From an uncultured Gammaproteobacteria bacterium (GTDB lineage Bacteria > Pseudomonadota > Gammaproteobacteria > Xanthomonadales > Xanthomonadaceae), in the NCBI GenBank assembly GCA_963696155.1, contig CAVOJC010000003.1, positions 250,970 through 314,969 of the forward strand: a stretch of DNA of 64,000 nt, given 5' to 3'. A program made the position numbers and the translations under genes. This document shows positions 1-64,000 of the stretch, in pieces (within the stretch, counting starts at the first letter, position 1; every line of letters begins with the position of its first letter). The notes under the pieces are model-generated. The model was not told the DNA's origin. It searched no databases and was given only the letters and a program-made list of their open reading frames with translations.

Positions 1-649
1 GGGACGGGTCTTCCTCGCGCGCTACCAGATACGCCGACGGCGACGGCGGCGCGTGATCGTTGTCATCGTCGCTCGGCGCGTCAAACCCGATATCGCGTCC
101 GGACAGGCGTGATTCCATCTCCCGCACCTCGCGCTCGGAGACGTTCAGATCCTTGGCCACGACACTGACCTCGGCGGCATTCAACCAGCCCAGACGGGTC
201 TTGGATTTGCGCAGATTGAAGAAAAGCTTGCGCTGCGCCTTGGTCGTGGCGACCTTGACGATGCGCCAGTTCTTGAGGATGAACTCGTGCATCTCGGCGC
301 GGATCCAGTGCACGGCAAAGCTCACCAGGCGCACGCCCATGTCCGGGTCGAAACGCTTGACCGCCTTCATCAGGCCGATGTTGCCTTCCTGGATCAGATC
401 GCCCAGCTGCAGGCCGTAGCCGTTGTAACCCCGCGCCACATGCACCACGAAGCGCAGATGCGAATGGACCAGCTCGCGTGCCGCATCGAGATCCTGCTCA
501 TCGCGGAAACGGCGGGCCAAGGCTTGCTCGTCATCCACCGACAGCACCTGGATCTGGTGCACGGCACCGATATAGGCGTCCAGCGAACCGAGCGCGTTGA
601 GAGTCGGAAGATTGTTCGCCACAAGGGCAGTGGAGGTGTTCTGGCTCAT
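1..649 (-). CDS. rpoH: RNA polymerase sigma-32 factor (3' end runs off the window)
   Basis: Manual minus-strand translation from ATG at 649 gives [15 protein letters not shown]...[20 protein letters not shown]...[38 protein letters not shown]. This contains region 2 and the RpoH box. It lies downstream of ftsEX, as in other gammaproteobacteria. Confidence 0.97.
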
Positions 650-660
650 AGGACCTCATC

Positions 661-687
661 TTAGCAGTCAGGCTATTGGACTGCCCG
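661..687. promoter_or_regulatory. CIRCE-like inverted repeat (candidate HrcA operator)
   Basis: TTAGCAGTC-N9-GACTGCCCG compared with canonical TTAGCACTC-N9-GAGTGCTAA. The 9-nt spacer is correct, and the site lies 11 nt from the rpoH start codon. Confidence 0.55.
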
Positions 688-702
688 GTACAGCAAAAGT
701 TC
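676..702 (-). promoter_or_regulatory. sigmaE-type promoter of rpoH: GAACTT-N16-TCCAA
   Basis: On the minus strand GAACTT is at 702-697, followed by a 16-nt spacer and TCCAA at 680-676. This matches the sigmaE consensus, and rpoH has a sigmaE promoter in E. coli. Confidence 0.7.
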
Positions 703-827
703 CAGCGTTCTGAATTTACAACCAATCGAATAATAATATTGGCATTTCAATGCAAATAGAACATAGCAAATTTCTGGATCGAAGGTGTCAAACCGGCGTT
801 ACCCGGCAGGCCTGCCCACCTTTGCAT

Positions 828-1559
828 TCAGCCGTCAGCGAGTGCGGCTTCCACCACCGCCGCGGAAGGCAGCCGCCAGTCCACGGGTATTTTGCCGCGC
901 CGGACAAGGTATTCATTGGTCGCTGAAAAGTGCCGGCAACCCAGGAAACCCCGGTGGGCGGACAGCGGTGAAGGGTGCGGCGCCTTGAACACGCGGTGAC
1001 GGCCGGTATCGATAACCTTGCCCTTCTGCTGGGCATAACTGCCCCAGAGCAGGAAGACCAGGCCTTCGCACTGCTGGTTGAGGGTATCGACGATGTGATC
1101 GGTGAAGCCTTCCCAGCCCTTGCCCTGATGGGAGCCGGCCTTGCCCTCCTCGACTGTCAGCACCGCGTTGAGCAGCAGCACGCCCTGCTTCGCCCAGGGC
1201 AGCAGGCAGCCGTGATCGGGACGCGGGATGCCCAGATCGGCTTCGAGCTCTTTGTAGATGTTCAGCAGCGAGGGCGGCACCGGCACCCCGGGCATCACCG
1301 AGAAGCACAGCCCGTGCGCCTGTCCGTAACCGTGATAAGGGTCCTGGCCTAGCACCACCACCTTGACCTGCTCAAACGGGGTGGCATCAAATGCCGCGAA
1401 GATCTGTGGCCCGGGAGGAAAAACCCGCGCGCCGGCGGCCTTGCGCTGGCGCAGGAAAGCCGACAGCGCACGCATGTCCGGCCGCAGCAGCCAATCGCCG
1501 ATGCGCGTTTTCCAGCTGGCCTCGAGCTGGATGTGCGCGAGATTTTCGTCCTGGCTCAC
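828..1559 (-). CDS. ung: Uracil-DNA glycosylase (family 1)
   Basis: [17 protein letters not shown] and HPSPLS motifs. Confidence 0.97.
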
Positions 1560-2398
1560 AAGGTGATCGCCGGCTGCGCCAGGCGCGCCAGCCGCAGCTG
1601 GAACAGCACCTTGGTCACCAGCAGGCGTTCCTCGATCGGCTTCTGCACCAGGTCGTTGGCCCCGGCCTGCAACAACCCGGACTGGTTGTGCGGATTGGTG
1701 TCACCGGTCATCACCAGCACCGGCATGCGGCGTTTGCCGTAGGCGAAATCGATGCGTATCCGCTCGACCACGTCGCGGCCGTTGAGTTCGCCCTTGAGGG
1801 TGACGTCGGTCAATACCAGATCGATGCGGCGGGTGGTGCGACCCAGCGACTCGGCGGTGAGCAGGGCGAATGCATCCTCGGCGGTGAGCACATGCACCAC
1901 CTGCAGATCCTGCCGCTCGAGCATGCGCTTGGTGGCCTCGGCGACGACCCGGCTGTCCTCGACATAGAGGATGGTCGCGCCGGGAATGGGCGCCGGCTGC
2001 ACGTAGCCGCGGATGAAGGTGGCCAGCGCCTCGTGCCCGAGCGATTTATCGAAATAGTCGGTGACGAATTCGGTGAAACGGCGCTGTTCCAGATGCTGCT
2101 GGGCGTCGCCGGACACCACGATCACCGGCACATACGCCTGCCCTGCCGCCTCGCGCACGCTGCGCGCCAGTGCCAGGCCATCGCCATCGGGCAACGCCAG
2201 CGAGGTGGTGACCAGGTTGACCGGACCGGCCTCCAGTGCGGCGCGTGCTTCTTCGATGCTGGCACAGCCGACCACCTCCACATCCGGCAATTCGCGATGC
2301 AGCACATCGGCGATCAGACGCCGAACCAGTTTGGAGCCATCGACCACCATCACCCGGGGGGCGTCGCTGACCAGATGCTTGAGTTCGTGCTTCGCCAT
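1556..2398 (-). CDS. Response regulator with two receiver domains and no output domain
   Basis: REC1 (MVVDGS...[12 protein letters not shown]) is degenerate. REC2 (LYVEDS...VLTDVTL...MTGD...KP) is canonical. The stop overlaps the ung GTG start. Confidence 0.85.
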
Positions 2399-2405
2399 GC
2401 GGGCC

Positions 2406-3353
2406 TCAGGTTTCAGTCGGGCGAGTCTGCCTCAGGAAGTGCCCCGTCACCAGCCAGGCGCCCAGCCAGCCCAGTACCAAGGTTCCCAGCAGCACCATGC
2501 CCGAATGCAGCACATCCAGCCCCTTCAACACGAACGGGCTGCCATAGCTGTGTGAAAGCGCCGCCAGCGGGGCCTGCAATGCCCACCCGGAGATTCCGAT
2601 CAATGCCAGCGCCAGCGCACCGGCACCCAGGCCGTACCACGCCCCGAGATAGACAAACGGGCGGCGGATGAAACCATCGCTGGCACCGAGCAGCTGCAGG
2701 ACGCCGATTTCCTCACGGCGGGCCTGGATGTCCAGACGCACGGTATTGCCCACCACCAGTACCGCACCCAGCCCGAGTAGCGCCGACAACACCTGTACCA
2801 GCCGCGCGCCGAAGCCCAGCCACCCGTCCAGCCGCTGGCGCCACAGGGCATCGTGCTGGACAAGATCCGCCTGCGGCAGGCTTTCCAGCGAGGTGGCCAG
2901 GCGGGCGTCGTCGGCCGAGGTCGGGGTGACGATCAACAGCGTCGGCAGGGGATTCTCGCCCAGGGCCTCGATCGCCTCGCCCAGCCCGGCGTTCTGCCGC
3001 AAATCTGCCAGACCCTCTTCCGGCGTGCGCACGGTCACGTGGGCCACATCGCCGCGCTCACGCAGGCTTCTGGCCACCGCCGTGGCACCCGCGGCGTCGA
3101 TTTCCGGCTTCAGGAACAGATTGATATCGCGCGACTGCTGCACGCTGCCGGCGAAATGTTTGAGGTTGTCCAGGGCGATCGACAGGCCCATCGGCAATGC
3201 CAGTGCCAGCGCCATCACCGCCACGGTCAACAGGGTCGCCCACGGCTTGCGCGAGGCACGGCCGAGACTGAACACCATGCTGTGCAGATGATGCCGGACC
3301 CACACGCCCAGCCGCGACGGGGCGGCCGTTCCGGTGTTGATTGGCTTGCTCAT
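2406..3353 (-). CDS. ftsX: Cell division ABC transporter permease FtsX
   Basis: Four hydrophobic segments, VVGNTVRLDIQARREEI..LLGASDGFIRRPF motif, ATGA overlap with ftsE. Confidence 0.95.
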   Translation of the reverse strand: MSKPINTGTAAPSRLGVWVRHHLHSMVFSLGRASRKPWATLLTVAVMALALALPMGLSIALDNLKHFAGSVQQSRDINLFLKPEIDAAGATAVARSLRERGDVAHVTVRTPEEGLADLRQNAGLGEAIEALGENPLPTLLIVTPTSADDARLATSLESLPQADLVQHDALWRQRLDGWLGFGARLVQVLSALLGLGAVLVVGNTVRLDIQARREEIGVLQLLGASDGFIRRPFVYLGAWYGLGAGALALALIGISGWALQAPLAALSHSYGSPFVLKGLDVLHSGMVLLGTLVLGWLGAWLVTGHFLRQTRPTET

Positions 3354-4036
3354 TCGGCCAGGTCCTGCGGCGAGATGTCGTCAAGCAGGCGGCCGTGATC
3401 GAGAATCAGCACGCGTTTACGCATGCGCTTGAGCAGCGGCAGATCGTGGCTCACCACCAGCACACTGGTGCCGCGGCCGGGAAGCTCGGCAAACAGGGAC
3501 ATGATTTCCGCCGCCAAGGTGGGATCAAGATTGCCGGTCGGTTCGTCGGCCACCAGCAGCTTCGGTTCGCCGATGATCGCGCGGGCAATGCCGACACGCT
3601 GTTGCTCACCGGCGGACAATTCCGATGGCAATGCATTCTCGCGATGCCCCAGTCCCATGCGCTCGAGCACGGTGCGCACGCGCTTTGCCGCCTGTGCGCG
3701 GCGGTCGCCCCGCAGGATCAACGGCAGTGCCACGTTCTCGCCGATGCTGCGGTCCATCAGCAGCCGGTGATCCTGGTAGACCGCCCCGACCTCGCGACGG
3801 TGCAGCGCCACGCGCGCGCCGCGGACCTTGAGCAGGTTGCGCTCGGCGAACACCACGGTGCCGCGCGAAGGCCGTTCGCTGAGATGGATGAGCTTGAGCA
3901 GGGTGCTCTTGCCGGCACCGGAGTGCCCGGTGACGAACAGCATTTCGCCGGCCGCCACCTCGAAGCTGACGTCCACCAGGGCCTGGTGACCGCCGGCATA
4001 TTGTTTGCTGACATTGTCAAAACGCAGAACGTTCAT
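3350..4036 (-). CDS. ftsE: Cell division ATP-binding protein FtsE
   Basis: Walker A GHSGAGKST, signature LSAGEQQRV, ADEPTGNLD. The start is placed at ATG 4036 (MNVLRFDNVSKQY). Confidence 0.96.
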   Translation of the reverse strand: MNVLRFDNVSKQYAGGHQALVDVSFEVAAGEMLFVTGHSGAGKSTLLKLIHLSERPSRGTVVFAERNLLKVRGARVALHRREVGAVYQDHRLLMDRSIGENVALPLILRGDRRAQAAKRVRTVLERMGLGHRENALPSELSAGEQQRVGIARAIIGEPKLLVADEPTGNLDPTLAAEIMSLFAELPGRGTSVLVVSHDLPLLKRMRKRVLILDHGRLLDDISPQDLAE

Positions 4037-4108
4037 GCGTCGATTATGCCGGAGCGCGACCCGGCTGCGTCGCGTCCGCTCAGGGACGCGACGCAAACAG
4101 CCGCAAGA

Positions 4109-5791
4109 TCAGTCGCTGGACAACATCCGGCGGATCTTGCGCCCGAGGCGGGTCAGGAACGAATCGTTGTCGCTCTGGCCACTGCGTACCGGCTTGGCCA
4201 GAACCTGCACCGGTATGGCCGGCGACGCGGACGCGGTCATCACAGCGCTGTCGGCCCCTTCCAGCGGACGCCCATGACGGCGACGGCGACGCTTGCGCGG
4301 AGCACGCTCGCCTTCCACTGCCGGGCTGGTCGACGCCGATGGCGCTTCGACCTCGGCCGCACGCGGCGGCTTGGGTGCAGCCACAGCAGCCGTCTGCTCA
4401 CCTTCCACCCGCGGCTTGCGGGGCGGACGTGACTTGCCGTCGGCACTGCGCGCACCGGCGCCGCGCCGTTCGCCAGGGCCACCCGGCTTGCCGCTGCGGC
4501 CGCCACGGCGCTCTTCTTCCGCTGCCTTGGCCTCGCGGGCCTCGCGGAAAATCGCACCGACGCTCTCTTTTTCCTCGCCTTCCGGCAGTGGCGCGCGTTC
4601 CGGACGCGGCAATGCGGTCAGCAGTTCGCTGGTCACCGCTTCGGCCGGAATCTTCTGTTCGATATAGGCCTCGATATCCGGCAGCCCCATCGCATAGCGC
4701 TCACAGGCGAAGCTGATCGCATCACCCTCTTCGCCCAGACGCGCGGTGCGGCCGATGCGATGCACATAATCTTCCGCATCGAACGGCAGGTCGTAGTTGT
4801 AGACGTACTTGATGCCATCGATATGCAGGCCACGGGCGGCCACGTCGGTGGCAACCAGGACTTCCAGCTGGCCGGCCTGGAAGCGCTTGAGCAGGCTCTC
4901 GCGCTTCTTCTGCGGTACGTCACCGGACAGCACGCCGACCCGGTAGCCGGCACGTTCCAGCGAACGCGCCACGCGCTCGACGAACACCTTGGTGTTGACG
5001 AAGACCATCGTGCGCGCACCTTCGCTGCGCGACAGCAGGCCCAGCAGCAGCGGGATCTTCTCTTCGTCGGCCGGAAAGTAGATGCGCTGACGCACGCGGG
5101 CAGCGGTAATTGATTCGCTTTCCACGGTCATCTTCTGCGGCTCGTTCATGTGCTCGTACGCCAGTTCCAGCACGCGATGGCTGAGCGTGGCGCTGAACAG
5201 CAGCGTCTGCCGCGTGGTGCGCTCGGGCATGCGCCGCAGCAGGAAGCGGATGTCCTTGATGAAACCCAGGTCGAACATGCGGTCGGCTTCGTCCAGCACG
5301 CAGATCTCGCAGGCGTGCAGCGAAACCACCTTGTGCTGCTTGACGTAGTCGATCAGGCGGCCCGGGGTGGCGATGATCACGTCCACGCCCTGCTGCAACA
5401 GCTCGCGCTGCTTGTCGTAGTCCACGCCGCCATAGACCAGCGCGAAGCGCAGGCCAAGGTCCGAACCCAGCTTCACCGCGTCCTTGTGGATCTGGATGGC
5501 CAGCTCGCGGGTGGGGGCCAGGATCAGCGCGCGCGGGTCTTCCGGCTTGCGGTCGGCCAGCGCAGGCCGGCTCAGCAGGCGGTTGACCACGGCGACCAGG
5601 AAGGCCAGCGTCTTGCCGGTACCGGTCTGGGCCTGGCCGGCCACATCGCCACCGGGCAAAGCCACGGGCAGCGTCAGCGCCTGGATCGGCGTGCAGCGGG
5701 TAAATCCAGCTCCCTCAAGGCCAGCCAGAAGGGCGGGCTGCAGTTCGAAGGAGGAAAAGGTCACATCAGTCAGCGGTTTGTCGCTCATCAT
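4109..5791 (-). CDS. rhlB: DEAD-box RNA helicase RhlB with long C-terminal extension
   Basis: [16 protein letters not shown] and HRIGRTAR motifs. It is divergent from trxA-rho, as in E. coli. Confidence 0.95.
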
Positions 5792-5987
5792 TCCGTCTTG
5801 GTAGGGCCGGCCCGCCAGAGGTTACGGGGCAGCTTGCATCGTCTCGGGCACCGTCGCACACTGCGGCCCCTGCGCCGGGTCGCGCGACATCGGGCTTTGC
5901 CCATTGTGCTCGCGCAATGTGCCCACTTTACCGCAATGCGGCGGCCAACCCGGCATAGGCAGTCGCATTACCCCAGGAGATTCCCAA

Positions 5988-6320
5988 GTGAGCGATAAGG
6001 TTTTACACGTCGGCGATGCCGATTTCGAGAGCGCCGTCCTGCAGTCCGGCGAACCGGTACTGGTGGATTTCTGGGCCGAATGGTGCGGTCCCTGCAAGAT
6101 GATCTCGCCGGTGCTGGACGAGCTGGCCGAGGCCTACGACGGCAAAGTGAAGATCGCCAAGCTGAACGTGGATGAAAACCGCGCCACGGCGGTCAAGTAC
6201 CACGTCCGCTCGATCCCGATGTTGCTGCTGTTCAAGGACGGCCAGATCCAGGCCACCCAGATCGGCGCCGTCGGCAAGGGCCAGCTGGCACAGATGATCG
6301 ACAAGGCCCTGGCCGGCTGA
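5988..6320 (+). CDS. trxA: Thioredoxin 1
   Basis: WCGPC active site. GTG start at 5988 preceded by AGGAG. Confidence 0.97.
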   Translation: MSDKVLHVGDADFESAVLQSGEPVLVDFWAEWCGPCKMISPVLDELAEAYDGKVKIAKLNVDENRATAVKYHVRSIPMLLLFKDGQIQATQIGAVGKGQLAQMIDKALAG

Positions 6321-6540
6321 GTCCCAAGGGCCGGCGGCTCCTGCCGCCGGCGCCGGGGCAGCCATACGCCGCCCCAACAGAGCGCCGCGGTTGCTTGCAC
6401 CCTGCCGCGCGCCAATGGTAGTGTCGCCATTCCGGCTGCATTCGCGCGCCGCACCCTCTAGACGAATTCTCTTCTAGACCTTTCCCAACCTGTTCGCCGC
6501 CCTGCAGGGCGCTCGCACCTCTTAGCGAGGAATCAAGCAC

Positions 6541-8274
6541 TTGTCCGAGAATACTCCTTCCGAAACCGGGAGCGCCGACGCGCCTGTCGAGAAGCGTGTG
6601 CGCAAGCCGCGCGTCAGCAAGACGGCCGAAGCCGTCGACAACAGTAGCAATGCGGCCCCGGCTGCACCTGCCCAACCCGCACTCCCACTGTCTGCACCTG
6701 CCGCTTCGTCGGCACCTGCGGCGACCGCCGACGCCGCCGCACCGGCCCCTGCAGCGACCGAACACTCCGGTGGATCAGCCTCTGCCGTTGACCCGGGCGA
6801 CTCCGGCGAACACGGCAACCACCCCCGCCACGGCCAGCACGGGCAACAGGGGCAGGGACCGAATCAAGGCAATCGCCGCGACCGTTTCCGCAACCGTCGT
6901 GACCGCGACCGCAGTCGCCCTCGCGATGACAGCGGCTTCCCCAACGATGGCGGCAACGAGCAGCAGCAGTTCACTCCGCGTCCGCACCCGAGCGTGCCCG
7001 AGGGCTTCCCGGCCTATTCGCTCAGCGACCTCAAGCGCATGCCGGCACACAAGCTGCTGGAAATCGCCGATCAGCTGAGCATCCAGGAAGGCGTGGCCCG
7101 CGCCCGCAAGCAGGATGTGATCTTCGCCCTGCTCAAGGTGCTGACCCGTCATGGCGAAGGCGTGGCCGCCGACGGCGTGCTGGAAATCCTGCCCGACGGC
7201 TTCGGTTTCCTGCGCGCATTCGAGGCCAGCTACCTGGCCGGCCCGGACGACACCTACATCTCGCCCAGCCAGATCCGCCGCTTCAACCTGCGCACGGGCG
7301 ACCATCTGTCCGGCCGCATCCGCTTCCCGAAGGACGGCGAGCGCTACTTCGCGCTGTCGATCGTGGACACCATCAACGGTGAGCCGATCGAAGCGTCGAA
7401 GAACAAGGTGCTGTTCGAGAACCTGACCCCCCTGTTCCCGCGCAAGCGCTTCACCCTGGAACGCGGCAACGGTTCGTCCGAAGACATCACCGGCCGCATC
7501 CTCGATCTGATGGCACCCCAGGGCAAGGGCCAGCGCGCCCTGATCGTGTCGCCGCCCAAGGCCGGCAAGACGATGATGATGCAGCAGATCGCCACGGCCA
7601 TCACCACCAACCATCCCGAAGTGCACATGATCGTGCTGCTGGTGGATGAGCGCCCGGAAGAAGTGACCGAGATGCAGCGCACCGTGCGCGGCGAAGTGGT
7701 CTCCTCGACCTTCGACGAGCCGGCCGCGCGTCACGTGCAGGTTGCCGAAATGGTGATCGAGCGCGCCAAGCGTCTGGTCGAGCACAAGAAGGACGTGGTG
7801 ATCCTGCTCGACTCGATCACCCGCCTGGCCCGCGCCTACAACAACGTGGTGCCCAGCTCCGGCAAGGTGCTCACCGGTGGTGTCGACGCCAACGCCCTGC
7901 ACCGTCCGAAGCGTTTCTTCGGTGCCGCGCGCAACGTCGAGGAAGGCGGTTCGCTGACCATCATCGCCACCGCGCTGGTGGAAACCGGCTCGAAGATGGA
8001 CGAGGTGATCTACGAAGAGTTCAAGGGCACCGGCAACAGCGAAGTGCACCTGAACCGTCGCATCACCGAGAAGCGCGTCTATCCGGCCATCGACATCAAC
8101 CGTTCCGGCACCCGCCGCGAAGACCTGTTGATCGAACCGGAACTGCTGCAGAAGATCTGGATCCTGCGCAAGCTGTTGCATCCGATGGATGAAATCGCGG
8201 CGATGGAGTTCCTGCTCGACAAGATGAAGAACACCAAGTCCAACGACGAGTTCTTCGGCTCGATGAAGCGCTGA
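6541..8274 (+). CDS. rho: Transcription termination factor Rho with ~158-aa N-terminal extension
   Basis: [24 protein letters not shown] and [12 protein letters not shown] motifs. TTG start preceded by GAGG. Confidence 0.98.
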
Positions 8275-8298
8275 TTCCTGGCGTGAATCGGCTGCAGC

Positions 8299-8326
8299 AA
8301 AAAGCCCCGCGTTTGCGGGGCTTTTT
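8299..8326. terminator. Bidirectional intrinsic terminator between rho and the convergent tonB-like gene
   Basis: AAAAA-GCCCCGC-GTTT-GCGGGGC-TTTTT. Confidence 0.9.
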
Positions 8327-8374
8327 GTTGGCACCGTTCCAAAGGCTTTCAGTGCATGCGATGGAGCGTTGCCA

Positions 8375-9253
8375 TCACCCGCCCTGCAACGAGGTCAGCA
8401 GGCGCGGGCCGCTGCTGTCCACCATGTTGACGCTGCCATCGGCCAGTGCGTCGGGAGAAAAGCCCGGCTGGTCGTCGTCGGACTTCCACGGTGCGCGCTC
8501 ACGCGGGCCCGCCACGTAGCTCACCCAGCGCCCCTGGTCGCTCCTCGGGGCACGATCACCTATCGCAAAACTGACCGGCACGCGCACGTTCCAGTACGGC
8601 TGCCCGGCAGTCGGGCCCTCGGTCGGCACGCGGAAACTCCACTTCTTCGCGCCGTCCTTCGCAGCGTTGGCCAATAGTTCGCGTGCGCGCTGCTGCTCGC
8701 GTTCACGACTCAGGAAGGTGAGGTTGACCTGTTCCGGGAATGCGTCTTCGACCGTGCCGTCCCGCCCCACCTTCAACACCAGGTAGACGCTGCCGGTTAC
8801 GTTTCCGCGGAACGCCTGTTCGGGGTAACGCGGCGGCTTCATGTCGATGCTTGCCACGTTCTCAGGGCTGCGCCTGTCCAGGCAATCGAAGTTGATGCCG
8901 CGCAGGCTGATTTCGTAGCTGTCGGCCTCCAGCTTGCGGGCCACGACACGGAGCGTCATCGGCGCACGCGCGCGCACGGTGGCACCGTCACGGACGATCG
9001 GCTCGAAACGCCACTTCATGCCCGCCTCGCGCACCAGGGCGGTCACGCCAGTCGGCAATTCGTCCTCTTTTTCCAGTTGCACCGCGAACACCGAGCCATC
9101 CGTTTCGATGCCCACCTCACCCCGCACCAGCATGCTGCTCTCGACCCGCTCCCGGACCGACCTGACGCCACCTTCCGCCTCCGCCTCGCCCGCTGGAATG
9201 CCCATCATCAGCGCCAAGGCCACTGCAACCGCTGGAAACAACATGCCCTTCAT
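8375..9253 (-). CDS. TonB C-terminal-domain protein (energy transducer TonB-like) with N-terminal signal/anchor
   Basis: PPRYPEQAFRGNVTGSVYLVLKVGRDGTVED...WSFRVP resembles TonB_C. The start is placed at ATG 9253 with GGAG upstream. Confidence 0.65.
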   Translation of the reverse strand: MKGMLFPAVAVALALMMGIPAGEAEAEGGVRSVRERVESSMLVRGEVGIETDGSVFAVQLEKEDELPTGVTALVREAGMKWRFEPIVRDGATVRARAPMTLRVVARKLEADSYEISLRGINFDCLDRRSPENVASIDMKPPRYPEQAFRGNVTGSVYLVLKVGRDGTVEDAFPEQVNLTFLSREREQQRARELLANAAKDGAKKWSFRVPTEGPTAGQPYWNVRVPVSFAIGDRAPRSDQGRWVSYVAGPRERAPWKSDDDQPGFSPDALADGSVNMVDSSGPRLLTSLQGG

Positions 9254-9309
9254 TGCACGACTCCGTGTGTCTGGAATCGAGATAGAGCTCAGCCCCATGG
9301 TCATCGCAA

Positions 9310-11037
9310 TCAGGCCAGTCGCAGCTCCCGCGGATAGGGCGGCGTATCCACGCCTTCGCCGCGCCGGAAACCGGCCTGCAGCTGTGTCCACCAGTCCGGA
9401 TCAAACAACACCTCGTATTTCTCGCGGACCAGCTCGAGCAACGGCGCCGGCAAGCCCATAAACGACGGGAAGCGTTCGGGAAAGACATCATTGTCGGCGA
9501 CATGGAACCAGGGCTCGGCCGACATCGCCTCCTCCTCGTTGCGGGGCGCCGGCCAATCGCGGAAGTTGCATTCGGTCACCAGGCACAGCTCGTCGTAGTC
9601 GTAGAACACCGCGCGCCCATGGCGCGATACCCCGAAGTTCTTCAACAACATATCGCCCGGAAAAATATTGTTGCAGGCCATGTCCTGGATCGCCTGCGCG
9701 TAGTCCAGCGCCGCCGCTCGCGCGCCGGCAGGTCCCTGCTCGCGCAGGTACAGATTCAACGGCCGGAAACGCCGCTGCACGTAGCACAGGCCGATAACCA
9801 CCTCCTCTCCGTCCAGCTGCACGCTCAGGCTGCAGCCTTCCAGCAGCTCCTTCAGCAACGCCGGCGCGAAACGGTTGGCGGGAAAGCGCAGGTGGCGATA
9901 GGGCTGCGCGTCGAGCAGGCGGCCAATGCGGTCGAGGTGGAACACGAGATCGTACTTGTCTTCCACCATCTGCCGCGTCATGGTTTTGGGCCAGGCGAAC
10001 CGGTCGCGGATCAGCTTGAACACCAGCGGATAGCTGGGCAACGTGAACACCGACATCACCATGCCCGGCGTGCCGTCGGCATGCACCAGTTGTTCGCTGT
10101 CCTGCCGCTGGAAGTGGCTGAAGAAAGTACGGTAACGCTCGGTCTTGCCCTGCTTGGCGCGCCCGAGCACGGTGTAGAGCTCATCCACCGGCTTGCCCGG
10201 CAGCAGGCTGCGCAGGAACACCACCGCATCGCCCACCGTGGGCAGATCGGCCTGGAAGTAACTGCGCGAGACGCCAAACAGATGCGCCACATCGCGGCGG
10301 GCGGTCAGCACCGCCTCGGCACGCAGACCGTCGCCGTCATTCACCAGCGCGATCACGCAGGGCGAGAAGCGGTGTTCGCCAAACACGCGCCCGACCAGAT
10401 AGGCACGGCGTTCGCGATAGAACACGGTTTCCAGCAATTCAATGCTGCGCACGGGATTGGCGCCCCAGTGCGCGAGATCGTCCTGCAGGCGCACCGCGAT
10501 GGCAGCTGCGCACCGCAACTGGTGCGTATAGGCAATATCGAAGCGATAGTCGCCCAGCATCCGCATGAAGGCGTCTGCCGGGTGCGTCTCTGAAACGGCA
10601 TAGGTGTGGCGCGCCACCGGATGGGTGATGGCATCGGACGGCTCGATCTCCAGCGCCATGAATTCGATTTCATCGTCAACGCCGTGCGCACCGGACAGAC
10701 GGCGCGTCACGGTGTTGTAGAAGGTCTTGTACAGCTCACAGTCGATCAGGCCATCGAGCAGGCCGGCATAGTGCGACTTCACCCCGCGCCACAGTCTCCG
10801 GTCGAACTCGCATGCGGTAGCCATTTCCCGCAGTGCGGCCATGCATTCGGTGATGCAGAGATCGTAGAGCTCGATCCGCTCTACGGCATCGGCGCGCGCG
10901 CCTGCCCAGTCACGCTGTTCGAAACGGCCCCGGGCGCGCTCGGTGATGCGTGAAAAGCGCGCATGGTAGTCCTCGAATCCGTCGCGGATACAGCACGCGA
11001 CCGCGCTGGCGGACAGCAGTTCGCACGAGGCACTCAC
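9310..11037 (-). CDS. aceK: Isocitrate dehydrogenase kinase/phosphatase
   Basis: [45 protein letters not shown] motifs. Confidence 0.96.
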
Positions 11038-11159
11038 CGCACCACCGCAGGCGCGTACCGCAGGAATGCATCAATGGTCCGGCGGAAAAGTGGAGGCATG
11101 GTCGATGGCACTGGGGGCACCGCGCCAACATACGACAGCGGGCGCGCGGATGCATCCAT
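11034..11159 (-). CDS. Small 41-aa ORF upstream of aceK ([41 protein letters not shown])
   Basis: AAGGAG lies 8 nt upstream of ATG 11159, and the TGA stop overlaps the aceK GTG (GTGA). The ORF is below the ORF-track length cut-off. Confidence 0.55.
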
Positions 11160-11236
11160 ACAAGGCACTCCTTGTCCCCCACATCAAGCGCGGCATTGCC
11201 ACTACCTGCAACGGTGCCTGCCGGTCCGTCGCGCAC

Positions 11237-11264
11237 AAAAAAGCCCGCATCAGCGGATGCGGGC
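11237..11264 (-). terminator. Intrinsic terminator of icd
   Basis: Minus strand GCCCGCATC-CGCT-GATGCGGGC-TTTTTT. A second 11-bp hairpin lies at 11271-11302. Confidence 0.85.
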
Positions 11265-11322
11265 CTCCAGGCATGGGTTGCGCACCAGGGGGCAACCCAT
11301 GCGACCGGTTTTCAGGTCCTGC

Positions 11323-13656
<2,334 letters not shown>

Positions 13657-13893
13657 TCAATCCCGGCAGGACCGTCGGTTGCGGAGTCAGCCTCATTGTC
13701 GCGTTTTCGGCCCATCTGAGCAAAGCAGCCCATACGCCAACGTACTGCCCAGCGCACATGTCGCCTCTGTTTTATGTCCGCCGCCTGCACCACCGTGCAC
13801 GGCACCTGCGCACGCCTGATGGCTGCGCCGCCGGTCACCAATAGCAATCAGGAAAGCCGTGCGAGGCGCGCACCGAGGCTGGAGCAAAAAAAA

Positions 13894-15203
13894 GGTTCAT
13901 CTCCCAACTCCGGGGAAGGCCGCACGGATCTTGAGGAAGAAGTAGGCGTCATCGCGGTAACCGTAGGCGATGCGCTTGATGACCTTGATGCGGTTGTTGA
14001 TGCCTTCGACCAAGCCGGTGTGCATGGGCCAGCGCACCCGGCTGAGGATGCCGCGCCAATAAGGCTGCAGGCATTTGGCGAAGTGCATCAGGGCGGGGAT
14101 ACCGCTCTGCCGGGCGTGGCGCAGCCACTGGGTCCAGGCACTGCGCCAGGCCCAGGCCGAGGGTGCAGTCCACAGTGCCTTGAGTTGTTCCTTCATCACA
14201 TAGACCGCCATCAACGACTGGTTCGCCTCCAGCACCTCGGCCAGCCGCACCTGCTCGCGGTCTTTCAGGTTCGCCGGGTTGCGCAGCAACAGCCAGTGCG
14301 CGCGCTTGACCACCCGGCGCGCCGGCTTGTCGTGCCGCAGCTGGTTGGCGGCATCCACCCGCACCCGGCTCACCACCTCGCGCCCGTACTTGGCGATCAC
14401 GTGGAACAGGTCGTAGACCACCCGTGCGTTCGGGCAATACCGGCGCACCTCCAGGTCGTAGGCCGTGTTCATGTCCATCGCCACGGCTTGGACCTGCGCG
14501 CAGCGCTGCGGCCCAAGCAGTTCGAAGAACGGTCGCACCTCGGCCCGCGAGCGGCCACGGCCCACCCACAGCACTCGCTTGCGCTCCACGTCGACCACCA
14601 CGGTGGCGTAGCGATGACCCTTCTGGATCGCGAATTCGTCCATGGCGATCCGCCGCACGCCATCCAGATCGACCGGACCCACGCGACGCTCCAGCGCCCG
14701 GAAATCGATCGCCTTGGCGGTCTTCCAGTCGATGCCGTGCCAGCGGGCAGCATGCCGCACCGAGGTCGCTGCACACAATCGGACCACGCTCTGGGCCAGT
14801 CGCCGGGTCACCCGCGCATGCGGGTCCAGCCAGTCCAACTGCTCCAGCCGCGGACCGCAACGCGGGCAGGCCAGCCGCAGCCGCTCGATCTCCAGCTCCA
14901 CCGGATCCTCAAACACCGGCAGGTCGCGGATCCGCCGGACCGTGCGGTCATGGATCGCGGCGACCGCTTCGCCGCAGCCGCTGCAGCGGCGAACATGGCC
15001 AGGCACCGGCGTCAGTTCCAGCACCAGCCAGCGACGCTCCCCGCGTTGCTCGTGCCGCCAGTCTTCAACCCGATACCCCACCCAACCACCCAGCTGGGCC
15101 ATACAATCCCCGTCGGCCACGGCCGACCCCCCGGTTTGTTGTCTCGACAACTACAAACTAACCGGGTCGGCCGTGCGCCCCTCCCTCAATTGGGAGAAGA
15201 ACC
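13894..15203 (-). mobile_element. ISL3-family insertion sequence, 1310 bp, with 8-bp target duplication (AAAAAAAA)
   Basis: Terminal inverted repeats GGTTCATCTCCCAACT and GGTTCTTCTCCCAATT (14/16 identical). A8 at 13886-13893 and at 15204-15211. Single transposase ORF. Confidence 0.95.
13897..15150 (-). CDS. ISL3-family transposase
   Basis: Zn-finger CSGC...CPRC, then IAMDEFA, AMDM, YDLFH and EGINNRIK..KR.AYG motifs. The exact start is uncertain. Confidence 0.95.
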   Translation of the reverse strand: MSRQQTGGSAVADGDCMAQLGGWVGYRVEDWRHEQRGERRWLVLELTPVPGHVRRCSGCGEAVAAIHDRTVRRIRDLPVFEDPVELEIERLRLACPRCGPRLEQLDWLDPHARVTRRLAQSVVRLCAATSVRHAARWHGIDWKTAKAIDFRALERRVGPVDLDGVRRIAMDEFAIQKGHRYATVVVDVERKRVLWVGRGRSRAEVRPFFELLGPQRCAQVQAVAMDMNTAYDLEVRRYCPNARVVYDLFHVIAKYGREVVSRVRVDAANQLRHDKPARRVVKRAHWLLLRNPANLKDREQVRLAEVLEANQSLMAVYVMKEQLKALWTAPSAWAWRSAWTQWLRHARQSGIPALMHFAKCLQPYWRGILSRVRWPMHTGLVEGINNRIKVIKRIAYGYRDDAYFFLKIRAAFPGVGR

Positions 15204-15233
15204 AAAAAAAAGGCGCAGCCTGAGCTGCGCCTT
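15204..15233 (-). terminator. Intrinsic terminator of the LysM-lipoprotein unit (IS target site)
   Basis: Minus strand AGGCGCAGC-TCAG-GCTGCGCCT followed by a T-run that abuts the IS end. Confidence 0.85.
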
Positions 15234-15277
15234 GCAATCCAGCTACCGGGAGAGAGACGGCAGCCAGATGTCCGGGT

Positions 15278-15778
15278 TCACTTCACCTCGAACTCGTGTG
15301 GCGTGCCCACGCTCTTGCCGTCGACCATCACCTCGGCGCGGTACTTGCCGGCCGGCCATGCCTTGGCATTGCTGAACTCGATGTTGGTGGTTTCCGCACC
15401 GGTAGTATTGAGGTGCGCGCTCTGCTCACCCACCACCTGGCCGTCCTGATAGGTCAGCTTGGCGGCGACGTTGGCATTGGTGGCCGCGCCGTCGGTTCTC
15501 ACTGAGACGATGATCTTGTCCTTGGGGCCAAGCATGGCCATCGGCGCGACCGACTTGTCGGCGGCGGCCATGTTGCCCACCGTCACCGAGCTCACCGTGA
15601 CCGCAGCCGGCATGGCATCGTGCATCGGCTCATTCATCGGGGCCGGCGCCGGTGCCGGAGCAGCGGCCGGAGGCGGCATGGTGTCCACTACCGTCTCGTC
15701 CTTTTTCTTGCAGCCGGCCAACGCCACCACACCGGCCAACGCGATTACCAGCGCACTGCTTACTGAGGTCTTTTTCAT
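15278..15778 (-). CDS. Hypothetical lipoprotein, Pro/Ala/Met-rich linker plus beta-rich C-terminal domain
   Basis: Lipobox LAGC at Cys23. GGAGG upstream of the start. Confidence 0.8.
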   Translation of the reverse strand: MKKTSVSSALVIALAGVVALAGCKKKDETVVDTMPPPAAAPAPAPAPMNEPMHDAMPAAVTVSSVTVGNMAAADKSVAPMAMLGPKDKIIVSVRTDGAATNANVAAKLTYQDGQVVGEQSAHLNTTGAETTNIEFSNAKAWPAGKYRAEVMVDGKSVGTPHEFEVK

Positions 15779-15817
15779 GGTTGTTCCTCCCGGAACGGTA
15801 TTGAGGAAAGGGTCAGG

Positions 15818-16120
15818 TCAGGCTTGACGCGGCGGCAGGCGCAGCGTTTGTCCCGGAAATATCTTGTCCGGATCCTCCAGCACGTCGCGATTGGCTTCAA
15901 AAATCGATTTCCACGCATTGGCGTCGCCCAGATGCTGTTTGGCGATCTTCGACAACGAATCGCCCTTCTGAACGGTGTACTGCTGCTCGCCCACCATTTC
16001 GGCAGTGCTGTCCACGCGGGCACTCACACCGGAGAAGTCCGCTTTCGGCGTGACCTCCGCCGTGCTGTCCACCTTGGCGGTGACACCGGAAAAATCGGCT
16101 TTGTTTTCAGTGCTGCTCAT
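15818..16120 (-). CDS. Small LysM domain protein
   Basis: YTVQKGDSLSKIAK..LGDANAWKSIFEANRDVLEDPDKIFPGQTLRLP. AGGAGG upstream. Two N-terminal 19-aa repeats. Confidence 0.9.
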   Translation of the reverse strand: MSSTENKADFSGVTAKVDSTAEVTPKADFSGVSARVDSTAEMVGEQQYTVQKGDSLSKIAKQHLGDANAWKSIFEANRDVLEDPDKIFPGQTLRLPPRQA

Positions 16121-16218
16121 CCAAGTCGCTCCTCCTTGACTGGCCGCCAAGGTCGCATAGCGCTTGTTAACGAGGCATCTCGCCGGCGTGAAGCCGGCGC
16201 CGCCATTCAGCAGGGGGA

Positions 16219-17037
16219 TTACTGGCGCAGATCACGCAGTGCGGCCGGCCCGTCACCCAGATCCGGCGTTGCCCGCCGCGGATTGATGTCCAGGCCACCG
16301 CGGCGGGTGTAGCGCGCTTCGACCAGCAATGACTGCGCGTGGCAACAATGCATCACGTCCAGGAAAATGCGCTCCACGCATTGCTCGTGGAACTCGGCAT
16401 GATCTCTGTAGCTCACGAGGTAGCGCAGCAGGCCCTCGCGATCGATGCGTGGCCCGCGGTAATGGATGCTGACACTGGCCCAGTCCGGCTGACCGGTCAC
16501 CGGACAGTTGGATTTGAGCAACGCCGACACCAGTGTTTCAGTCACGACCACGTCCGCGTCGGCAAGCAGAAACCCCGCCTGTGGCGGGCCGTAGCAGTCG
16601 ATGTCCACATCCAGCAGATCGATGTTCTCACCCTCCACCCAGCCATCGATCGGCGGCACACCGAACTGCACCTGCACATCGGCACCGGCACGCGCGGACA
16701 GGTCCAGCGCGATACGCTCGCGCACCGCATCGGGACGGTTGAAGCGCACCGCATTGAGCGAGTTCAGGTAGAGCTTGAGCGACTTGGACTCGATCAGGTT
16801 CGGGGAATCGCAGGGCACGCGCAGCGTCGCCGTGGCAACGCAGGGCTTGCCGCGTGCATCCAACCAGCCCAGTTCATAGGCATGCCAGCGGTCGTGGCCG
16901 ACGAACGGCAACCGGGCACCGTCGATGCCGATCTCCTCGCGCGCGGCCAGGCGGGGAATCGGGAAGAGCAGGCCGGCGTCGTAGTGGGCGGGGTAAACAA
17001 CCTCACGGCCCAGGCTGGAATTTTCGGGTGTATTCAT
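16219..17037 (-). CDS. queF: NADPH-dependent 7-cyano-7-deazaguanine reductase QueF (type II)
   Basis: [34 protein letters not shown] and [11 protein letters not shown] motifs. Confidence 0.96.
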
Positions 17038-17286
17038 GCGCCGGATTGTAATGACTGCTGCTTGACCCCCGGCTATATGGAGCGGGCGGAAAGCAAGCCG
17101 CCTCCGCCGCTCGTCGTAGCCAGGTGGCGGTGTTGCCGGCCGATGCGCTGGCGGCTTCGCGCACCGGCGCGCCCGTCTGGCGGAGGCCGGCTTGGGCGAT
17201 GCCGCGGCATTGGCTCCAGCCGGCCGCCGGATAGAACACCCCTGCACCACCGCCGAGGCCCGCGCGAAGGCCGGTTCGCGACTGCA

Positions 17287-18624
17287 TCAGTGCGCGCTGA
17301 CCGCCGTACCGGAGTTGCCGTGCAGGTAATCCAGCGACACTTGCAGCAGCGCCCGCAGGCCTACGTCCAGTGCCTTCTCATCGAGCAGGAAACGCGGCGA
17401 ATGGTTGCTGGGCGCGGTCGCCGGGTCGATGCCGGCAGCGGTGGAGCCAACAAAGAAGAACATCGACGGCACTTCCAGCGCATACAGCGAGAAGTCCTCC
17501 GAACCCATCTGCAGCGGCGGCTCGTAGACGTTGTCCTTGCCGACCACCGCCTGCAGGCTGGGCAGCATGCGCGCGGTCAGGGCCGGATCATTGACCGTGG
17601 CCGGGTTGCCGTCATTTTGGTAGATCTCGGTTCTGGCGCTCGCGCCATGGGCGGCGGCGGTGTGTTCGGCGACGTTGCGCAGGTCGTTGAAGATCTGCGT
17701 GCGCATGGCCGGGTCGAAAGTGCGGATGGTGCCGACCATTTCCACGTCGTCGGGAATGATGTTGTAACGGATGCCGCCCTTGATCGCACCGAAGGTGACC
17801 ACCGCCGGCAGTTTGGCGATGTTGGTGCGGCGGCTGACGATGGTCTGCGCGGTGCCGATCAGATCGGCGGTGGCCACGATCGGGTCCACGCCGTTCCAGG
17901 GCGCCGAGCCATGGGTCTGGCGGCCGGTGACGGTGATGCCGAAGCGGTCAGAAGCCGCCATCAGCGGCCCGCTCCGTACCGCGATCTTGCCCGCCTGCAC
18001 CGTCGAGAACACATGCAGCCCGAACACCGCCTCGGGCTTGAAGTCCCTGAACAGGCCCTGCTTGAGCATCAGCGCAGCACCGCCTTCTTCGGGTGGCGGC
18101 GCGCCTTCCTCGGCCGGCTGGAAGATCAGCATCACCTCGCCGGGCAGGCTGTCACGCATCGCCACCAGCGTGTCCGCGACCCCCAGCAGCATGGCGGTAT
18201 GCGCATCGTGGCCGCAGGCGTGCATCACCCCGACCTTCTCGCCGCGGTATTCGGCCGTCGCCGTGGAGGCGAACGGCAGGCCGGTCTGTTCGGTCACCGG
18301 CAAGGCGTCCATATCCGCGCGCAGGGCGATCTTCGGCCCCGGCTGGCCGCCCTTGATGACGGCGACCACGCCATGCCGCGCCACCCCGGTCTTCGGCTCC
18401 AGGCCCAATGCACGCAGGTGTTCGGCGACCTTGGCCGAGGTGCGTTCCTCGCGGTTGGAGAGCTCGGGGTGGGCGTGGAAATCGCGACGCCACTCCACCA
18501 CCCGGCCCTGCAGGCGTGCGGCGGCGGCAGCCACTTCAGGCCGTTGCGCGCTGGCCGGCGCGGCGCTTGCCAGCGGTGACAGGGTGCACAGCAGGGCGGA
18601 AAACAGCACGGTCTTGCCGGTCAT
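17287..18624 (-). CDS. M20D-family amidohydrolase with signal peptide
   Basis: HPELS, RADMDAL, MHACGHD, FQPAEEG, EDFS and NHSP motifs. Confidence 0.9.
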   Translation of the reverse strand: MTGKTVLFSALLCTLSPLASAAPASAQRPEVAAAAARLQGRVVEWRRDFHAHPELSNREERTSAKVAEHLRALGLEPKTGVARHGVVAVIKGGQPGPKIALRADMDALPVTEQTGLPFASTATAEYRGEKVGVMHACGHDAHTAMLLGVADTLVAMRDSLPGEVMLIFQPAEEGAPPPEEGGAALMLKQGLFRDFKPEAVFGLHVFSTVQAGKIAVRSGPLMAASDRFGITVTGRQTHGSAPWNGVDPIVATADLIGTAQTIVSRRTNIAKLPAVVTFGAIKGGIRYNIIPDDVEMVGTIRTFDPAMRTQIFNDLRNVAEHTAAAHGASARTEIYQNDGNPATVNDPALTARMLPSLQAVVGKDNVYEPPLQMGSEDFSLYALEVPSMFFFVGSTAAGIDPATAPSNHSPRFLLDEKALDVGLRALLQVSLDYLHGNSGTAVSAH

Positions 18625-18842
18625 GGGAACTCCATCGTGTCGTGACGGCTTTCGAATGTAGGGCATAAGCGCGGAGCGGTGGAGCGGGTCACCGCTCGCC
18701 AGACGCCCGCGCCGGCAATTGCGGCGGCCTGCGCCGCAGCAGCCCCCATCCGTCGTCGATAAGATGCGCATGGCCGGCGAGTATCCTCTAGCGCTTGCCA
18801 GCCGGGCGCAGTCTGCGCTTGCCCACCCTCAGGAGTTGTTGC

Positions 18843-20078
18843 ATGTCGCGTTTCTGGAAGATTGCACTGGTTGTTGTCGCGGCAATCGTCATGGTTGGCA
18901 TCGGCATCCGGGTATTGGGCGGCAAGCCGTCCGGCGGCAACGGCGCGCCCACCGGCCGCGAAGAGTCTGCCAAGGATCCGGTGCCGGTGACCGTGGTGCC
19001 CGCCAGCCAGCAGGACGTGCCGGTGTATGTCAGCGCGCTGGGAACGGTGTCGGCCCTGAATACCGTCACCGTCAGCCCCCAGGTCGGCGGACAGCTGATG
19101 AGCATCCATTTCCGTGAAGGCCAGGAAGTGAAGAAGGGCGAGCTGCTGGCGCAGATCGATCCGCGCTCGCTGCAGGCCGCCTACGACCAGGCCGCGGCCG
19201 CCCGGCAGCAGAACCAGGCGCAGCTGGCCACTGCACGCGCCAACTACCAGCGCTCCAATTCGCCGGAGTATCGCCAGTACGTGTCCCGCACCGATCTGGA
19301 TACCCAGCGCAACCAGGTGGCGCAATACGAAAGCGCGGTCGCCGCCAACGATGCCAGCATGCGCGCCGCGCAGGTGCAGCTGCAGTACGCCCGCGTCACC
19401 GCGCCGATCTCCGGCATTGCCGGCATCCGCAACGTGGATGCCGGCAATGTCGTCAGCGCGGGCACCAGCCTGGTCACCCTGACCGAGATCCATCCGATCC
19501 ATGTGCTGTTCAACCTGCCCGAGCGAGAGCTGCAGGACGTTCGCCAGGCGCAAGCCATCCATCCGCTGGAGGTGGCCGCCCTGGATCGCGGCGATTCGCA
19601 CGTGATCGCCGGTGGCGGCCAGCTGGAGGTGATCGACAACCAGATCAGCAGTGACACCGGCACCTTCCGTGCCCGCGCCCGTTTCGACAATGCCGACAAC
19701 AGCCTGTGGCCCGGCCAGTTCGTCAATGTGCGGATGAAGCTGCGCACCATCGGTGGCGGCGTGGTGGTACCGGCGCAGGCGGTCCAGCGCGGCCCGGATG
19801 GCGACTACGTCTATGTGGTCCAGGCCGACAGCACGGTACAGATGCGCACCGTGGTGCAGGGCGTGGAAGTGGACGACAGCAATGTGCAGATCACCAGCGG
19901 CCTGAAAGCCGGGGACCAGGTGGTCACCGAAGGCCAGTTCCGGCTCAAGCCCGGCAGCAAGGTCAATGCACTGAAGCCGGGCCAGACGCCGGCGCCGCCG
20001 ACCGAGGAAGAGCTCAAGGCTGCGCAGCAGAAGAAGAAAGGCAACGGCAACCGCCGTCCCGGTGGCGGGCCGCGCTGA
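18843..20078 (+). CDS. mdtA: RND efflux membrane fusion protein, MdtA-like
   Basis: N-terminal TM segment, VTAPISG and LWPGQFVNV motifs. First gene of an MFP plus two-RND unit. Confidence 0.85.
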   Translation: MSRFWKIALVVVAAIVMVGIGIRVLGGKPSGGNGAPTGREESAKDPVPVTVVPASQQDVPVYVSALGTVSALNTVTVSPQVGGQLMSIHFREGQEVKKGELLAQIDPRSLQAAYDQAAAARQQNQAQLATARANYQRSNSPEYRQYVSRTDLDTQRNQVAQYESAVAANDASMRAAQVQLQYARVTAPISGIAGIRNVDAGNVVSAGTSLVTLTEIHPIHVLFNLPERELQDVRQAQAIHPLEVAALDRGDSHVIAGGGQLEVIDNQISSDTGTFRARARFDNADNSLWPGQFVNVRMKLRTIGGGVVVPAQAVQRGPDGDYVYVVQADSTVQMRTVVQGVEVDDSNVQITSGLKAGDQVVTEGQFRLKPGSKVNALKPGQTPAPPTEEELKAAQQKKKGNGNRRPGGGPR

Positions 20079-20149
20079 GCGCACCGCCCTTCCTCGTGGG
20101 GCCGGTCCGGTAGGCCGGCACCGGCACCGCTTCCAGCAAGGATCCGCCC

Positions 20150-23100
20150 GTGGGCTTTTCAACCATTTTCATCCGCCGTCCGATCGCCACCTCTCTGCTG
20201 ATGGCCGGCATGCTGCTGCTTGGCATCCTCGGCTATCGCCAGCTGCCGGTGTCGGCGCTGCCCGAGATCGACGCCCCGAGCCTGGTGGTCACCACCCAGT
20301 ATCCGGGCGCCAACGCGGTGACCATGGCCGCGCTGGTCACCACGCCGCTGGAGCGCCAGTTCGGGCAGATTTCCGGGCTGGAACTGATGACCTCCGATTC
20401 GTCGGCCGGCCTGTCCACGATCATCCTGCAGTTCTCCATGGAGCGGGACATCAACATCGCCGCGCAGGATGTGCAGGCCGCGATCCGCCAGGCCACGCTT
20501 CCATCCTCGCTGCCGTACCAGCCGGTCTACAACCGGGTGAACCCGGCCGATGCGGCGATCCTGACGCTCAAGCTCACTTCCGACTCGTTGCCGCTGCGCG
20601 AGGTCAACAACTACGCCGACTCGATCCTGGCCCAGCGCCTGTCGCAGATCCAGGGCGTGGGCCTGGTCTCGATCGCCGGCAATGTGCGTCCGGCAGTGCG
20701 CATCCAGGTCAATCCGGCGCAGCTGTCCAACATGGGCATGACCCTGGAGGAACTGCGCAGCGCCCTCACCCAGGCCAACGTCAATGCGCCGAAAGGGTCG
20801 CTCAACGGCAAGACCCAGTCCTACAGCATCGGCACCAACGACCAGCTGACCAGCGCCGCCGAATATCGCCAGACCATCGTCAGCTACCGCAATGGCGCGC
20901 CGGTGCGGCTGGCGGACGTGGCCACCGTGCTCGATGGCGTGGAGAACGACCAGCTCGCCGCCTGGGCCGATGGCAAGCCGGCGGTGTTGCTGGAAGTGCG
21001 GCGCCAGCCCGGTGCCAACATCGTGCAGACGGTGGAAAGCATCCGCGCCATCCTGCCGCAGCTGCAGTCGGTATTGCCGGCCGACGTGCATCTGGAAGTG
21101 TTTTCCGACCGTACCGAGACGATCCGCGCCTCGGTGCACGAAGTGCAGATGACCCTGATCCTGACCATCGGTCTGGTGGTGGCGGTGATCTTCGTGTTCC
21201 TGCGCCGGCTGTGGGCCACGATCATCCCTTCAGTGGCGGTGCCGCTGTCACTGGCCGGCACGTTCGCGGTGATGGCCTTTACCGGCATGTCGCTGGACAA
21301 CCTGTCGCTGATGGCGCTGGTGGTGGCGACCGGTTTTGTGGTCGATGACGCGATCGTGATGATCGAGAACATCGTGCGCTATATCGAACAGGGCAAGAGT
21401 GGACCGGAAGCGGCGGAGATCGGCGCGCGCCAGATCGGCTTCACCGTGCTGTCGCTGACCATTTCGCTGGTGGCGGTGTTCCTGCCGCTGCTGCTGATGC
21501 CCGGCGTCACCGGACGCCTGTTCCACGAGTTCGCCTGGGTGCTGAGCATCGCGGTGACGATCTCGATGCTGGTGTCGCTGACGCTGACGCCGATGATGTG
21601 CGCCTACCTGCTCAAACCGGACGCGCTGCCCGAAGGCGACGATGCGCATGAACGCGGGCAGGCGCGCGGCAAGCGCACGCTGTGGATGCGCACCGTCGCC
21701 CTGTACGAACGCACGCTCGACCGGGTGCTGTTGCACCAGCGCCTGACCCTGATCGTCGCCGCCGGCGCGGTGCTGCTGACAGTGCTGCTGTACGTGCTGA
21801 TCCCCAAGGGCCTGCTGCCCGAACAGGACACCGGCCTGATCACCGGCGTGGTGCAGGCCGACCAGAACGTCGCCTTCGCGCAGATGGAGCAGCGCACCCA
21901 GGCGGTGGCAGAGGCCCTGCGCAAGGATGCGGCGGTGACCGGCGTGGCCGCGTTCATCGGTGCCGGCTCGATGAATCCCACCCTCAACCAGGGCCAGCTG
22001 TCGATCGTGCTCAAGGAGCGCGGTGAGCGCGAGGGACTCGATGCGATCCTGCCGCGCCTGCAGGCCGCGGTGCGCGATATTCCCGGGGTGGCGCTGTATC
22101 TCAAGCCGGTCCAGGACGTGACCCTGGATACCCGCGTGGCGGCAACCGAATACCAGTACTCGCTGTCGGATGTGGACAGCGCCGAGCTGGAGTTCCAGGC
22201 CACGCGCATGACCGACGCGCTGCGGCAACTGCCCGAACTGGCCGATGTCGACAACAACCTCGCCAATCAGGGCCGGGCGCTGGAGCTGACCATCGACCGC
22301 GACAAGGCCAGCGTGCTCGGCGTGCCGATGCAGACCATCGACGACACGCTCTACGATGCTTTCGGCCAGCGCCAGATCTCGACCATCTTCACCGAGCTCA
22401 ACCAGTACCGCGTGGTGCTGGAAGTGGCGCCGGAGTTCCGCACCTCCACCGCGTTGATGCAGCAGCTGGCCGTGGCCAGCAATGGCAGCGGTGCATTGAC
22501 CGGCACCAACGCCACCAGTTTCGGCCAGGTGGCCTCCAGCAATTCCTCCACCGCCACCGGCATCGGCAGCCAGAACACCGGGATCAAGGTCGGCACTGGC
22601 GGCACCATACCGTTGGCGGCGCTGGCCGATGCCAGAGTCACAACGACGCCGCTGGTGGTCAGCCACCAGCAGCAGCTGCCGGCCATCACCATTTCCTTCA
22701 ACGTCGCCCCCGGCTATTCGCTGTCCGAAGCGGTGAGCGCGATCGAGCGTGCGCGCGAGCAGCTGCAGCTGCCCTCGCAACTGCACGCGCAGTTCATCGG
22801 CAAGGCCGCCGAGTTCACCGGCAGCCAGATGGATGTGATCTGGCTGCTGCTGGCGTCGCTGGTGGTGATCTACATCGTGCTGGGCGTGCTGTACGAGAGC
22901 TGGATCCATCCGATCACGATCATCTCCACGTTGCCGCCGGCCGGTGTCGGCGCCCTGCTCGCCTTGATGCTGTGCGGCTTGAGCCTGTCGGTGGACGGCA
23001 TCGTCGGCATCGTGCTGCTGATCGGCATCGTCAAGAAAAACGGCATCATGATGGTGGACTTCGCCATCGAAGCCCGACGCGCGGGGGCCAACGCACACGA

Positions 23101-23383
23101 TGCGATCCGGCGCGCCTGCCTGCTGCGTTTCCGTCCGATCATGATGACCACCGCTGCCGCCATGCTCGGCGCGCTGCCGCTGGCGCTGGGCAGCGGCATC
23201 GGCTCGGAGCTGCGGCGGCCACTGGGCATCGCCATTGTCGGCGGGCTGCTGCTGTCGCAGCTGGTGACGCTGTACACCACGCCGGTGATCTACCTGTATA
23301 TGGAGCGGTTCTCCGCACGCCTGGAAAGCTGGCGCGCGCGGCGCGCCGTGCAGCGTGGCGGCACCGCCGCGGAGCAGGCATGA
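20150..23383 (+). CDS. mdtB: RND efflux permease, MdtB-like
   Basis: FIRRPIATSLLM, GFVVDDAIV, GIVKKNGIMMVDFA and RFRPIMMTT motifs. Confidence 0.88.
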   Translation: MGFSTIFIRRPIATSLLMAGMLLLGILGYRQLPVSALPEIDAPSLVVTTQYPGANAVTMAALVTTPLERQFGQISGLELMTSDSSAGLSTIILQFSMERDINIAAQDVQAAIRQATLPSSLPYQPVYNRVNPADAAILTLKLTSDSLPLREVNNYADSILAQRLSQIQGVGLVSIAGNVRPAVRIQVNPAQLSNMGMTLEELRSALTQANVNAPKGSLNGKTQSYSIGTNDQLTSAAEYRQTIVSYRNGAPVRLADVATVLDGVENDQLAAWADGKPAVLLEVRRQPGANIVQTVESIRAILPQLQSVLPADVHLEVFSDRTETIRASVHEVQMTLILTIGLVVAVIFVFLRRLWATIIPSVAVPLSLAGTFAVMAFTGMSLDNLSLMALVVATGFVVDDAIVMIENIVRYIEQGKSGPEAAEIGARQIGFTVLSLTISLVAVFLPLLLMPGVTGRLFHEFAWVLSIAVTISMLVSLTLTPMMCAYLLKPDALPEGDDAHERGQARGKRTLWMRTVALYERTLDRVLLHQRLTLIVAAGAVLLTVLLYVLIPKGLLPEQDTGLITGVVQADQNVAFAQMEQRTQAVAEALRKDAAVTGVAAFIGAGSMNPTLNQGQLSIVLKERGEREGLDAILPRLQAAVRDIPGVALYLKPVQDVTLDTRVAATEYQYSLSDVDSAELEFQATRMTDALRQLPELADVDNNLANQGRALELTIDRDKASVLGVPMQTIDDTLYDAFGQRQISTIFTELNQYRVVLEVAPEFRTSTALMQQLAVASNGSGALTGTNATSFGQVASSNSSTATGIGSQNTGIKVGTGGTIPLAALADARVTTTPLVVSHQQQLPAITISFNVAPGYSLSEAVSAIERAREQLQLPSQLHAQFIGKAAEFTGSQMDVIWLLLASLVVIYIVLGVLYESWIHPITIISTLPPAGVGALLALMLCGLSLSVDGIVGIVLLIGIVKKNGIMMVDFAIEARRAGANAHDAIRRACLLRFRPIMMTTAAAMLGALPLALGSGIGSELRRPLGIAIVGGLLLSQLVTLYTTPVIYLYMERFSARLESWRARRAVQRGGTAAEQA

Positions 23384-23568
23384 ACCGGACCGGCACCTTT
23401 GCGGGAGCGACGCCGGTCGCGACGGGGCTTTTGTGCAGGCCGCTGTGCAACGGCCCGCACCTCCATGCGTGGCGATTTAAAGGGGGACGCCTTGTCGCCG
23501 CTGACGCCGCTCCTGCAATGGCAACGGCAAGGGCCAACCCAGCGGCAGCGATGGGAGGGCACCGATGA
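23380..23568 (+). CDS. Possible 62-aa ORF bridging mdtB and mdtC
   Basis: The ATG overlaps the mdtB stop (ATGA) with GGAG upstream, and the TGA overlaps the mdtC start (ATGA). No recognisable domain. Confidence 0.35.
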   Translation: MNRTGTFAGATPVATGLLCRPLCNGPHLHAWRFKGGRLVAADAAPAMATARANPAAAMGGHR

Positions 23569-26500
23569 ACATCTCCGGTCCCTTCATCCGTCGTCCGATC
23601 GGCATCACGCTGCTGGCGATCGGCCTGTTCGTGATCGGCATGATCTGCTACCTGCGGTTGGGCGTGGCGGCGTTGCCGAACATCGAAATCCCGGTGATCT
23701 TCGTCCATGCCAACCAGTCCGGTGCCGACGCCGGCACCATGGCCGCGACCGTGACCGCGCCGCTGGAGCGACACCTCGGGCAGTTGCCCGGTGTGGACCG
23801 CATGCGCTCTTCCAGTTCGGACGGCAGCAGCATGGTGTTCATGGTGTTCAAGGCCGACCAGGACATCGATGCGGCCGCGCAGGACGTGCAGACCGCGATC
23901 AATGCCGCGCAGGCCGACCTGCCCGCGGGACTGGGCACGCCGCTGTACCAGAAGGCGAACCCCAACGACGATCCGGTGATCGCGATCGCGTTGACCTCGC
24001 AGACGCAGTCCGCCGAGGAACTCTACAACGTTGCCGATTCGCTGCTGGCGCAGCGGCTGCGGCAGATCACCGGGGTGGCCTCGGTGGATATCGCCGGGGC
24101 GTCCACGCCGGCGGTGCGGGTCGATGTGAACCTGCGCACGCTCAACGGGCTGGGCCTGACGCCTGACGACCTGCGCAACGCGGTACGCGCAGCCAACGTC
24201 ACCTCGCCCACCGGCTTCCTGTCCGACGGCGACACCACCATGGCGATCATCGCCAATGACGCGGTTGCCAAGGCCGCCGATTTCGCCCAGCTGGTGATCG
24301 CCAACCGCGATGGCCGGGTGGTGCGGCTGCGCGATGTCGCCAACGTGTACGACGGCCAGCAGGACGCCTACCAGGCGGCCTGGTTCAACGGCAAGCCGGC
24401 GGTGGTGATGTATGTGTTCACCCGTGCCGGCGCCAACATCGTCGAGACCGTGGACCGGGTGAAGGCGCAGCTTCCGGCGCTGCGGACCTACCTGCAGCCC
24501 GGCACCACGCTCACCCCCTACTTCGACCGCACGCCCACCATCCGCGCCTCGCTGCACGAGGTACAGGTCGCGCTGCTGATCAGCCTGGCGATGGTGGTGC
24601 TGACGATGGCGCTGTTCCTGCGCCGGCTGGCGCCGACCCTGATCGCCGCGGTGACCGTGCCGCTGTCACTGGCCGGCGCCGCACTGGTGATGTATGCGCT
24701 GGGCTTCACCCTCAACAACCTGAGCCTGCTGGCGCTGGTGATCGCGATCGGTTTCGTCGTCGACGACGCCATCGTGGTGATCGAAAACATCATGCGCCAT
24801 CTGGACCAGGGCGTGCCGCGCATGCAGGCCGCGCTCGCAGGCGCGCGCGAGATCGGTTTCACCATCGTCTCGATCACCGCCTCGCTGGTGGCGGTCTTCA
24901 TTCCGCTGCTGTTTGCCAGCGGCATGATGGGAGCGTTTTTCCGCGAGTTCACCATCACCCTGGTCGCCGCGATCGTGGTGTCGATGGTGGTGTCGCTGAC
25001 GCTGACCCCGGCGCTGTGCAGCCGCTTCCTGTCGGCCCACGCCGAGGAGCAACAGCCCGGTCGCCTGGGCCGGCTGCTGGACCGCGGCCATGCCGCGATG
25101 CTGCGCTGGTACGCCAGGGCACTGGATTTTTCGCTGCGGCATGCGCTGTTGTTCTCGCTCACTCCGCTGCTGCTGATCGTCGCCACCGGCATGCTGTTCG
25201 GCGCGGTCAAGAAGGGCGCCTTCCCGCCGCAGGACACCGGCCTGATCTGGGGCCGCGCCAATTCCAGCGCCACAGTGTCCTTCGCCGACATGGTCAGTCG
25301 CCAGCACCGCATCACCGACATGCTGATGGCCGATCCGGCAGTCAAGACCGTGGGCGCGCGCCTGGGCAGCGGTCGCCAGGGCTCCAGCGCCCAGTTCAAT
25401 GTCCAGCTCAAGACCCGCGCCGAAGGCCGCACCGAGAGCACGGCCCTCGCCTTGGCCCGGCTCAGTGCCAAGGCGGACCGCTATCCCGACCTGCAACTGC
25501 GCCTGCGCGCGATCCAGGACCTGCCCAGCGACGATGGCGGTGGCAGCAGCCAGGGCGCGCAGTACCGTGCCTCGCTGCAGGGCAACGACCTGGCGCAGCT
25601 GCAGGAGTGGTTGCCCAGGCTGCAGACCGAGCTGAAAAAGAATCCCAAGCTGCGCGATGTCGGCACCGACGTCGACAGCGCCGGCCTGCGCCAGAACATC
25701 GTGATCGACCGGGCCAAGGCGGCGCGGCTGGGGATATCGGTCGGCGCCATCGACGGCGCGCTGTACGGCGCGTTCGGCCAACGCCAGATCTCGACGATCT
25801 TCGCCGATCTCAACCAGTACAGCGTGGTGGTCAACGCGCTGCCGCAGCAGACCGCCACCCCGGCGGCGCTGGACCGGATCCACGTCCCCAACCGCAGCGG
25901 GCAGATGATCCCGATCACCGCGGTGGCCCATCAGGAACCTGGGCTCTCGCCGCCACAGATCACCCACGAGAACCAGTACACGACGATGGACCTGAGCTAC
26001 AACCTCGCCCCCGGCGTCAGTGCGGGCGAGGCCAAGCAGATCATCAGCAGCACGGTCGACGGCCTGCGCATGCCCGGCGACATCCGCCTGGCCGACAGCG
26101 GCGGCTTCGGCTTCAATGCCGACCCCTCGGCGATGCTGATCCTGGTGCTGGCGGCCATCATCACCGTCTACATCGTGCTCGGCATGCTCTACGAGAGCCT
26201 GGTGCATCCGGTGACCATCCTGTCCACCCTGCCGGCGGCGGGCATGGGCGCGCTGCTGGCGCTGTGGATGACCAGCACCGAGCTCTCAGTGATCTCGATG
26301 ATCGCGCTGGTGCTGCTGATCGGCATCGTCAAGAAGAACGCGATCATGATGATCGACTTCGCGCTGGTGGCGCGCCGCGAACATGGCCTGTCACCGCTGG
26401 AGGCCGCCCGCGAAGCCAGCATCGTGCGCTTCCGTCCGATCATGATGACCTCGATGGTCGCCATTCTGGCCGCACTGCCGCTGGCGATCGGCCTGGGCGA

Positions 26501-26687
26501 GGGTTCGGAGCTGCGCCGCCCGCTGGGCATCGCGATGATCGGCGGCCTGCTGATTTCGCAGAGCCTGACCCTGCTCAGCACCCCGGCGCTGTATGTGATC
26601 TTCTCCTGCCTGCAGCAACGCTGGCGGGCATGGCGTGCGCGTCGCCGCGAGCGCCGGCAGCTGAAACTGGCGCAGCGAAGCGCCTGA
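23565..26687 (+). CDS. mdtC: RND efflux permease, MdtC-like
   Basis: FIRRPIG, GFVVDDAIV, GIVKKNAIMMIDFA and RFRPIMMTS motifs. Confidence 0.88.
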   Translation: MNISGPFIRRPIGITLLAIGLFVIGMICYLRLGVAALPNIEIPVIFVHANQSGADAGTMAATVTAPLERHLGQLPGVDRMRSSSSDGSSMVFMVFKADQDIDAAAQDVQTAINAAQADLPAGLGTPLYQKANPNDDPVIAIALTSQTQSAEELYNVADSLLAQRLRQITGVASVDIAGASTPAVRVDVNLRTLNGLGLTPDDLRNAVRAANVTSPTGFLSDGDTTMAIIANDAVAKAADFAQLVIANRDGRVVRLRDVANVYDGQQDAYQAAWFNGKPAVVMYVFTRAGANIVETVDRVKAQLPALRTYLQPGTTLTPYFDRTPTIRASLHEVQVALLISLAMVVLTMALFLRRLAPTLIAAVTVPLSLAGAALVMYALGFTLNNLSLLALVIAIGFVVDDAIVVIENIMRHLDQGVPRMQAALAGAREIGFTIVSITASLVAVFIPLLFASGMMGAFFREFTITLVAAIVVSMVVSLTLTPALCSRFLSAHAEEQQPGRLGRLLDRGHAAMLRWYARALDFSLRHALLFSLTPLLLIVATGMLFGAVKKGAFPPQDTGLIWGRANSSATVSFADMVSRQHRITDMLMADPAVKTVGARLGSGRQGSSAQFNVQLKTRAEGRTESTALALARLSAKADRYPDLQLRLRAIQDLPSDDGGGSSQGAQYRASLQGNDLAQLQEWLPRLQTELKKNPKLRDVGTDVDSAGLRQNIVIDRAKAARLGISVGAIDGALYGAFGQRQISTIFADLNQYSVVVNALPQQTATPAALDRIHVPNRSGQMIPITAVAHQEPGLSPPQITHENQYTTMDLSYNLAPGVSAGEAKQIISSTVDGLRMPGDIRLADSGGFGFNADPSAMLILVLAAIITVYIVLGMLYESLVHPVTILSTLPAAGMGALLALWMTSTELSVISMIALVLLIGIVKKNAIMMIDFALVARREHGLSPLEAAREASIVRFRPIMMTSMVAILAALPLAIGLGEGSELRRPLGIAMIGGLLISQSLTLLSTPALYVIFSCLQQRWRAWRARRRERRQLKLAQRSA

Positions 26688-26698
26688 GCCAACAAACC

Positions 26699-26723
26699 AA
26701 CGCCCGGACAGAACCCGGGCGTT
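26699..26723. terminator. Hairpin between the convergent mdtC and VWA genes
   Basis: AACGCCCGG-N7-CCGGGCGTT. Confidence 0.6.
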
Positions 26724-26791
26724 GTGTCATGGGTCCAGTCCGCGCCGGCATGCGCGCGGCGACCGGATCCTCTCCGCCTCGACAGGCTGCG

Positions 26792-28465
26792 TCAGTCGGC
26801 CTGCGGTTCCGTCAGGCCGTCCTTCTCCACCAGCGATTGCGCCGCCTTGGCCAGCCGGACGAACTCGGCCCTCTCGCCTTCCGGGTCCTCCCCGCGGGCG
26901 GCCTGGGCGCTGGCGATCAGCTGCGACCAGCTCCAGCCCGGCATCCGCGCACCGCCGCGCAAGGCATCGGCAAAGCCGGCCACCGAGGCGGCGAACTGCA
27001 GTGATGTGCTTGGACGACTTTTAAGTTGACTGGCGAGGACCGGCTGGCTGACCAGCGCGCTCTTCTCCTGGTCCGGCAGCTTGTAGCGCAGGCGCACCTC
27101 GGCCACTTCGTCCAGGTGCGCGGCATCGGCGGTTTTTGACTTGCCGTATCGCAGCGACGGCAGCTGTTCGCCACCGCTGCCCACGGGAGTGAGCTCGTAC
27201 AGCGCGGTCACTTCGTGGCCGGGCCCGATATCCCCGGCGTCCACCTTGTCGTTGGCGAAGTCCTCGTTGTTGAGGACCCGGTTTTCATAGCCGATCAGGC
27301 GGTATTCCGACACGCGCGCGGGATTGAACTCGACCTGGATCTTCACGTCACGGGCGATGGTGAACAGCGTGCTGCCCATCTCCCTGACCAGCACCCGCCG
27401 CGCCTCCTGCACCGTGTCGATGTAGGCATGGTTGCCATCACCGACATCGGCCAGGCGCTCGGCCATCGCGTCGTTGTAGTTGCCCTGTCCGAAGCCGAGC
27501 GTGGTCAGGGCAATGCCGGATTTGCGCTGGTCGGCGACATGGGTTTCCAGCGCCTTGCGATCGACGATGCCGACGTTGAAGTCGCCATCGGTGGCCAGGA
27601 TCACCCGGTTGGCGCCGCCCTTGATGAAGGACTGGCGGGCCATCGCATAGGCCAGTTCGATCCCCTGTCCGCCGTTGGTGCTGCCACCGGCCTCCAGCTT
27701 CTCGAGCGCGGCGACGATTTCGCCGTGGCGGTCACCAGCCGTCGGCGGCAGCACCAGGCCGGCGCTGCCGGCGTAGCTGACGATCGCGACGCGGTCCTGG
27801 CTGCGCAATTGCGGCACCAGCTGGGCCAGCGCCTTCTTCAACAGCGGCAGCTTGTCCTGCGAGTACATCGACCCGGAAGTGTCGATCAGGAACACCAGGT
27901 TGATCGGCGGCAGCCTCGTGCGCGGCAGTTCATAGCCCTTGATCCCGATCATCAGCAGCTGCCGGCGCGCATCCCACGGCGCCGGTGCCAGTTCGGTAAT
28001 CACCCGGAACGGCACGGCCTTGTCGGCCGGCACCGGGTAGCCGTAATCGAAGTAGTTGATGAACTCCTCGGCGCGCACCGAATCGGCAGGCGGACGGATG
28101 CCATCGGCGAGCATGCGTCGCACGTTGCTGTAACTGCCGGTGTCCACGTCGACCGAAAACGTGGAGACCGCCTGTTCGCTGGTGCGGCGCACCGGATTGT
28201 CCTCACGCGCGGCATAGACTTCGGTATTTGCCCGCGGGACCGGTACCGAGCCGCTTGTCACCACGCGGAAATAAGCCGGTGCAGCCCTTTGCGACGCCGC
28301 CGCAGGCGGTGAAGGTGGTGATGGCGGGCTGACCAGGTCGCCAAGCCATGGCGCCGGCGTCGCGGCTGGCGTCGCTTCCGGTGGCGGCGCCTTGGACATC
28401 TCACGGGACGGGCTGCACGCGGCAAGCACCGCAGCCAGGGCAATCACAGATATCCGATTCTGCAT
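26792..28465 (-). CDS. VWA-domain lipoprotein, YfbK-like
   Basis: Lipobox LAAC. STFSVDVDTGSY, MIDAS-type FLIDTSGSM, LATDGDFNVG, and a C-terminal DUF3520-like region. Confidence 0.88.
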   Translation of the reverse strand: MQNRISVIALAAVLAACSPSREMSKAPPPEATPAATPAPWLGDLVSPPSPPSPPAAASQRAAPAYFRVVTSGSVPVPRANTEVYAAREDNPVRRTSEQAVSTFSVDVDTGSYSNVRRMLADGIRPPADSVRAEEFINYFDYGYPVPADKAVPFRVITELAPAPWDARRQLLMIGIKGYELPRTRLPPINLVFLIDTSGSMYSQDKLPLLKKALAQLVPQLRSQDRVAIVSYAGSAGLVLPPTAGDRHGEIVAALEKLEAGGSTNGGQGIELAYAMARQSFIKGGANRVILATDGDFNVGIVDRKALETHVADQRKSGIALTTLGFGQGNYNDAMAERLADVGDGNHAYIDTVQEARRVLVREMGSTLFTIARDVKIQVEFNPARVSEYRLIGYENRVLNNEDFANDKVDAGDIGPGHEVTALYELTPVGSGGEQLPSLRYGKSKTADAAHLDEVAEVRLRYKLPDQEKSALVSQPVLASQLKSRPSTSLQFAASVAGFADALRGGARMPGWSWSQLIASAQAARGEDPEGERAEFVRLAKAAQSLVEKDGLTEPQAD

Positions 28466-28595
28466 GGCACTCCTTCGTCGTCGGCAAGAATGCTGCCGGC
28501 ACTCCATGAGTGCTGGCAGCGACCCGGTAGCGGGTGCCCGCACCTTATCTCCTAACCACTCCCCTGAACGCTGGAGCCGGCCGGCGTGGCCGGCC

Positions 28596-29960
28596 TCACG
28601 CCGTCAAAGCCGCCAGCGAATCGCGCTGCATGCGCTCGTAGATCGCGAACTCGTCGCTTACCGGCGCGCCCAGCGCCTGTTCGAACGTGTCGCGGTTGGC
28701 CTTGGCGGCGTAGGCGCGCTGCTCCTCGCCGCCCAGATTGGACTGGAAGATGCCGGCCGCGCTGACCGGCAGGAAATCCTCATAGACGATGGGATCGGCG
28801 CTGGCCAGGCCGCGCTCGATCAGCACTTCGGCCGCAAGCGCGCGTTCGCTGGCCGCAAGCTCCCGTCCGGCAGGCGTCAACTGATAGCGGAAATATCCGA
28901 GGCCCTCGCGACGCAGCGTGGCGTAATCGTCGGGGAAGTCGTTGAAAGCCGTCGCCAGTCGCGTCGCATAGTCCGCGCCGGTGCTGCCGGCACCCCCACT
29001 TTCGCGCGCCTTCGCCAGCAGCGTGTCGTACAGCGCGCGGCCCTTCGGGGTGAGGGCAAGGCCGCGCTGCTCGATCTCGCCAAAGCGTGCGGTATGCGTG
29101 CCGGCATCGCCTTCCTCGCCAGAAGGAAAATGCACCGACTCCTCCAGCGCCTTGAAACTGGTCTGGCGCAGCAGGATCGGACACTGCCGCCGCGGTGGTC
29201 CCTCGATCACCGCCTTCGCGGCAATGCCGCGATGATGCATCCGCGCCTGCGCCGCATCGATATCCAGCGTGCGCGGGGTGAGATGGTTGATATGCGGGCC
29301 ACGGAAGCTGACCACATCGGCGATCAGCCGGTGCGCGGCGCTCAGGGCCTGGTAGGTGGGCAGCGAAACCGTCGCCTGGTTGTGCCAGCGGAAGGTCTCC
29401 AGCGCCTCGACCACGAAGCGCCACGCCGCTTCTTCGTCCAGCCCGCCCTCGCGCTCGCACTGTTCGATCAACGCCAGCGCGTCCACGGTGAAGATCCGGC
29501 GACGGGAAAGTATCGCGGCCGCCTGTTCGCGCAACGACGCATCGTCGATCAGCTCAAGCCGCAGCAGCGAGGTGAACACGCGGAACGGATTGCGTGCGAG
29601 CGCCGCGGCATCGACCGGGCGGAACGCGGTGGAATGCACCGGCACCCCGGCCACGGAAAGGTCGTAGTAGCCCACCGGATGCATGCCCATCACCGCGAAC
29701 AACCGGCGCAGCGTGGCCAGCTCTTCGGCGCTGCCGACCCGGATCGCGCCATGGCGCTCGACATCCAGCCGTTCGCGTTCACCGCTGCGTTCCATCTGCT
29801 GCGCAGTATCGGGATGTTCGACCAGCACCTGCTGGTTGACCTCCGCCACCAGCTCCACCAGCGTGCCGTACAACGGCACCTCGGTACGGTACATGTGCGA
29901 CATCGCCTGCGAGAACAGGCTGCGGATGTGGTCCGGGGAAACGAAACGGTCAGCGGTCAT
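28596..29960 (-). CDS. hglS: 2-oxoadipate dioxygenase/decarboxylase (hydroxyglutarate synthase, YdcJ/DUF1338)
   Basis: ERHGAIR, HINHLTPR, EGPP..LLRQTSF and YEDFLPVSAAGIF motifs. Confidence 0.88.
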   Translation of the reverse strand: MTADRFVSPDHIRSLFSQAMSHMYRTEVPLYGTLVELVAEVNQQVLVEHPDTAQQMERSGERERLDVERHGAIRVGSAEELATLRRLFAVMGMHPVGYYDLSVAGVPVHSTAFRPVDAAALARNPFRVFTSLLRLELIDDASLREQAAAILSRRRIFTVDALALIEQCEREGGLDEEAAWRFVVEALETFRWHNQATVSLPTYQALSAAHRLIADVVSFRGPHINHLTPRTLDIDAAQARMHHRGIAAKAVIEGPPRRQCPILLRQTSFKALEESVHFPSGEEGDAGTHTARFGEIEQRGLALTPKGRALYDTLLAKARESGGAGSTGADYATRLATAFNDFPDDYATLRREGLGYFRYQLTPAGRELAASERALAAEVLIERGLASADPIVYEDFLPVSAAGIFQSNLGGEEQRAYAAKANRDTFEQALGAPVSDEFAIYERMQRDSLAALTA

Positions 29961-30050
29961 GTCAAAGCGCGCGGCGCAGGTTCGATGGAGCGCCATTTTC
30001 GCCCGGATGCACGTCCCGCGCCTATGCGCACAGCAGCATCGCGGCACCGG

Positions 30051-30587
30051 CTACTGACCGGCAGCGGCCGCCTTGTAGCGCTGCTCGCGCTGGGCGCGAT
30101 CCCCGAGCTGGCGGCGCAACACCGCATCCAGCTCGATCGGTCGGTCCCAATGGTCGAAGCTGGCCACGATTGCATGGCGCATGGCGCGCCAGTGCAGGTT
30201 GTGCGGAGCTACCGGCAACCGCTCCACCACCGCCTCCCAGCCATCGTCAGGATTCTGCGATCGTGCCCGAACCGGCTCGCGACAGCCGGTGCCAGTCACC
30301 TTGCCCCAGAAACAGGCGAAATACAGGTCGCCCGGTTGCCAGCCATGCTGCTGCAGCAAGGCCACCGCATAGCCGTGGCGCACACCTGCATACCGCACCA
30401 CCTCATCGACGAACGCATCCGGATAACGGGCCGCATACCGGTTGATATCCGCCAGCTGCCGGTCCACCCAGGCGTCGCCGGTGGCCGGCGCATAGGCCGG
30501 CGTCGGCGCTGGAGCCTCGGACACCTGCTGCGCCGCCACGCCCATCGGCAGCAGCAGGAGCCAGCAGAGAAGAATGCGCAGGTACAT
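30051..30587 (-). CDS. Hypothetical exported protein
   Basis: Signal-peptide-like N-terminus (MYLRILLCWLLLLPMGVAA) and coding-like composition. Confidence 0.7.
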   Translation of the reverse strand: MYLRILLCWLLLLPMGVAAQQVSEAPAPTPAYAPATGDAWVDRQLADINRYAARYPDAFVDEVVRYAGVRHGYAVALLQQHGWQPGDLYFACFWGKVTGTGCREPVRARSQNPDDGWEAVVERLPVAPHNLHWRAMRHAIVASFDHWDRPIELDAVLRRQLGDRAQREQRYKAAAAGQ

Positions 30588-30636
30588 GGCCTGATTGTGC
30601 CGCATGCCGTGACGCAGCGTCAGGTCCGCTCGTCGC

Positions 30637-31395
30637 TCACGGAGCGGGCGTCGATGCCGCACGCATGGCGATCGCCTGCACCGCCTGCGGCCAGTCGGAT
30701 GCGGTGGCCGCGTGCTGCAGCCGCGGCTCATCCGTGGCCACGCCATGCTCGGCCTCATGCGCCCATGTCACCGCATAGGGCGTGTGGATGCCCCAGCCGC
30801 CCAGCGCGATCACCGGTTCGACATCCGAGCGCAACGAGTTGCCGACCATCACGAAACGCTCCGGGGTGAGGTCGAACTCGGCCAGCACCCGGGCGTAGGT
30901 CGCGGTGTCTTTCTCCGACACGATCTCGATGCGCGGAAACAGGTCACGCAGGCCGGAAAGCGCGATCTTCTGCTCCTGGTGGAACAGGTCGCCCTTGGTG
31001 ATCAACACCACCGGATAGTGTTCGGCGATCGCAGTCACCGCGTCGCGCACGCCGTCGATCACGTCCACCGGGTGCTGCAACGTGCGGCGGCCGATCTCGA
31101 CTACCTGCTGCAGATGCGAAGCCGAAATCCGCTCGCCGCTCAGCTCGATCGCCGCTTCGATCATCGACAGGGTCATGCCCTTCACGCCGTAGCCGAACAC
31201 CTGCAGATTGCGCCGTTCAACGGCCAGCAGGTGCTGCAGGGTACTGGCGTCATGCAGGTCGATGTAGTGGCCGAGAATGGCTTCGAACTCCTGTTCGGCG
31301 AGACGGTAGTAGTCCTCGCTTTTCCACAGGGTGTCGTCGCCGTCGAAACCGACCAGTCCGATGGGCTGTCGGGGGGATGTTGGGGAGTGGCTCAT
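30637..31395 (-). CDS. HAD-superfamily hydrolase
   Basis: Motif I FDGDDTLW, LITKGD, motif IV VGNSLRSD. Confidence 0.88.
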   Translation of the reverse strand: MSHSPTSPRQPIGLVGFDGDDTLWKSEDYYRLAEQEFEAILGHYIDLHDASTLQHLLAVERRNLQVFGYGVKGMTLSMIEAAIELSGERISASHLQQVVEIGRRTLQHPVDVIDGVRDAVTAIAEHYPVVLITKGDLFHQEQKIALSGLRDLFPRIEIVSEKDTATYARVLAEFDLTPERFVMVGNSLRSDVEPVIALGGWGIHTPYAVTWAHEAEHGVATDEPRLQHAATASDWPQAVQAIAMRAASTPAP

Positions 31396-31430
31396 TGGCT
31401 GAAGAATATCAATCGGCCAACGGTGATTAC

Positions 31431-31460
31431 AAAAAAAGGGGCGGCCGTGGCCGCCCCCTT
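31431..31460 (-). terminator. Intrinsic terminator of the EF-hand gene
   Basis: Minus strand GGGGCGGCC stem followed by a T7 run. Confidence 0.8.
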
Positions 31461-31479
31461 CCCATCCGGTCGCGATGGA

Positions 31480-31848
31480 TTACTTCTGCTGCAGGGCCGC
31501 GTAGGCCTTGTACTCGTCAGGCGTCAGCTTGCCATCCTTGTTGCTGTCGGCGTGATCGAACACCTGCGACAGACCCGCATTCACCTTGGCCTCGGACTTG
31601 CTGATGTTGCCGTCCGCATCGACGTCCACGCTGGCCCAGGACTGGCCACCGCTGTTGGCCTCGGCCCGGGCGGCCGTGGCCGATGCATCGGCCGCCGTCT
31701 CCTGCGCCTGGGCGGCCTGCGCCTTTGCCTGCTGCGCCTGGGCGGTCGCTGCCTGCGCATCGGCATTCTGGGCCATGGCCGGCAGCGACAAGGCCGCACC
31801 GGTGGCAACGATCAGGGCGAACAACGAATTACGGTTGCGAAAAGTCAT
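31480..31848 (-). CDS. Exported EF-hand protein
   Basis: Signal peptide, Ala/Gln linker, and two EF-hand loops DVDADGNISKSE and DSNKDGKLTPDE. Confidence 0.85.
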   Translation of the reverse strand: MTFRNRNSLFALIVATGAALSLPAMAQNADAQAATAQAQQAKAQAAQAQETAADASATAARAEANSGGQSWASVDVDADGNISKSEAKVNAGLSQVFDHADSNKDGKLTPDEYKAYAALQQK

Positions 31849-32085
31849 CGGTGTTTCCTCTTCGTATCTTGGGAAAAGCGCGCGGCGGTTTCCGCACGGC
31901 CACCAACTTGCCAACGTATGGCTGAATCGCTTTTGGGTGCTGATCGGCCTGCACACGCAGGATTAACCTCCTGCGTCGGGACAACGTCTACCTGCTTCGT
32001 TAGGCCTTCGTGAGGTGCTGGTAAGCCCTTCGTTCAACACGCCTGAAAACGCGTCCAACGCACCGGTTCCAGCGCTGGTGGGCGC

Positions 32086-32472
32086 TCAGGCGGGCTCTTT
32101 CCCTGCCAAGCGCGAGCTGAACGCCCACCAGCCCAATCCGACTCCCACCAAGGCACCCGCCACTTCAAGCACCACCCGCGTGCCCAGTTCGTCGGGATCG
32201 TGGATGCCGGCCAGCGCAATGCGCGCATACAGCGGCGACTCCAGCTGCACCATGCCCAGATAGAAGAGCTTCCAGGTGTCGATGCCCGCACCGATGGCCA
32301 CGGCAATGAGGCAGGCCCAGGCGATGGCATGGCCCTGCGACCAGCCGGCGCGGCGGCACAGGTACTGCCACCCGGAGAACACGCAAAAGCCCGCAAGCAG
32401 TGCGATCAATCCCGCTTCCAGCGAGCCCAGCAGACCAAAGTGCAGCGGCAGATTCATCGGCGATACCGGCAT
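32086..32472 (-). CDS. Small membrane protein of unknown function
   Basis: Three hydrophobic segments and coding-like composition. Confidence 0.7.
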   Translation of the reverse strand: MPVSPMNLPLHFGLLGSLEAGLIALLAGFCVFSGWQYLCRRAGWSQGHAIAWACLIAVAIGAGIDTWKLFYLGMVQLESPLYARIALAGIHDPDELGTRVVLEVAGALVGVGLGWWAFSSRLAGKEPA

Positions 32473-32503
32473 GAAGGCCGCCCAGTCTAGCGAGTTGGCC
32501 GGC

Positions 32504-32701
32504 TCAGCCGTCGTCCTCGCCCGCTACCCGCACCTGCGCCACCTCGCGTTCATCGACGACCACCCAGACCGATATCGGCCGGCAACACACCTGGCAATCC
32601 TCGATGTACTGCTGCTCGGCAACCGAAACGTCCACCACCAGATCGGTCGGCTGCCCGCAATAGGGACAATGCACCGTGAAGAACTGTGTATCCGCCGACA
32701 T
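32504..32701 (-). CDS. CPXCG-motif cysteine-rich protein
   Basis: CPYCG...YIEDCQVCCRPI. Confidence 0.85.
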   Translation of the reverse strand: MSADTQFFTVHCPYCGQPTDLVVDVSVAEQQYIEDCQVCCRPISVWVVVDEREVAQVRVAGEDDG

Positions 32702-32757
32702 GGCCGTGCTCCGGGGAACGCCGGCTTCCATCATCACCGCTGCGCGCTAACGCGCTG

Positions 32758-33462
32758 TCAACGCAGCGGGAAGTCGTAGGCCACAGCCGGCGCGGGTTCC
32801 GGTTTCAGGGTGAAGTGCCACCACTCCATCGGATAGTTGGAAAAACCCTGCGCTGCCATCTCACGCAGCAGCAGTTGCCGGTGCGCACGCTGGGTGGCGG
32901 TGATGGCCTCGCTGGCGGTATGCGCCAGCGGATCGAAGTAGTCGAAGTCCGTGCCCATATCCAGCGCCGCACAGGTGCCGGAACGGCAATCCAGCACGCC
33001 GAGGTCGACCGTGGCGCCGCGGCTGTGGCCGGAGGTTTCGGCGATATACCCATCGAGCAGATCGCGCTTGTCCACCTGCGGGTAATAGCGGGCCTTGGCC
33101 TGTTGATCTCCCAGGTCCGCCACCCAGGCCACGAATGCACGCACCGAGTGGGCGGGGCGGTAGCAATCGAAGACCTGCAACGAATAGCCCTGCGCCCGCA
33201 TCGAGCGCTGCACCTTGGCCAGCGCTGCCGCGACGGGCTCCAGCAGATAACACTTGGCTGCCCCATAGCCGGGCACCGGTCGACCGGTGAAGTTGTCGCT
33301 GCCGGCATAGCGGATATCCAGCGCGATATCCGGCGCCACGTCGCGTATCTCGACCATCCCCGCCTGCGCCGCATCTGCCGCCCGCGACAGTTCCACCGCC
33401 GGGGCGGAGAACGCGAACGCCAGGCACAACACTGCCAGCGCGCGGCCGCCGCGCTTACTCAC
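32758..33462 (-). CDS. ddpX: D-alanyl-D-alanine dipeptidase (M15D, VanX/DdpX family) with signal peptide
   Basis: DCYRP, SGHSRGATVD and EWWHF zinc motifs. The GTG at 33462 overlaps the upstream stop by 8 nt. Confidence 0.9.
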   Translation of the reverse strand: MSKRGGRALAVLCLAFAFSAPAVELSRAADAAQAGMVEIRDVAPDIALDIRYAGSDNFTGRPVPGYGAAKCYLLEPVAAALAKVQRSMRAQGYSLQVFDCYRPAHSVRAFVAWVADLGDQQAKARYYPQVDKRDLLDGYIAETSGHSRGATVDLGVLDCRSGTCAALDMGTDFDYFDPLAHTASEAITATQRAHRQLLLREMAAQGFSNYPMEWWHFTLKPEPAPAVAYDFPLR

Positions 33463-35029
33463 AACCGCCGATCCGGCGGAACTGCAGATCTTGGTAGTCA
33501 TAGCTGAAGTCGATATCCGGGTCGATTGCGTTCATGTGCAGCAGGGGGCCTTCCGCATCACGGCCAAACTCCAGCCATGCCTCGGCATCCTCACCCAGCT
33601 GCGGCCATTGCACCAGCCAGCGGGTCTGCAGTTGCATTACCTGCCCGTGCATGCGCGGAGACTTGAGCGAACGAAAGCCGATTCCGCCCGGCTGCGGACA
33701 CAACCGCACATCGCCGAACCACGGATCCCGCCAGACGCCGGTATGTGCCGCAAATGCACTCGCGGTTGCCGCGACCCGCGCCGAGGTGTCCGGCGCACGG
33801 TGGCCGGCTTCCCGCCGTTGATGCTTTTCGTTGTCGAGCAGGCGCGCGTAGTGATCCACGTCCAGACCCGCCTGCGGCGCGGTGTAGCGTTTGAGCAGGG
33901 CCTGCATCAGCACCGTGCGCGCGTCCTCGGCTTCGCCGTTGATCAGGATCACCACACCGGTCTTGCGGTCGGGCAGCAGCGCCAGCGACGAGTACATGCC
34001 CGACAGCGTGCCGGTATGGGCGACCTTCCACTGCCCGTCCATGTCGGACAGGCGCCAGCCATAGCCATACGCATTGAAGCGGGTGGCGTCCCAATCACGC
34101 AGCCGCTGGCTGATCGGCATCGGCATGTGCGCCGTCCACAGCGCGCGGCGCTGGGTGCCATCGAGCCAGGCCGGCACCAGTGCCGGATCCAGCAGCACCT
34201 GCATCCAGCGCAGCATGTCGTTGAGGCTGCAGCGGATGCCGCCGGCGGCCATCGATGGAAAATCCTCCACCTGATCGGCCCCGCCTGCGACTGCCACGTT
34301 GCGGTTGTCCCGGCGGTAGTGCGGCCGTGCGACATTGCCGATCGCCGCCGGTGACCATGCACCGACCTGGCAGCGGTCCATGCCCAGCGGCTGGAAGATC
34401 TCCTCGCGCACCAGCTGTGCGTACGGCTTGCCCGCAGCCGCGGCGGCCACTTCACCGGCGACCACGTAGAGCAGGTTGTCGTATGCATACCCCGCGCGGA
34501 AGCTGGTCACCGGCTTGAGCTGCGCCAGGCCGGCAATGATGTCCTTCCGGCTGAAGTGATTCGGTTCGGGCCACAGCATCAGGTCACCCGCGCCCAGACC
34601 CAGTCCGCTGTTGTGGATCAGCAGGTCGCGCACCTGCATGTTCTGCGTCACCCAGGGATCGTGCATGCGGAACTGCGGCAGATGCCGGGTCACCGGATCG
34701 TCCCAGCGCAGCTTGCCGGCCTGGACCAGCCGCGCCAGCACAGCGCCGGTCATCGCCTTGGTGTTGGACGCGATCATGAAGAGGCTGTCGGAATCGACGC
34801 CGTGCTCGCCATCGACCGCCAGCTTGCCGCGTGTCGCCACGTGAACGACGCGGCCGTCCTCGATCACGCCGACCGCGATGCCGGGCAGGTCGTAGCGGGT
34901 GACCGCCTGCTCGACGAGCCGGTCGAACTGCTTGCCCGGCGCCGTCCCGGCCGCGGCAGCGCTGCCGGCCACGCCCGCCAGGGCCGCGGTGAGGAGGCCC
35001 CGCCAAGCCTTGTGAATGAGTTGCTGCAT
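33455..35029 (-). CDS. Serine hydrolase (beta-lactamase class C / PBP-like), exported
   Basis: SxxK (IASNTK), YxN (YAYDN) and HTG motifs. Signal peptide and an extra C-terminal domain. Confidence 0.9.
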   Translation of the reverse strand: MQQLIHKAWRGLLTAALAGVAGSAAAAGTAPGKQFDRLVEQAVTRYDLPGIAVGVIEDGRVVHVATRGKLAVDGEHGVDSDSLFMIASNTKAMTGAVLARLVQAGKLRWDDPVTRHLPQFRMHDPWVTQNMQVRDLLIHNSGLGLGAGDLMLWPEPNHFSRKDIIAGLAQLKPVTSFRAGYAYDNLLYVVAGEVAAAAAGKPYAQLVREEIFQPLGMDRCQVGAWSPAAIGNVARPHYRRDNRNVAVAGGADQVEDFPSMAAGGIRCSLNDMLRWMQVLLDPALVPAWLDGTQRRALWTAHMPMPISQRLRDWDATRFNAYGYGWRLSDMDGQWKVAHTGTLSGMYSSLALLPDRKTGVVILINGEAEDARTVLMQALLKRYTAPQAGLDVDHYARLLDNEKHQRREAGHRAPDTSARVAATASAFAAHTGVWRDPWFGDVRLCPQPGGIGFRSLKSPRMHGQVMQLQTRWLVQWPQLGEDAEAWLEFGRDAEGPLLHMNAIDPDIDFSYDYQDLQFRRIGGCE

Positions 35030-35078
35030 GTTGTTCCCCGGTTGTCGCACTGCTTGGTTGTTCCAGCCCTGGAACGGC

Positions 35079-35102
35079 AACGGCCCGCCGAAGCGGGCCG
35101 TT
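35079..35102 (-). other. C(UUCG)G tetraloop hairpin after the TonB-dependent receptor gene
   Basis: Minus strand AACGGCCCGC-TTCG-GCGGGCCGTT, with no U-tract. Confidence 0.75.
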
Positions 35103-35121
35103 GTTCCTACAGCACGCTGGA

Positions 35122-38100
35122 TCAGAAGTTCCAGTTCACCATCAGCTGCGCGTAGCGCGGCGACTGCCAACGCGTACCCGTGCCGAAGGTGTCGCGCATG
35201 ACGCCCGGCTGGCCTTCGTAACGGGCGGCGACGTTGATCACTTCCTGGGTGTTGAGCAGGTTGTAGACCGACAGGCGCGCCGTCAGGTCGATGCCCTCCA
35301 CCGGCAACGTCCACATCACGCTGGCACCGAGGTTGTAGGTCCACGGCATGCGCCCGAAATCACCGCGCGGCGAATACCGGTACACGCGGTCCTGATAGGC
35401 TCCCGCGCACTTGTCCACGCACAGCCAACCGGTGCCGCCACCGCTGCCGGTGCTGGTATAGCTGGCGATCGCGGCATTTTCATCCGGCCAGGTCACACCG
35501 AACGCGGTGATCGGGCCGCCGGAAAGCGCGGTCAGGGTGCTGCCGAACGACCACATCTCGTTGAGCTTGTAGCTGCCACGCAACTTGATCTGGTGGCGGT
35601 GGTCATTGAACAGATCGCCATAGCGCTGGTTGTTGGCCGGGTGGTCCCAATGCTGGACCATGCCGGTGTCGGCGTAGTTGGTATCCGAGTTCACCGGGCC
35701 TTCGTGGTTACCCGACGACTTGGACCACAGGTAGGACGCATTGAATGCCCACTTGTCATCCCACGCGCGGTCGATCTGGAACTCCACGGACTTGTAGTCA
35801 CGCTTGGGCTTGGAGTAACCGATGATCTTCTCGCTGCCGGCCATGATGTAGCCCTCCTTGGAGGTGTCGATCGTGACCCAGCCGTCCTGGGCACAGCCCT
35901 GCGCCTTGGTGCCCCACAGCGTCAGCTTGTCACCCGGGTTGGCGATCGGCCACAGGTTGCCATGGCGCACGCCGCACAGCGCGTTGATGCGCATGTCGTC
36001 CATCGCGTTGGGCATGCGCCGGTAGGTACCGGTGACACCCCACGACCAGGCCTGGTTGATCATGGTCTGGAAGCCCAGGATCGCTTCGTCCTGGTAGACC
36101 GCCTCGAGATCGCGATCCACGCTCTGGCGCAGGTCCTGCACGACGATGTTGAACGACTGGTCCACCGGCCCGATCTGCGCGCCGATGATCGGCGCCATAT
36201 ACGGCGCGCCGGTGACCGGGTTGGCCTCCTGGCGCCAGCCATCCAGCGCATAGTAGGTGCGCTCATCGAGCAGACCGCCGGCGAAGTTGTAGCTGAGGAT
36301 GCTGGGAATCGGCATGTAGTAACGGCCGAGATTACCGAACAGCTTGGTGCTGCCGTCGCCCTTCATGTCCCAGGAGAAACCCAGGCGCGGCGAGAACAGG
36401 TTGTCCTGCTTGGTGAAGGTCGTCCCCACCGTGGTCAGGTTCTCGAAATTGTCCATGCGCACGCCGAGGTTCAGCATCAGGCTCGGGGTGACGTTCCAGT
36501 TGTCCTCCAGGTACCAGGCGCTGGCCTTGATGTCGAATACGCCGCCGTCGGCACGCTTGCGCGCCCACAGCACCGAATTCATACCGGCCGGCACCGTGGC
36601 GCCGTTATCCAGGCGGTCGCCCGGCTTCACGCCGTACACCGTGTAGTTCGTGCGCGTCGGCCCGGGATAGAAGGTGGTGCGGTCGGTGGTCATCAACTCG
36701 TGGTCCCAGCCGAAGCGCAGCTGGTGGTCGCCGAGCACCCATTCGAAGTCCAGACGCTTGGCAATTCGCTCATCTTCGTGCGAGACCACGGTGCCGCCCG
36801 GATGGCAACCGAGCACCGGGCTTCCCATCGAACGGTAGACGGCGCCCCAGCTGGCGTTGTTGTAGGTCACGTAGTCGCACAGGGCATCGGCCGGGGAGCG
36901 GTTGTAGCTGCTGCTCTGGTTGATGCCGTACATCGCCTTGGCGGTGAAGTTGTCGCCAAAGTAGCCGGTGTAGGTGACCGAGCCGCTGGTGCCGCCGCTG
37001 GAGGACGTGGTCTGGCTGGGAGCGCCGCTGCCGATGGTCGAGGTCGGGAAGTCGTAGGTGTAGAGCGCGGCGTCGCTGTCGCCTTCGTCCGAGAACGCCA
37101 TCAGCTCGAGCAGGTGGTTGTCGCTGATGTTCCAGTCGAGCTTGGTGCCCCAGAAGCCGTTGTCGGACTTGGTCTTGGTCCAGCTGTTGCCGGCCGTGTT
37201 GGTGTTGCCGGAATTGCTGTCACGTTGCTCGTACATGGCGAACAGGAACAGCCTGTCCTTGATCAACGGACCGGACCCCCAGACATTGGTCTTGGTGAAG
37301 CTGCGGGTGTCATGGCTGGAGCGGACGTTGACCCGGCCGTCGGCGTAGAAGTGGTCTTCGGCCGACGAGCGCAACGCTGCCGGTTCGAAGGTGACCGTGG
37401 CTCCGCCCTGCAGCTCGTTACTGCCCGAACGGCTGACCGCGTTGATCACACCACCGGTGGAGCGACCGAACTCGGCCGAATAGCCGCCGGTCTTGATCTG
37501 GAACTCTTGGAAGAACGCGAATGGCGCGCTCGAGAAGCTCTGCCGCTTGTAGAAATCGGTGACGTTCAAGCCGTTGATGAAGATAGAGTTCTCGGCCACC
37601 GAAGAGCCGCCAAAGGAAATACCGCCAAACGACGAGTTGCCGCCGACCACGCCCGGCGCAAGCAGCGCGACCGAGGTCAGGTCTTGCGCCACCGGCAGCC
37701 GTGCCAGTTCTTCGCGGTTGACGTTGAACGAGCTCTCCGTGGAGTACACGTCCACCCGGTTCACCACGCGGGCGCCAACGACCTGCACGGTATCGAGGTT
37801 GGTCAGGGCGCCCCCTGCGCTCAGGTTGACCGTGGCGGTACCACCGAGCGGCACGGCTACGGTCAACTCCTCACCGGCACTCTGGCCATCGCGGTTGACC
37901 TTCAAGCTGTAAGCACCGACCGGCAACTGGCTCAAGCGGTAGCTGCCGTCCTTGCCGACCGTCACCGTGCGGCTCAAGCCGGTGCCGGTATTGGTCACCG
38001 TAATCTGGTCGCCGGCATTGGCACGCCCGGCCACCGCGCCGGTGGCGCTTTGTGCCATGACCGACGGTGCCAGCGTGACAAGACATGCGCCCAACGCGAC

Positions 38101-38136
38101 CGAAAGCGCCGCCCTCTTCAAGATCTTCGTGTTCAT
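35122..38136 (-). CDS. TonB-dependent receptor (Oar-like, N-terminal carboxypeptidase-regulatory-like domain)
   Basis: Signal peptide, DGSYRLSQLPVGAYSL extension, plug motif TGGYSAEFGRSTGGVINAVSRSG, and aromatic C-terminus NWNF. Confidence 0.93.
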   Translation of the reverse strand: MNTKILKRAALSVALGACLVTLAPSVMAQSATGAVAGRANAGDQITVTNTGTGLSRTVTVGKDGSYRLSQLPVGAYSLKVNRDGQSAGEELTVAVPLGGTATVNLSAGGALTNLDTVQVVGARVVNRVDVYSTESSFNVNREELARLPVAQDLTSVALLAPGVVGGNSSFGGISFGGSSVAENSIFINGLNVTDFYKRQSFSSAPFAFFQEFQIKTGGYSAEFGRSTGGVINAVSRSGSNELQGGATVTFEPAALRSSAEDHFYADGRVNVRSSHDTRSFTKTNVWGSGPLIKDRLFLFAMYEQRDSNSGNTNTAGNSWTKTKSDNGFWGTKLDWNISDNHLLELMAFSDEGDSDAALYTYDFPTSTIGSGAPSQTTSSSGGTSGSVTYTGYFGDNFTAKAMYGINQSSSYNRSPADALCDYVTYNNASWGAVYRSMGSPVLGCHPGGTVVSHEDERIAKRLDFEWVLGDHQLRFGWDHELMTTDRTTFYPGPTRTNYTVYGVKPGDRLDNGATVPAGMNSVLWARKRADGGVFDIKASAWYLEDNWNVTPSLMLNLGVRMDNFENLTTVGTTFTKQDNLFSPRLGFSWDMKGDGSTKLFGNLGRYYMPIPSILSYNFAGGLLDERTYYALDGWRQEANPVTGAPYMAPIIGAQIGPVDQSFNIVVQDLRQSVDRDLEAVYQDEAILGFQTMINQAWSWGVTGTYRRMPNAMDDMRINALCGVRHGNLWPIANPGDKLTLWGTKAQGCAQDGWVTIDTSKEGYIMAGSEKIIGYSKPKRDYKSVEFQIDRAWDDKWAFNASYLWSKSSGNHEGPVNSDTNYADTGMVQHWDHPANNQRYGDLFNDHRHQIKLRGSYKLNEMWSFGSTLTALSGGPITAFGVTWPDENAAIASYTSTGSGGGTGWLCVDKCAGAYQDRVYRYSPRGDFGRMPWTYNLGASVMWTLPVEGIDLTARLSVYNLLNTQEVINVAARYEGQPGVMRDTFGTGTRWQSPRYAQLMVNWNF

Positions 38137-38187
38137 CCCCTGCTCTCTCCTGCAGATAATGTAAGTAACGCTCTGTAAATCGGTTTG

Positions 38188-39657
38188 TTATTGCATTGCC
38201 AGCGGCAGGACCTGCCACTGGAAGTCGTAGTTCCACTGGTCGAAGTAGAGATTCCCCCCCTCCCACTCCACTTCGCCCCGTTGCGAATCCACCGTTTCCG
38301 AACGGAAATGCAGCTTGGCCGGCGTCAGCGGCTGTGCGTAGTCATCGTTGAAGGTGATGCGGTAGGCATCCAGCCCGCCCAGATAGAAATCACGCAACGC
38401 CGGCTCCGGGCTGTCGAGCTCGCCGGTGGTCACGTCCATCGGCACCCAACCGTACGGCGCCAGATAGACCGCGCCCCAATCGTGCAGGTTGCTGTAACCG
38501 ACGGCATTGTCCGAATACACCATGCCCGATTGCCAGCGCGCCGGAATGCCATTCAACCGCAGCAGCGAAATCAGCAGCAGCGTCTGCTGGCCGCAATCGG
38601 CGTGGCCGGCGTGCAGGGCGTAGTCGCTGAGGTTGGTGATGGTCGAATACTCGCGCGCCCCACCCCACGGGATGCGGTCCACGGCGGCGAACAGCTTGCG
38701 GGCGATGCGATAGGGATTGTCCTCATTGCCGACCACCTGACGCGAAAAATCACGCAGCGCCGGGGTGAACAGCACATGCGGTGCACGCTCGGCCAGATAC
38801 GGCGCCAGGGCCGGATCGGCTGGCGTCGGCAACACCTGCTCCGGGTCGATGGCGATGTGGCGCGCATAGATGGTGACTTCGTAGCTGGCCGAAAACTCGG
38901 TCGGGGTACCGGCCACCGCCTTGCGCTCGAGATAGGCCGTGCGCTGCAGCGTCTGCTCCGGCGCGATCTGCGCGCCAGCCGGCACACTGCCCAGCCACTG
39001 GATGTTTTCCTGCTGCCCGGCAATCGCACGCGGATAGGGAATCCATGCACGCACCATTTCCCCCGCCGGCACCGCATCGGCAGCGACCTTGATCGACTGC
39101 GTCACCCGGATCCGGCGCGGCGCAACACTGCTGCTTCCCTGCGCCTGCGCCGCGGCCAGCACTTCGGCATGGTGCGGGGCGAGCGTCTCGAACGGCCCTT
39201 CCACCGGGGGTTTTATGTCCGGTGAACGGCGCGCCGCTGCCTGGGCGCTTACCCGGAACAGGTTCGACGGGGCGCGGTTGAAATAGCGGCGCTCACCATC
39301 GATGTCGAGGTGTTCGATCCAGCCAGCGTCGTCCCACGCGCGGAACTCCTCGTCGCGCAGATCCGGAACCGCCCTGCGCACGCGCGCCTTGGCCTGGGTT
39401 GCATCGAGACTGAAGTCCAGCCGCATCCGCCGCATCCGCTCCTGCTGGAACGCGTAGTCCGAGCGCGTCTGCCCGCTGGTCCCCGGCTGTTGCAGCGCCA
39501 CTGCGATCTGCGCCTGGGCGCCAGCAAAATTGCCACGGTCGATGCGTGCGATCACTTGCGCCAGGGATTCTGGCTGCGCTGCGGACAGTGCGCCGCAAAC
39601 CAGCAGCAACGCGCATGCGGCCAAACTGCGGCTGACAGGTCCTTTGACAGGGAACAC
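38188..39657 (-). CDS. Exported transglutaminase-like (Cys-His-Asp) protein; start uncertain (GTG 39657 or upstream)
   Basis: ADCGQQTLLLISLLRLNGIPAR and HDWGAVYLAPYGWVPMD motifs. Hydrophobic signal segment LAACALLLVCGALSAA. Confidence 0.85.
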   Translation of the reverse strand: MFPVKGPVSRSLAACALLLVCGALSAAQPESLAQVIARIDRGNFAGAQAQIAVALQQPGTSGQTRSDYAFQQERMRRMRLDFSLDATQAKARVRRAVPDLRDEEFRAWDDAGWIEHLDIDGERRYFNRAPSNLFRVSAQAAARRSPDIKPPVEGPFETLAPHHAEVLAAAQAQGSSSVAPRRIRVTQSIKVAADAVPAGEMVRAWIPYPRAIAGQQENIQWLGSVPAGAQIAPEQTLQRTAYLERKAVAGTPTEFSASYEVTIYARHIAIDPEQVLPTPADPALAPYLAERAPHVLFTPALRDFSRQVVGNEDNPYRIARKLFAAVDRIPWGGAREYSTITNLSDYALHAGHADCGQQTLLLISLLRLNGIPARWQSGMVYSDNAVGYSNLHDWGAVYLAPYGWVPMDVTTGELDSPEPALRDFYLGGLDAYRITFNDDYAQPLTPAKLHFRSETVDSQRGEVEWEGGNLYFDQWNYDFQWQVLPLAMQ

Positions 39658-39767
39658 TTTGTTTGCAGCAAGATCCACAGCGACACTTCCACGTGCGGGG
39701 TGGTGATGGCTGTGTAACATGCCCCTGAGCATGGGTCAATAATTTATTCTTGCTTTCGTGGAAGAAA

Positions 39768-39781
39768 GGAATAAGTATTCC
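39768..39781. promoter_or_regulatory. Palindrome GGAATA-AG-TATTCC in the divergent promoter region (candidate operator)
   Basis: Perfect 6-2-6 inverted repeat in an AT-rich intergenic stretch. A second AATAA-T-TTATT palindrome lies at 39738-39748. Confidence 0.5.
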
Positions 39782-39806
39782 TGAAGCTTCCAGAAGAGGT
39801 CTGTCA

Positions 39807-41246
39807 ATGAATGTCGTTCCACGCAGCTCGAATCGAGGGCCGCTGCGCCGGCTTCCGCACGCGCTGGTTTTTGCCGCCGTGCTATGGACCGGTTCCGCTG
39901 CCGCGCTGACTGCGGCCACGCCGCCGCCTTCTTTCGCCGGCGTCATCGGGTTGCAGGAAGACTACCTGTCGGCCGCCCACTGGATCTCCCGGGTGCCCGA
40001 TCCGGACCGGGTAATCCTGGACCGTGCCGGGATCGCCGCGCAGAACGCGCGGATGCGGCAGATGGACCGCTCCATCCACGACCTGCGACAGTTGCCAGCG
40101 ATGTTGCCGCAGGCACTGGTGAAGGAGCAGATCAACGCCATTTCCGTTGCGCCGACCCGCGCGCTGTACAGCGTGGAAGGCAAGCAAATCAACGCGGCGC
40201 AGTTGCGCGCGATCAGCAACAACCTCGCGCTGGCAAAGATCCCGGCCACCCGCCCGCTGCAATACGGGCTGGTTACCCATCGCGGCGCGCTGCGTACGTT
40301 CCCGACCTCGTTGCGGGTGTTCAGCACGCCCGGTGACATCGACATCGACCGCTTCCAGGAGTCGGCGCTGTTCCCGGGAGACGCGGTCGCCGTGCTGCAC
40401 GAGAGTGCGGACGGGCAATGGCTGTTCATCGCCAGTGAACGCTACGCGGCCTGGATCGAAAAACGCTTTGTTGGAATCGGCAGCGCCGAGCAGGTATTCG
40501 GCTACGGGCAGAAAGGTCCCTACCGGGTAGTCACCGGCGCCACCGCGTTCACCGCGCATACGCCGGAAGAACCGCGGGTGTCTGGCCTGCAGCTGGAGAT
40601 GGGCGTGCGCGTGCCGGTGCTGGCCGACTGGCCGGCGATAACCCCGGTGAACGGGCAGCAGGCCCATGCCGCGCATGTGATCGAACTGCCGGTGCGCAAC
40701 AACGACGGCAGCCTGGCACTGGTGCCGGCGCTGTTGCCGCGCTCGCAGGACACCGCCAGCGACTACCTGCCTCTGACCCCGCGCAACCTGCTCACGCAGG
40801 CGTTCAAGTTCCTCGGCGAGCGCTATGGCTGGGGCCACTCCTACGACACCCGCGACTGCAGCGGCTTCGTCTCGGAGATCTACCGCAGCTTCGGCGTGCT
40901 GTTGCCACGCAATACCAGCGCGCAGGCGGTGAGCCCGGCGCTGGATCGCGTTGCCCTCGGCGACAAGGACAGCGACGCTCGTCGCAAGGCCGTCGCCGAT
41001 CTTCGTGTCGGCGATCTGATCTATATCCCGGGCCACGTGATGATGGCCATCGGCCGCGTCGATGACACGACCTGGCTGATCCACGACACCTCCGGTGGCA
41101 GCTGGCTCGGTGCCGACGGCAAGCGTGTGCATGCCAATCTCAATGGCGTTTCGGTGACACCGCTGGAACCGATGATGGCCGGCGAAACCGCCACCTACGT
41201 CGACCGCATCACCAACATCCAGCGCATCCTTCCGCAGACCCCTTAA
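39807..41246 (+). CDS. SH3b plus NlpC/P60 peptidase (YkfC-like gamma-D-Glu-diamino acid peptidase), exported
   Basis: YGWG...RDCSGF (Cys), GHVMM (His), IHD. SH3-like region and a signal peptide. Confidence 0.88.
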   Translation: MNVVPRSSNRGPLRRLPHALVFAAVLWTGSAAALTAATPPPSFAGVIGLQEDYLSAAHWISRVPDPDRVILDRAGIAAQNARMRQMDRSIHDLRQLPAMLPQALVKEQINAISVAPTRALYSVEGKQINAAQLRAISNNLALAKIPATRPLQYGLVTHRGALRTFPTSLRVFSTPGDIDIDRFQESALFPGDAVAVLHESADGQWLFIASERYAAWIEKRFVGIGSAEQVFGYGQKGPYRVVTGATAFTAHTPEEPRVSGLQLEMGVRVPVLADWPAITPVNGQQAHAAHVIELPVRNNDGSLALVPALLPRSQDTASDYLPLTPRNLLTQAFKFLGERYGWGHSYDTRDCSGFVSEIYRSFGVLLPRNTSAQAVSPALDRVALGDKDSDARRKAVADLRVGDLIYIPGHVMMAIGRVDDTTWLIHDTSGGSWLGADGKRVHANLNGVSVTPLEPMMAGETATYVDRITNIQRILPQTP

Positions 41247-42343
41247 TGAAGATCACCGATATCGAACTCGGCATGCTGCGCGTGCCGTTGAAAACCCCGT
41301 TCAAGACCGCGCTGCGCACCGTCGAAACCGTGGAGGACGTGGTGGTGCTGATCCGCACCGACAGCGGCCACACCGGCTACGGGGAAGCGCCGGCCACGGC
41401 CGTCATCACCGGCGACACCCATGGCTCGATCATCGAGGCCATCACCACGTTCATCAAGCCGCGGCTGATCGGCGAGGATGTGGCCAACCTCAACCGCATC
41501 TGCGGGCTTATCCAGTCCTCGCTGGAGCGCAATACCAGTGCCAAAGCGGCGGTGGAAATCGCCGTGTACGACCTGTGGGCGCAGCTGCACGGCGCACCGC
41601 TGTACCAGATGCTCGGCGGTGGAGACCCGGTGATCACCACCGACATCACCATCAGCGTGGACTACATCGACAAGATGGTGGCCGATTCGCTGTCGGCGAT
41701 CGAGCGCGGTTTCGAGTCGCTCAAGATCAAGGTCGGCAAGGACCTCGGGCTGGACATCGAGCGGGTCAAGGCCATCCATGCCGCGGTCGAGGGCCGCGCC
41801 CTGCTGCGGCTGGATGCCAACCAGGGCTGGACCGCCAAGCAGGCGGTATTCGCAATGAATGCGCTCGAGAACGCCGGTGTGGTGCTGGAACTGCTGGAGC
41901 AGCCGGTCAAGGCTGCCGACATCAGCGGCATGAAGTACGTCACCGACCGCGTCAACACGCCGGTGATGGCCGATGAAAGCGTGTTCAATCCCTCGCAGGT
42001 GTTCGACCTGATCCAGCAGCGCGCGGCGGACATCATCAACATCAAGCTGATGAAAACCGGCGGCATTTCCAATGCGGTGAAGATCGCCGACATCGCCTCG
42101 ATCTACGGCGTGCAATGCATGATCGGCTGCATGATCGAATCGAGCATCAGCGTTGCCGCCGCCGTTCATCTGGCCGTGGCCAAGAGCGACGTGATCAGCA
42201 AGGTGGATCTGGATGGTCCATCACTGGGCCTGTTCAACCCGGTCGAAGGCGGGGTGATTTTCAACGAGTCGGAGATCACCATCACCGATGCGCCGGGCCT
42301 GGGCATCACCGAAGTGCGCGGGCTGGAGATGCTGAAGCTGTGA
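41246..42343 (+). CDS. L-Ala-D/L-Glu epimerase (enolase superfamily, YkfB/YcjG-like)
   Basis: KIKVG (KxK), DANQG, EQP, DES, NIKL and DLD motifs. TAATG overlap with the NlpC/P60 gene. No signal peptide. Confidence 0.9.
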   Translation: MKITDIELGMLRVPLKTPFKTALRTVETVEDVVVLIRTDSGHTGYGEAPATAVITGDTHGSIIEAITTFIKPRLIGEDVANLNRICGLIQSSLERNTSAKAAVEIAVYDLWAQLHGAPLYQMLGGGDPVITTDITISVDYIDKMVADSLSAIERGFESLKIKVGKDLGLDIERVKAIHAAVEGRALLRLDANQGWTAKQAVFAMNALENAGVVLELLEQPVKAADISGMKYVTDRVNTPVMADESVFNPSQVFDLIQQRAADIINIKLMKTGGISNAVKIADIASIYGVQCMIGCMIESSISVAAAVHLAVAKSDVISKVDLDGPSLGLFNPVEGGVIFNESEITITDAPGLGITEVRGLEMLKL

Positions 42344-42349
42344 TGGCGG

Positions 42350-42760
42350 CGGCGATGGCAGCGGCTCTCCACCCGGTGACCGCTGCCATCGCTCCATCCG
42401 CGTGCGATGCATTCGCCGTTATCCCTGAAGATGGCAACAACCAACTTCAGAGCGGGCTTGCACTTGCCGCGTTCCAACCTGTTGCCGCTGTCGTTGCCGT
42501 GAAGCTTTTGGCCCCGGAGTGGGCCGTAAAGCGAGCCGAGCACCGCAGCGGACCGGCGGGCGAAGAGGCGCACGTGTCTGAGCGCAGCGAGTTGTGCGCC
42601 GGCCCCCGGGCCGCGAGGAGCAAAGGGAACCGATGCGGCTTCATCGCGTCGGATCGCGTTTCGGCTGTGCTTTCTTTTGGTTACTTTTCTTTGCACAAGC
42701 AAAGAAAAGTGACTCGCTCGCCGCAAAGCGGAAGCGAAAGCTTTGGCCCCTGCTCTTCTA
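42350..42760. repeat. Structured intergenic element (multiple hairpins, flanking direct repeat); probable dispersed repeat or MITE-like element
   Basis: 13-bp stem at 42352-42392, 12-bp stem ACTTTTCTTTGC-ACAA-GCAAAGAAAAGT at 42683-42710, and direct repeat AAGCTTT(T)GGCCCC at 42502 and 42738. Confidence 0.65.
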
Positions 42761-42824
42761 TGCAACAGCGCCACAGTAGCCGGCGATCCCGTAGATTCAC
42801 CTCATCACAGCCGACACCCCGCCC

Positions 42825-43673
42825 ATGCACGCCCTGGTGAAAATCCGCTCCGAGCGCGAACAGATGTCTGCGATCGAACGTCGCATTGCCGACTTCATTC
42901 TCGACAACGCCCACCTGTTGCGCGATTACTCCTCGCAGCAGCTGGCCAACGCGCTGGGTATCAGCCAGTCCAGCGTGGTCAAGTTCAGCCAGAAACTGGG
43001 CTTCAAGGGCTATCCCGACCTGAAATATTCGGTGGGTGACGCCGTCGCCCGCGCCAGCAACGGCGAGCATGAAATGGAGCTGCCGCCGGAAGCGGAAAGC
43101 GGCTACCTGCAGATCGCCGAAAGCCTGCGCCGCAGCAAGAGCGCGTGCGAACAGGAAACCCGCGAGGCCAACCGCCAGGCCGACATCGAAACCATCGTCA
43201 CCCTGATCGATGGCGCCCCGAAGGTGTTCATCTACGGCCTGGGCGATGACGGCCTGTACGCCCGCGAGTTCGCCATGCGGCTGTCGCTGCTGGGCATCCT
43301 CACGGTGCAGCATGCCGACCCGGTCCTGATGATGGCCAACCTGTCGGCCGCCCGGCCAGGGGATGTGATGCTGGTGTTCTCCGAATTCGGCAAGCTGCCG
43401 CAGCTGTGGCAGCTTTCGCGCCAGTTCCAGGAAGGTGGCGGCAAGGTGGTGTCGATCACCCGGCACACGGCCAATCCACTGCGGGCCCATGCCGATGCCG
43501 CGCTGGCGATCTGCGCCCACGACCCCGCGCCGCACGTGGCGCAACTGCTGTACCGTTCGTCCCTGCAGCACCTTCTCGATTTCGTGTTCGTGCTGCTGTG
43601 CCATGCCAATCCGGACCGCCAGCGCCAACTCGGCGTGAACCAGGAACGGATCCAGCACCTGATCGACAATTGA
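42825..43673 (+). CDS. MurR/RpiR-family transcriptional regulator
   Basis: HTH (SSQQLANALGISQSSVVKFSQKLGFKGYPDLK) followed by an SIS domain. Confidence 0.92.
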   Translation: MHALVKIRSEREQMSAIERRIADFILDNAHLLRDYSSQQLANALGISQSSVVKFSQKLGFKGYPDLKYSVGDAVARASNGEHEMELPPEAESGYLQIAESLRRSKSACEQETREANRQADIETIVTLIDGAPKVFIYGLGDDGLYAREFAMRLSLLGILTVQHADPVLMMANLSAARPGDVMLVFSEFGKLPQLWQLSRQFQEGGGKVVSITRHTANPLRAHADAALAICAHDPAPHVAQLLYRSSLQHLLDFVFVLLCHANPDRQRQLGVNQERIQHLIDN

Positions 43674-43690
43674 CCGCCGGAGCCTGCCCC

Positions 43691-44470
43691 ATGCCGTCCC
43701 TGTTCCGTAGTGCGACTGGAAGCCTGCTCTCATGCGGCGTGCTGCTGTTTTCAATGATGCTGCCTGCCGCGGCGGCATCTCCGCTGCAGGAAGCACGGCA
43801 ACTGGTGGTGGTGACCTCGGCCGACTGGGACGCATCACACGGCAGGCTGCAGGCGTTCATCCGTGACGCCGGTGGCTGGCAGCCGTATGGCGAAGCGTTC
43901 GATGTGGCACTGGGACGCAGTGGCAGCGCCTGGGGGCTCGGCTTGCATCCGGCGCAGGAGCACGGGCCGCAGAAGCGCGAGGGCGATGGCCGCAGCCCGG
44001 CCGGCGTGTTCACCATCGGCGAGGCCTTCGGCTATGCCCCGCAGCTCGATACCACCATGGCTTACCGGCCGATGCAGCAAAGCAGTTATTGCATCGACGT
44101 TGCCGATTCGCCGCTGTACAACCGCATTGTCGATGCCGACCAGGTCGGTGCCGAGGCGGTGGAAGGGTCCACCGAACCGATGCGGCTGGACCTGCACAAC
44201 AATGGCGACCATCGCTATCGCGAGGGTTTCGTGATCGAGCACAACCCGCGCGCGGTGCCCGGCCAGGGCAGCTGCATTTTCGCCCACCTGTGGCGCAGTG
44301 CCGGTGAGGCGACCGCCGGCTGCACCGCCATGGAGCCGGCGCACATGCATGAATTGCTGACATGGTTGCGGCCGCAGGCACAGCCGCTGTTCGTGCTGTT
44401 GCCACAGGCCGAATACCGGCGCCTGCAGGCGCAGTGGGCGCTGCCCGCGCTGCCGGGGGTGGCACTGTGA
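43691..44470 (+). CDS. L,D-transpeptidase/carboxypeptidase (YkuD fold), exported
   Basis: KREGDGRSPAG and IFAHLW...TAGC catalytic motif. Signal peptide. Confidence 0.8.
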   Translation: MPSLFRSATGSLLSCGVLLFSMMLPAAAASPLQEARQLVVVTSADWDASHGRLQAFIRDAGGWQPYGEAFDVALGRSGSAWGLGLHPAQEHGPQKREGDGRSPAGVFTIGEAFGYAPQLDTTMAYRPMQQSSYCIDVADSPLYNRIVDADQVGAEAVEGSTEPMRLDLHNNGDHRYREGFVIEHNPRAVPGQGSCIFAHLWRSAGEATAGCTAMEPAHMHELLTWLRPQAQPLFVLLPQAEYRRLQAQWALPALPGVAL

Positions 44471-45789
44471 GCACGACCGCCGAAGATCCCAAGCTGATCC
44501 GCGCCGTCAGCCGTTGGCAGATTGTCGGACTGTCGATCAATGACGTCATCGGCAGCGGCATCTACCTGCTGCCGGCGGCCACGGTCGCGCTGCTCGGTGG
44601 CTTCAGCCTGTGGGGCGTGGTGCTGGCCGGCGTTGTGGTCGCCTTGCTGGTGGCGTGCTACGCGCAGGCGGCCAGCTACTACGACCAGCCCGGCGGCAGC
44701 TATCTGTATGCCCGCGATGCGTTTGGTCCGTTCGCCGGCTTCCAGGTCGGGTGGATGATCTGGCTCACCCGCATCGCCTCGGCCGCGGCGTTGTCCAACG
44801 CACTGGCCGATGCCGTCGCGCGCTTCTGGCCGCTGGCGGGCAGTGGCTGGGGCCGGGCATCGGTCATTGTGATCTCGCTGGGCCTGCTCACGGCGATCAA
44901 CGCCATCGGCGTGCGCTCGGCCGCACGCACCGGCGTGGCGCTGGTGATCGGCAAGCTGTTCCCGCTGGCGGTGTTCATCTTCGTCGGCATGTTCTACATC
45001 GACTGGGACCTGGCCTTCAGCGGCCAAGCGGTGGCGCTGCAGGATCCGTCCAAACTGGGCGAAGCGGCGCTGTTGCTGCTCTACGCCTATGCGGGCTTTG
45101 AAAACATTCCGGCCGCCGCCGGCGAATACCGCAATCCACGTCGCGATGTGCCGTTCGCGCTGATCGTCATGATCATCACCGTGACCCTGGTCTACGCCGG
45201 CGCGCAGCTGGTGGCGCAAGGCACGCTGGCCACGCTGGCGGCGTCGGCCACGCCGCTGGCCGATTCGGCCGCCACGTTCGGCGGTCCGGCACTGGCCCTG
45301 CTGCTGACCTTCGGTGCGGTGGTGTCGATCCTCGGCACCAATTCCAACACGATGATGATGGGCCCGCGCTTCCTGTTCGCGCTGGCGCGCGATGGCTACG
45401 GGCCGGAAGTACTGGCGCGCGTGCATCCGCGCTTCCACACGCCGTATGCGGCCATCCTCACCCAGGGCGGCATTGCCCTATTTCTGGCGCTGGCGCCGAT
45501 GCTGATTGAAAACCCCAGCCACAACCCGTTCGTACTGCTGGCCCTGCTGTCGATGGTCACCCGCCTGTTGTCCTACATCGGCACCGCCGCCGCGGTGCTG
45601 GTACTGGCCCGCCGTTACGGCCGGCGCGAAGGCGCCCTGCAGCTGCCCGGTGGGCCGCTGATTCCGGTATTGGCCTTGTTGCTGTGCCTGGCGCTGTTTG
45701 CCAGTGCCAGCTGGCAGAACCTGGTGGCCGCAGCAGTGGCTTTCCTCGCCGGGCTGGTGATCTACCGCTTCCCGCGCACGGTGCGCTAG
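44467..45789 (+). CDS. APC-superfamily amino acid/peptide permease
   Basis: [21 protein letters not shown] and AYAGFE motifs, about 12 TM segments. GTGA overlap with the upstream gene. Confidence 0.9.
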
Positions 45790-45943
45790 CGCATCCGCAC
45801 CGCGGCGATCGACGGGAAACAGCCACGCACCAGGCAAGGCTGTCCACGCCAGCGCATCCTCCGAACGCCCGCATAGTCGCCCGGTTTTCGCTGCGGTTAA
45901 CGCTTGCCGGCGTAGCCTTTTCTGTCTGGCAAGGAGGTGTGCA

Positions 45944-46270
45944 ATGGGTTCCGAATTCCAGATTCCCGGCCGTAGCCCGGACCGGATCGACCGCGAAGCG
46001 GTATCGCAGTATTGGCATGAGCGCTTCTTCACCGAGTCCTATTACGCCGCGGGCGATCGCTTCGAGCATTTCGAACCGGCGTACCTGGCCGGCCACGAGG
46101 CACGCATCCGCGACTTCAACCTGGCCTACGAGCAGGTGGAGGAAGAGTTGCGCGCCCGCTGGCAACAGAACGGCCACAACGCCCTGGGTTGGGCGCGGGC
46201 GCGGCTGGCGATGCGGCGCGCGTGGGAAGCGGCACTGCTGCTGGACAAAAGCGCCGGACGCGACAAATAG
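45944..46270 (+). CDS. Small hypothetical helical protein
   Basis: Strong RBS AAGGAGG and an aromatic-rich, protein-like sequence (YW.ERF..ESYY...FEPAY..G...W). Confidence 0.7.
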
Positions 46271-46403
46271 GTTGATCGCTGCCGCCTGGGCGGGTCGGCG
46301 CGCGGAGGTCTGCAGCCACCCCGGTGCGATAGCCGGGCGGTCCTGGCATCGTGTACAACATTCTCCCCTGGTCGCCGCGTGCGACCCACGTCCGGAGAAT
46401 TCC

Positions 46404-47555
46404 ATGAGTCCGAAACTGCTGCTGTCCCTCGCCTGTGCGCTGGCGCCGACCCTGTTCGCCACCGCCTGCGTCGCAGCCGACCAGAGCAGCCCGGCTGCGG
46501 TTGCACGCGCGCATTGGCCGTTCACCGCCACCGAGCTGGGCCGCTTCGACGAGCCTTGGGCGATGAGCTTCCTGCCAGGCGGCAGCCTGCTGATCACGGA
46601 GAAGGCCGGCCGGCTGCAGCATTTCAATCCCGCCACCGGCAAGCGTGCCGAAATTACCGGAATGCCGGCGGTAGCCTACGGTGGTCAAGGCGGCTTGGGT
46701 GACGTGGTGCTGCATCCGGACTTCGCCAGCAATCATTTGATCTATTTCAGCTATGCCGAGGAAGGCGACGACGACACCCGCGGCGCGGCGGTGGCGCGCG
46801 CCACCCTGGCGCTGGATGCCACCGGCGGCGGCGAACTGTCGGGCGTGAAAGTGATCTGGCGGCAGACGCCGAAGGTCTCCGGGCGCGGCCACTATGGCCA
46901 CCGCCTCGCGTTCGGCCCGGATGGCAAGCTCTGGATCAGTTCCAGTGAGCGGCAGAAATTCGATCCGGCCCAGGACATGGGCACCAACCTGGGCAAGATC
47001 ATCCGTCTCAATGACGATGGCAGCGTGCCGGCGGACAATCCGTTCGTCGCCCAGGCTGCGCCCGCCGGCCAGGTCTGGTCGCTCGGCCATCGCAACGCGC
47101 TGGGCATCGCCTTCGATGCGCAGGGACGGCTGTGGGAACACGAGATGGGCCCCAAGGGCGGGGACGAACTCAACCTGATCCAGCGCGGCGGCAACTACGG
47201 TTATCCGCTGGTATCCAACGGCGACCACTACGACGGCCGCGACATTCCCGATCACGCCACCCGGCCGGAGTTCGGTGCACCGAAGATCACCTGGAACCCG
47301 GTGATCTCGCCCGCCGGCTTTATCATCTACAGCGGTGCGCTGTTCCCGCAGTGGCAGGGCAATGGCTTTATCGGCGGCCTGTCGTCCAAGTCGCTGGTAC
47401 GCGTGTCGTTCGAGGGTGACAGCGCGCGCGAGGCCGAACGCTTCGACATGGGTCAACGCATCCGCGAGGTGGAGCAGGGCCCGGATGGCGCGCTGTGGTT
47501 GCTGGAGGACGGCAAGGACGCCCGCTTGCTCAAGCTCACGCAGCGCGGCAGCTGA
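46404..47555 (+). CDS. PQQ-dependent sugar dehydrogenase (soluble GDH/YliI-like beta-propeller)
   Basis: [36 protein letters not shown] and NYGYP motifs. Signal peptide. Confidence 0.9.
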
Positions 47556-47563
47556 TGCGCATG

Positions 47564-47592
47564 CTGCACGGTGACTATCGGTCACCGTGCAG
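47564..47592. terminator. 12-bp perfect hairpin between convergent genes
   Basis: CTGCACGGTGAC-TATCG-GTCACCGTGCAG, with no U-tract. Confidence 0.5.
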
Positions 47593-47676
47593 TCCGCTTG
47601 GACAGCGGCTGGCAGCGGCCCACGGCACGGCCCGCGTTGGAACTGCCATGCGTGCGGCAGTTGTGGCAAGCAACAG

Positions 47677-49851
47677 TTACGCCGGCAGCAGCTCGAATTC
47701 CACCGCTTCTCCGCTTGTGGAGGAAGCGCAGACCCACAGCTGGAACGCGCCCGGCTCGGCGGTGGTGACACCATCGCGGTTGGTGAATGCCAGATCGTGG
47801 CGATCAAGGGTGAACACCACCTCGGTGGATTCCCCCGGCTGCAGCAACACTTTCTGGAAGCGCTTCAGTTCGCGCACCGGCCGCACCCGGCTGGCGACCC
47901 GGTCATGCATGTACAGCTGCGCCACTTCCTCGGCGGCCACGCGGCCGGTATTGGTGAGCGTGGTGGTGATGGTCAACATGTCGTGCCAGCCCAGCCGGGC
48001 GTGGCTCAGGCGCGGCATGCCGTAGGCGAAAGTGGCGTAGCCGAGCCCGTGCCCGAACGGATACAGCGCCGCGTTGGGTATTTCGCGCCAGCGCGCCTTG
48101 AATTCCGAGATCGTCGGCAGTTCCGGGCGTCCGGTACGCATGTGGTTGTAGTAGAACGGCTGCTGCCCGGAGACCTGCGGAAAGCTCACCGGCAGGCGCG
48201 CCGACGGGCTGTAGTCGCCAAACAGCACATCGGCCACCGCATGCCCGGTCTGGGTCCCCAGATACCAGCCCACCGCGATTGCCTGGGCGTCGCGCACCGC
48301 ACCCTCCAATGCCAGCGCGCGCCCGTTGCGCAGCACCACCACCAGCGGTCGGCCGGTCATCGCCACCGCTTCGGCCAGCGCCTGTTGCGCCGGCGGCAGG
48401 GTGATCTCCACCCGCGATTGCGCCTCGCCGCTGAAACGTTGCGGCTCCCCCAGCGCCAGCACCACCACGTCGGCGCGCAACGCGGCGGCTACCGCCTGCT
48501 CGATACCGTCCTGCAGCGCCGCCTCCAGGTCGCAGCCGGATACGATTTCCAGCAGCGAGTCGTCCGCGATCGCCGCACGCATGCCGGTTTCCAGCGTCAC
48601 ATACCGGGACTTGTCGCCGAACAATGTCCAGCACCCTTCGATGTTGTCGCGGTCGCGCACGAACGGCCCAACCAGTGCGATCTTCTGCCCGGTCTTTTTC
48701 AGCGGCAGCACCGCGTCCTCGTTCCTGAGCAGGACGATCGAGCGGCGCGCCACATCGCGTGCCAGCGCATCATGCCCGGCGATATGCGAGGTGTCGGCCT
48801 CGCGCGCCACATCCAGCGAGCGGTAGGGGTTGTCGAACAGGCCCAGCGCGTCTTTCAGGCGCAGCATCCGCCGCACCGATCCGTCCAGCAGCGCCATCGG
48901 CACCTCGCCGCTTTCCACCAGGCCGGGCAGGTGTTCGGCGTAGAAGCCGCTCTGCATGCTCAGGTCGAGCCCGGCACGGAAGGCCTTGGCGGTCGCGTCG
49001 CGGTCGTCGGCCGCATAGCCGTGGGCAACCAGCTCCATGTCGGCGGTGTAGTCGGACACCACCACGCCTGGGAACTGCCATTCGCCGCGCAGGATGTCCG
49101 TCAGCAGCTCGCTGCTGGCACTGGCGGGCACGCCGTTGATGTCGTTGAACGCGCTCATGACCGCCAGCGCGCCGGCATCGAACGCCGCCTTGAACGGCGG
49201 CAGGTGCACATCGCGCAGGGTCTGCGGCGAGATGTCGACGGTGTTGTATTCCAGCCCGCCACTGACCGCGCCGTACGCGGCGAAGTGTTTCGGTGTGGCC
49301 AACAGCGCGTCATCCGCGCGCAGGTCCTCGCCCTGGAAGCCGCGCACCCGCGCGGCGGCGAACGCGCAGCCGAGCACCACGTCTTCGCCGGCGCCTTCGG
49401 CCCCGCGTCCCCAGCGCTGGTCGCGGGCGATGTCCACCGCCGGGGCGTAGGTCCAGTGGATGCCGGCGGCGGTGGCCTCGACCGCGGTGGCGCGCGCCGT
49501 ACGCCGCGCCAGTTCCGGTTCGAAACTCGCCGCCTCGCCCAGCGGGATCGGGAACACCGTGCGCATGCCATGGATGACATCGGCCGCCAGCACCACCGGA
49601 ATGCCGAGCCGGCTCTCCTCCACCGCCACCTGCTGGATGCGGCGCCCGGCTTCGGCGCCGACGCCGTTGAACAGCGAGCCCACCCGTCCGGCGCGCACCT
49701 GCTCGAGCACCTGGTCGGCATTGCGCACGTTGGCCTCGGGATTCACGTCCGGGGCGAAGGGGCGGACCATGTCGGCGAAGACCCCCAGCTGCCCCACCTT
49801 CTCTTCGACGGTCATGCGGGCAAGCAGGGATTCGATACGGTCGGCAGCCAC
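47677..49851 (-). CDS. GH3 beta-glucosidase (BglX-like) with no signal peptide
   Basis: DPRWGR-type RDQRWGRGAEG, PKHFAAYG, nucleophile VSDY, and a C-terminal Fn3-like PVRELKRF region. GTG start at 49851. Confidence 0.88.
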   Translation of the reverse strand: MAADRIESLLARMTVEEKVGQLGVFADMVRPFAPDVNPEANVRNADQVLEQVRAGRVGSLFNGVGAEAGRRIQQVAVEESRLGIPVVLAADVIHGMRTVFPIPLGEAASFEPELARRTARATAVEATAAGIHWTYAPAVDIARDQRWGRGAEGAGEDVVLGCAFAAARVRGFQGEDLRADDALLATPKHFAAYGAVSGGLEYNTVDISPQTLRDVHLPPFKAAFDAGALAVMSAFNDINGVPASASSELLTDILRGEWQFPGVVVSDYTADMELVAHGYAADDRDATAKAFRAGLDLSMQSGFYAEHLPGLVESGEVPMALLDGSVRRMLRLKDALGLFDNPYRSLDVAREADTSHIAGHDALARDVARRSIVLLRNEDAVLPLKKTGQKIALVGPFVRDRDNIEGCWTLFGDKSRYVTLETGMRAAIADDSLLEIVSGCDLEAALQDGIEQAVAAALRADVVVLALGEPQRFSGEAQSRVEITLPPAQQALAEAVAMTGRPLVVVLRNGRALALEGAVRDAQAIAVGWYLGTQTGHAVADVLFGDYSPSARLPVSFPQVSGQQPFYYNHMRTGRPELPTISEFKARWREIPNAALYPFGHGLGYATFAYGMPRLSHARLGWHDMLTITTTLTNTGRVAAEEVAQLYMHDRVASRVRPVRELKRFQKVLLQPGESTEVVFTLDRHDLAFTNRDGVTTAEPGAFQLWVCASSTSGEAVEFELLPA

Positions 49852-49968
49852 CGGTGATCCTTCGGGAGACGTTTGCAAGCGGCGGATTCTAGCTCCGCGC
49901 GCGTGAAACACGGCGCCGCCGATGCCGATGACGTGACCAGGGCCGCATTGCGCGGCCCGCTATCGGCG

Positions 49969-51240
49969 TCAGGCTTCGGCCGCGATCCCGCGCTGGGCCA
50001 GCGTCATCAGCATCGCATCGCTGGAGGCCTGGAACACCCGCAGTCCGAACTCGGGCAGGATCGCCAGCAGGTGGTCGAACGTATCGGACTGGGTGGACTC
50101 GTAGTCGGCCCAGGCGGTACTGGCGGTAAAGCAATAGATTTCCAGCGGCAGCCCCTGCGCCGTGGGCTGCAACTGCCGCACGAGCAGGGTCATGTCCTGG
50201 TGGATGCGCGGATTGTTGCGCAGGTAGAGCTGCACGTACGCGCGGAACGTACCCAGATTGGTGACCCGCCGCGCATTCACCGGCGCCATGCCACCGGCCT
50301 TCAGGTCCGCATTCCACGCGTCCAGCTCCTGGCTCTTGCCTTGCAGGTAATCGCGCAACAAGGCGAACTGCCCCAACCGCTGCACTTCCTCCTGATCAAG
50401 GAAATGCACGCTGTGCTGGTCCAGGTACAGCGAGCGCTTAATCCGCCGGCCGCCGGCTTCATGCATCGCGCGCCAGTTCTTGAACGACTCGGTCACCAGT
50501 TTCTTGGTCGGAATGGTGGTGACGGTCTTGTCCCAGTTCTGCACGGTGACCGTATGCAGGGCGATATCGGTCACATCGCCATCGGCGTTCTGGCTGGGCA
50601 TCTCGATCCAGTCGCCGATGCGGATGCGGCCATCGCCACTGATCTGCACGCTGGCCACCAGCGAGAGGATGGTGTCCTGGAAGATCAACATGAACACCGC
50701 CGTAGCCGCGCCCAGGCCGGTCAGCACATGCAGCAGCTTGACCCCGGCCAGCGTGGCCACGATCGACAGCCCCGCCAGCACGAACACCACGATCTTGGCC
50801 ACCTGCAGGTAGCCCTTGATCGGTTTGTTGCGCGCATCCGGGCGCCGGTCGTAGAACTCGTTGAACAGGTCCAGCGCATGCGAGACCGCCAACGCCAGGG
50901 TGAGGATCGTCCAGGCATGGGCGGCGCTGCGGATCACCGTCACCAGCATCGGCGGCAGTTCCGGCACCACCGAGATGCCGGCGCCTATCACCAGCAAGGG
51001 CACCACGTTGGCCAGGCGCCGGATCACGCGCAGATCGCGTGCACCGCCCTCGCCGCCGCCGGGCAGCATCCGCACCACCCGCCCCAGCCCGCGCAGCAGG
51101 ATCCGCTTGGTGACGAAGTTGGCCAGCCAGGCGGCCAGCAGCAGTACACCCAGTACCAGCACCGGATATGCCATCGGATAAGGCGCCAGCTGTTCCTGCA
51201 CACCATCCAGCCAACGTATTGCCATGACCGCTGCCGACAT
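49969..51240 (-). CDS. Mechanosensitive channel, MscS family (YbdG-like)
   Basis: FQDTILSLVASVQI, GDWIEMP, VQNWDKT and GGRRIKR motifs. Confidence 0.9.
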   Translation of the reverse strand: MSAAVMAIRWLDGVQEQLAPYPMAYPVLVLGVLLLAAWLANFVTKRILLRGLGRVVRMLPGGGEGGARDLRVIRRLANVVPLLVIGAGISVVPELPPMLVTVIRSAAHAWTILTLALAVSHALDLFNEFYDRRPDARNKPIKGYLQVAKIVVFVLAGLSIVATLAGVKLLHVLTGLGAATAVFMLIFQDTILSLVASVQISGDGRIRIGDWIEMPSQNADGDVTDIALHTVTVQNWDKTVTTIPTKKLVTESFKNWRAMHEAGGRRIKRSLYLDQHSVHFLDQEEVQRLGQFALLRDYLQGKSQELDAWNADLKAGGMAPVNARRVTNLGTFRAYVQLYLRNNPRIHQDMTLLVRQLQPTAQGLPLEIYCFTASTAWADYESTQSDTFDHLLAILPEFGLRVFQASSDAMLMTLAQRGIAAEA

Positions 51241-51243
51241 TCC

Positions 51244-51618
51244 TTACCCCTCCACGTCCACGCTGCGGCCGGCGGACCGCTCGATGATCACGCCCACCGC
51301 GGTGGCGCCGCGCACGGCGCCGGGCTTGCTCAACTTCAGCCGCAGCCATTGCACGTTGAATTCGTCCAGCACGATCTGCGCGCAACGCTCGGCCAGCGTC
51401 TCCACCAGGCCGAAACCGGACTCGCGCACGTACTGTTCCAGGCGCTTGCTTACCGCCTTGTAGTTGAGCGTATCGGCGATGTCGTCGCTGGCCGCGGGCT
51501 TGCGGTTGTCGAAGCCCATTTCCAGATCGAAACGCAGGGTCTGGCGGATGCGCCGTTCCCAGTCATAGATGCCGATCAGGGCCTCGATTTCGAGCCCTTC
51601 GATGAATACCTTGTCCAT
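51244..51618 (-). CDS. folB: Dihydroneopterin aldolase
   Basis: MDKVFIEGL...IGIYDWER, LNYKAV, LVETLAE and KPGAV motifs. Confidence 0.95.
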   Translation of the reverse strand: MDKVFIEGLEIEALIGIYDWERRIRQTLRFDLEMGFDNRKPAASDDIADTLNYKAVSKRLEQYVRESGFGLVETLAERCAQIVLDEFNVQWLRLKLSKPGAVRGATAVGVIIERSAGRSVDVEG

Positions 51619-51704
51619 TGCGTCCGCCGCAGTGAAGAAGCGGACATGGTAGCGGCCACGACCTGAGCCTGCCTTGCACAGCGGCCCGCTGCCGCGGCGG
51701 ACCA

Positions 51705-52742
51705 CTAGCCGCCGGTGGCCAATGCCGGCAAGGTGGCCATGTCCCAGCGCGGGGTGACTTTCACTTCGGCCGGGCTGGTCTGGCCTGCCTGCAGCCGCAA
51801 CGCGCCGGCGAAGGCGATCATCGCGCCGTTGTCGGTGCACAGCTCCGGACGCGGAAAACACACCCGGCCACCACGCTGCGCCGCCATCTTCTGCAGCCGG
51901 GCGCGCAGGCGCCGGTTGGCGCCCACGCCACCGGCCACCACCAGCACCTCGCAGCCGGCCGCGTCCAGCGCGCGTTCGCACTTGATCGCCAACGTATCGA
52001 CCACCGCATCCTCAAAACCGCGGGCGATGTCGGCACGGGTGGCCTCGCTCTGGTCGCTGTCGCGCCAGGCCAGCAGCACCTGGGTCTTCAGACCGGAGAA
52101 ACTGAAATCCAGGCCGGGGCGGTCGGTCATCGGCCTGGTGAAACGGAACCGTCCCGGCGTGCCCTGTTCAGCCAGCGCCGCCAGCTGCGGCCCGCCCGGA
52201 TAAGGCAGGCCCATCATCTTGGCGGTCTTGTCGAAGGCCTCGCCGGCGGCATCGTCCAGCGTCTCCCCGAGCAGGCGGTAGCTGCCGATCGCATCGACCG
52301 CCACCAGCTGGGTATGCCCACCGGACACCAGCAGCGCCACGAACGGCGCCTCGGGCGGGTCGTCTTCCATCAGCGGCGCCAGCAGATGGCCTTCCATATG
52401 GTGGACACCGATGGCCGGCACCTCCAGCGCCCAAGCCAGCGAACGCGCCACCCCGGCCCCTACCAGCAGCGCACCGACCAGGCCCGGCCCGGCGGTATAG
52501 GCCACCCCGTCGATCTCGGACACGGCGATCCCGGCCTCGGCCAGCGTCTGCCGGATCAGCGGCAGGGTCTTGCGGACGTGGTCGCGGCTGGCCAGTTCGG
52601 GCACCACGCCGCCATATTCGGCGTGCAGCGCGATCTGGCTGTAGACCGCGTGGGCCCGCAGCGCAGCCGCACCGGACAGGGCGGTGTCATACACCGCCAC
52701 ACCGGTTTCATCACAGGACGATTCGATACCCAGCACTCTCAT
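51705..52742 (-). CDS. tsaD: tRNA N6-threonylcarbamoyltransferase TsaD
   Basis: [26 protein letters not shown] and CTDNGAMI motifs. Confidence 0.97.
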
Positions 52743-52786
52743 GGCGCCATTGTGGACCCGAAAAGCACGGACGCAAACCCGCCCTC

Positions 52787-52814
52787 TTGCAGCCTCAAAA
52801 GAAGCCGCTATAAT
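52787..52814 (+). promoter_or_regulatory. sigma70 promoter of rpsU
   Basis: TTGCAG-N16-TATAAT followed by a GC-rich discriminator. Confidence 0.65.
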
Positions 52815-52861
52815 GTGCGGCTCGCCGGGCGTGACCCGGTTCTATTGTGTCCGGAGATCCC

Positions 52862-53077
52862 ATGCCCAGCGTTAAAGTCCGCGAGAACGAGCCCTTCGAG
52901 TTTGCGCTCCGCCGCTTCAAGCGCACCTGCGAAAAGGCCGGCGTGCTGGCCGAGACCCGCAAGCGCGAGTTTTATGAAAAGCCGACCCAGGAACGCAAGC
53001 GCAAGGCCGCAGCCGCGGTGAAGCGCCAGCTGCGTCGTACTTCGCGCGACGTTACCAAGCGTCAGCGCCTGTACTGA
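52862..53077 (+). CDS. rpsU: 30S ribosomal protein S21
   Basis: [21 protein letters not shown]...FYEKPT. Confidence 0.98.
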
Positions 53078-53125
53078 TCGGACGCGGCTCCTGAACGGGT
53101 AGCCTGTCTTCCCGTCACGGAGTTG

Positions 53126-53157
53126 AAGCCGGCACGCGCAAGCGTCGCCGGCTTTTT
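53126..53157 (+). terminator. Intrinsic terminator after rpsU
   Basis: AAGCCGGC...GCCGGCTTTTT. Confidence 0.75.
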
Positions 53158-53223
53158 GCGTTTGCCGTCAAAAAGGGAGGCGATGATACTCCCCTTTCCT
53201 CCATTCCCGCAGAGACGATCCCC

Positions 53224-53667
53224 ATGAGCCTGAAGACCCAGCTAACCGATGACATGAAGGCGGCCATGAAAGCCGGCGACAAGCACAGCCTGGGCGTGAT
53301 CCGCCTGATGAACGCGGCGATCAAACAGCGGGAGGTGGACGAGCGCATCGAGCTGGACGACGCGGCGGTGATTGCCGCCCTGGACAAGATGGTCAAGCAG
53401 CGCAAGGACTCGGTCGCCCAGTACTCGGCCGCGAACCGCGAAGACCTGGCCGCGATCGAACGCGAAGAGATCGTGGTGATCGAACGTTACCTGCCGGCCA
53501 AGATGGGTGAAGCCCAGATTCTGGCCGCCGTGCAGGCCGCCATCGCCGAGACCGGCGCCGCCACCGGCGCCGACATGGGCAAGGTGATGGGCGTGCTCAA
53601 GCCCAAGCTGGCCGGCAAGGCCGACATGGGATTGGTGTCCAGGCTGATCAAGCAACAGCTCGGCTGA
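53224..53667 (+). CDS. GatB/YqeY domain protein
   Basis: MKAAMKAGDK, KQRKDS..QY, MGKVMG and GKADM motifs. Confidence 0.93.
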   Translation: MSLKTQLTDDMKAAMKAGDKHSLGVIRLMNAAIKQREVDERIELDDAAVIAALDKMVKQRKDSVAQYSAANREDLAAIEREEIVVIERYLPAKMGEAQILAAVQAAIAETGAATGADMGKVMGVLKPKLAGKADMGLVSRLIKQQLG

Positions 53668-53781
53668 GTGCTTCACCTTTTGCTCGGCCCGCGCCTGTTA
53701 AAACGGCGCGGTGCCGACGGAGGCTTTCGCGTACCACTCCGTCCGATCGTTGGCTTTCCAGTACGCGCCTGATGGACCGGT

Positions 53782-54681
53782 ATGCCCGCCTCCCGCTATA
53801 GACAACGGCTGAACGCCAACCTGCAACGGCTGCAGCAGAGCCTGCCCGCAGCACTGATCCGGCGCTTCGTTGAAATCGAAGTGATGACCCAGGCCGCGTC
53901 GCTGTCGTTCTATACGTTGCTGTCGCTGGCCCCGCTGCTGATCTTGCTGCTGTGGCTCACGGCCTCGCTGTATCCGCCGGCCCAGCAGGCCCTGATCGAC
54001 CAGATCGGCACGCTGGCCGGCCCCAGCGTGGCGGAGGTGGCACGGACCATCATCCATAATGCCAACAGTGAACCGAGCATCGGCTCGCTGGCGGGGATAT
54101 GGGGCACCGCATTGCTGTTCATCGGTGCCACCGTGGTGTTCGCGCAGCTGCAGACCGCGCTGAACCTTATTTTCCGGACCGATGCCCAGCGTCTGGACGG
54201 AATGATGGCCTGGCTGAAAAAACGCTTCTTCTCGGTGGGCGTGGTGCTGGCGCTGGGCTTCATGCTGATCGTGTCGATGATCGCGACCACCGCGCTGCAG
54301 GTGGTGTTTGCCCGCCTGCCCTCGTTGCTGCCGGCACTGGGCTATGTCACCACGCTGGTGCTGTACGCGCTGGGCTTCGCCTTCCTCTACCACTACCTGC
54401 CGGACCGGCGGGTCAAGTGGCGCCAGGCTCTTATTGGTGGGGCCATCACCGCACTGCTGTTCGCGCTCGGCCGCTACGCCATTGGCCTGTACATCGCCAA
54501 TGCCGCGCCCGGCAGCGCCTACGGCTCGATGGGCACGCTGGTGATCATGCTGATCTGGATCTACTACGCCAGCGTGGTGTTCTTCGGCGGCGCCCTGATC
54601 ACCGCGGTGATCGATGAGCGCGCACAGGCGCGCCGGCAGCCGAAGCCGGACGCTGCGCCCGTCGATCCGGCCGCACCCTAG
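53782..54681 (+). CDS. YihY/virulence factor BrkB family membrane protein
   Basis: AASLSFYTLLSLAP and GSAYGSMG.LVIMLIWIYY motifs. Confidence 0.9.
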   Translation: MPASRYRQRLNANLQRLQQSLPAALIRRFVEIEVMTQAASLSFYTLLSLAPLLILLLWLTASLYPPAQQALIDQIGTLAGPSVAEVARTIIHNANSEPSIGSLAGIWGTALLFIGATVVFAQLQTALNLIFRTDAQRLDGMMAWLKKRFFSVGVVLALGFMLIVSMIATTALQVVFARLPSLLPALGYVTTLVLYALGFAFLYHYLPDRRVKWRQALIGGAITALLFALGRYAIGLYIANAAPGSAYGSMGTLVIMLIWIYYASVVFFGGALITAVIDERAQARRQPKPDAAPVDPAAP

Positions 54682-54744
54682 TACACTTGCCGCATCCTTG
54701 TTTTCCGAGTCCCGTCGCCCGCAGGCGATCGGCGCGATTGCTCC

Positions 54745-56475
54745 ATGGCACGACTTCCAGACGCATTCATCGACGACTTGCTGGCCCGCTCCGACATCGT
54801 CGAAGTGGTGGGCAGCCGCGTGCCGCTCAAGCGCCAGGGCAAGGAGTACGCCGCCCGCTGCCCGTTCCATGACGAGCGCTCGGCATCGTTCACGGTGTCG
54901 CCGACCAAGCAGTTCTACCACTGCTTCGGCTGCGGTGCGCACGGCACCGCGATCAGCTTCCTGATGAACTACGACCGCCTCGAATTTCTCGACGCGGTCG
55001 AGGAACTGGCCAAGCGTGCGGGCATGGAAATCCCGCGCGAAACCGGCAGCCGCACGCCGCAGCAGCAGGACGACAGCCGCGAGCTGTACGTGGCGCTGGA
55101 TGCGGCCACCCGCTTCTTCCAGAAAAGCCTGGAAGGCAGCGACACGTCCCGCGCCTATCTGGATGGCCGCGGCGTCGATGAGGCGATCCGCACCCAGTTC
55201 GCGATCGGCTACGCGCCCGACGGCTACAGCGCGCTGAAGGATGCGCTGGGCAAGGACGAGCGGCGGATGAAGCTGCTCGACCGCGCCGGGCTGTTTTCGA
55301 AGAACGACCGCGGCCATGTCTATGACAAGTTCCGCGACCGGGTGATGTTCCCGATCTTCGACCGCCGCGGCCGGGTGATCGCCTTCGGTGGCCGGGTCAT
55401 GGAAAAGGACGACGGCCCGAAGTACCTCAACTCGCCCGAGACCGCGCTGTTCCACAAGGGACGCGAGCTGTACGGCCTGTGGCAGGTACGCCAGGCCAAC
55501 CAGAAGATCGAGCGGTTGATCGTGGTCGAAGGCTACATGGACGTGGTCTCGCTGTTCCAGTTCGGCGTCACCCAGGCGGTCGCCACGCTGGGCACGGCCA
55601 CCACCCCGGACCACGCCGAGCTGCTGTTCCGCAATGCGCCGGACGTGTTCTTCTGCTTCGACGGTGACGCCGCCGGCCGTCGCGCCGGCTGGCGCGCGTT
55701 GGAGTCGGTGTTGCCACGCATGAAGGATGGCCGCCAGGCTTTCTTCCTGTTCCTGCCCGATGGCGAGGACCCTGACTCCATCGTGCGCAAGGAAGGCACC
55801 GAGGGTTTCAATGCGCGGCTGCAGCAGGCCACGCCGCTGTCGCAGTTCTTCTTCGACGAGCTGACCCGCGAGATCAATCTCGGCACGCTCGATGGCAAGG
55901 CGCGGCTGGCCGAGCGCGCCAAGCCGATGCTGGCGCAGATTCCCGATGGCGCGTTTGGCGACCTGATGAAGCAGCAGCTGGCCAAGCTGACCGGCCTCGG
56001 CGGCGGCAACCGCGCTGCGCCCCCTTCCCGTCCCAACGCTCGTCAGACCTCGCCGGTACAGAAGCGCAGCCTCGTGCGCGGCGCCATCTCGGTGCTGCTG
56101 CAGCAGCCTTCGCTGGCACTCACGTTGAGCGGGCATCACCACGCGTTTGCCGGGCTGCGCCTGCCCGGCATCGACTTGCTGATCGAGCTGCTGGATCTGG
56201 TGCAACAGCGTCCGGACATCAGTACCGGCGCGCTGCTGGAGCACTTCACCGGTCGCGAGGAACAGGCCGCCCTGCACCGCTTGGCGGCGATGGCGCTGCC
56301 GGGGGACGAAACGGTATGGGCGCAGGAACTGCAGGACGCGGTGGCGCAGCTGGAGAAGCAACTGCTGCAGCAACGGCTGGACGAACTGCAGGCCAAGCAG
56401 CGCCAGCAGGGGCTGGACGATACCGACAAATACGAGTTGCGTGAGCTGCTCAAGGCCCGCGCCAATCTGCGCTAG
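54745..56475 (+). CDS. dnaG: DNA primase
   Basis: CPFH...CFGC zinc finger, KYLNSPET, TOPRIM VVEGYMD and FDGD, DPD. Confidence 0.98.
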   Translation: MARLPDAFIDDLLARSDIVEVVGSRVPLKRQGKEYAARCPFHDERSASFTVSPTKQFYHCFGCGAHGTAISFLMNYDRLEFLDAVEELAKRAGMEIPRETGSRTPQQQDDSRELYVALDAATRFFQKSLEGSDTSRAYLDGRGVDEAIRTQFAIGYAPDGYSALKDALGKDERRMKLLDRAGLFSKNDRGHVYDKFRDRVMFPIFDRRGRVIAFGGRVMEKDDGPKYLNSPETALFHKGRELYGLWQVRQANQKIERLIVVEGYMDVVSLFQFGVTQAVATLGTATTPDHAELLFRNAPDVFFCFDGDAAGRRAGWRALESVLPRMKDGRQAFFLFLPDGEDPDSIVRKEGTEGFNARLQQATPLSQFFFDELTREINLGTLDGKARLAERAKPMLAQIPDGAFGDLMKQQLAKLTGLGGGNRAAPPSRPNARQTSPVQKRSLVRGAISVLLQQPSLALTLSGHHHAFAGLRLPGIDLLIELLDLVQQRPDISTGALLEHFTGREEQAALHRLAAMALPGDETVWAQELQDAVAQLEKQLLQQRLDELQAKQRQQGLDDTDKYELRELLKARANLR

Positions 56476-56499
56476 CGCGCATCCACCGGAGCCGCATCG

Positions 56500-56994
56500 A
56501 TGATCCGCTACCGTCTTCTCCTCCTGCTCCTGGCCGTGGTCGCCGGACCGGGATTCGCCGCAGACGCGCCCTTCGCGCAACCACGCCCCGGCCTGTATAC
56601 CGGCGGGCAACCGGACGCGGCGCAATTACGCCAGGCCGCTGCCAGCGGCATACGGACGGTGATCGACCTGCGTCAGCCCGGCGAGGATCGCGGCTTCGAT
56701 GAAACCGCGGTCGCCGACGAGCTGGGATTGCGTTATCTGCGACTGCCCATCGCCGGCGCAGCCGGCCTGACCGTCGCCAATGCCGGCACGCTGGAGCGCC
56801 TGCTGGCGCAGGCCGAGGGTCCGGTGCTGCTGCACTGCGCCTCGGGCAATCGTGCCGGTGCGCTGCTGGCGCTCATCAATGCCCGGGGCGAGGGCGCCAG
56901 CGTCGACCAGGCGCTGGAGCTGGGCCGCCGCGCCGGCATGACGTCGCTGGAACCGGTCGTCCGGGCGCTGCTGGAAAGCGACAGCCGGGAATGA
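56500..56994 (+). CDS. Exported Cys-phosphatase/sulfurtransferase-like protein (DUF442-like)
   Basis: GGQP, VIDLR..GE and HCASGNRA (CX5R) motifs. Signal peptide. Confidence 0.8.
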   Translation: MIRYRLLLLLLAVVAGPGFAADAPFAQPRPGLYTGGQPDAAQLRQAAASGIRTVIDLRQPGEDRGFDETAVADELGLRYLRLPIAGAAGLTVANAGTLERLLAQAEGPVLLHCASGNRAGALLALINARGEGASVDQALELGRRAGMTSLEPVVRALLESDSRE

Positions 56995-57031
56995 TGCTGC
57001 CGCACTCCGATCCGATTTCCGCTGGAGGCAT

Positions 57032-58042
57032 GTGCCGATGACGCCCCGATGGTCGCGGCTGCGGCCGGACAACTTCACCCTCGCGTTGTTGGCCACCGTG
57101 GCGGTGGCCTCCCTGCTGCCGATGACCGGCGCTGCCGCCAAGGCGCTGGACCACGTCACCGATATCGCCATTGCCGCCCTGTTTTTCCTGCACGGCGCCC
57201 GCCTGCCGCGCGAGTCCATCGTCGCTGGCCTGCTGCACTGGCGCCTGCACCTGACCATCCTGGCCTGCACCTTCGTGCTGTTTCCGCTGCTTGGGCTGGT
57301 CTACAAGCCCTTGGACGGCACGTTGCTGACACCCGAGTTGTATGTCGGCGTGCTGTTCCTGTGCGCGCTGCCGTCCACGGTGCAATCGTCGATCGCATTC
57401 ACCTCGATGGCCGGCGGCAATGTGCCGGCCGCGGTTTGCGCGGCCTCGCTGTCCAGCATTCTCGGCGTGTTTCTCACCCCGCTGCTGATGGCCGTTCTGA
57501 CGGGTGTGGAAGGCGCCGGCATGGCCAGCCCGCTGCACGCGGTCGGCAGCATCATGCTGCAGTTGCTGGCGCCGTTCGTTGCTGGCCACCTGCTGCGGCC
57601 CTGGATTGCCCGCTGGGTCGAAAGACAGCGCGCGCTGCTGCGTTTCACCGACCAGGGCACCATCCTGCTGGTGGTTTACGCCGCCTTTGGCGAATCGGTT
57701 AGCGAAGGCCTGTGGAGCAAGACGCCGATGACCTCACTGCTGGTCGCCGCGCTGGTGGCGATAAGCCTGCTGGCCATCGTCATGCCTGGCATCACCTGGC
57801 TGTCGCGGCGATTGGGGTTCAGCCGCCACGACGAGATCCCCATCGTGTTCTGCGGCTCCAAGAAGAGCCTGGCGACCGGCGTGCCGATCGCCAAGGTGCT
57901 GTTCGCGGGCGGCAGCCTCGGCGCGATCGTGCTGCCGATCATGATCTACCACCAGATCCAGCTGATCGTCTGCGCGATGGTCGCGCGGCGCTACGCGCGC
58001 GAAGCGGCCTCGAACGACCCGGCGACCAGACCCGCGGACTGA
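57032..58042 (+). CDS. Bile acid:sodium symporter family protein (YfeH-like)
   Basis: LFFLHGARL, PSTVQSSIAFTSMAGGN and FCGSKKSLATG motifs. Confidence 0.9.
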   Translation: MPMTPRWSRLRPDNFTLALLATVAVASLLPMTGAAAKALDHVTDIAIAALFFLHGARLPRESIVAGLLHWRLHLTILACTFVLFPLLGLVYKPLDGTLLTPELYVGVLFLCALPSTVQSSIAFTSMAGGNVPAAVCAASLSSILGVFLTPLLMAVLTGVEGAGMASPLHAVGSIMLQLLAPFVAGHLLRPWIARWVERQRALLRFTDQGTILLVVYAAFGESVSEGLWSKTPMTSLLVAALVAISLLAIVMPGITWLSRRLGFSRHDEIPIVFCGSKKSLATGVPIAKVLFAGGSLGAIVLPIMIYHQIQLIVCAMVARRYAREAASNDPATRPAD

Positions 58043-58222
58043 CAAACATACCCCGAGGAACCCGGCACGCCCGGCGCCCTTGGCTCCGGCATCGCCACCG
58101 CGTGAGGCGTCCTTCAAGCGGCAACGATGACGTACCCATCGCCCCGACTGGTTGCATGCGCTGCCGGCTTTGCCCGACAGCTATGGGCGGATGCGCAACG
58201 TTCGTGACAGCCGTGGATCGGA

Positions 58223-59044
58223 TCAGTCGGTCAGGGTTGCCACGCTGAGCTTCGGCATCCAGATCACCAGGTCGTACTGGCGATCCGGCGCCGCGTCTGC
58301 AAAGGGCGCTCGCCTGCCGATTGGATGCAGCGCGATGGGGCGGCACGGCTGCGCGCAGCCCCAGTACTCGCCCCGCAACGCCTCCAGCCGCACGCTGTAC
58401 AGCGGCAGGTCCAGCAGATGCGAGGCCATCGGGCGCTGCTGCATCTCTGGCGGTGCATCGGCCGGGCGCTGGCGCATTGCGTGCACATTGCCGGTCAAGG
58501 CCAGCATCCGCGCGGTGGCCGGCAAGGCAATGAACTGCTGGCGCAGATGCGCGGCCATCAACGCATCACGCGCATCGTTGCCGCCTCCGGCAGTGGACTC
58601 CTGGTCGTAGCCGGTGACGCCCATGTCGCGCCCTTGCTGGCGCAGGCTTCTGATCGTCTCGATCAGCGCCAGCATGTCGCGGCTGCGGCGACCATCGTGC
58701 TGATCGTCGTTGACCAGCCAGAACGGCGATTGCCGCAGCGCCTCACGGGCGGAGGCATCGCCAGCGCTGCGCAGGTAGCGCGCCAGCGCTGCGTTCTCGC
58801 TCGTCGGCATCTCCAGCGCCAGCCGCACCGGCATGTCATTGCGGCTGTAAAGCTCCACCAGTTCGGAGACCAGAAGCGGCGTCTCCACGGTGCCGTGGAA
58901 CTCTCCCAGCAGGATCAGTCGATGATCACCCGCATGCGCCACGATCTCCGCAGCGGTGTCGTCATGCATTGCCGCAGGGGCAGCGTAGGCCGCACCCCAG
59001 CTCATCGAAACCACCACTGTCGCCATCCAGAGCCATCGCTTCAT
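58223..59044 (-). CDS. Exported hypothetical protein, possibly EreA/ChaN-like fold
   Basis: Signal peptide, LLGEFHGT, LALEMP, RDALMA and TGNVHA motifs. Confidence 0.65.
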   Translation of the reverse strand: MKRWLWMATVVVSMSWGAAYAAPAAMHDDTAAEIVAHAGDHRLILLGEFHGTVETPLLVSELVELYSRNDMPVRLALEMPTSENAALARYLRSAGDASAREALRQSPFWLVNDDQHDGRRSRDMLALIETIRSLRQQGRDMGVTGYDQESTAGGGNDARDALMAAHLRQQFIALPATARMLALTGNVHAMRQRPADAPPEMQQRPMASHLLDLPLYSVRLEALRGEYWGCAQPCRPIALHPIGRRAPFADAAPDRQYDLVIWMPKLSVATLTD

Positions 59045-59172
59045 GCCGTCACTCCGTGTTCGGTCATGAGGCAATGGCGACTCGGAAAAGCTTATTCAAG
59101 AGGTATGGCGAGTGGGAGCCGTGGCCTGCCCCGCGCCCATGCTTCTCTCACTCGACAGCCAAGAGTCGTTGG

Positions 59173-60066
59173 CTACAGCCAGGGCAGCATCCAGTGGTCG
59201 ACCAGAAGGAAGGCGAACAGCGCCATCAGGTACACCACCGAGTAATTGAACATGCGCATGTTGAACATCTCGTCCGGCGGATTCTGGATCTTCCACGCAA
59301 ACCACAGGAACACGGCGTTGAGCACGAGCGCGCCGCCGAGGTAGAACATGCCGCTCATTTCCACCGCGACCGGCAGCAGCGCCACCACCGCCAACAACAC
59401 CGAATAGAACAGGATCTGCTTGCGCGTATGCGGCACGCCGTGGGTCACCGGCAGCATCGGCACGTTGGCGTTGGCGTAGTCGGCGCGGCGGAAGATCGCC
59501 AGCGCCCAGAAATGCGGCGGCGTCCAGACAAAGATGATCAATACCAGCAGCGAGGCATAGGCCCAGTCCCACTGCCCCTGCATGCCGGTGATCGAGGCCC
59601 AGCCGAGCAACGGCGGCGTCGCGCCAGCCAGCCCGCCGATGACGATGTTCTGCGAGGTCGCGCGCTTCAGATAGTGGGTATAGATCACCGCATAGCCGAT
59701 CAGCGAAGCGAAGGTCAGCACCGCGGTGATGACGTTCACCCACAGCACCAGAATCGTCATCGACAGCACGGTCAGCACGCTGGCAAACACCAGTACCTGG
59801 CGCGGCGTCACCTTGCCCGCCACCAACGGCCGCCACGAGGTGCGCGCCATCTTGGCGTCGATCCTGGCATCCAGCAGCTGGTTGATCGCCGCCGCCGCCG
59901 AGGCGGACAGCCAGATGCCGATAAAACCGAGCACGCCGGCCAGCAGCTGTTCGCGGGTCGGGAGACCGGGAATGGCCAGACACATGCCCACCAACGCGGT
60001 GAACACGATAAGCGCCACGATCTTGGGCTTGGTCAGATCCCAGTATTCACGCCAACTTGCCAACAT
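59173..60066 (-). CDS. cyoE: Protoheme IX farnesyltransferase (heme o synthase)
   Basis: [30 protein letters not shown] and WTPPHFWAL motifs. Confidence 0.95.
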
Positions 60067-60070
60067 CACA

Positions 60071-61237
60071 TCAATCCGGTGCGCGCAGACGCGCAAGCAG
60101 TGAAATCAAGACGAACAGCAACGCCACCGCACCGCCGTTATGGAGTACCGCCACTTCCAGTGGCAGTGCGAGTTTGACGTTGAGTATGCCCAGCGTCACC
60201 TGCACCACTACCAGCAGGCCCAGCGCGCCGGCCCAGCCACGCATGCCCGGCAGCTTGAACATGCGCCACGACACTACCAGCAGGTACAGCGCCACGACCA
60301 CCGCCATCATCCGGTGCGCCATCTGGATCGCGATCCGCGAAGCGCCATCGAGCACGCCGCCTTCGTAATCCACGCCAATGCCGCGCCAAAGGGTGAAACC
60401 CTCGCTGTAGTTCTGCTGCGGCCACCATTGGCTGACGCAGCGCGGGAAGTTGTCCAGCGAAGCGCTGCCGCCGCCGCACGCCAGTGCGGCGTAGTTGGCA
60501 CTGACCCAGCCACCCAGTGCGATCTGCACCACCAGCAGTGCCAGTCCGGCACGCAGCCACCACTTCAGCCGCGGCGCTTCGGCCAGGGTGATCGGCCGGT
60601 GCGTCGCCCGCCACGCCATCCATAACAGCAAGCCGAACATCAACATGCCGCCCAGCAGATGGCCCATGACGACGATCGGCTTCAACAGCCACGTCACCGT
60701 CCACATGCCCAGCAACGCCTGGAAAATCACCACCGCCAGGGTCAGTACCGCCGCGCGTGCCAGATCGATATTCGACCAGCGCAGCGCCGCCAGCAGCAGG
60801 ATCGCCTCGCCGCCGATCGCCAACACGCTGGCCGCCACATGCTCGCCGCGCATGTACAGCGGAATGGCCAGCGCCACCAGCGCCGAGGCGGTCAGCACCT
60901 GGGCCACGCCCCATTTGCGCCGGCGGGCGGCCAGCAGTGCCAGCAGCAGTATCTCCACGCCCAGCGCACCGGCCAGGAAGCGATGCACCTGCTCGCGCCA
61001 GGCCTTGTGGCTCTCCAGCGGACGGATCTCGCTGGCGACGTGCTGCGCCGCCTCATGCTGGGTCTGCGGCCAGGTCACCTTGCCATAGCAGGTCGGCCAG
61101 TCGGGGCAGCTGAGGCCCGCATCGGACAGGCGCACGAACGATCCGAACAGGATCGTGCTGGCAGTCATGATCAGGGCAAACCACGCCAGACGATGGAAGT
61201 TGCGATGCAGCGTCGGGCGCGCGGAGGCATTCATCAA
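60071..61237 (-). CDS. ctaA: Heme A synthase (CtaA/COX15)
   Basis: [28 protein letters not shown] and VLHNGG motifs. Confidence 0.92.
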
Positions 61238-61244
61238 GCAGGGC

Positions 61245-61820
61245 TCACTTCAGTTTCAACAGCTTGGCCAGATCGGCACGCAACCCACCGGCATCGAAAC
61301 CCGGTGCATAGCGCAGGATCACAAATCCGTTCGGATCGACCACATAGACCGGGATACCGGCCGGATCGTCCACACCGGGCAGCCGCTCACGCAGGGAAGG
61401 CTGCGGCTTGAGAACCCGCAGCGCCGGCATTCCAGCCACGGCCGCAGGTGGCGTACCCAGCCACAGGATTTCGACATTATCGGCCTTATGGCCGAACAGC
61501 TGCCAGACCTTGTCCAGATCCTGCGACAAAGTGACGCAGGCCGGTGCACAGTCCGCCCGTGGCGCCAGCAGGATGCGCCAGTGGCGGGCCACAGGGTTCC
61601 AGGCGTACGCCTGGCCCGACTCCAGGACAGGTGCCAGCGCGCGCAGGTCGACCTCGGGCGAAAGCAACTGGCCATGGTTGCGGTTCACCGCCGGCTGCCA
61701 CCCGGACAGACGCAACAGGCCGGCGGCCAGCATCGGTCCGAAAAACAGGGCGAACAGCGCAACCAGCAACCAGCGCCCGCGATTGCGAACCCGCGTCGGA
61801 ACCGGAATCGTTGAATTCAT
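61245..61820 (-). CDS. Cytochrome oxidase cluster-associated membrane-anchored protein (thioredoxin-like)
   Basis: N-terminal TM segment, NHGQLL and YVVDPNG.VILRY motifs. It occupies the conserved position between surf1 and ctaA. Confidence 0.75.
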   Translation of the reverse strand: MNSTIPVPTRVRNRGRWLLVALFALFFGPMLAAGLLRLSGWQPAVNRNHGQLLSPEVDLRALAPVLESGQAYAWNPVARHWRILLAPRADCAPACVTLSQDLDKVWQLFGHKADNVEILWLGTPPAAVAGMPALRVLKPQPSLRERLPGVDDPAGIPVYVVDPNGFVILRYAPGFDAGGLRADLAKLLKLK

Positions 61821-61846
61821 GGCGGCATTTTCTCATGGGCAGCAGA

Positions 61847-62572
61847 TCAACGCCCGTTGCGGCGACGGGCACGCCATTCCAGCAGCAGCGCGATGATCAG
61901 CACCGTCAGCGCCATTGCATACCACTGCACCGCGTATCCCAGATGCCGCTGCGGCGGCAAGGTATTGGGCAGCAATTCCAGATCACGCTCGTAACCCAGC
62001 GGCAGCGCCGGATCCAGCCGCAATACGCGTGCAGGCAGTTGGCCACGTGCCAGCCCCAGGCGCGCCGCGATCGCATCAGCCTCCAGCCGCGTGGCCAGCC
62101 ATACCTGCGGCTGCGCCGTGTCCGCCAAGGCCGGGCCCAGCGCGATGCCCGTGGCGGGCGCCGGAGCCAGCAAGCCTTGCAGCTGATATTCGCCGGTCAA
62201 CGCCGAAATCGCGGGCAGGCTGCGATCGCCCGGCAACGGCAGCCAGCCCAGATCGACCAGTACGGGGTCGCGCGCCTGCGCTGGCTGGAACGCCTGATAC
62301 ACCTTCACCCCGGCGCGCCCGTGTCGCAGCTGGTTGTCCAGCAGTACGGTTGCCGGCAGAAAATGGCCGCTGTCACGTACCCAACGCAATCCCGGCGGCA
62401 TCTGCAGCGCCTGCTGCGCCGTGACCGGGCTCTGGCGCACCTGCGGGCTTTGCGCGAGCAAGGCCTGCTTTTCGTGCATGCGCTGCAATTGCCAGGTCCC
62501 CAGTGCGGTGAACAAGGTGGCGATCACCACCGCGGCGCCCCAGCCGAGCGCGCGCGTGTGCTGCCGCGTCAT
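61847..62572 (-). CDS. SURF1-family cytochrome oxidase assembly protein
   Basis: LGTWQLQR, LLDNQ...G, VLVDLGW and HLGYAVQWY motifs. Confidence 0.92.
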   Translation of the reverse strand: MTRQHTRALGWGAAVVIATLFTALGTWQLQRMHEKQALLAQSPQVRQSPVTAQQALQMPPGLRWVRDSGHFLPATVLLDNQLRHGRAGVKVYQAFQPAQARDPVLVDLGWLPLPGDRSLPAISALTGEYQLQGLLAPAPATGIALGPALADTAQPQVWLATRLEADAIAARLGLARGQLPARVLRLDPALPLGYERDLELLPNTLPPQRHLGYAVQWYAMALTVLIIALLLEWRARRRNGR

Positions 62573-62626
62573 GACAACGTCGCCCGAACCGGGTGATAGT
62601 CGCTTACCGTTTCCACCGAGCCCGCC

Positions 62627-62845
62627 ATGAACGATTCGCTCAAAACCCTGCTGGTGATCGCCTTTCTGATCGTCATTGTGTGGAACCTGGGGGCCGGGCT
62701 GTACTACCTGATGATTGACCGTGGCCAGACAAACCGCACGGTCAACGCCCTGACACGCCGCATCGCGCTGTCGGTGGTGTTGATCCTGCTGGTGGCCGCC
62801 GGCATCTACAGCGGCTGGATCAAGCCGCACGGCATCGGCGGTTGA
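62627..62845 (+). CDS. Twin transmembrane helix small protein (DUF2909-like)
   Basis: NLGAGLYYL...VNALTRRIALS...KPHG. It occupies the conserved antisense position in cox clusters. Confidence 0.85.
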   Translation: MNDSLKTLLVIAFLIVIVWNLGAGLYYLMIDRGQTNRTVNALTRRIALSVVLILLVAAGIYSGWIKPHGIGG

Positions 62846-62964
62846 GCGTTAACCGGCCTGATGGGATCAACGCCGGCGCCAATCCTGCGCCGGTCGTTGT
62901 TGCAAGGCGATCGCGCGGGCTTGCCAAACGCGATCGCAAGGGTGAACGCCGCAGCCGCCGCGCC

Positions 62965-63840
62965 TCAAAGCACGTAGACGAACAGGAACAGCATCAGCCA
63001 CACCACGTCGACAAAGTGCCAGTACCACGCGGCCGCCTCGAATCCGAAATGGTCGTCGCGGGTGAAATGGCCGCGGGCCGAACGTACCCACATGACCGTG
63101 AGCATGATCGTCCCCAGCGCAACGTGGGCGCCGTGGAAGCCGGTCAACATGAAGAAGGTCGAACCGTAGATGCCCGACCCCAGCGTCAGGTTCAACTCGC
63201 GGTAGGCGTGGATGTATTCCTCCGCCTGGAAGAACAGGAACAGGCAGCCCAGAGCCACGGTCAGCCCGAGCGAGACCAGCAACTGGGTGCGCTTGCCCGC
63301 CTTCAAGGCATGGTGGGCGATGGTCAGGGTCACGCCAGAGCTCAGTAGGATCAGTGTGTTGAGCAGCGGCAAACCCCAGGCGGGGATCGTCTGGAAGGCA
63401 CCGCCGATATCACCCGGGCCATTGGTGGGCCATGCCGAGGAGTAGCCGTTCCACAACAGCTCGTTGGTCATCACCCCGTGGCCGCCACCGCCCAGCCATG
63501 ACAGACCGAGATTGCGGGTATAGAACAGCGCGCCGAAGAATGCGCCGAAGAACATCACTTCGGAAAAAATGAACCACACCATCCCGAGCCGGAACGAGCC
63601 ATCCACTTGGCGGTTGTACTGGCCACCGACCGACTCGCGGATCACATCGCTGAACCACAGGAACAACGCGAACACCAGCATCGCCAGCCCGGTGTAGAAG
63701 GTCCATCGCCCCCATTGGGCATCATTGAGCCAGCTGGCCACTCCGACCATCAGCACCAGCATGGCGATCGAGCAGACGAAGGGCCATCGGCTCTGGCTCG
63801 GCACGAAGTAGACGTTGGCATCAGGCGTGTTGTGGGCCAT
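62965..63840 (-). CDS. coxC: Cytochrome c oxidase subunit III
   Basis: WFIFSEVMFF, NTLILLSSG, YGSTFFMLTGFHG and WYWHFVDVVW motifs. Confidence 0.96.
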   Translation of the reverse strand: MAHNTPDANVYFVPSQSRWPFVCSIAMLVLMVGVASWLNDAQWGRWTFYTGLAMLVFALFLWFSDVIRESVGGQYNRQVDGSFRLGMVWFIFSEVMFFGAFFGALFYTRNLGLSWLGGGGHGVMTNELLWNGYSSAWPTNGPGDIGGAFQTIPAWGLPLLNTLILLSSGVTLTIAHHALKAGKRTQLLVSLGLTVALGCLFLFFQAEEYIHAYRELNLTLGSGIYGSTFFMLTGFHGAHVALGTIMLTVMWVRSARGHFTRDDHFGFEAAAWYWHFVDVVWLMLFLFVYVL

Positions 63841-63861
63841 GGCGTGCTTCCGGGTCCGTTG

Positions 63862-64000
63862 TCAGGGGGCTGCGTGCGCGGAGCTGGCGGCGCTTGCCGC
63901 CACCAGCTGCGCCGACAGCGCATCGTTCTTGTAGAAGGTATAGGACAGGGTGATGGTCTTCACATCTGCCGGCAGGTTCGGATCGACGATGAAACGTACC
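63862..64000 (-). CDS. ctaG: Cytochrome c oxidase assembly protein CtaG/Cox11, C-terminal fragment
   Basis: Manual translation gives VRFIVDPNLPADVKTITLSYTFYKND...*. Confidence 0.9.
   Translation of the reverse strand, partial: VRFIVDPNLPADVKTITLSYTFYKNDALSAQLVAASAASSAHAAP

Follow-up and report, generated by a model that had tools for sequence, protein, structure and literature searches.

The 64,000-nucleotide stretch of DNA that was analyzed (the window) carries a transglutaminase-like gene, TGL, in a locus with two arms. The receptor arm reads TGL, TonB-dependent receptor, S12 hydrolase, and VanX, and the divergent arm reads SH3-NlpC/P60, L-Ala-D/L-Glu epimerase, MurR, YkuD, and permease. 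The genes are as follows:

32758..33501, minus strand: predicted VanX/DdpX-type M15 D-Ala-D-Ala dipeptidase with an N-terminal signal peptide
33455..35029, minus strand: putatively exported S12 beta-lactamase-fold hydrolase with DUF3471; likely to begin at ATG 35029 with a signal peptide
35122..38136, minus strand: Oar-type TonB-dependent receptor (CarboxypepD_reg, Plug, and barrel), 51 nt downstream of TGL
38188..39657, minus strand: TGL gene (489 aa when read from its GTG)
39807..41246, plus strand: putatively exported SH3b1-NlpC/P60 gamma-D-Glu-diamino-acid peptidase, closest to DvLysin (3M1U)
41246..42343, plus strand: cytoplasmic L-Ala-D/L-Glu epimerase; closest solved structure, Bacillus subtilis YkfB (1JPM), E = 3e-104
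42825..43673, plus strand: MurR/RpiR-family regulator (HTH_6 and SIS, from domain matches)
43691..44470, plus strand: putatively exported YkuD-fold protein, likely start 43691
44467..45789, plus strand: APC-family amino-acid permease, start uncertain

The start codon of TGL is itself uncertain, the alternative to the GTG being an ATG at 39732, which would give 514 aa. Counted from the GTG, the N-terminus has a basic n-region (K5 and R10), a 17-residue hydrophobic stretch in which the Kyte–Doolittle mean peaks at 2.6 (12-aa window), and a cleavage site between LSA and AQ; with n-, h-, and c-regions and an AXA-type site present, TGL is predicted to be a Sec-exported, periplasmic protein. Signal-like N-termini similar to that of TGL occur in 28/34 close and 42/55 distant homologues, in agreement with the signal peptide assigned in a preliminary description of this DNA. 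Lipoprotein processing at Cys21 was considered and rejected; because Cys21 is not kept among the close homologues, the signal is read as type I rather than as a lipoprotein signal. Past the TAA stop of TGL, a 51-nt spacer containing GGAGAGAG leads to the ATG of the 1004-aa receptor, and no terminator-like site was found in this spacer, so that the placement of TGL at the head of the receptor arm, also put forward in that description, stands. The database label of the protein is the generic “putative cysteine protease.”

Within TGL, we delineated the following domains and sites:

39577..39657, minus strand: predicted Sec (type I) signal peptide, residues 1–27 (sequence features and homologue N-termini)
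39133..39576, minus strand: family-specific helical N-terminal domain with one beta-hairpin, residues 28–175 (AlphaFold2 and homologue conservation)
38848..39132, minus strand: beta-sandwich domain as in PDB 3ISR, residues ~176–270 (AlphaFold2 model and structural/profile match)
38422..38820, minus strand: transglutaminase core (PF01841), residues ~280–412 (Pfam, homologue alignment, and 3ISR alignment)
38593–38595, minus strand: catalytic Cys355 (aligned to the 3ISR triad)
38482–38484, minus strand: catalytic His392 (aligned to the 3ISR triad)
38434–38436, minus strand: catalytic Asp408 (aligned to the 3ISR triad)
38266..38304, minus strand: C-terminal signature R-S-E/D-x-V-D-x-Q-x-G-E-x-E, residues 452–464 (homologue conservation)

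The Pfam match to Transglut_core (PF01841), a family of the papain clan, covers residues 303–408 (E = 1.5e-16; 61 bits, with a Pfam cut-off of 23), and Cys355, His392, and Asp408 align in canonical order with the catalytic residues of 3ISR. Among 113 aligned relatives (34 close, 55 distant, and 24 from the cytoplasmic clade described below), the triad is invariant in the close homologues (34/34), nearly so in the distant ones (Cys 54/55, His 55/55, and Asp 55/55), and complete in the cytoplasmic-clade members (24/24). The AlphaFold2 model of the full protein (pLDDT 84) places helices over residues 32–173, and the N-terminal domain modeled by itself reached a pLDDT of 93; both the intact Cys-His-Asp triad and the helical N-terminal region of the preliminary description were thus borne out. 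Conserved positions of the N-terminal domain include G42, F44, R77, D81-F82, G121, and N132-L-F. No significant fold match to this domain was found in the PDB, the best hits being winged-helix fragments at E = 1.5, and the domain model yielded no clue to function. The C-terminal signature, common to exported and cytoplasmic clades, adjoins a low-confidence loop of the model and could serve as a lid or bind a metal.

Foldseek matches to the transglutaminase core fold of the model included 3ISR, TG3, FXIII, TG2, and PeiP. The TM scores to FXIII and TG2 were ~0.2, and the TGL model ends ~80 residues past the core, without C-terminal beta-barrel domains. A direct sequence search of the PDB with TGL returned no match, and the family profile matched only 3ISR (E = 3e-11) and the periplasmic domain of Pseudomonas aeruginosa TgpA (E = 1.4e-3). 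The former, a “transglutaminase-like putative cysteine protease” of Cytophaga hutchinsonii deposited as a structural genomics entry without known activity, was also the top structural match (Foldseek E = 2.5e-14, TM of 0.71 on the target); it shares with TGL the beta-sandwich, the transglutaminase core, and the aligned triad, but at only 286 residues it has neither the helical N-terminal domain (150 residues in TGL) nor the C-terminal signature, and is 14% identical. TgpA (6G49) and Bordetella WbmE are likewise envelope proteins with a transglutaminase-like core (PMC2615507, PMC3507681), but their architectures are different, they serve as an essential membrane protein and in O-antigen modification, respectively, and neither is connected with peptide catabolism. 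Pfam detected neither a repeat domain nor an NlpC/P60 or SH3b domain in the TGL protein, which places it outside the YkfC/DPP VI-type NlpC/P60 family; this is a statement about membership only, with which a similar reaction is still compatible. No NCBIfam family matched TGL.

The three-domain architecture defines a distinct family, with 306 clusters (50% identity) matching at E ≤ 1e-30, mostly along their entire length; full-text literature searches found no paper describing the family or the locus. Members are found in Xanthomonadales, Microbulbifer, Bacteroidota, Ignavibacteria, Verrucomicrobiota, and Marinimicrobia, and a branch without signal peptides, hence referred to as cytoplasmic, occurs in Thermotogae, Caldicellulosiruptor, and Thermoplasmata. 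The Thermoplasmata are archaea without murein, and their presence among the carriers counts against a murein-peptide role.

The gene neighborhoods of the family are conserved well beyond the window. Across 28 gammaproteobacterial loci flanked by 3 kb or more of sequence on either side, the epimerase and the SH3-NlpC/P60 gene were each found within 3 kb of TGL in 24/28, the S12 hydrolase in 22/28, and the TonB receptor in 21/28. Microbulbifer retains the same gene set together with TGL in a reshuffled order and adds an LD-carboxypeptidase (S66) and a VanX-NamZ fusion, a Prolixibacteraceae (Bacteroidota) locus has the order NamZ | TGL, SH3-P60, epimerase, SusC, SusD, and in four further gammaproteobacterial loci (two labeled Steroidobacteraceae), an M61 glycyl aminopeptidase adjoins TGL. 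The commonest neighbor cluster of the distant exported clade is SH3-P60 (7 loci, or 9 by profile search, in agreement with Pfam). Overall, the dipeptide epimerase is the most recurrent neighbor of TGL, followed by the YkfC-like peptidase, and all epimerase matches around TGL lie within 3 kb, with 0 in the outer flanks. Natural fusion proteins also join TGL to other domains: four separate clusters carry SH3-NlpC/P60 and two carry S12, with a single case each for YkuD, Amidohydro_3, and M28.

In the cytoplasmic clade, the epimerase lies beside TGL in 11/41 loci with adequate flanks. The gene directly downstream of TGL in Thermotoga RKU-10 is the orthologue of TM0006 (E = 4e-221 to 2ZAD), and a dipeptide epimerase is likewise immediately downstream in Kosmotoga and Caldicellulosiruptor. 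Other recurrent neighbors in this clade are ATPases of Opp/Dpp-type transporters and M19 dipeptidases. No NlpC/P60 match was found in Kosmotoga pacifica, and the T. maritima control genome had no NlpC/P60 or M14 match, with PF01841 and MR_MLE matches present. In the two characterized systems, the B. subtilis ykfB-ykfC and Escherichia coli ycjG-mpaA pairs, the enzyme upstream of the epimerase is a gamma-D-Glu-DAP amidase. As with TGL, the hydrolases of the YkfC/YkfB and MpaA (M14)/YcjG systems are encoded beside a dipeptide epimerase (PMC4600125, PMC2954226), and the Thermotogae TGL holds the place of YkfC or MpaA, which, however, belong to an unrelated fold family. TGL is not simply a replacement for YkfC, because most Gram-negative loci have both, sometimes fused.

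Over the family tree, the association with TGL requires at least 17 state changes for the epimerase and at least 11 for P60. Such recurrence on many branches speaks against the view that TGL has no dedicated wall-peptide role. In that view, it would be an exported cysteine protease of general function, a transglutaminase that cross-links proteins, or a partner that binds the receptor without catalysis. The generic database name would suit a protein of that kind, as would the unrelated neighbors at most non-gammaproteobacterial loci. By the profiles used, ~70–80% of the loci outside the Gammaproteobacteria are without a cell-wall-related neighbor, a point against a wall-peptide role. Yet the strictly kept triad, the fusions to D-peptide hydrolases, and the absence from TGL of the C-terminal barrels of cross-linking transglutaminases render this view decidedly unlikely.

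The conserved gene order across phyla and the natural fusions instead tie TGL to the breakdown of peptidoglycan-type peptides, and since the recurrent partners in the cytoplasmic clade are only the epimerase, Opp/Dpp ATPases, and M19, the substrates would be small soluble peptides rather than the wall polymer. We therefore lean, with modest confidence, toward TGL being a periplasmic Cys-His-Asp amidohydrolase of a three-domain family for the catabolism of soluble D-amino-acid peptides of the cell-wall type. In the scheme that we envisage, the adjacent TonB-dependent receptor would bring wall fragments over the outer membrane, and in the periplasm TGL would cut them in a team with the YkfC-like NlpC/P60, S12 hydrolase, YkuD-fold enzyme, and exported VanX-like dipeptidase; L-Ala-D-Glu and amino acids would then enter the cytoplasm, probably via the APC permease, and the epimerase would turn L-Ala-D-Glu into L-Ala-L-Glu, a substrate of ordinary dipeptidases. 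Signal peptides are predicted for TGL, P60, S12, YkuD, and VanX of the window and not for the epimerase. With TGL exported and the epimerase lacking a signal peptide, TGL cannot act after the epimerase and would be positioned upstream of it, beside the P60 step. A role as a dipeptidase downstream of the epimerase was accordingly rejected for this locus, where the compartments differ, and related loci have separate M19 dipeptidases.

The window P60 has Tyr232 at the site of the A211Y change, which confined DvLysin to free stem peptides (PMC4600125), and it looks peptide-specific too, its predicted substrates being peptides that lack the lactyl group. Such a requirement would be served if TGL were an N-acetylmuramoyl-L-alanine amidase, releasing stems from MurNAc or its anhydro form and thereby enabling the peptide-specific P60 and, in other loci, NamZ to work. 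The MurR/RpiR-like regulator with its sugar-phosphate-type SIS domain, the presence of NamZ beside TGL in the loci from Bacteroidota and Microbulbifer, and the lack of an amidase gene in the window locus all fit this reaction, which enzymes of the papain clan, for example CHAP domains and Bacteroides AmiA (PMC4600125), are capable of. The same genome, however, holds three Amidase_2 genes and one Amidase_3 gene outside the locus, such that TGL need not be the sole possible MurNAc amidase, and the homologous Pseudoxanthomonas locus has a separate Amidase_2 gene alongside TGL. As the cytoplasmic clade also pairs TGL with Opp/Dpp transporters, epimerase, and M19, with no MurNAc genes nearby, and archaeal members exist, we regard the MurNAc amidase as quite unlikely.

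The epimerases beside TGL vary in their motifs, being YkfB-like (PFKTALRTV) in this order, as in the window, TM0006-like in Thermotogae, and of other types in Bacteroidota. The Arg of the PFKTALRTV motif presumably binds the Glu carboxylate. In vitro, TM0006 prefers L-Ala-D/L-Phe, Tyr, or His (PMC2948282). Since the TGL-adjacent epimerases differ in specificity type, the shared substrate may not be a murein peptide. The YkfB-type motif of the window epimerase would be compatible with TGL acting as a deamidase, modeled on protein-glutaminase or WbmE, that converts D-iso-glutamine or amidated DAP of Gram-positive stems into the acid forms for P60 and the epimerase; transglutaminase-fold enzymes do attack carboxamides, and WbmE is a periplasmic deamidase with this fold (PMC2615507). 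Yet deamidation leaves the tight pairing with TM0006-type epimerases and the several peptidase fusions unexplained, and WbmE was not among the relatives recovered by any search of this analysis, which makes it highly unlikely.

Our best single guess at the bond, offered tentatively, is a gamma-D-glutamyl amide or isopeptide link, which TGL may hydrolyze via a gamma-glutamyl thioester on Cys355. The natural fusions of TGL to a YkfC-like domain speak against cleavage of the same bond in the same substrate by both domains. The substrates of TGL would be stem peptides that P60 refuses, for example those whose third residue is Lys- or Orn-type, amidated, branched, or cross-linked, and the product would be the dipeptide taken by the epimerase.

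A related proposal, made in the preliminary description, was that TGL is a peptidoglycan isopeptidase analogous to the archaeal-virus enzymes PeiW and PeiP; a gamma-glutamyl bond, as favored above, was among the options it listed. These cut Ala-epsilon-Lys (PMC4592898), have a transglutaminase-type Cys-His-Asp fold like TGL (PMC4592898, PMC2989375), and act on wall peptide with unusual (iso)peptide bonds, a setting that can be likened to that of TGL. They differ in their pseudomurein-binding repeats, lysis of intact walls, and viral origin, whereas the TGL family has its own N-terminal domain, cytoplasmic members, and catabolic loci. The Foldseek matches of TGL to PeiP (E = 7e-3) and PeiW (E = 0.05) were weak (target TM of 0.30–0.49 over 113–148 columns), and a search against viral models gave a weak match to PeiP and nothing else. 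Although 8JX4 (PeiW) and 8Z4F (PeiP) are part of the PDB library searched with Foldseek, neither came up in the PDB sequence library, whether with phmmer (E ≤ 1) or with the family profile (E ≤ 10), so the analogy reduces to remote structural relatedness. The export signal, intact triad, and wall-peptide context of that proposal hold, but the isopeptidase reading is only partly supported because the likeness to PeiW and PeiP is remote, and no finding of this analysis singles out the epsilon-Lys cross-bridges or the protein-wall links named as targets.

In a broader form of this proposal, TGL would act at the diamino acid, where it would open branches or cross-links as an isopeptidase or endopeptidase. 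The candidate bonds are cross-links between D-Ala and epsilon-Lys or DAP, interpeptide bridges, and the Lpp Lys-DAP link, and their cleavage would turn dimers and branched peptides into monomers for P60. The fold superfamily and triad common to TGL and PeiW/PeiP, both of which are in the Foldseek matches, agree with such an activity, and TGL is fused or adjacent to an enzyme that takes monomeric stems; the M61 glycyl aminopeptidase could, moreover, suit Gly-bridged peptides. Against these stand, besides the weak structural and absent sequence likeness to PeiW and PeiP, the S12 and YkuD enzymes of the locus, already able to open 4-3 and 3-3 cross-links, and the cytoplasmic TGL, which pairs straight with the epimerase with no intermediate dipeptide-making enzyme. 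We thus consider cleavage at the diamino acid unlikely.

Returning to the amidohydrolase of D-amino-acid peptides, it is possible, although doubtful, that the TGL family represents a third, non-homologous class of murein-peptide amidases after MpaA (M14) and YkfC (NlpC/P60), namely a gamma-D-glutamyl (iso)peptidase with a transglutaminase fold, which makes L-Xaa-D-Yaa dipeptides for dipeptide epimerases. Gram-negative scavengers would use such an enzyme in the periplasm, and Thermotogae, some Firmicutes, and peptide-fermenting archaea would use it in the cytoplasm. If so, the Thermotoga epimerase TM0006, long an orphan, would gain the physiological partner that it has been missing, and TGL would be the first murein-directed bacterial enzyme with a transglutaminase fold.

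Soils and waters contain a large stock of organic carbon and nitrogen in the form of peptidoglycan, and the bacterial use of D-amino-acid peptides from the walls of other cells is only partly mapped. The TGL family is an uncharacterized constant member of wall-peptide loci linked to TonB receptors or SusC/D in several phyla, and the direct neighbor of dipeptide epimerases in thermophiles. The bacterial “transglutaminase-like putative cysteine proteases” form a large set of which, to our knowledge, almost none has a known substrate, and assigning the TGL reaction would bring a defined hydrolytic activity into this set; the enzyme could also supply a new reagent for muropeptide analysis. Such an assignment would also close a gap in the wall-peptide catabolic pathway and set dipeptide epimerases, including TM0006, in a physiological context.

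TGL, the transglutaminase-like protein at 38188-39657, belongs to the transglutaminase-like superfamily, with every tested defining feature present, and its gene heads one of two divergent arms of predicted cell-wall peptide genes.

Genes of the locus, in order within each arm
38188-39657, minus strand: TGL, open frame of 489 codons with a GTG start, the start assignment being uncertain
51 nt downstream of TGL, minus strand: 1004-aa Oar-type TonB-dependent receptor, with a GGAGAGAG ribosome-binding site in the spacer
Third in arm, minus strand: exported S12 (beta-lactamase fold) hydrolase with DUF3471
32758-33501, minus strand: VanX/DdpX-type M15 dipeptidase (D-Ala-D-Ala), with its own N-terminal signal peptide
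39807-41246, plus strand: exported SH3b1-NlpC/P60 peptidase (P60)
Second in arm, plus strand: L-Ala-D/L-Glu epimerase
Third in arm, plus strand: MurR/RpiR regulator
Fourth in arm, plus strand: exported YkuD-fold protein
Fifth in arm, plus strand: APC permease

An alternative ATG start at 39732, upstream of the GTG, would extend TGL to 514 codons. The Pfam Transglut_core domain spans residues 303-408 (E 1.5e-16); no NCBIfam model for the protein was found. The triad, comprising Cys355 (G-D-C-G-Q-Q), His392 (N-L-H-D-W), and Asp408 (W-V-P-M-D), lines up with that of 3ISR and is kept in 34/34 close relatives; among 55 relatives at 28-59% identity, Cys is present in 54, and His and Asp in all 55. 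By eye and by hydropathy, the N-terminus reads as a signal peptide, with basic residues, a 17-residue hydrophobic stretch, and an LSA|AQ site, and similar N-termini were found in the majority of homologues. A lipoprotein signal was ruled out because Cys21 varies among homologues, which makes the signal type I. Three parts make up the AlphaFold2 model (pLDDT 84, pTM 0.83): the N-terminal domain is helical, a beta-sandwich covers residues ~176-270, and the transglutaminase core carries a short C-terminal extension. The preliminary description of an exported protein with an intact triad and a helical N-terminal region, heading the receptor arm, thus holds in all its elements, the 51-nt spacer before the receptor containing no terminator. 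Two more PF01841 proteins are encoded in the source genome outside the window, in ORFs of 654 aa and 382 aa (G000:C2:775442-775780 and G000:C2:951766-951963).

The best whole-protein structural match is 3ISR, a Cytophaga "putative cysteine protease" that is itself uncharacterised, with animal transglutaminases ranking after it. The likeness to the pseudomurein endoisopeptidases PeiW and PeiP, drawn in the preliminary description, persists as weak structural matches (PeiP, E 7e-3; PeiW, E 0.05) but not in sequence: similarity was tested and not found, which places TGL outside that family. Nor is TGL an NlpC/P60 enzyme.

Among 1.8 billion cluster representatives searched, 306 proteins matched at E ≤ 1e-30, mostly over the whole length. 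The conserved unit is the entire three-domain protein, beyond the core alone. Conserved motifs include G-x-F, E-R-x-x-R-I-x-x-D-F, I-D-G-x-x-x-Y-F, and N-L-F in the N-domain and a C-terminal signature, R-S-E/D-x-V-D-x-Q-x-G-E-x-E, beside a low-confidence loop of the model. Modeled by itself, the N-terminal domain reached pLDDT 93 and had no significant match in the PDB. A FastTree phylogeny built from 168 members largely separates two sets. The exported clade, with lipoprotein-type signals in many members, includes Xanthomonadales, Steroidobacteraceae, Microbulbifer, Bacteroidota, Ignavibacteria, Calditrichota, Marinimicrobia, Verrucomicrobiota, and others, whereas the cytoplasmic clade (Thermotoga, Thermosipho, Kosmotoga, Caldicellulosiruptor, Thermoanaerobacter, Elusimicrobia, and Thermoplasmata archaea) lacks signal peptides; the whole triad is present in 24/24 of its members. 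A literature search found no published description of the family or of the receptor-linked locus.

Neighbours within 3 kb of TGL, in loci whose flanks each reach 3 kb or more
Gammaproteobacteria, 28 loci: epimerase 24, SH3-NlpC/P60 24, S12 22, TonB receptor 21
Other phyla, exported clade, 35 loci (lower bounds): epimerase at least 5, SH3-NlpC/P60 at least 7, S12 at least 2, TonB receptor 0
Cytoplasmic clade, 41 loci (lower bounds): epimerase at least 11, SH3-NlpC/P60 0, S12 at least 1, TonB receptor outside the search

Open frames in these loci are our own simple ORF calls, and counts beyond Gammaproteobacteria are lower bounds because the profiles were built on gammaproteobacterial sequences. 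All epimerase matches lie within 3 kb of TGL, with none in the outer flanks, and on the phylogeny their adjacency takes at least 17 changes of state; the association thus recurs throughout the family. SH3-NlpC/P60 is the top neighbour cluster across the distant exported clade. One Ignavibacterium locus has the order TGL, P60, Amidohydro_3, and one locus from Prolixibacteraceae of the Bacteroidota has NamZ | TGL, SH3-P60, epimerase, SusC-like, SusD-like, and PKD proteins. In the cytoplasmic clade the top neighbour is an MR_MLE epimerase directly downstream of TGL (12 loci, including Thermotoga RKU-10, Kosmotoga pacifica, and Caldicellulosiruptor saccharolyticus), with Opp/Dpp-type ATPases and an M19 dipeptidase next in frequency. 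The Thermotoga neighbour is orthologous to TM0006 (E 4e-221 to 2ZAD), a dipeptide epimerase characterised by experiment (PMC2948282).

The gene content also varies. Microbulbifer keeps the same set together in scrambled order, plus an S66 LD-carboxypeptidase and a VanX-type M15 dipeptidase fused to the exo-muramidase NamZ (L037:1445-3325, minus strand). In Pseudoxanthomonas, two receptors flank an Amidase_2 gene, and the Luteibacter locus encodes an M19 dipeptidase-S12 beta-lactamase-fold fusion (L025:14516-17077, plus strand). Beside TGL in four further gammaproteobacterial loci (L030, L034, L035, and L050), from Steroidobacteraceae, Rhodanobacteraceae, and unclassified MAGs, an M61 glycyl aminopeptidase takes the place of the P60/epimerase pair; in L034 and L035 an S12 hydrolase adjoins TGL, and an APC permease and TonB receptor lie 4-5 kb off. 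In Thermoanaerobacter, an epimerase-like frame directly 3' of TGL (L086:~9314-9841; L087:~2618-3145), missing from the record's gene calls, may be a decayed gene, since the region also contains an ISL3 transposase fragment. Three MR_MLE dipeptide epimerases adjoining TGL, two from Bacteroidota loci and one from a Verrucomicrobiota locus (L081:12640-13878; L083:8651-9805; L076:~11410-12543), start with a twin-arginine motif (RRxF-L/I) and then a lipobox-like Cys, which suggests Tat export to the periplasm.

Some cluster representatives join full-length TGL to a C-terminal SH3-NlpC/P60 (P0157, P0165, P0194, P0217), S12 beta-lactamase fold (P0141, P0210), YkuD (P0123), Amidohydro_3 (P0158), or M28 aminopeptidase (P0241). 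All partners are peptide/amide-bond hydrolases, several specific for D-amino-acid linkages.

In the window, from a Stenotrophomonas-like bacterium whose genome measures 3.2 Mb, the distribution of signal peptides predicts that nearly all hydrolytic steps are periplasmic and the epimerase step alone is cytoplasmic; the epimerase lacks a signal peptide, its nearest solved structure being B. subtilis YkfB (E 3e-104). With its signal peptide, the VanX-like dipeptidase would split D-Ala-D-Ala in the periplasm, so some enzyme of the locus must free the intact dipeptide from pentapeptide stems. P60 is closest to DvLysin (3M1U, E 1e-24), in which the A211Y change gives specificity for free stem peptides (PMC4600125); Tyr232 at the Ala211 equivalent (recycling type) and Asn at the Asn351 equivalent (lysin type) give it a mixed specificity signature. 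Between the receptor stop codon and the likely S12 ATG at 35029 lies a hairpin (35079-35102; perfect 10-bp GC-rich stem, 4-nt loop, no T-tract) that may be an intra-operon mRNA-stabilising or attenuating element.

Cytoplasmic members adjoin oligopeptide importer genes, from which we infer that the family acts on small, soluble peptides, in a pathway that would end in the dipeptide epimerase; the window TGL cannot act after the epimerase because their compartments differ. Related loci encode M19 dipeptidases and an Amidase_2 of their own besides TGL, so dipeptidase and MurNAc amidase roles are less likely. In the two characterised systems, the enzyme paired with the epimerase (B. subtilis YkfC, E. 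coli MpaA) is the gamma-D-Glu-DAP amidase supplying the epimerase substrate. The genome of T. maritima, used as a control, contains a PF01841 protein and the epimerase and no NlpC/P60 or M14 match, and no NlpC/P60 was found in Kosmotoga. Transglutaminase chemistry runs via a gamma-glutamyl thioester, so a gamma-D-glutamyl amidase or isopeptidase would be a natural activity of this fold. Such an activity is the leading specific proposal for TGL, offered tentatively and on balance doubtful; in Gram-negative loci, TGL would probably be dedicated to stem forms not accepted by the P60 enzyme encoded alongside it. Real objections stand against the proposal: fusions of TGL to P60 suggest different target bonds for the two domains, specificity motifs vary among the neighbouring epimerases, and the majority of non-gammaproteobacterial loci are uninformative.

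We regard the TGL family as a subfamily of transglutaminase-fold hydrolases with a distinct architecture, so far uncharacterised. Its physiological setting is well supported.
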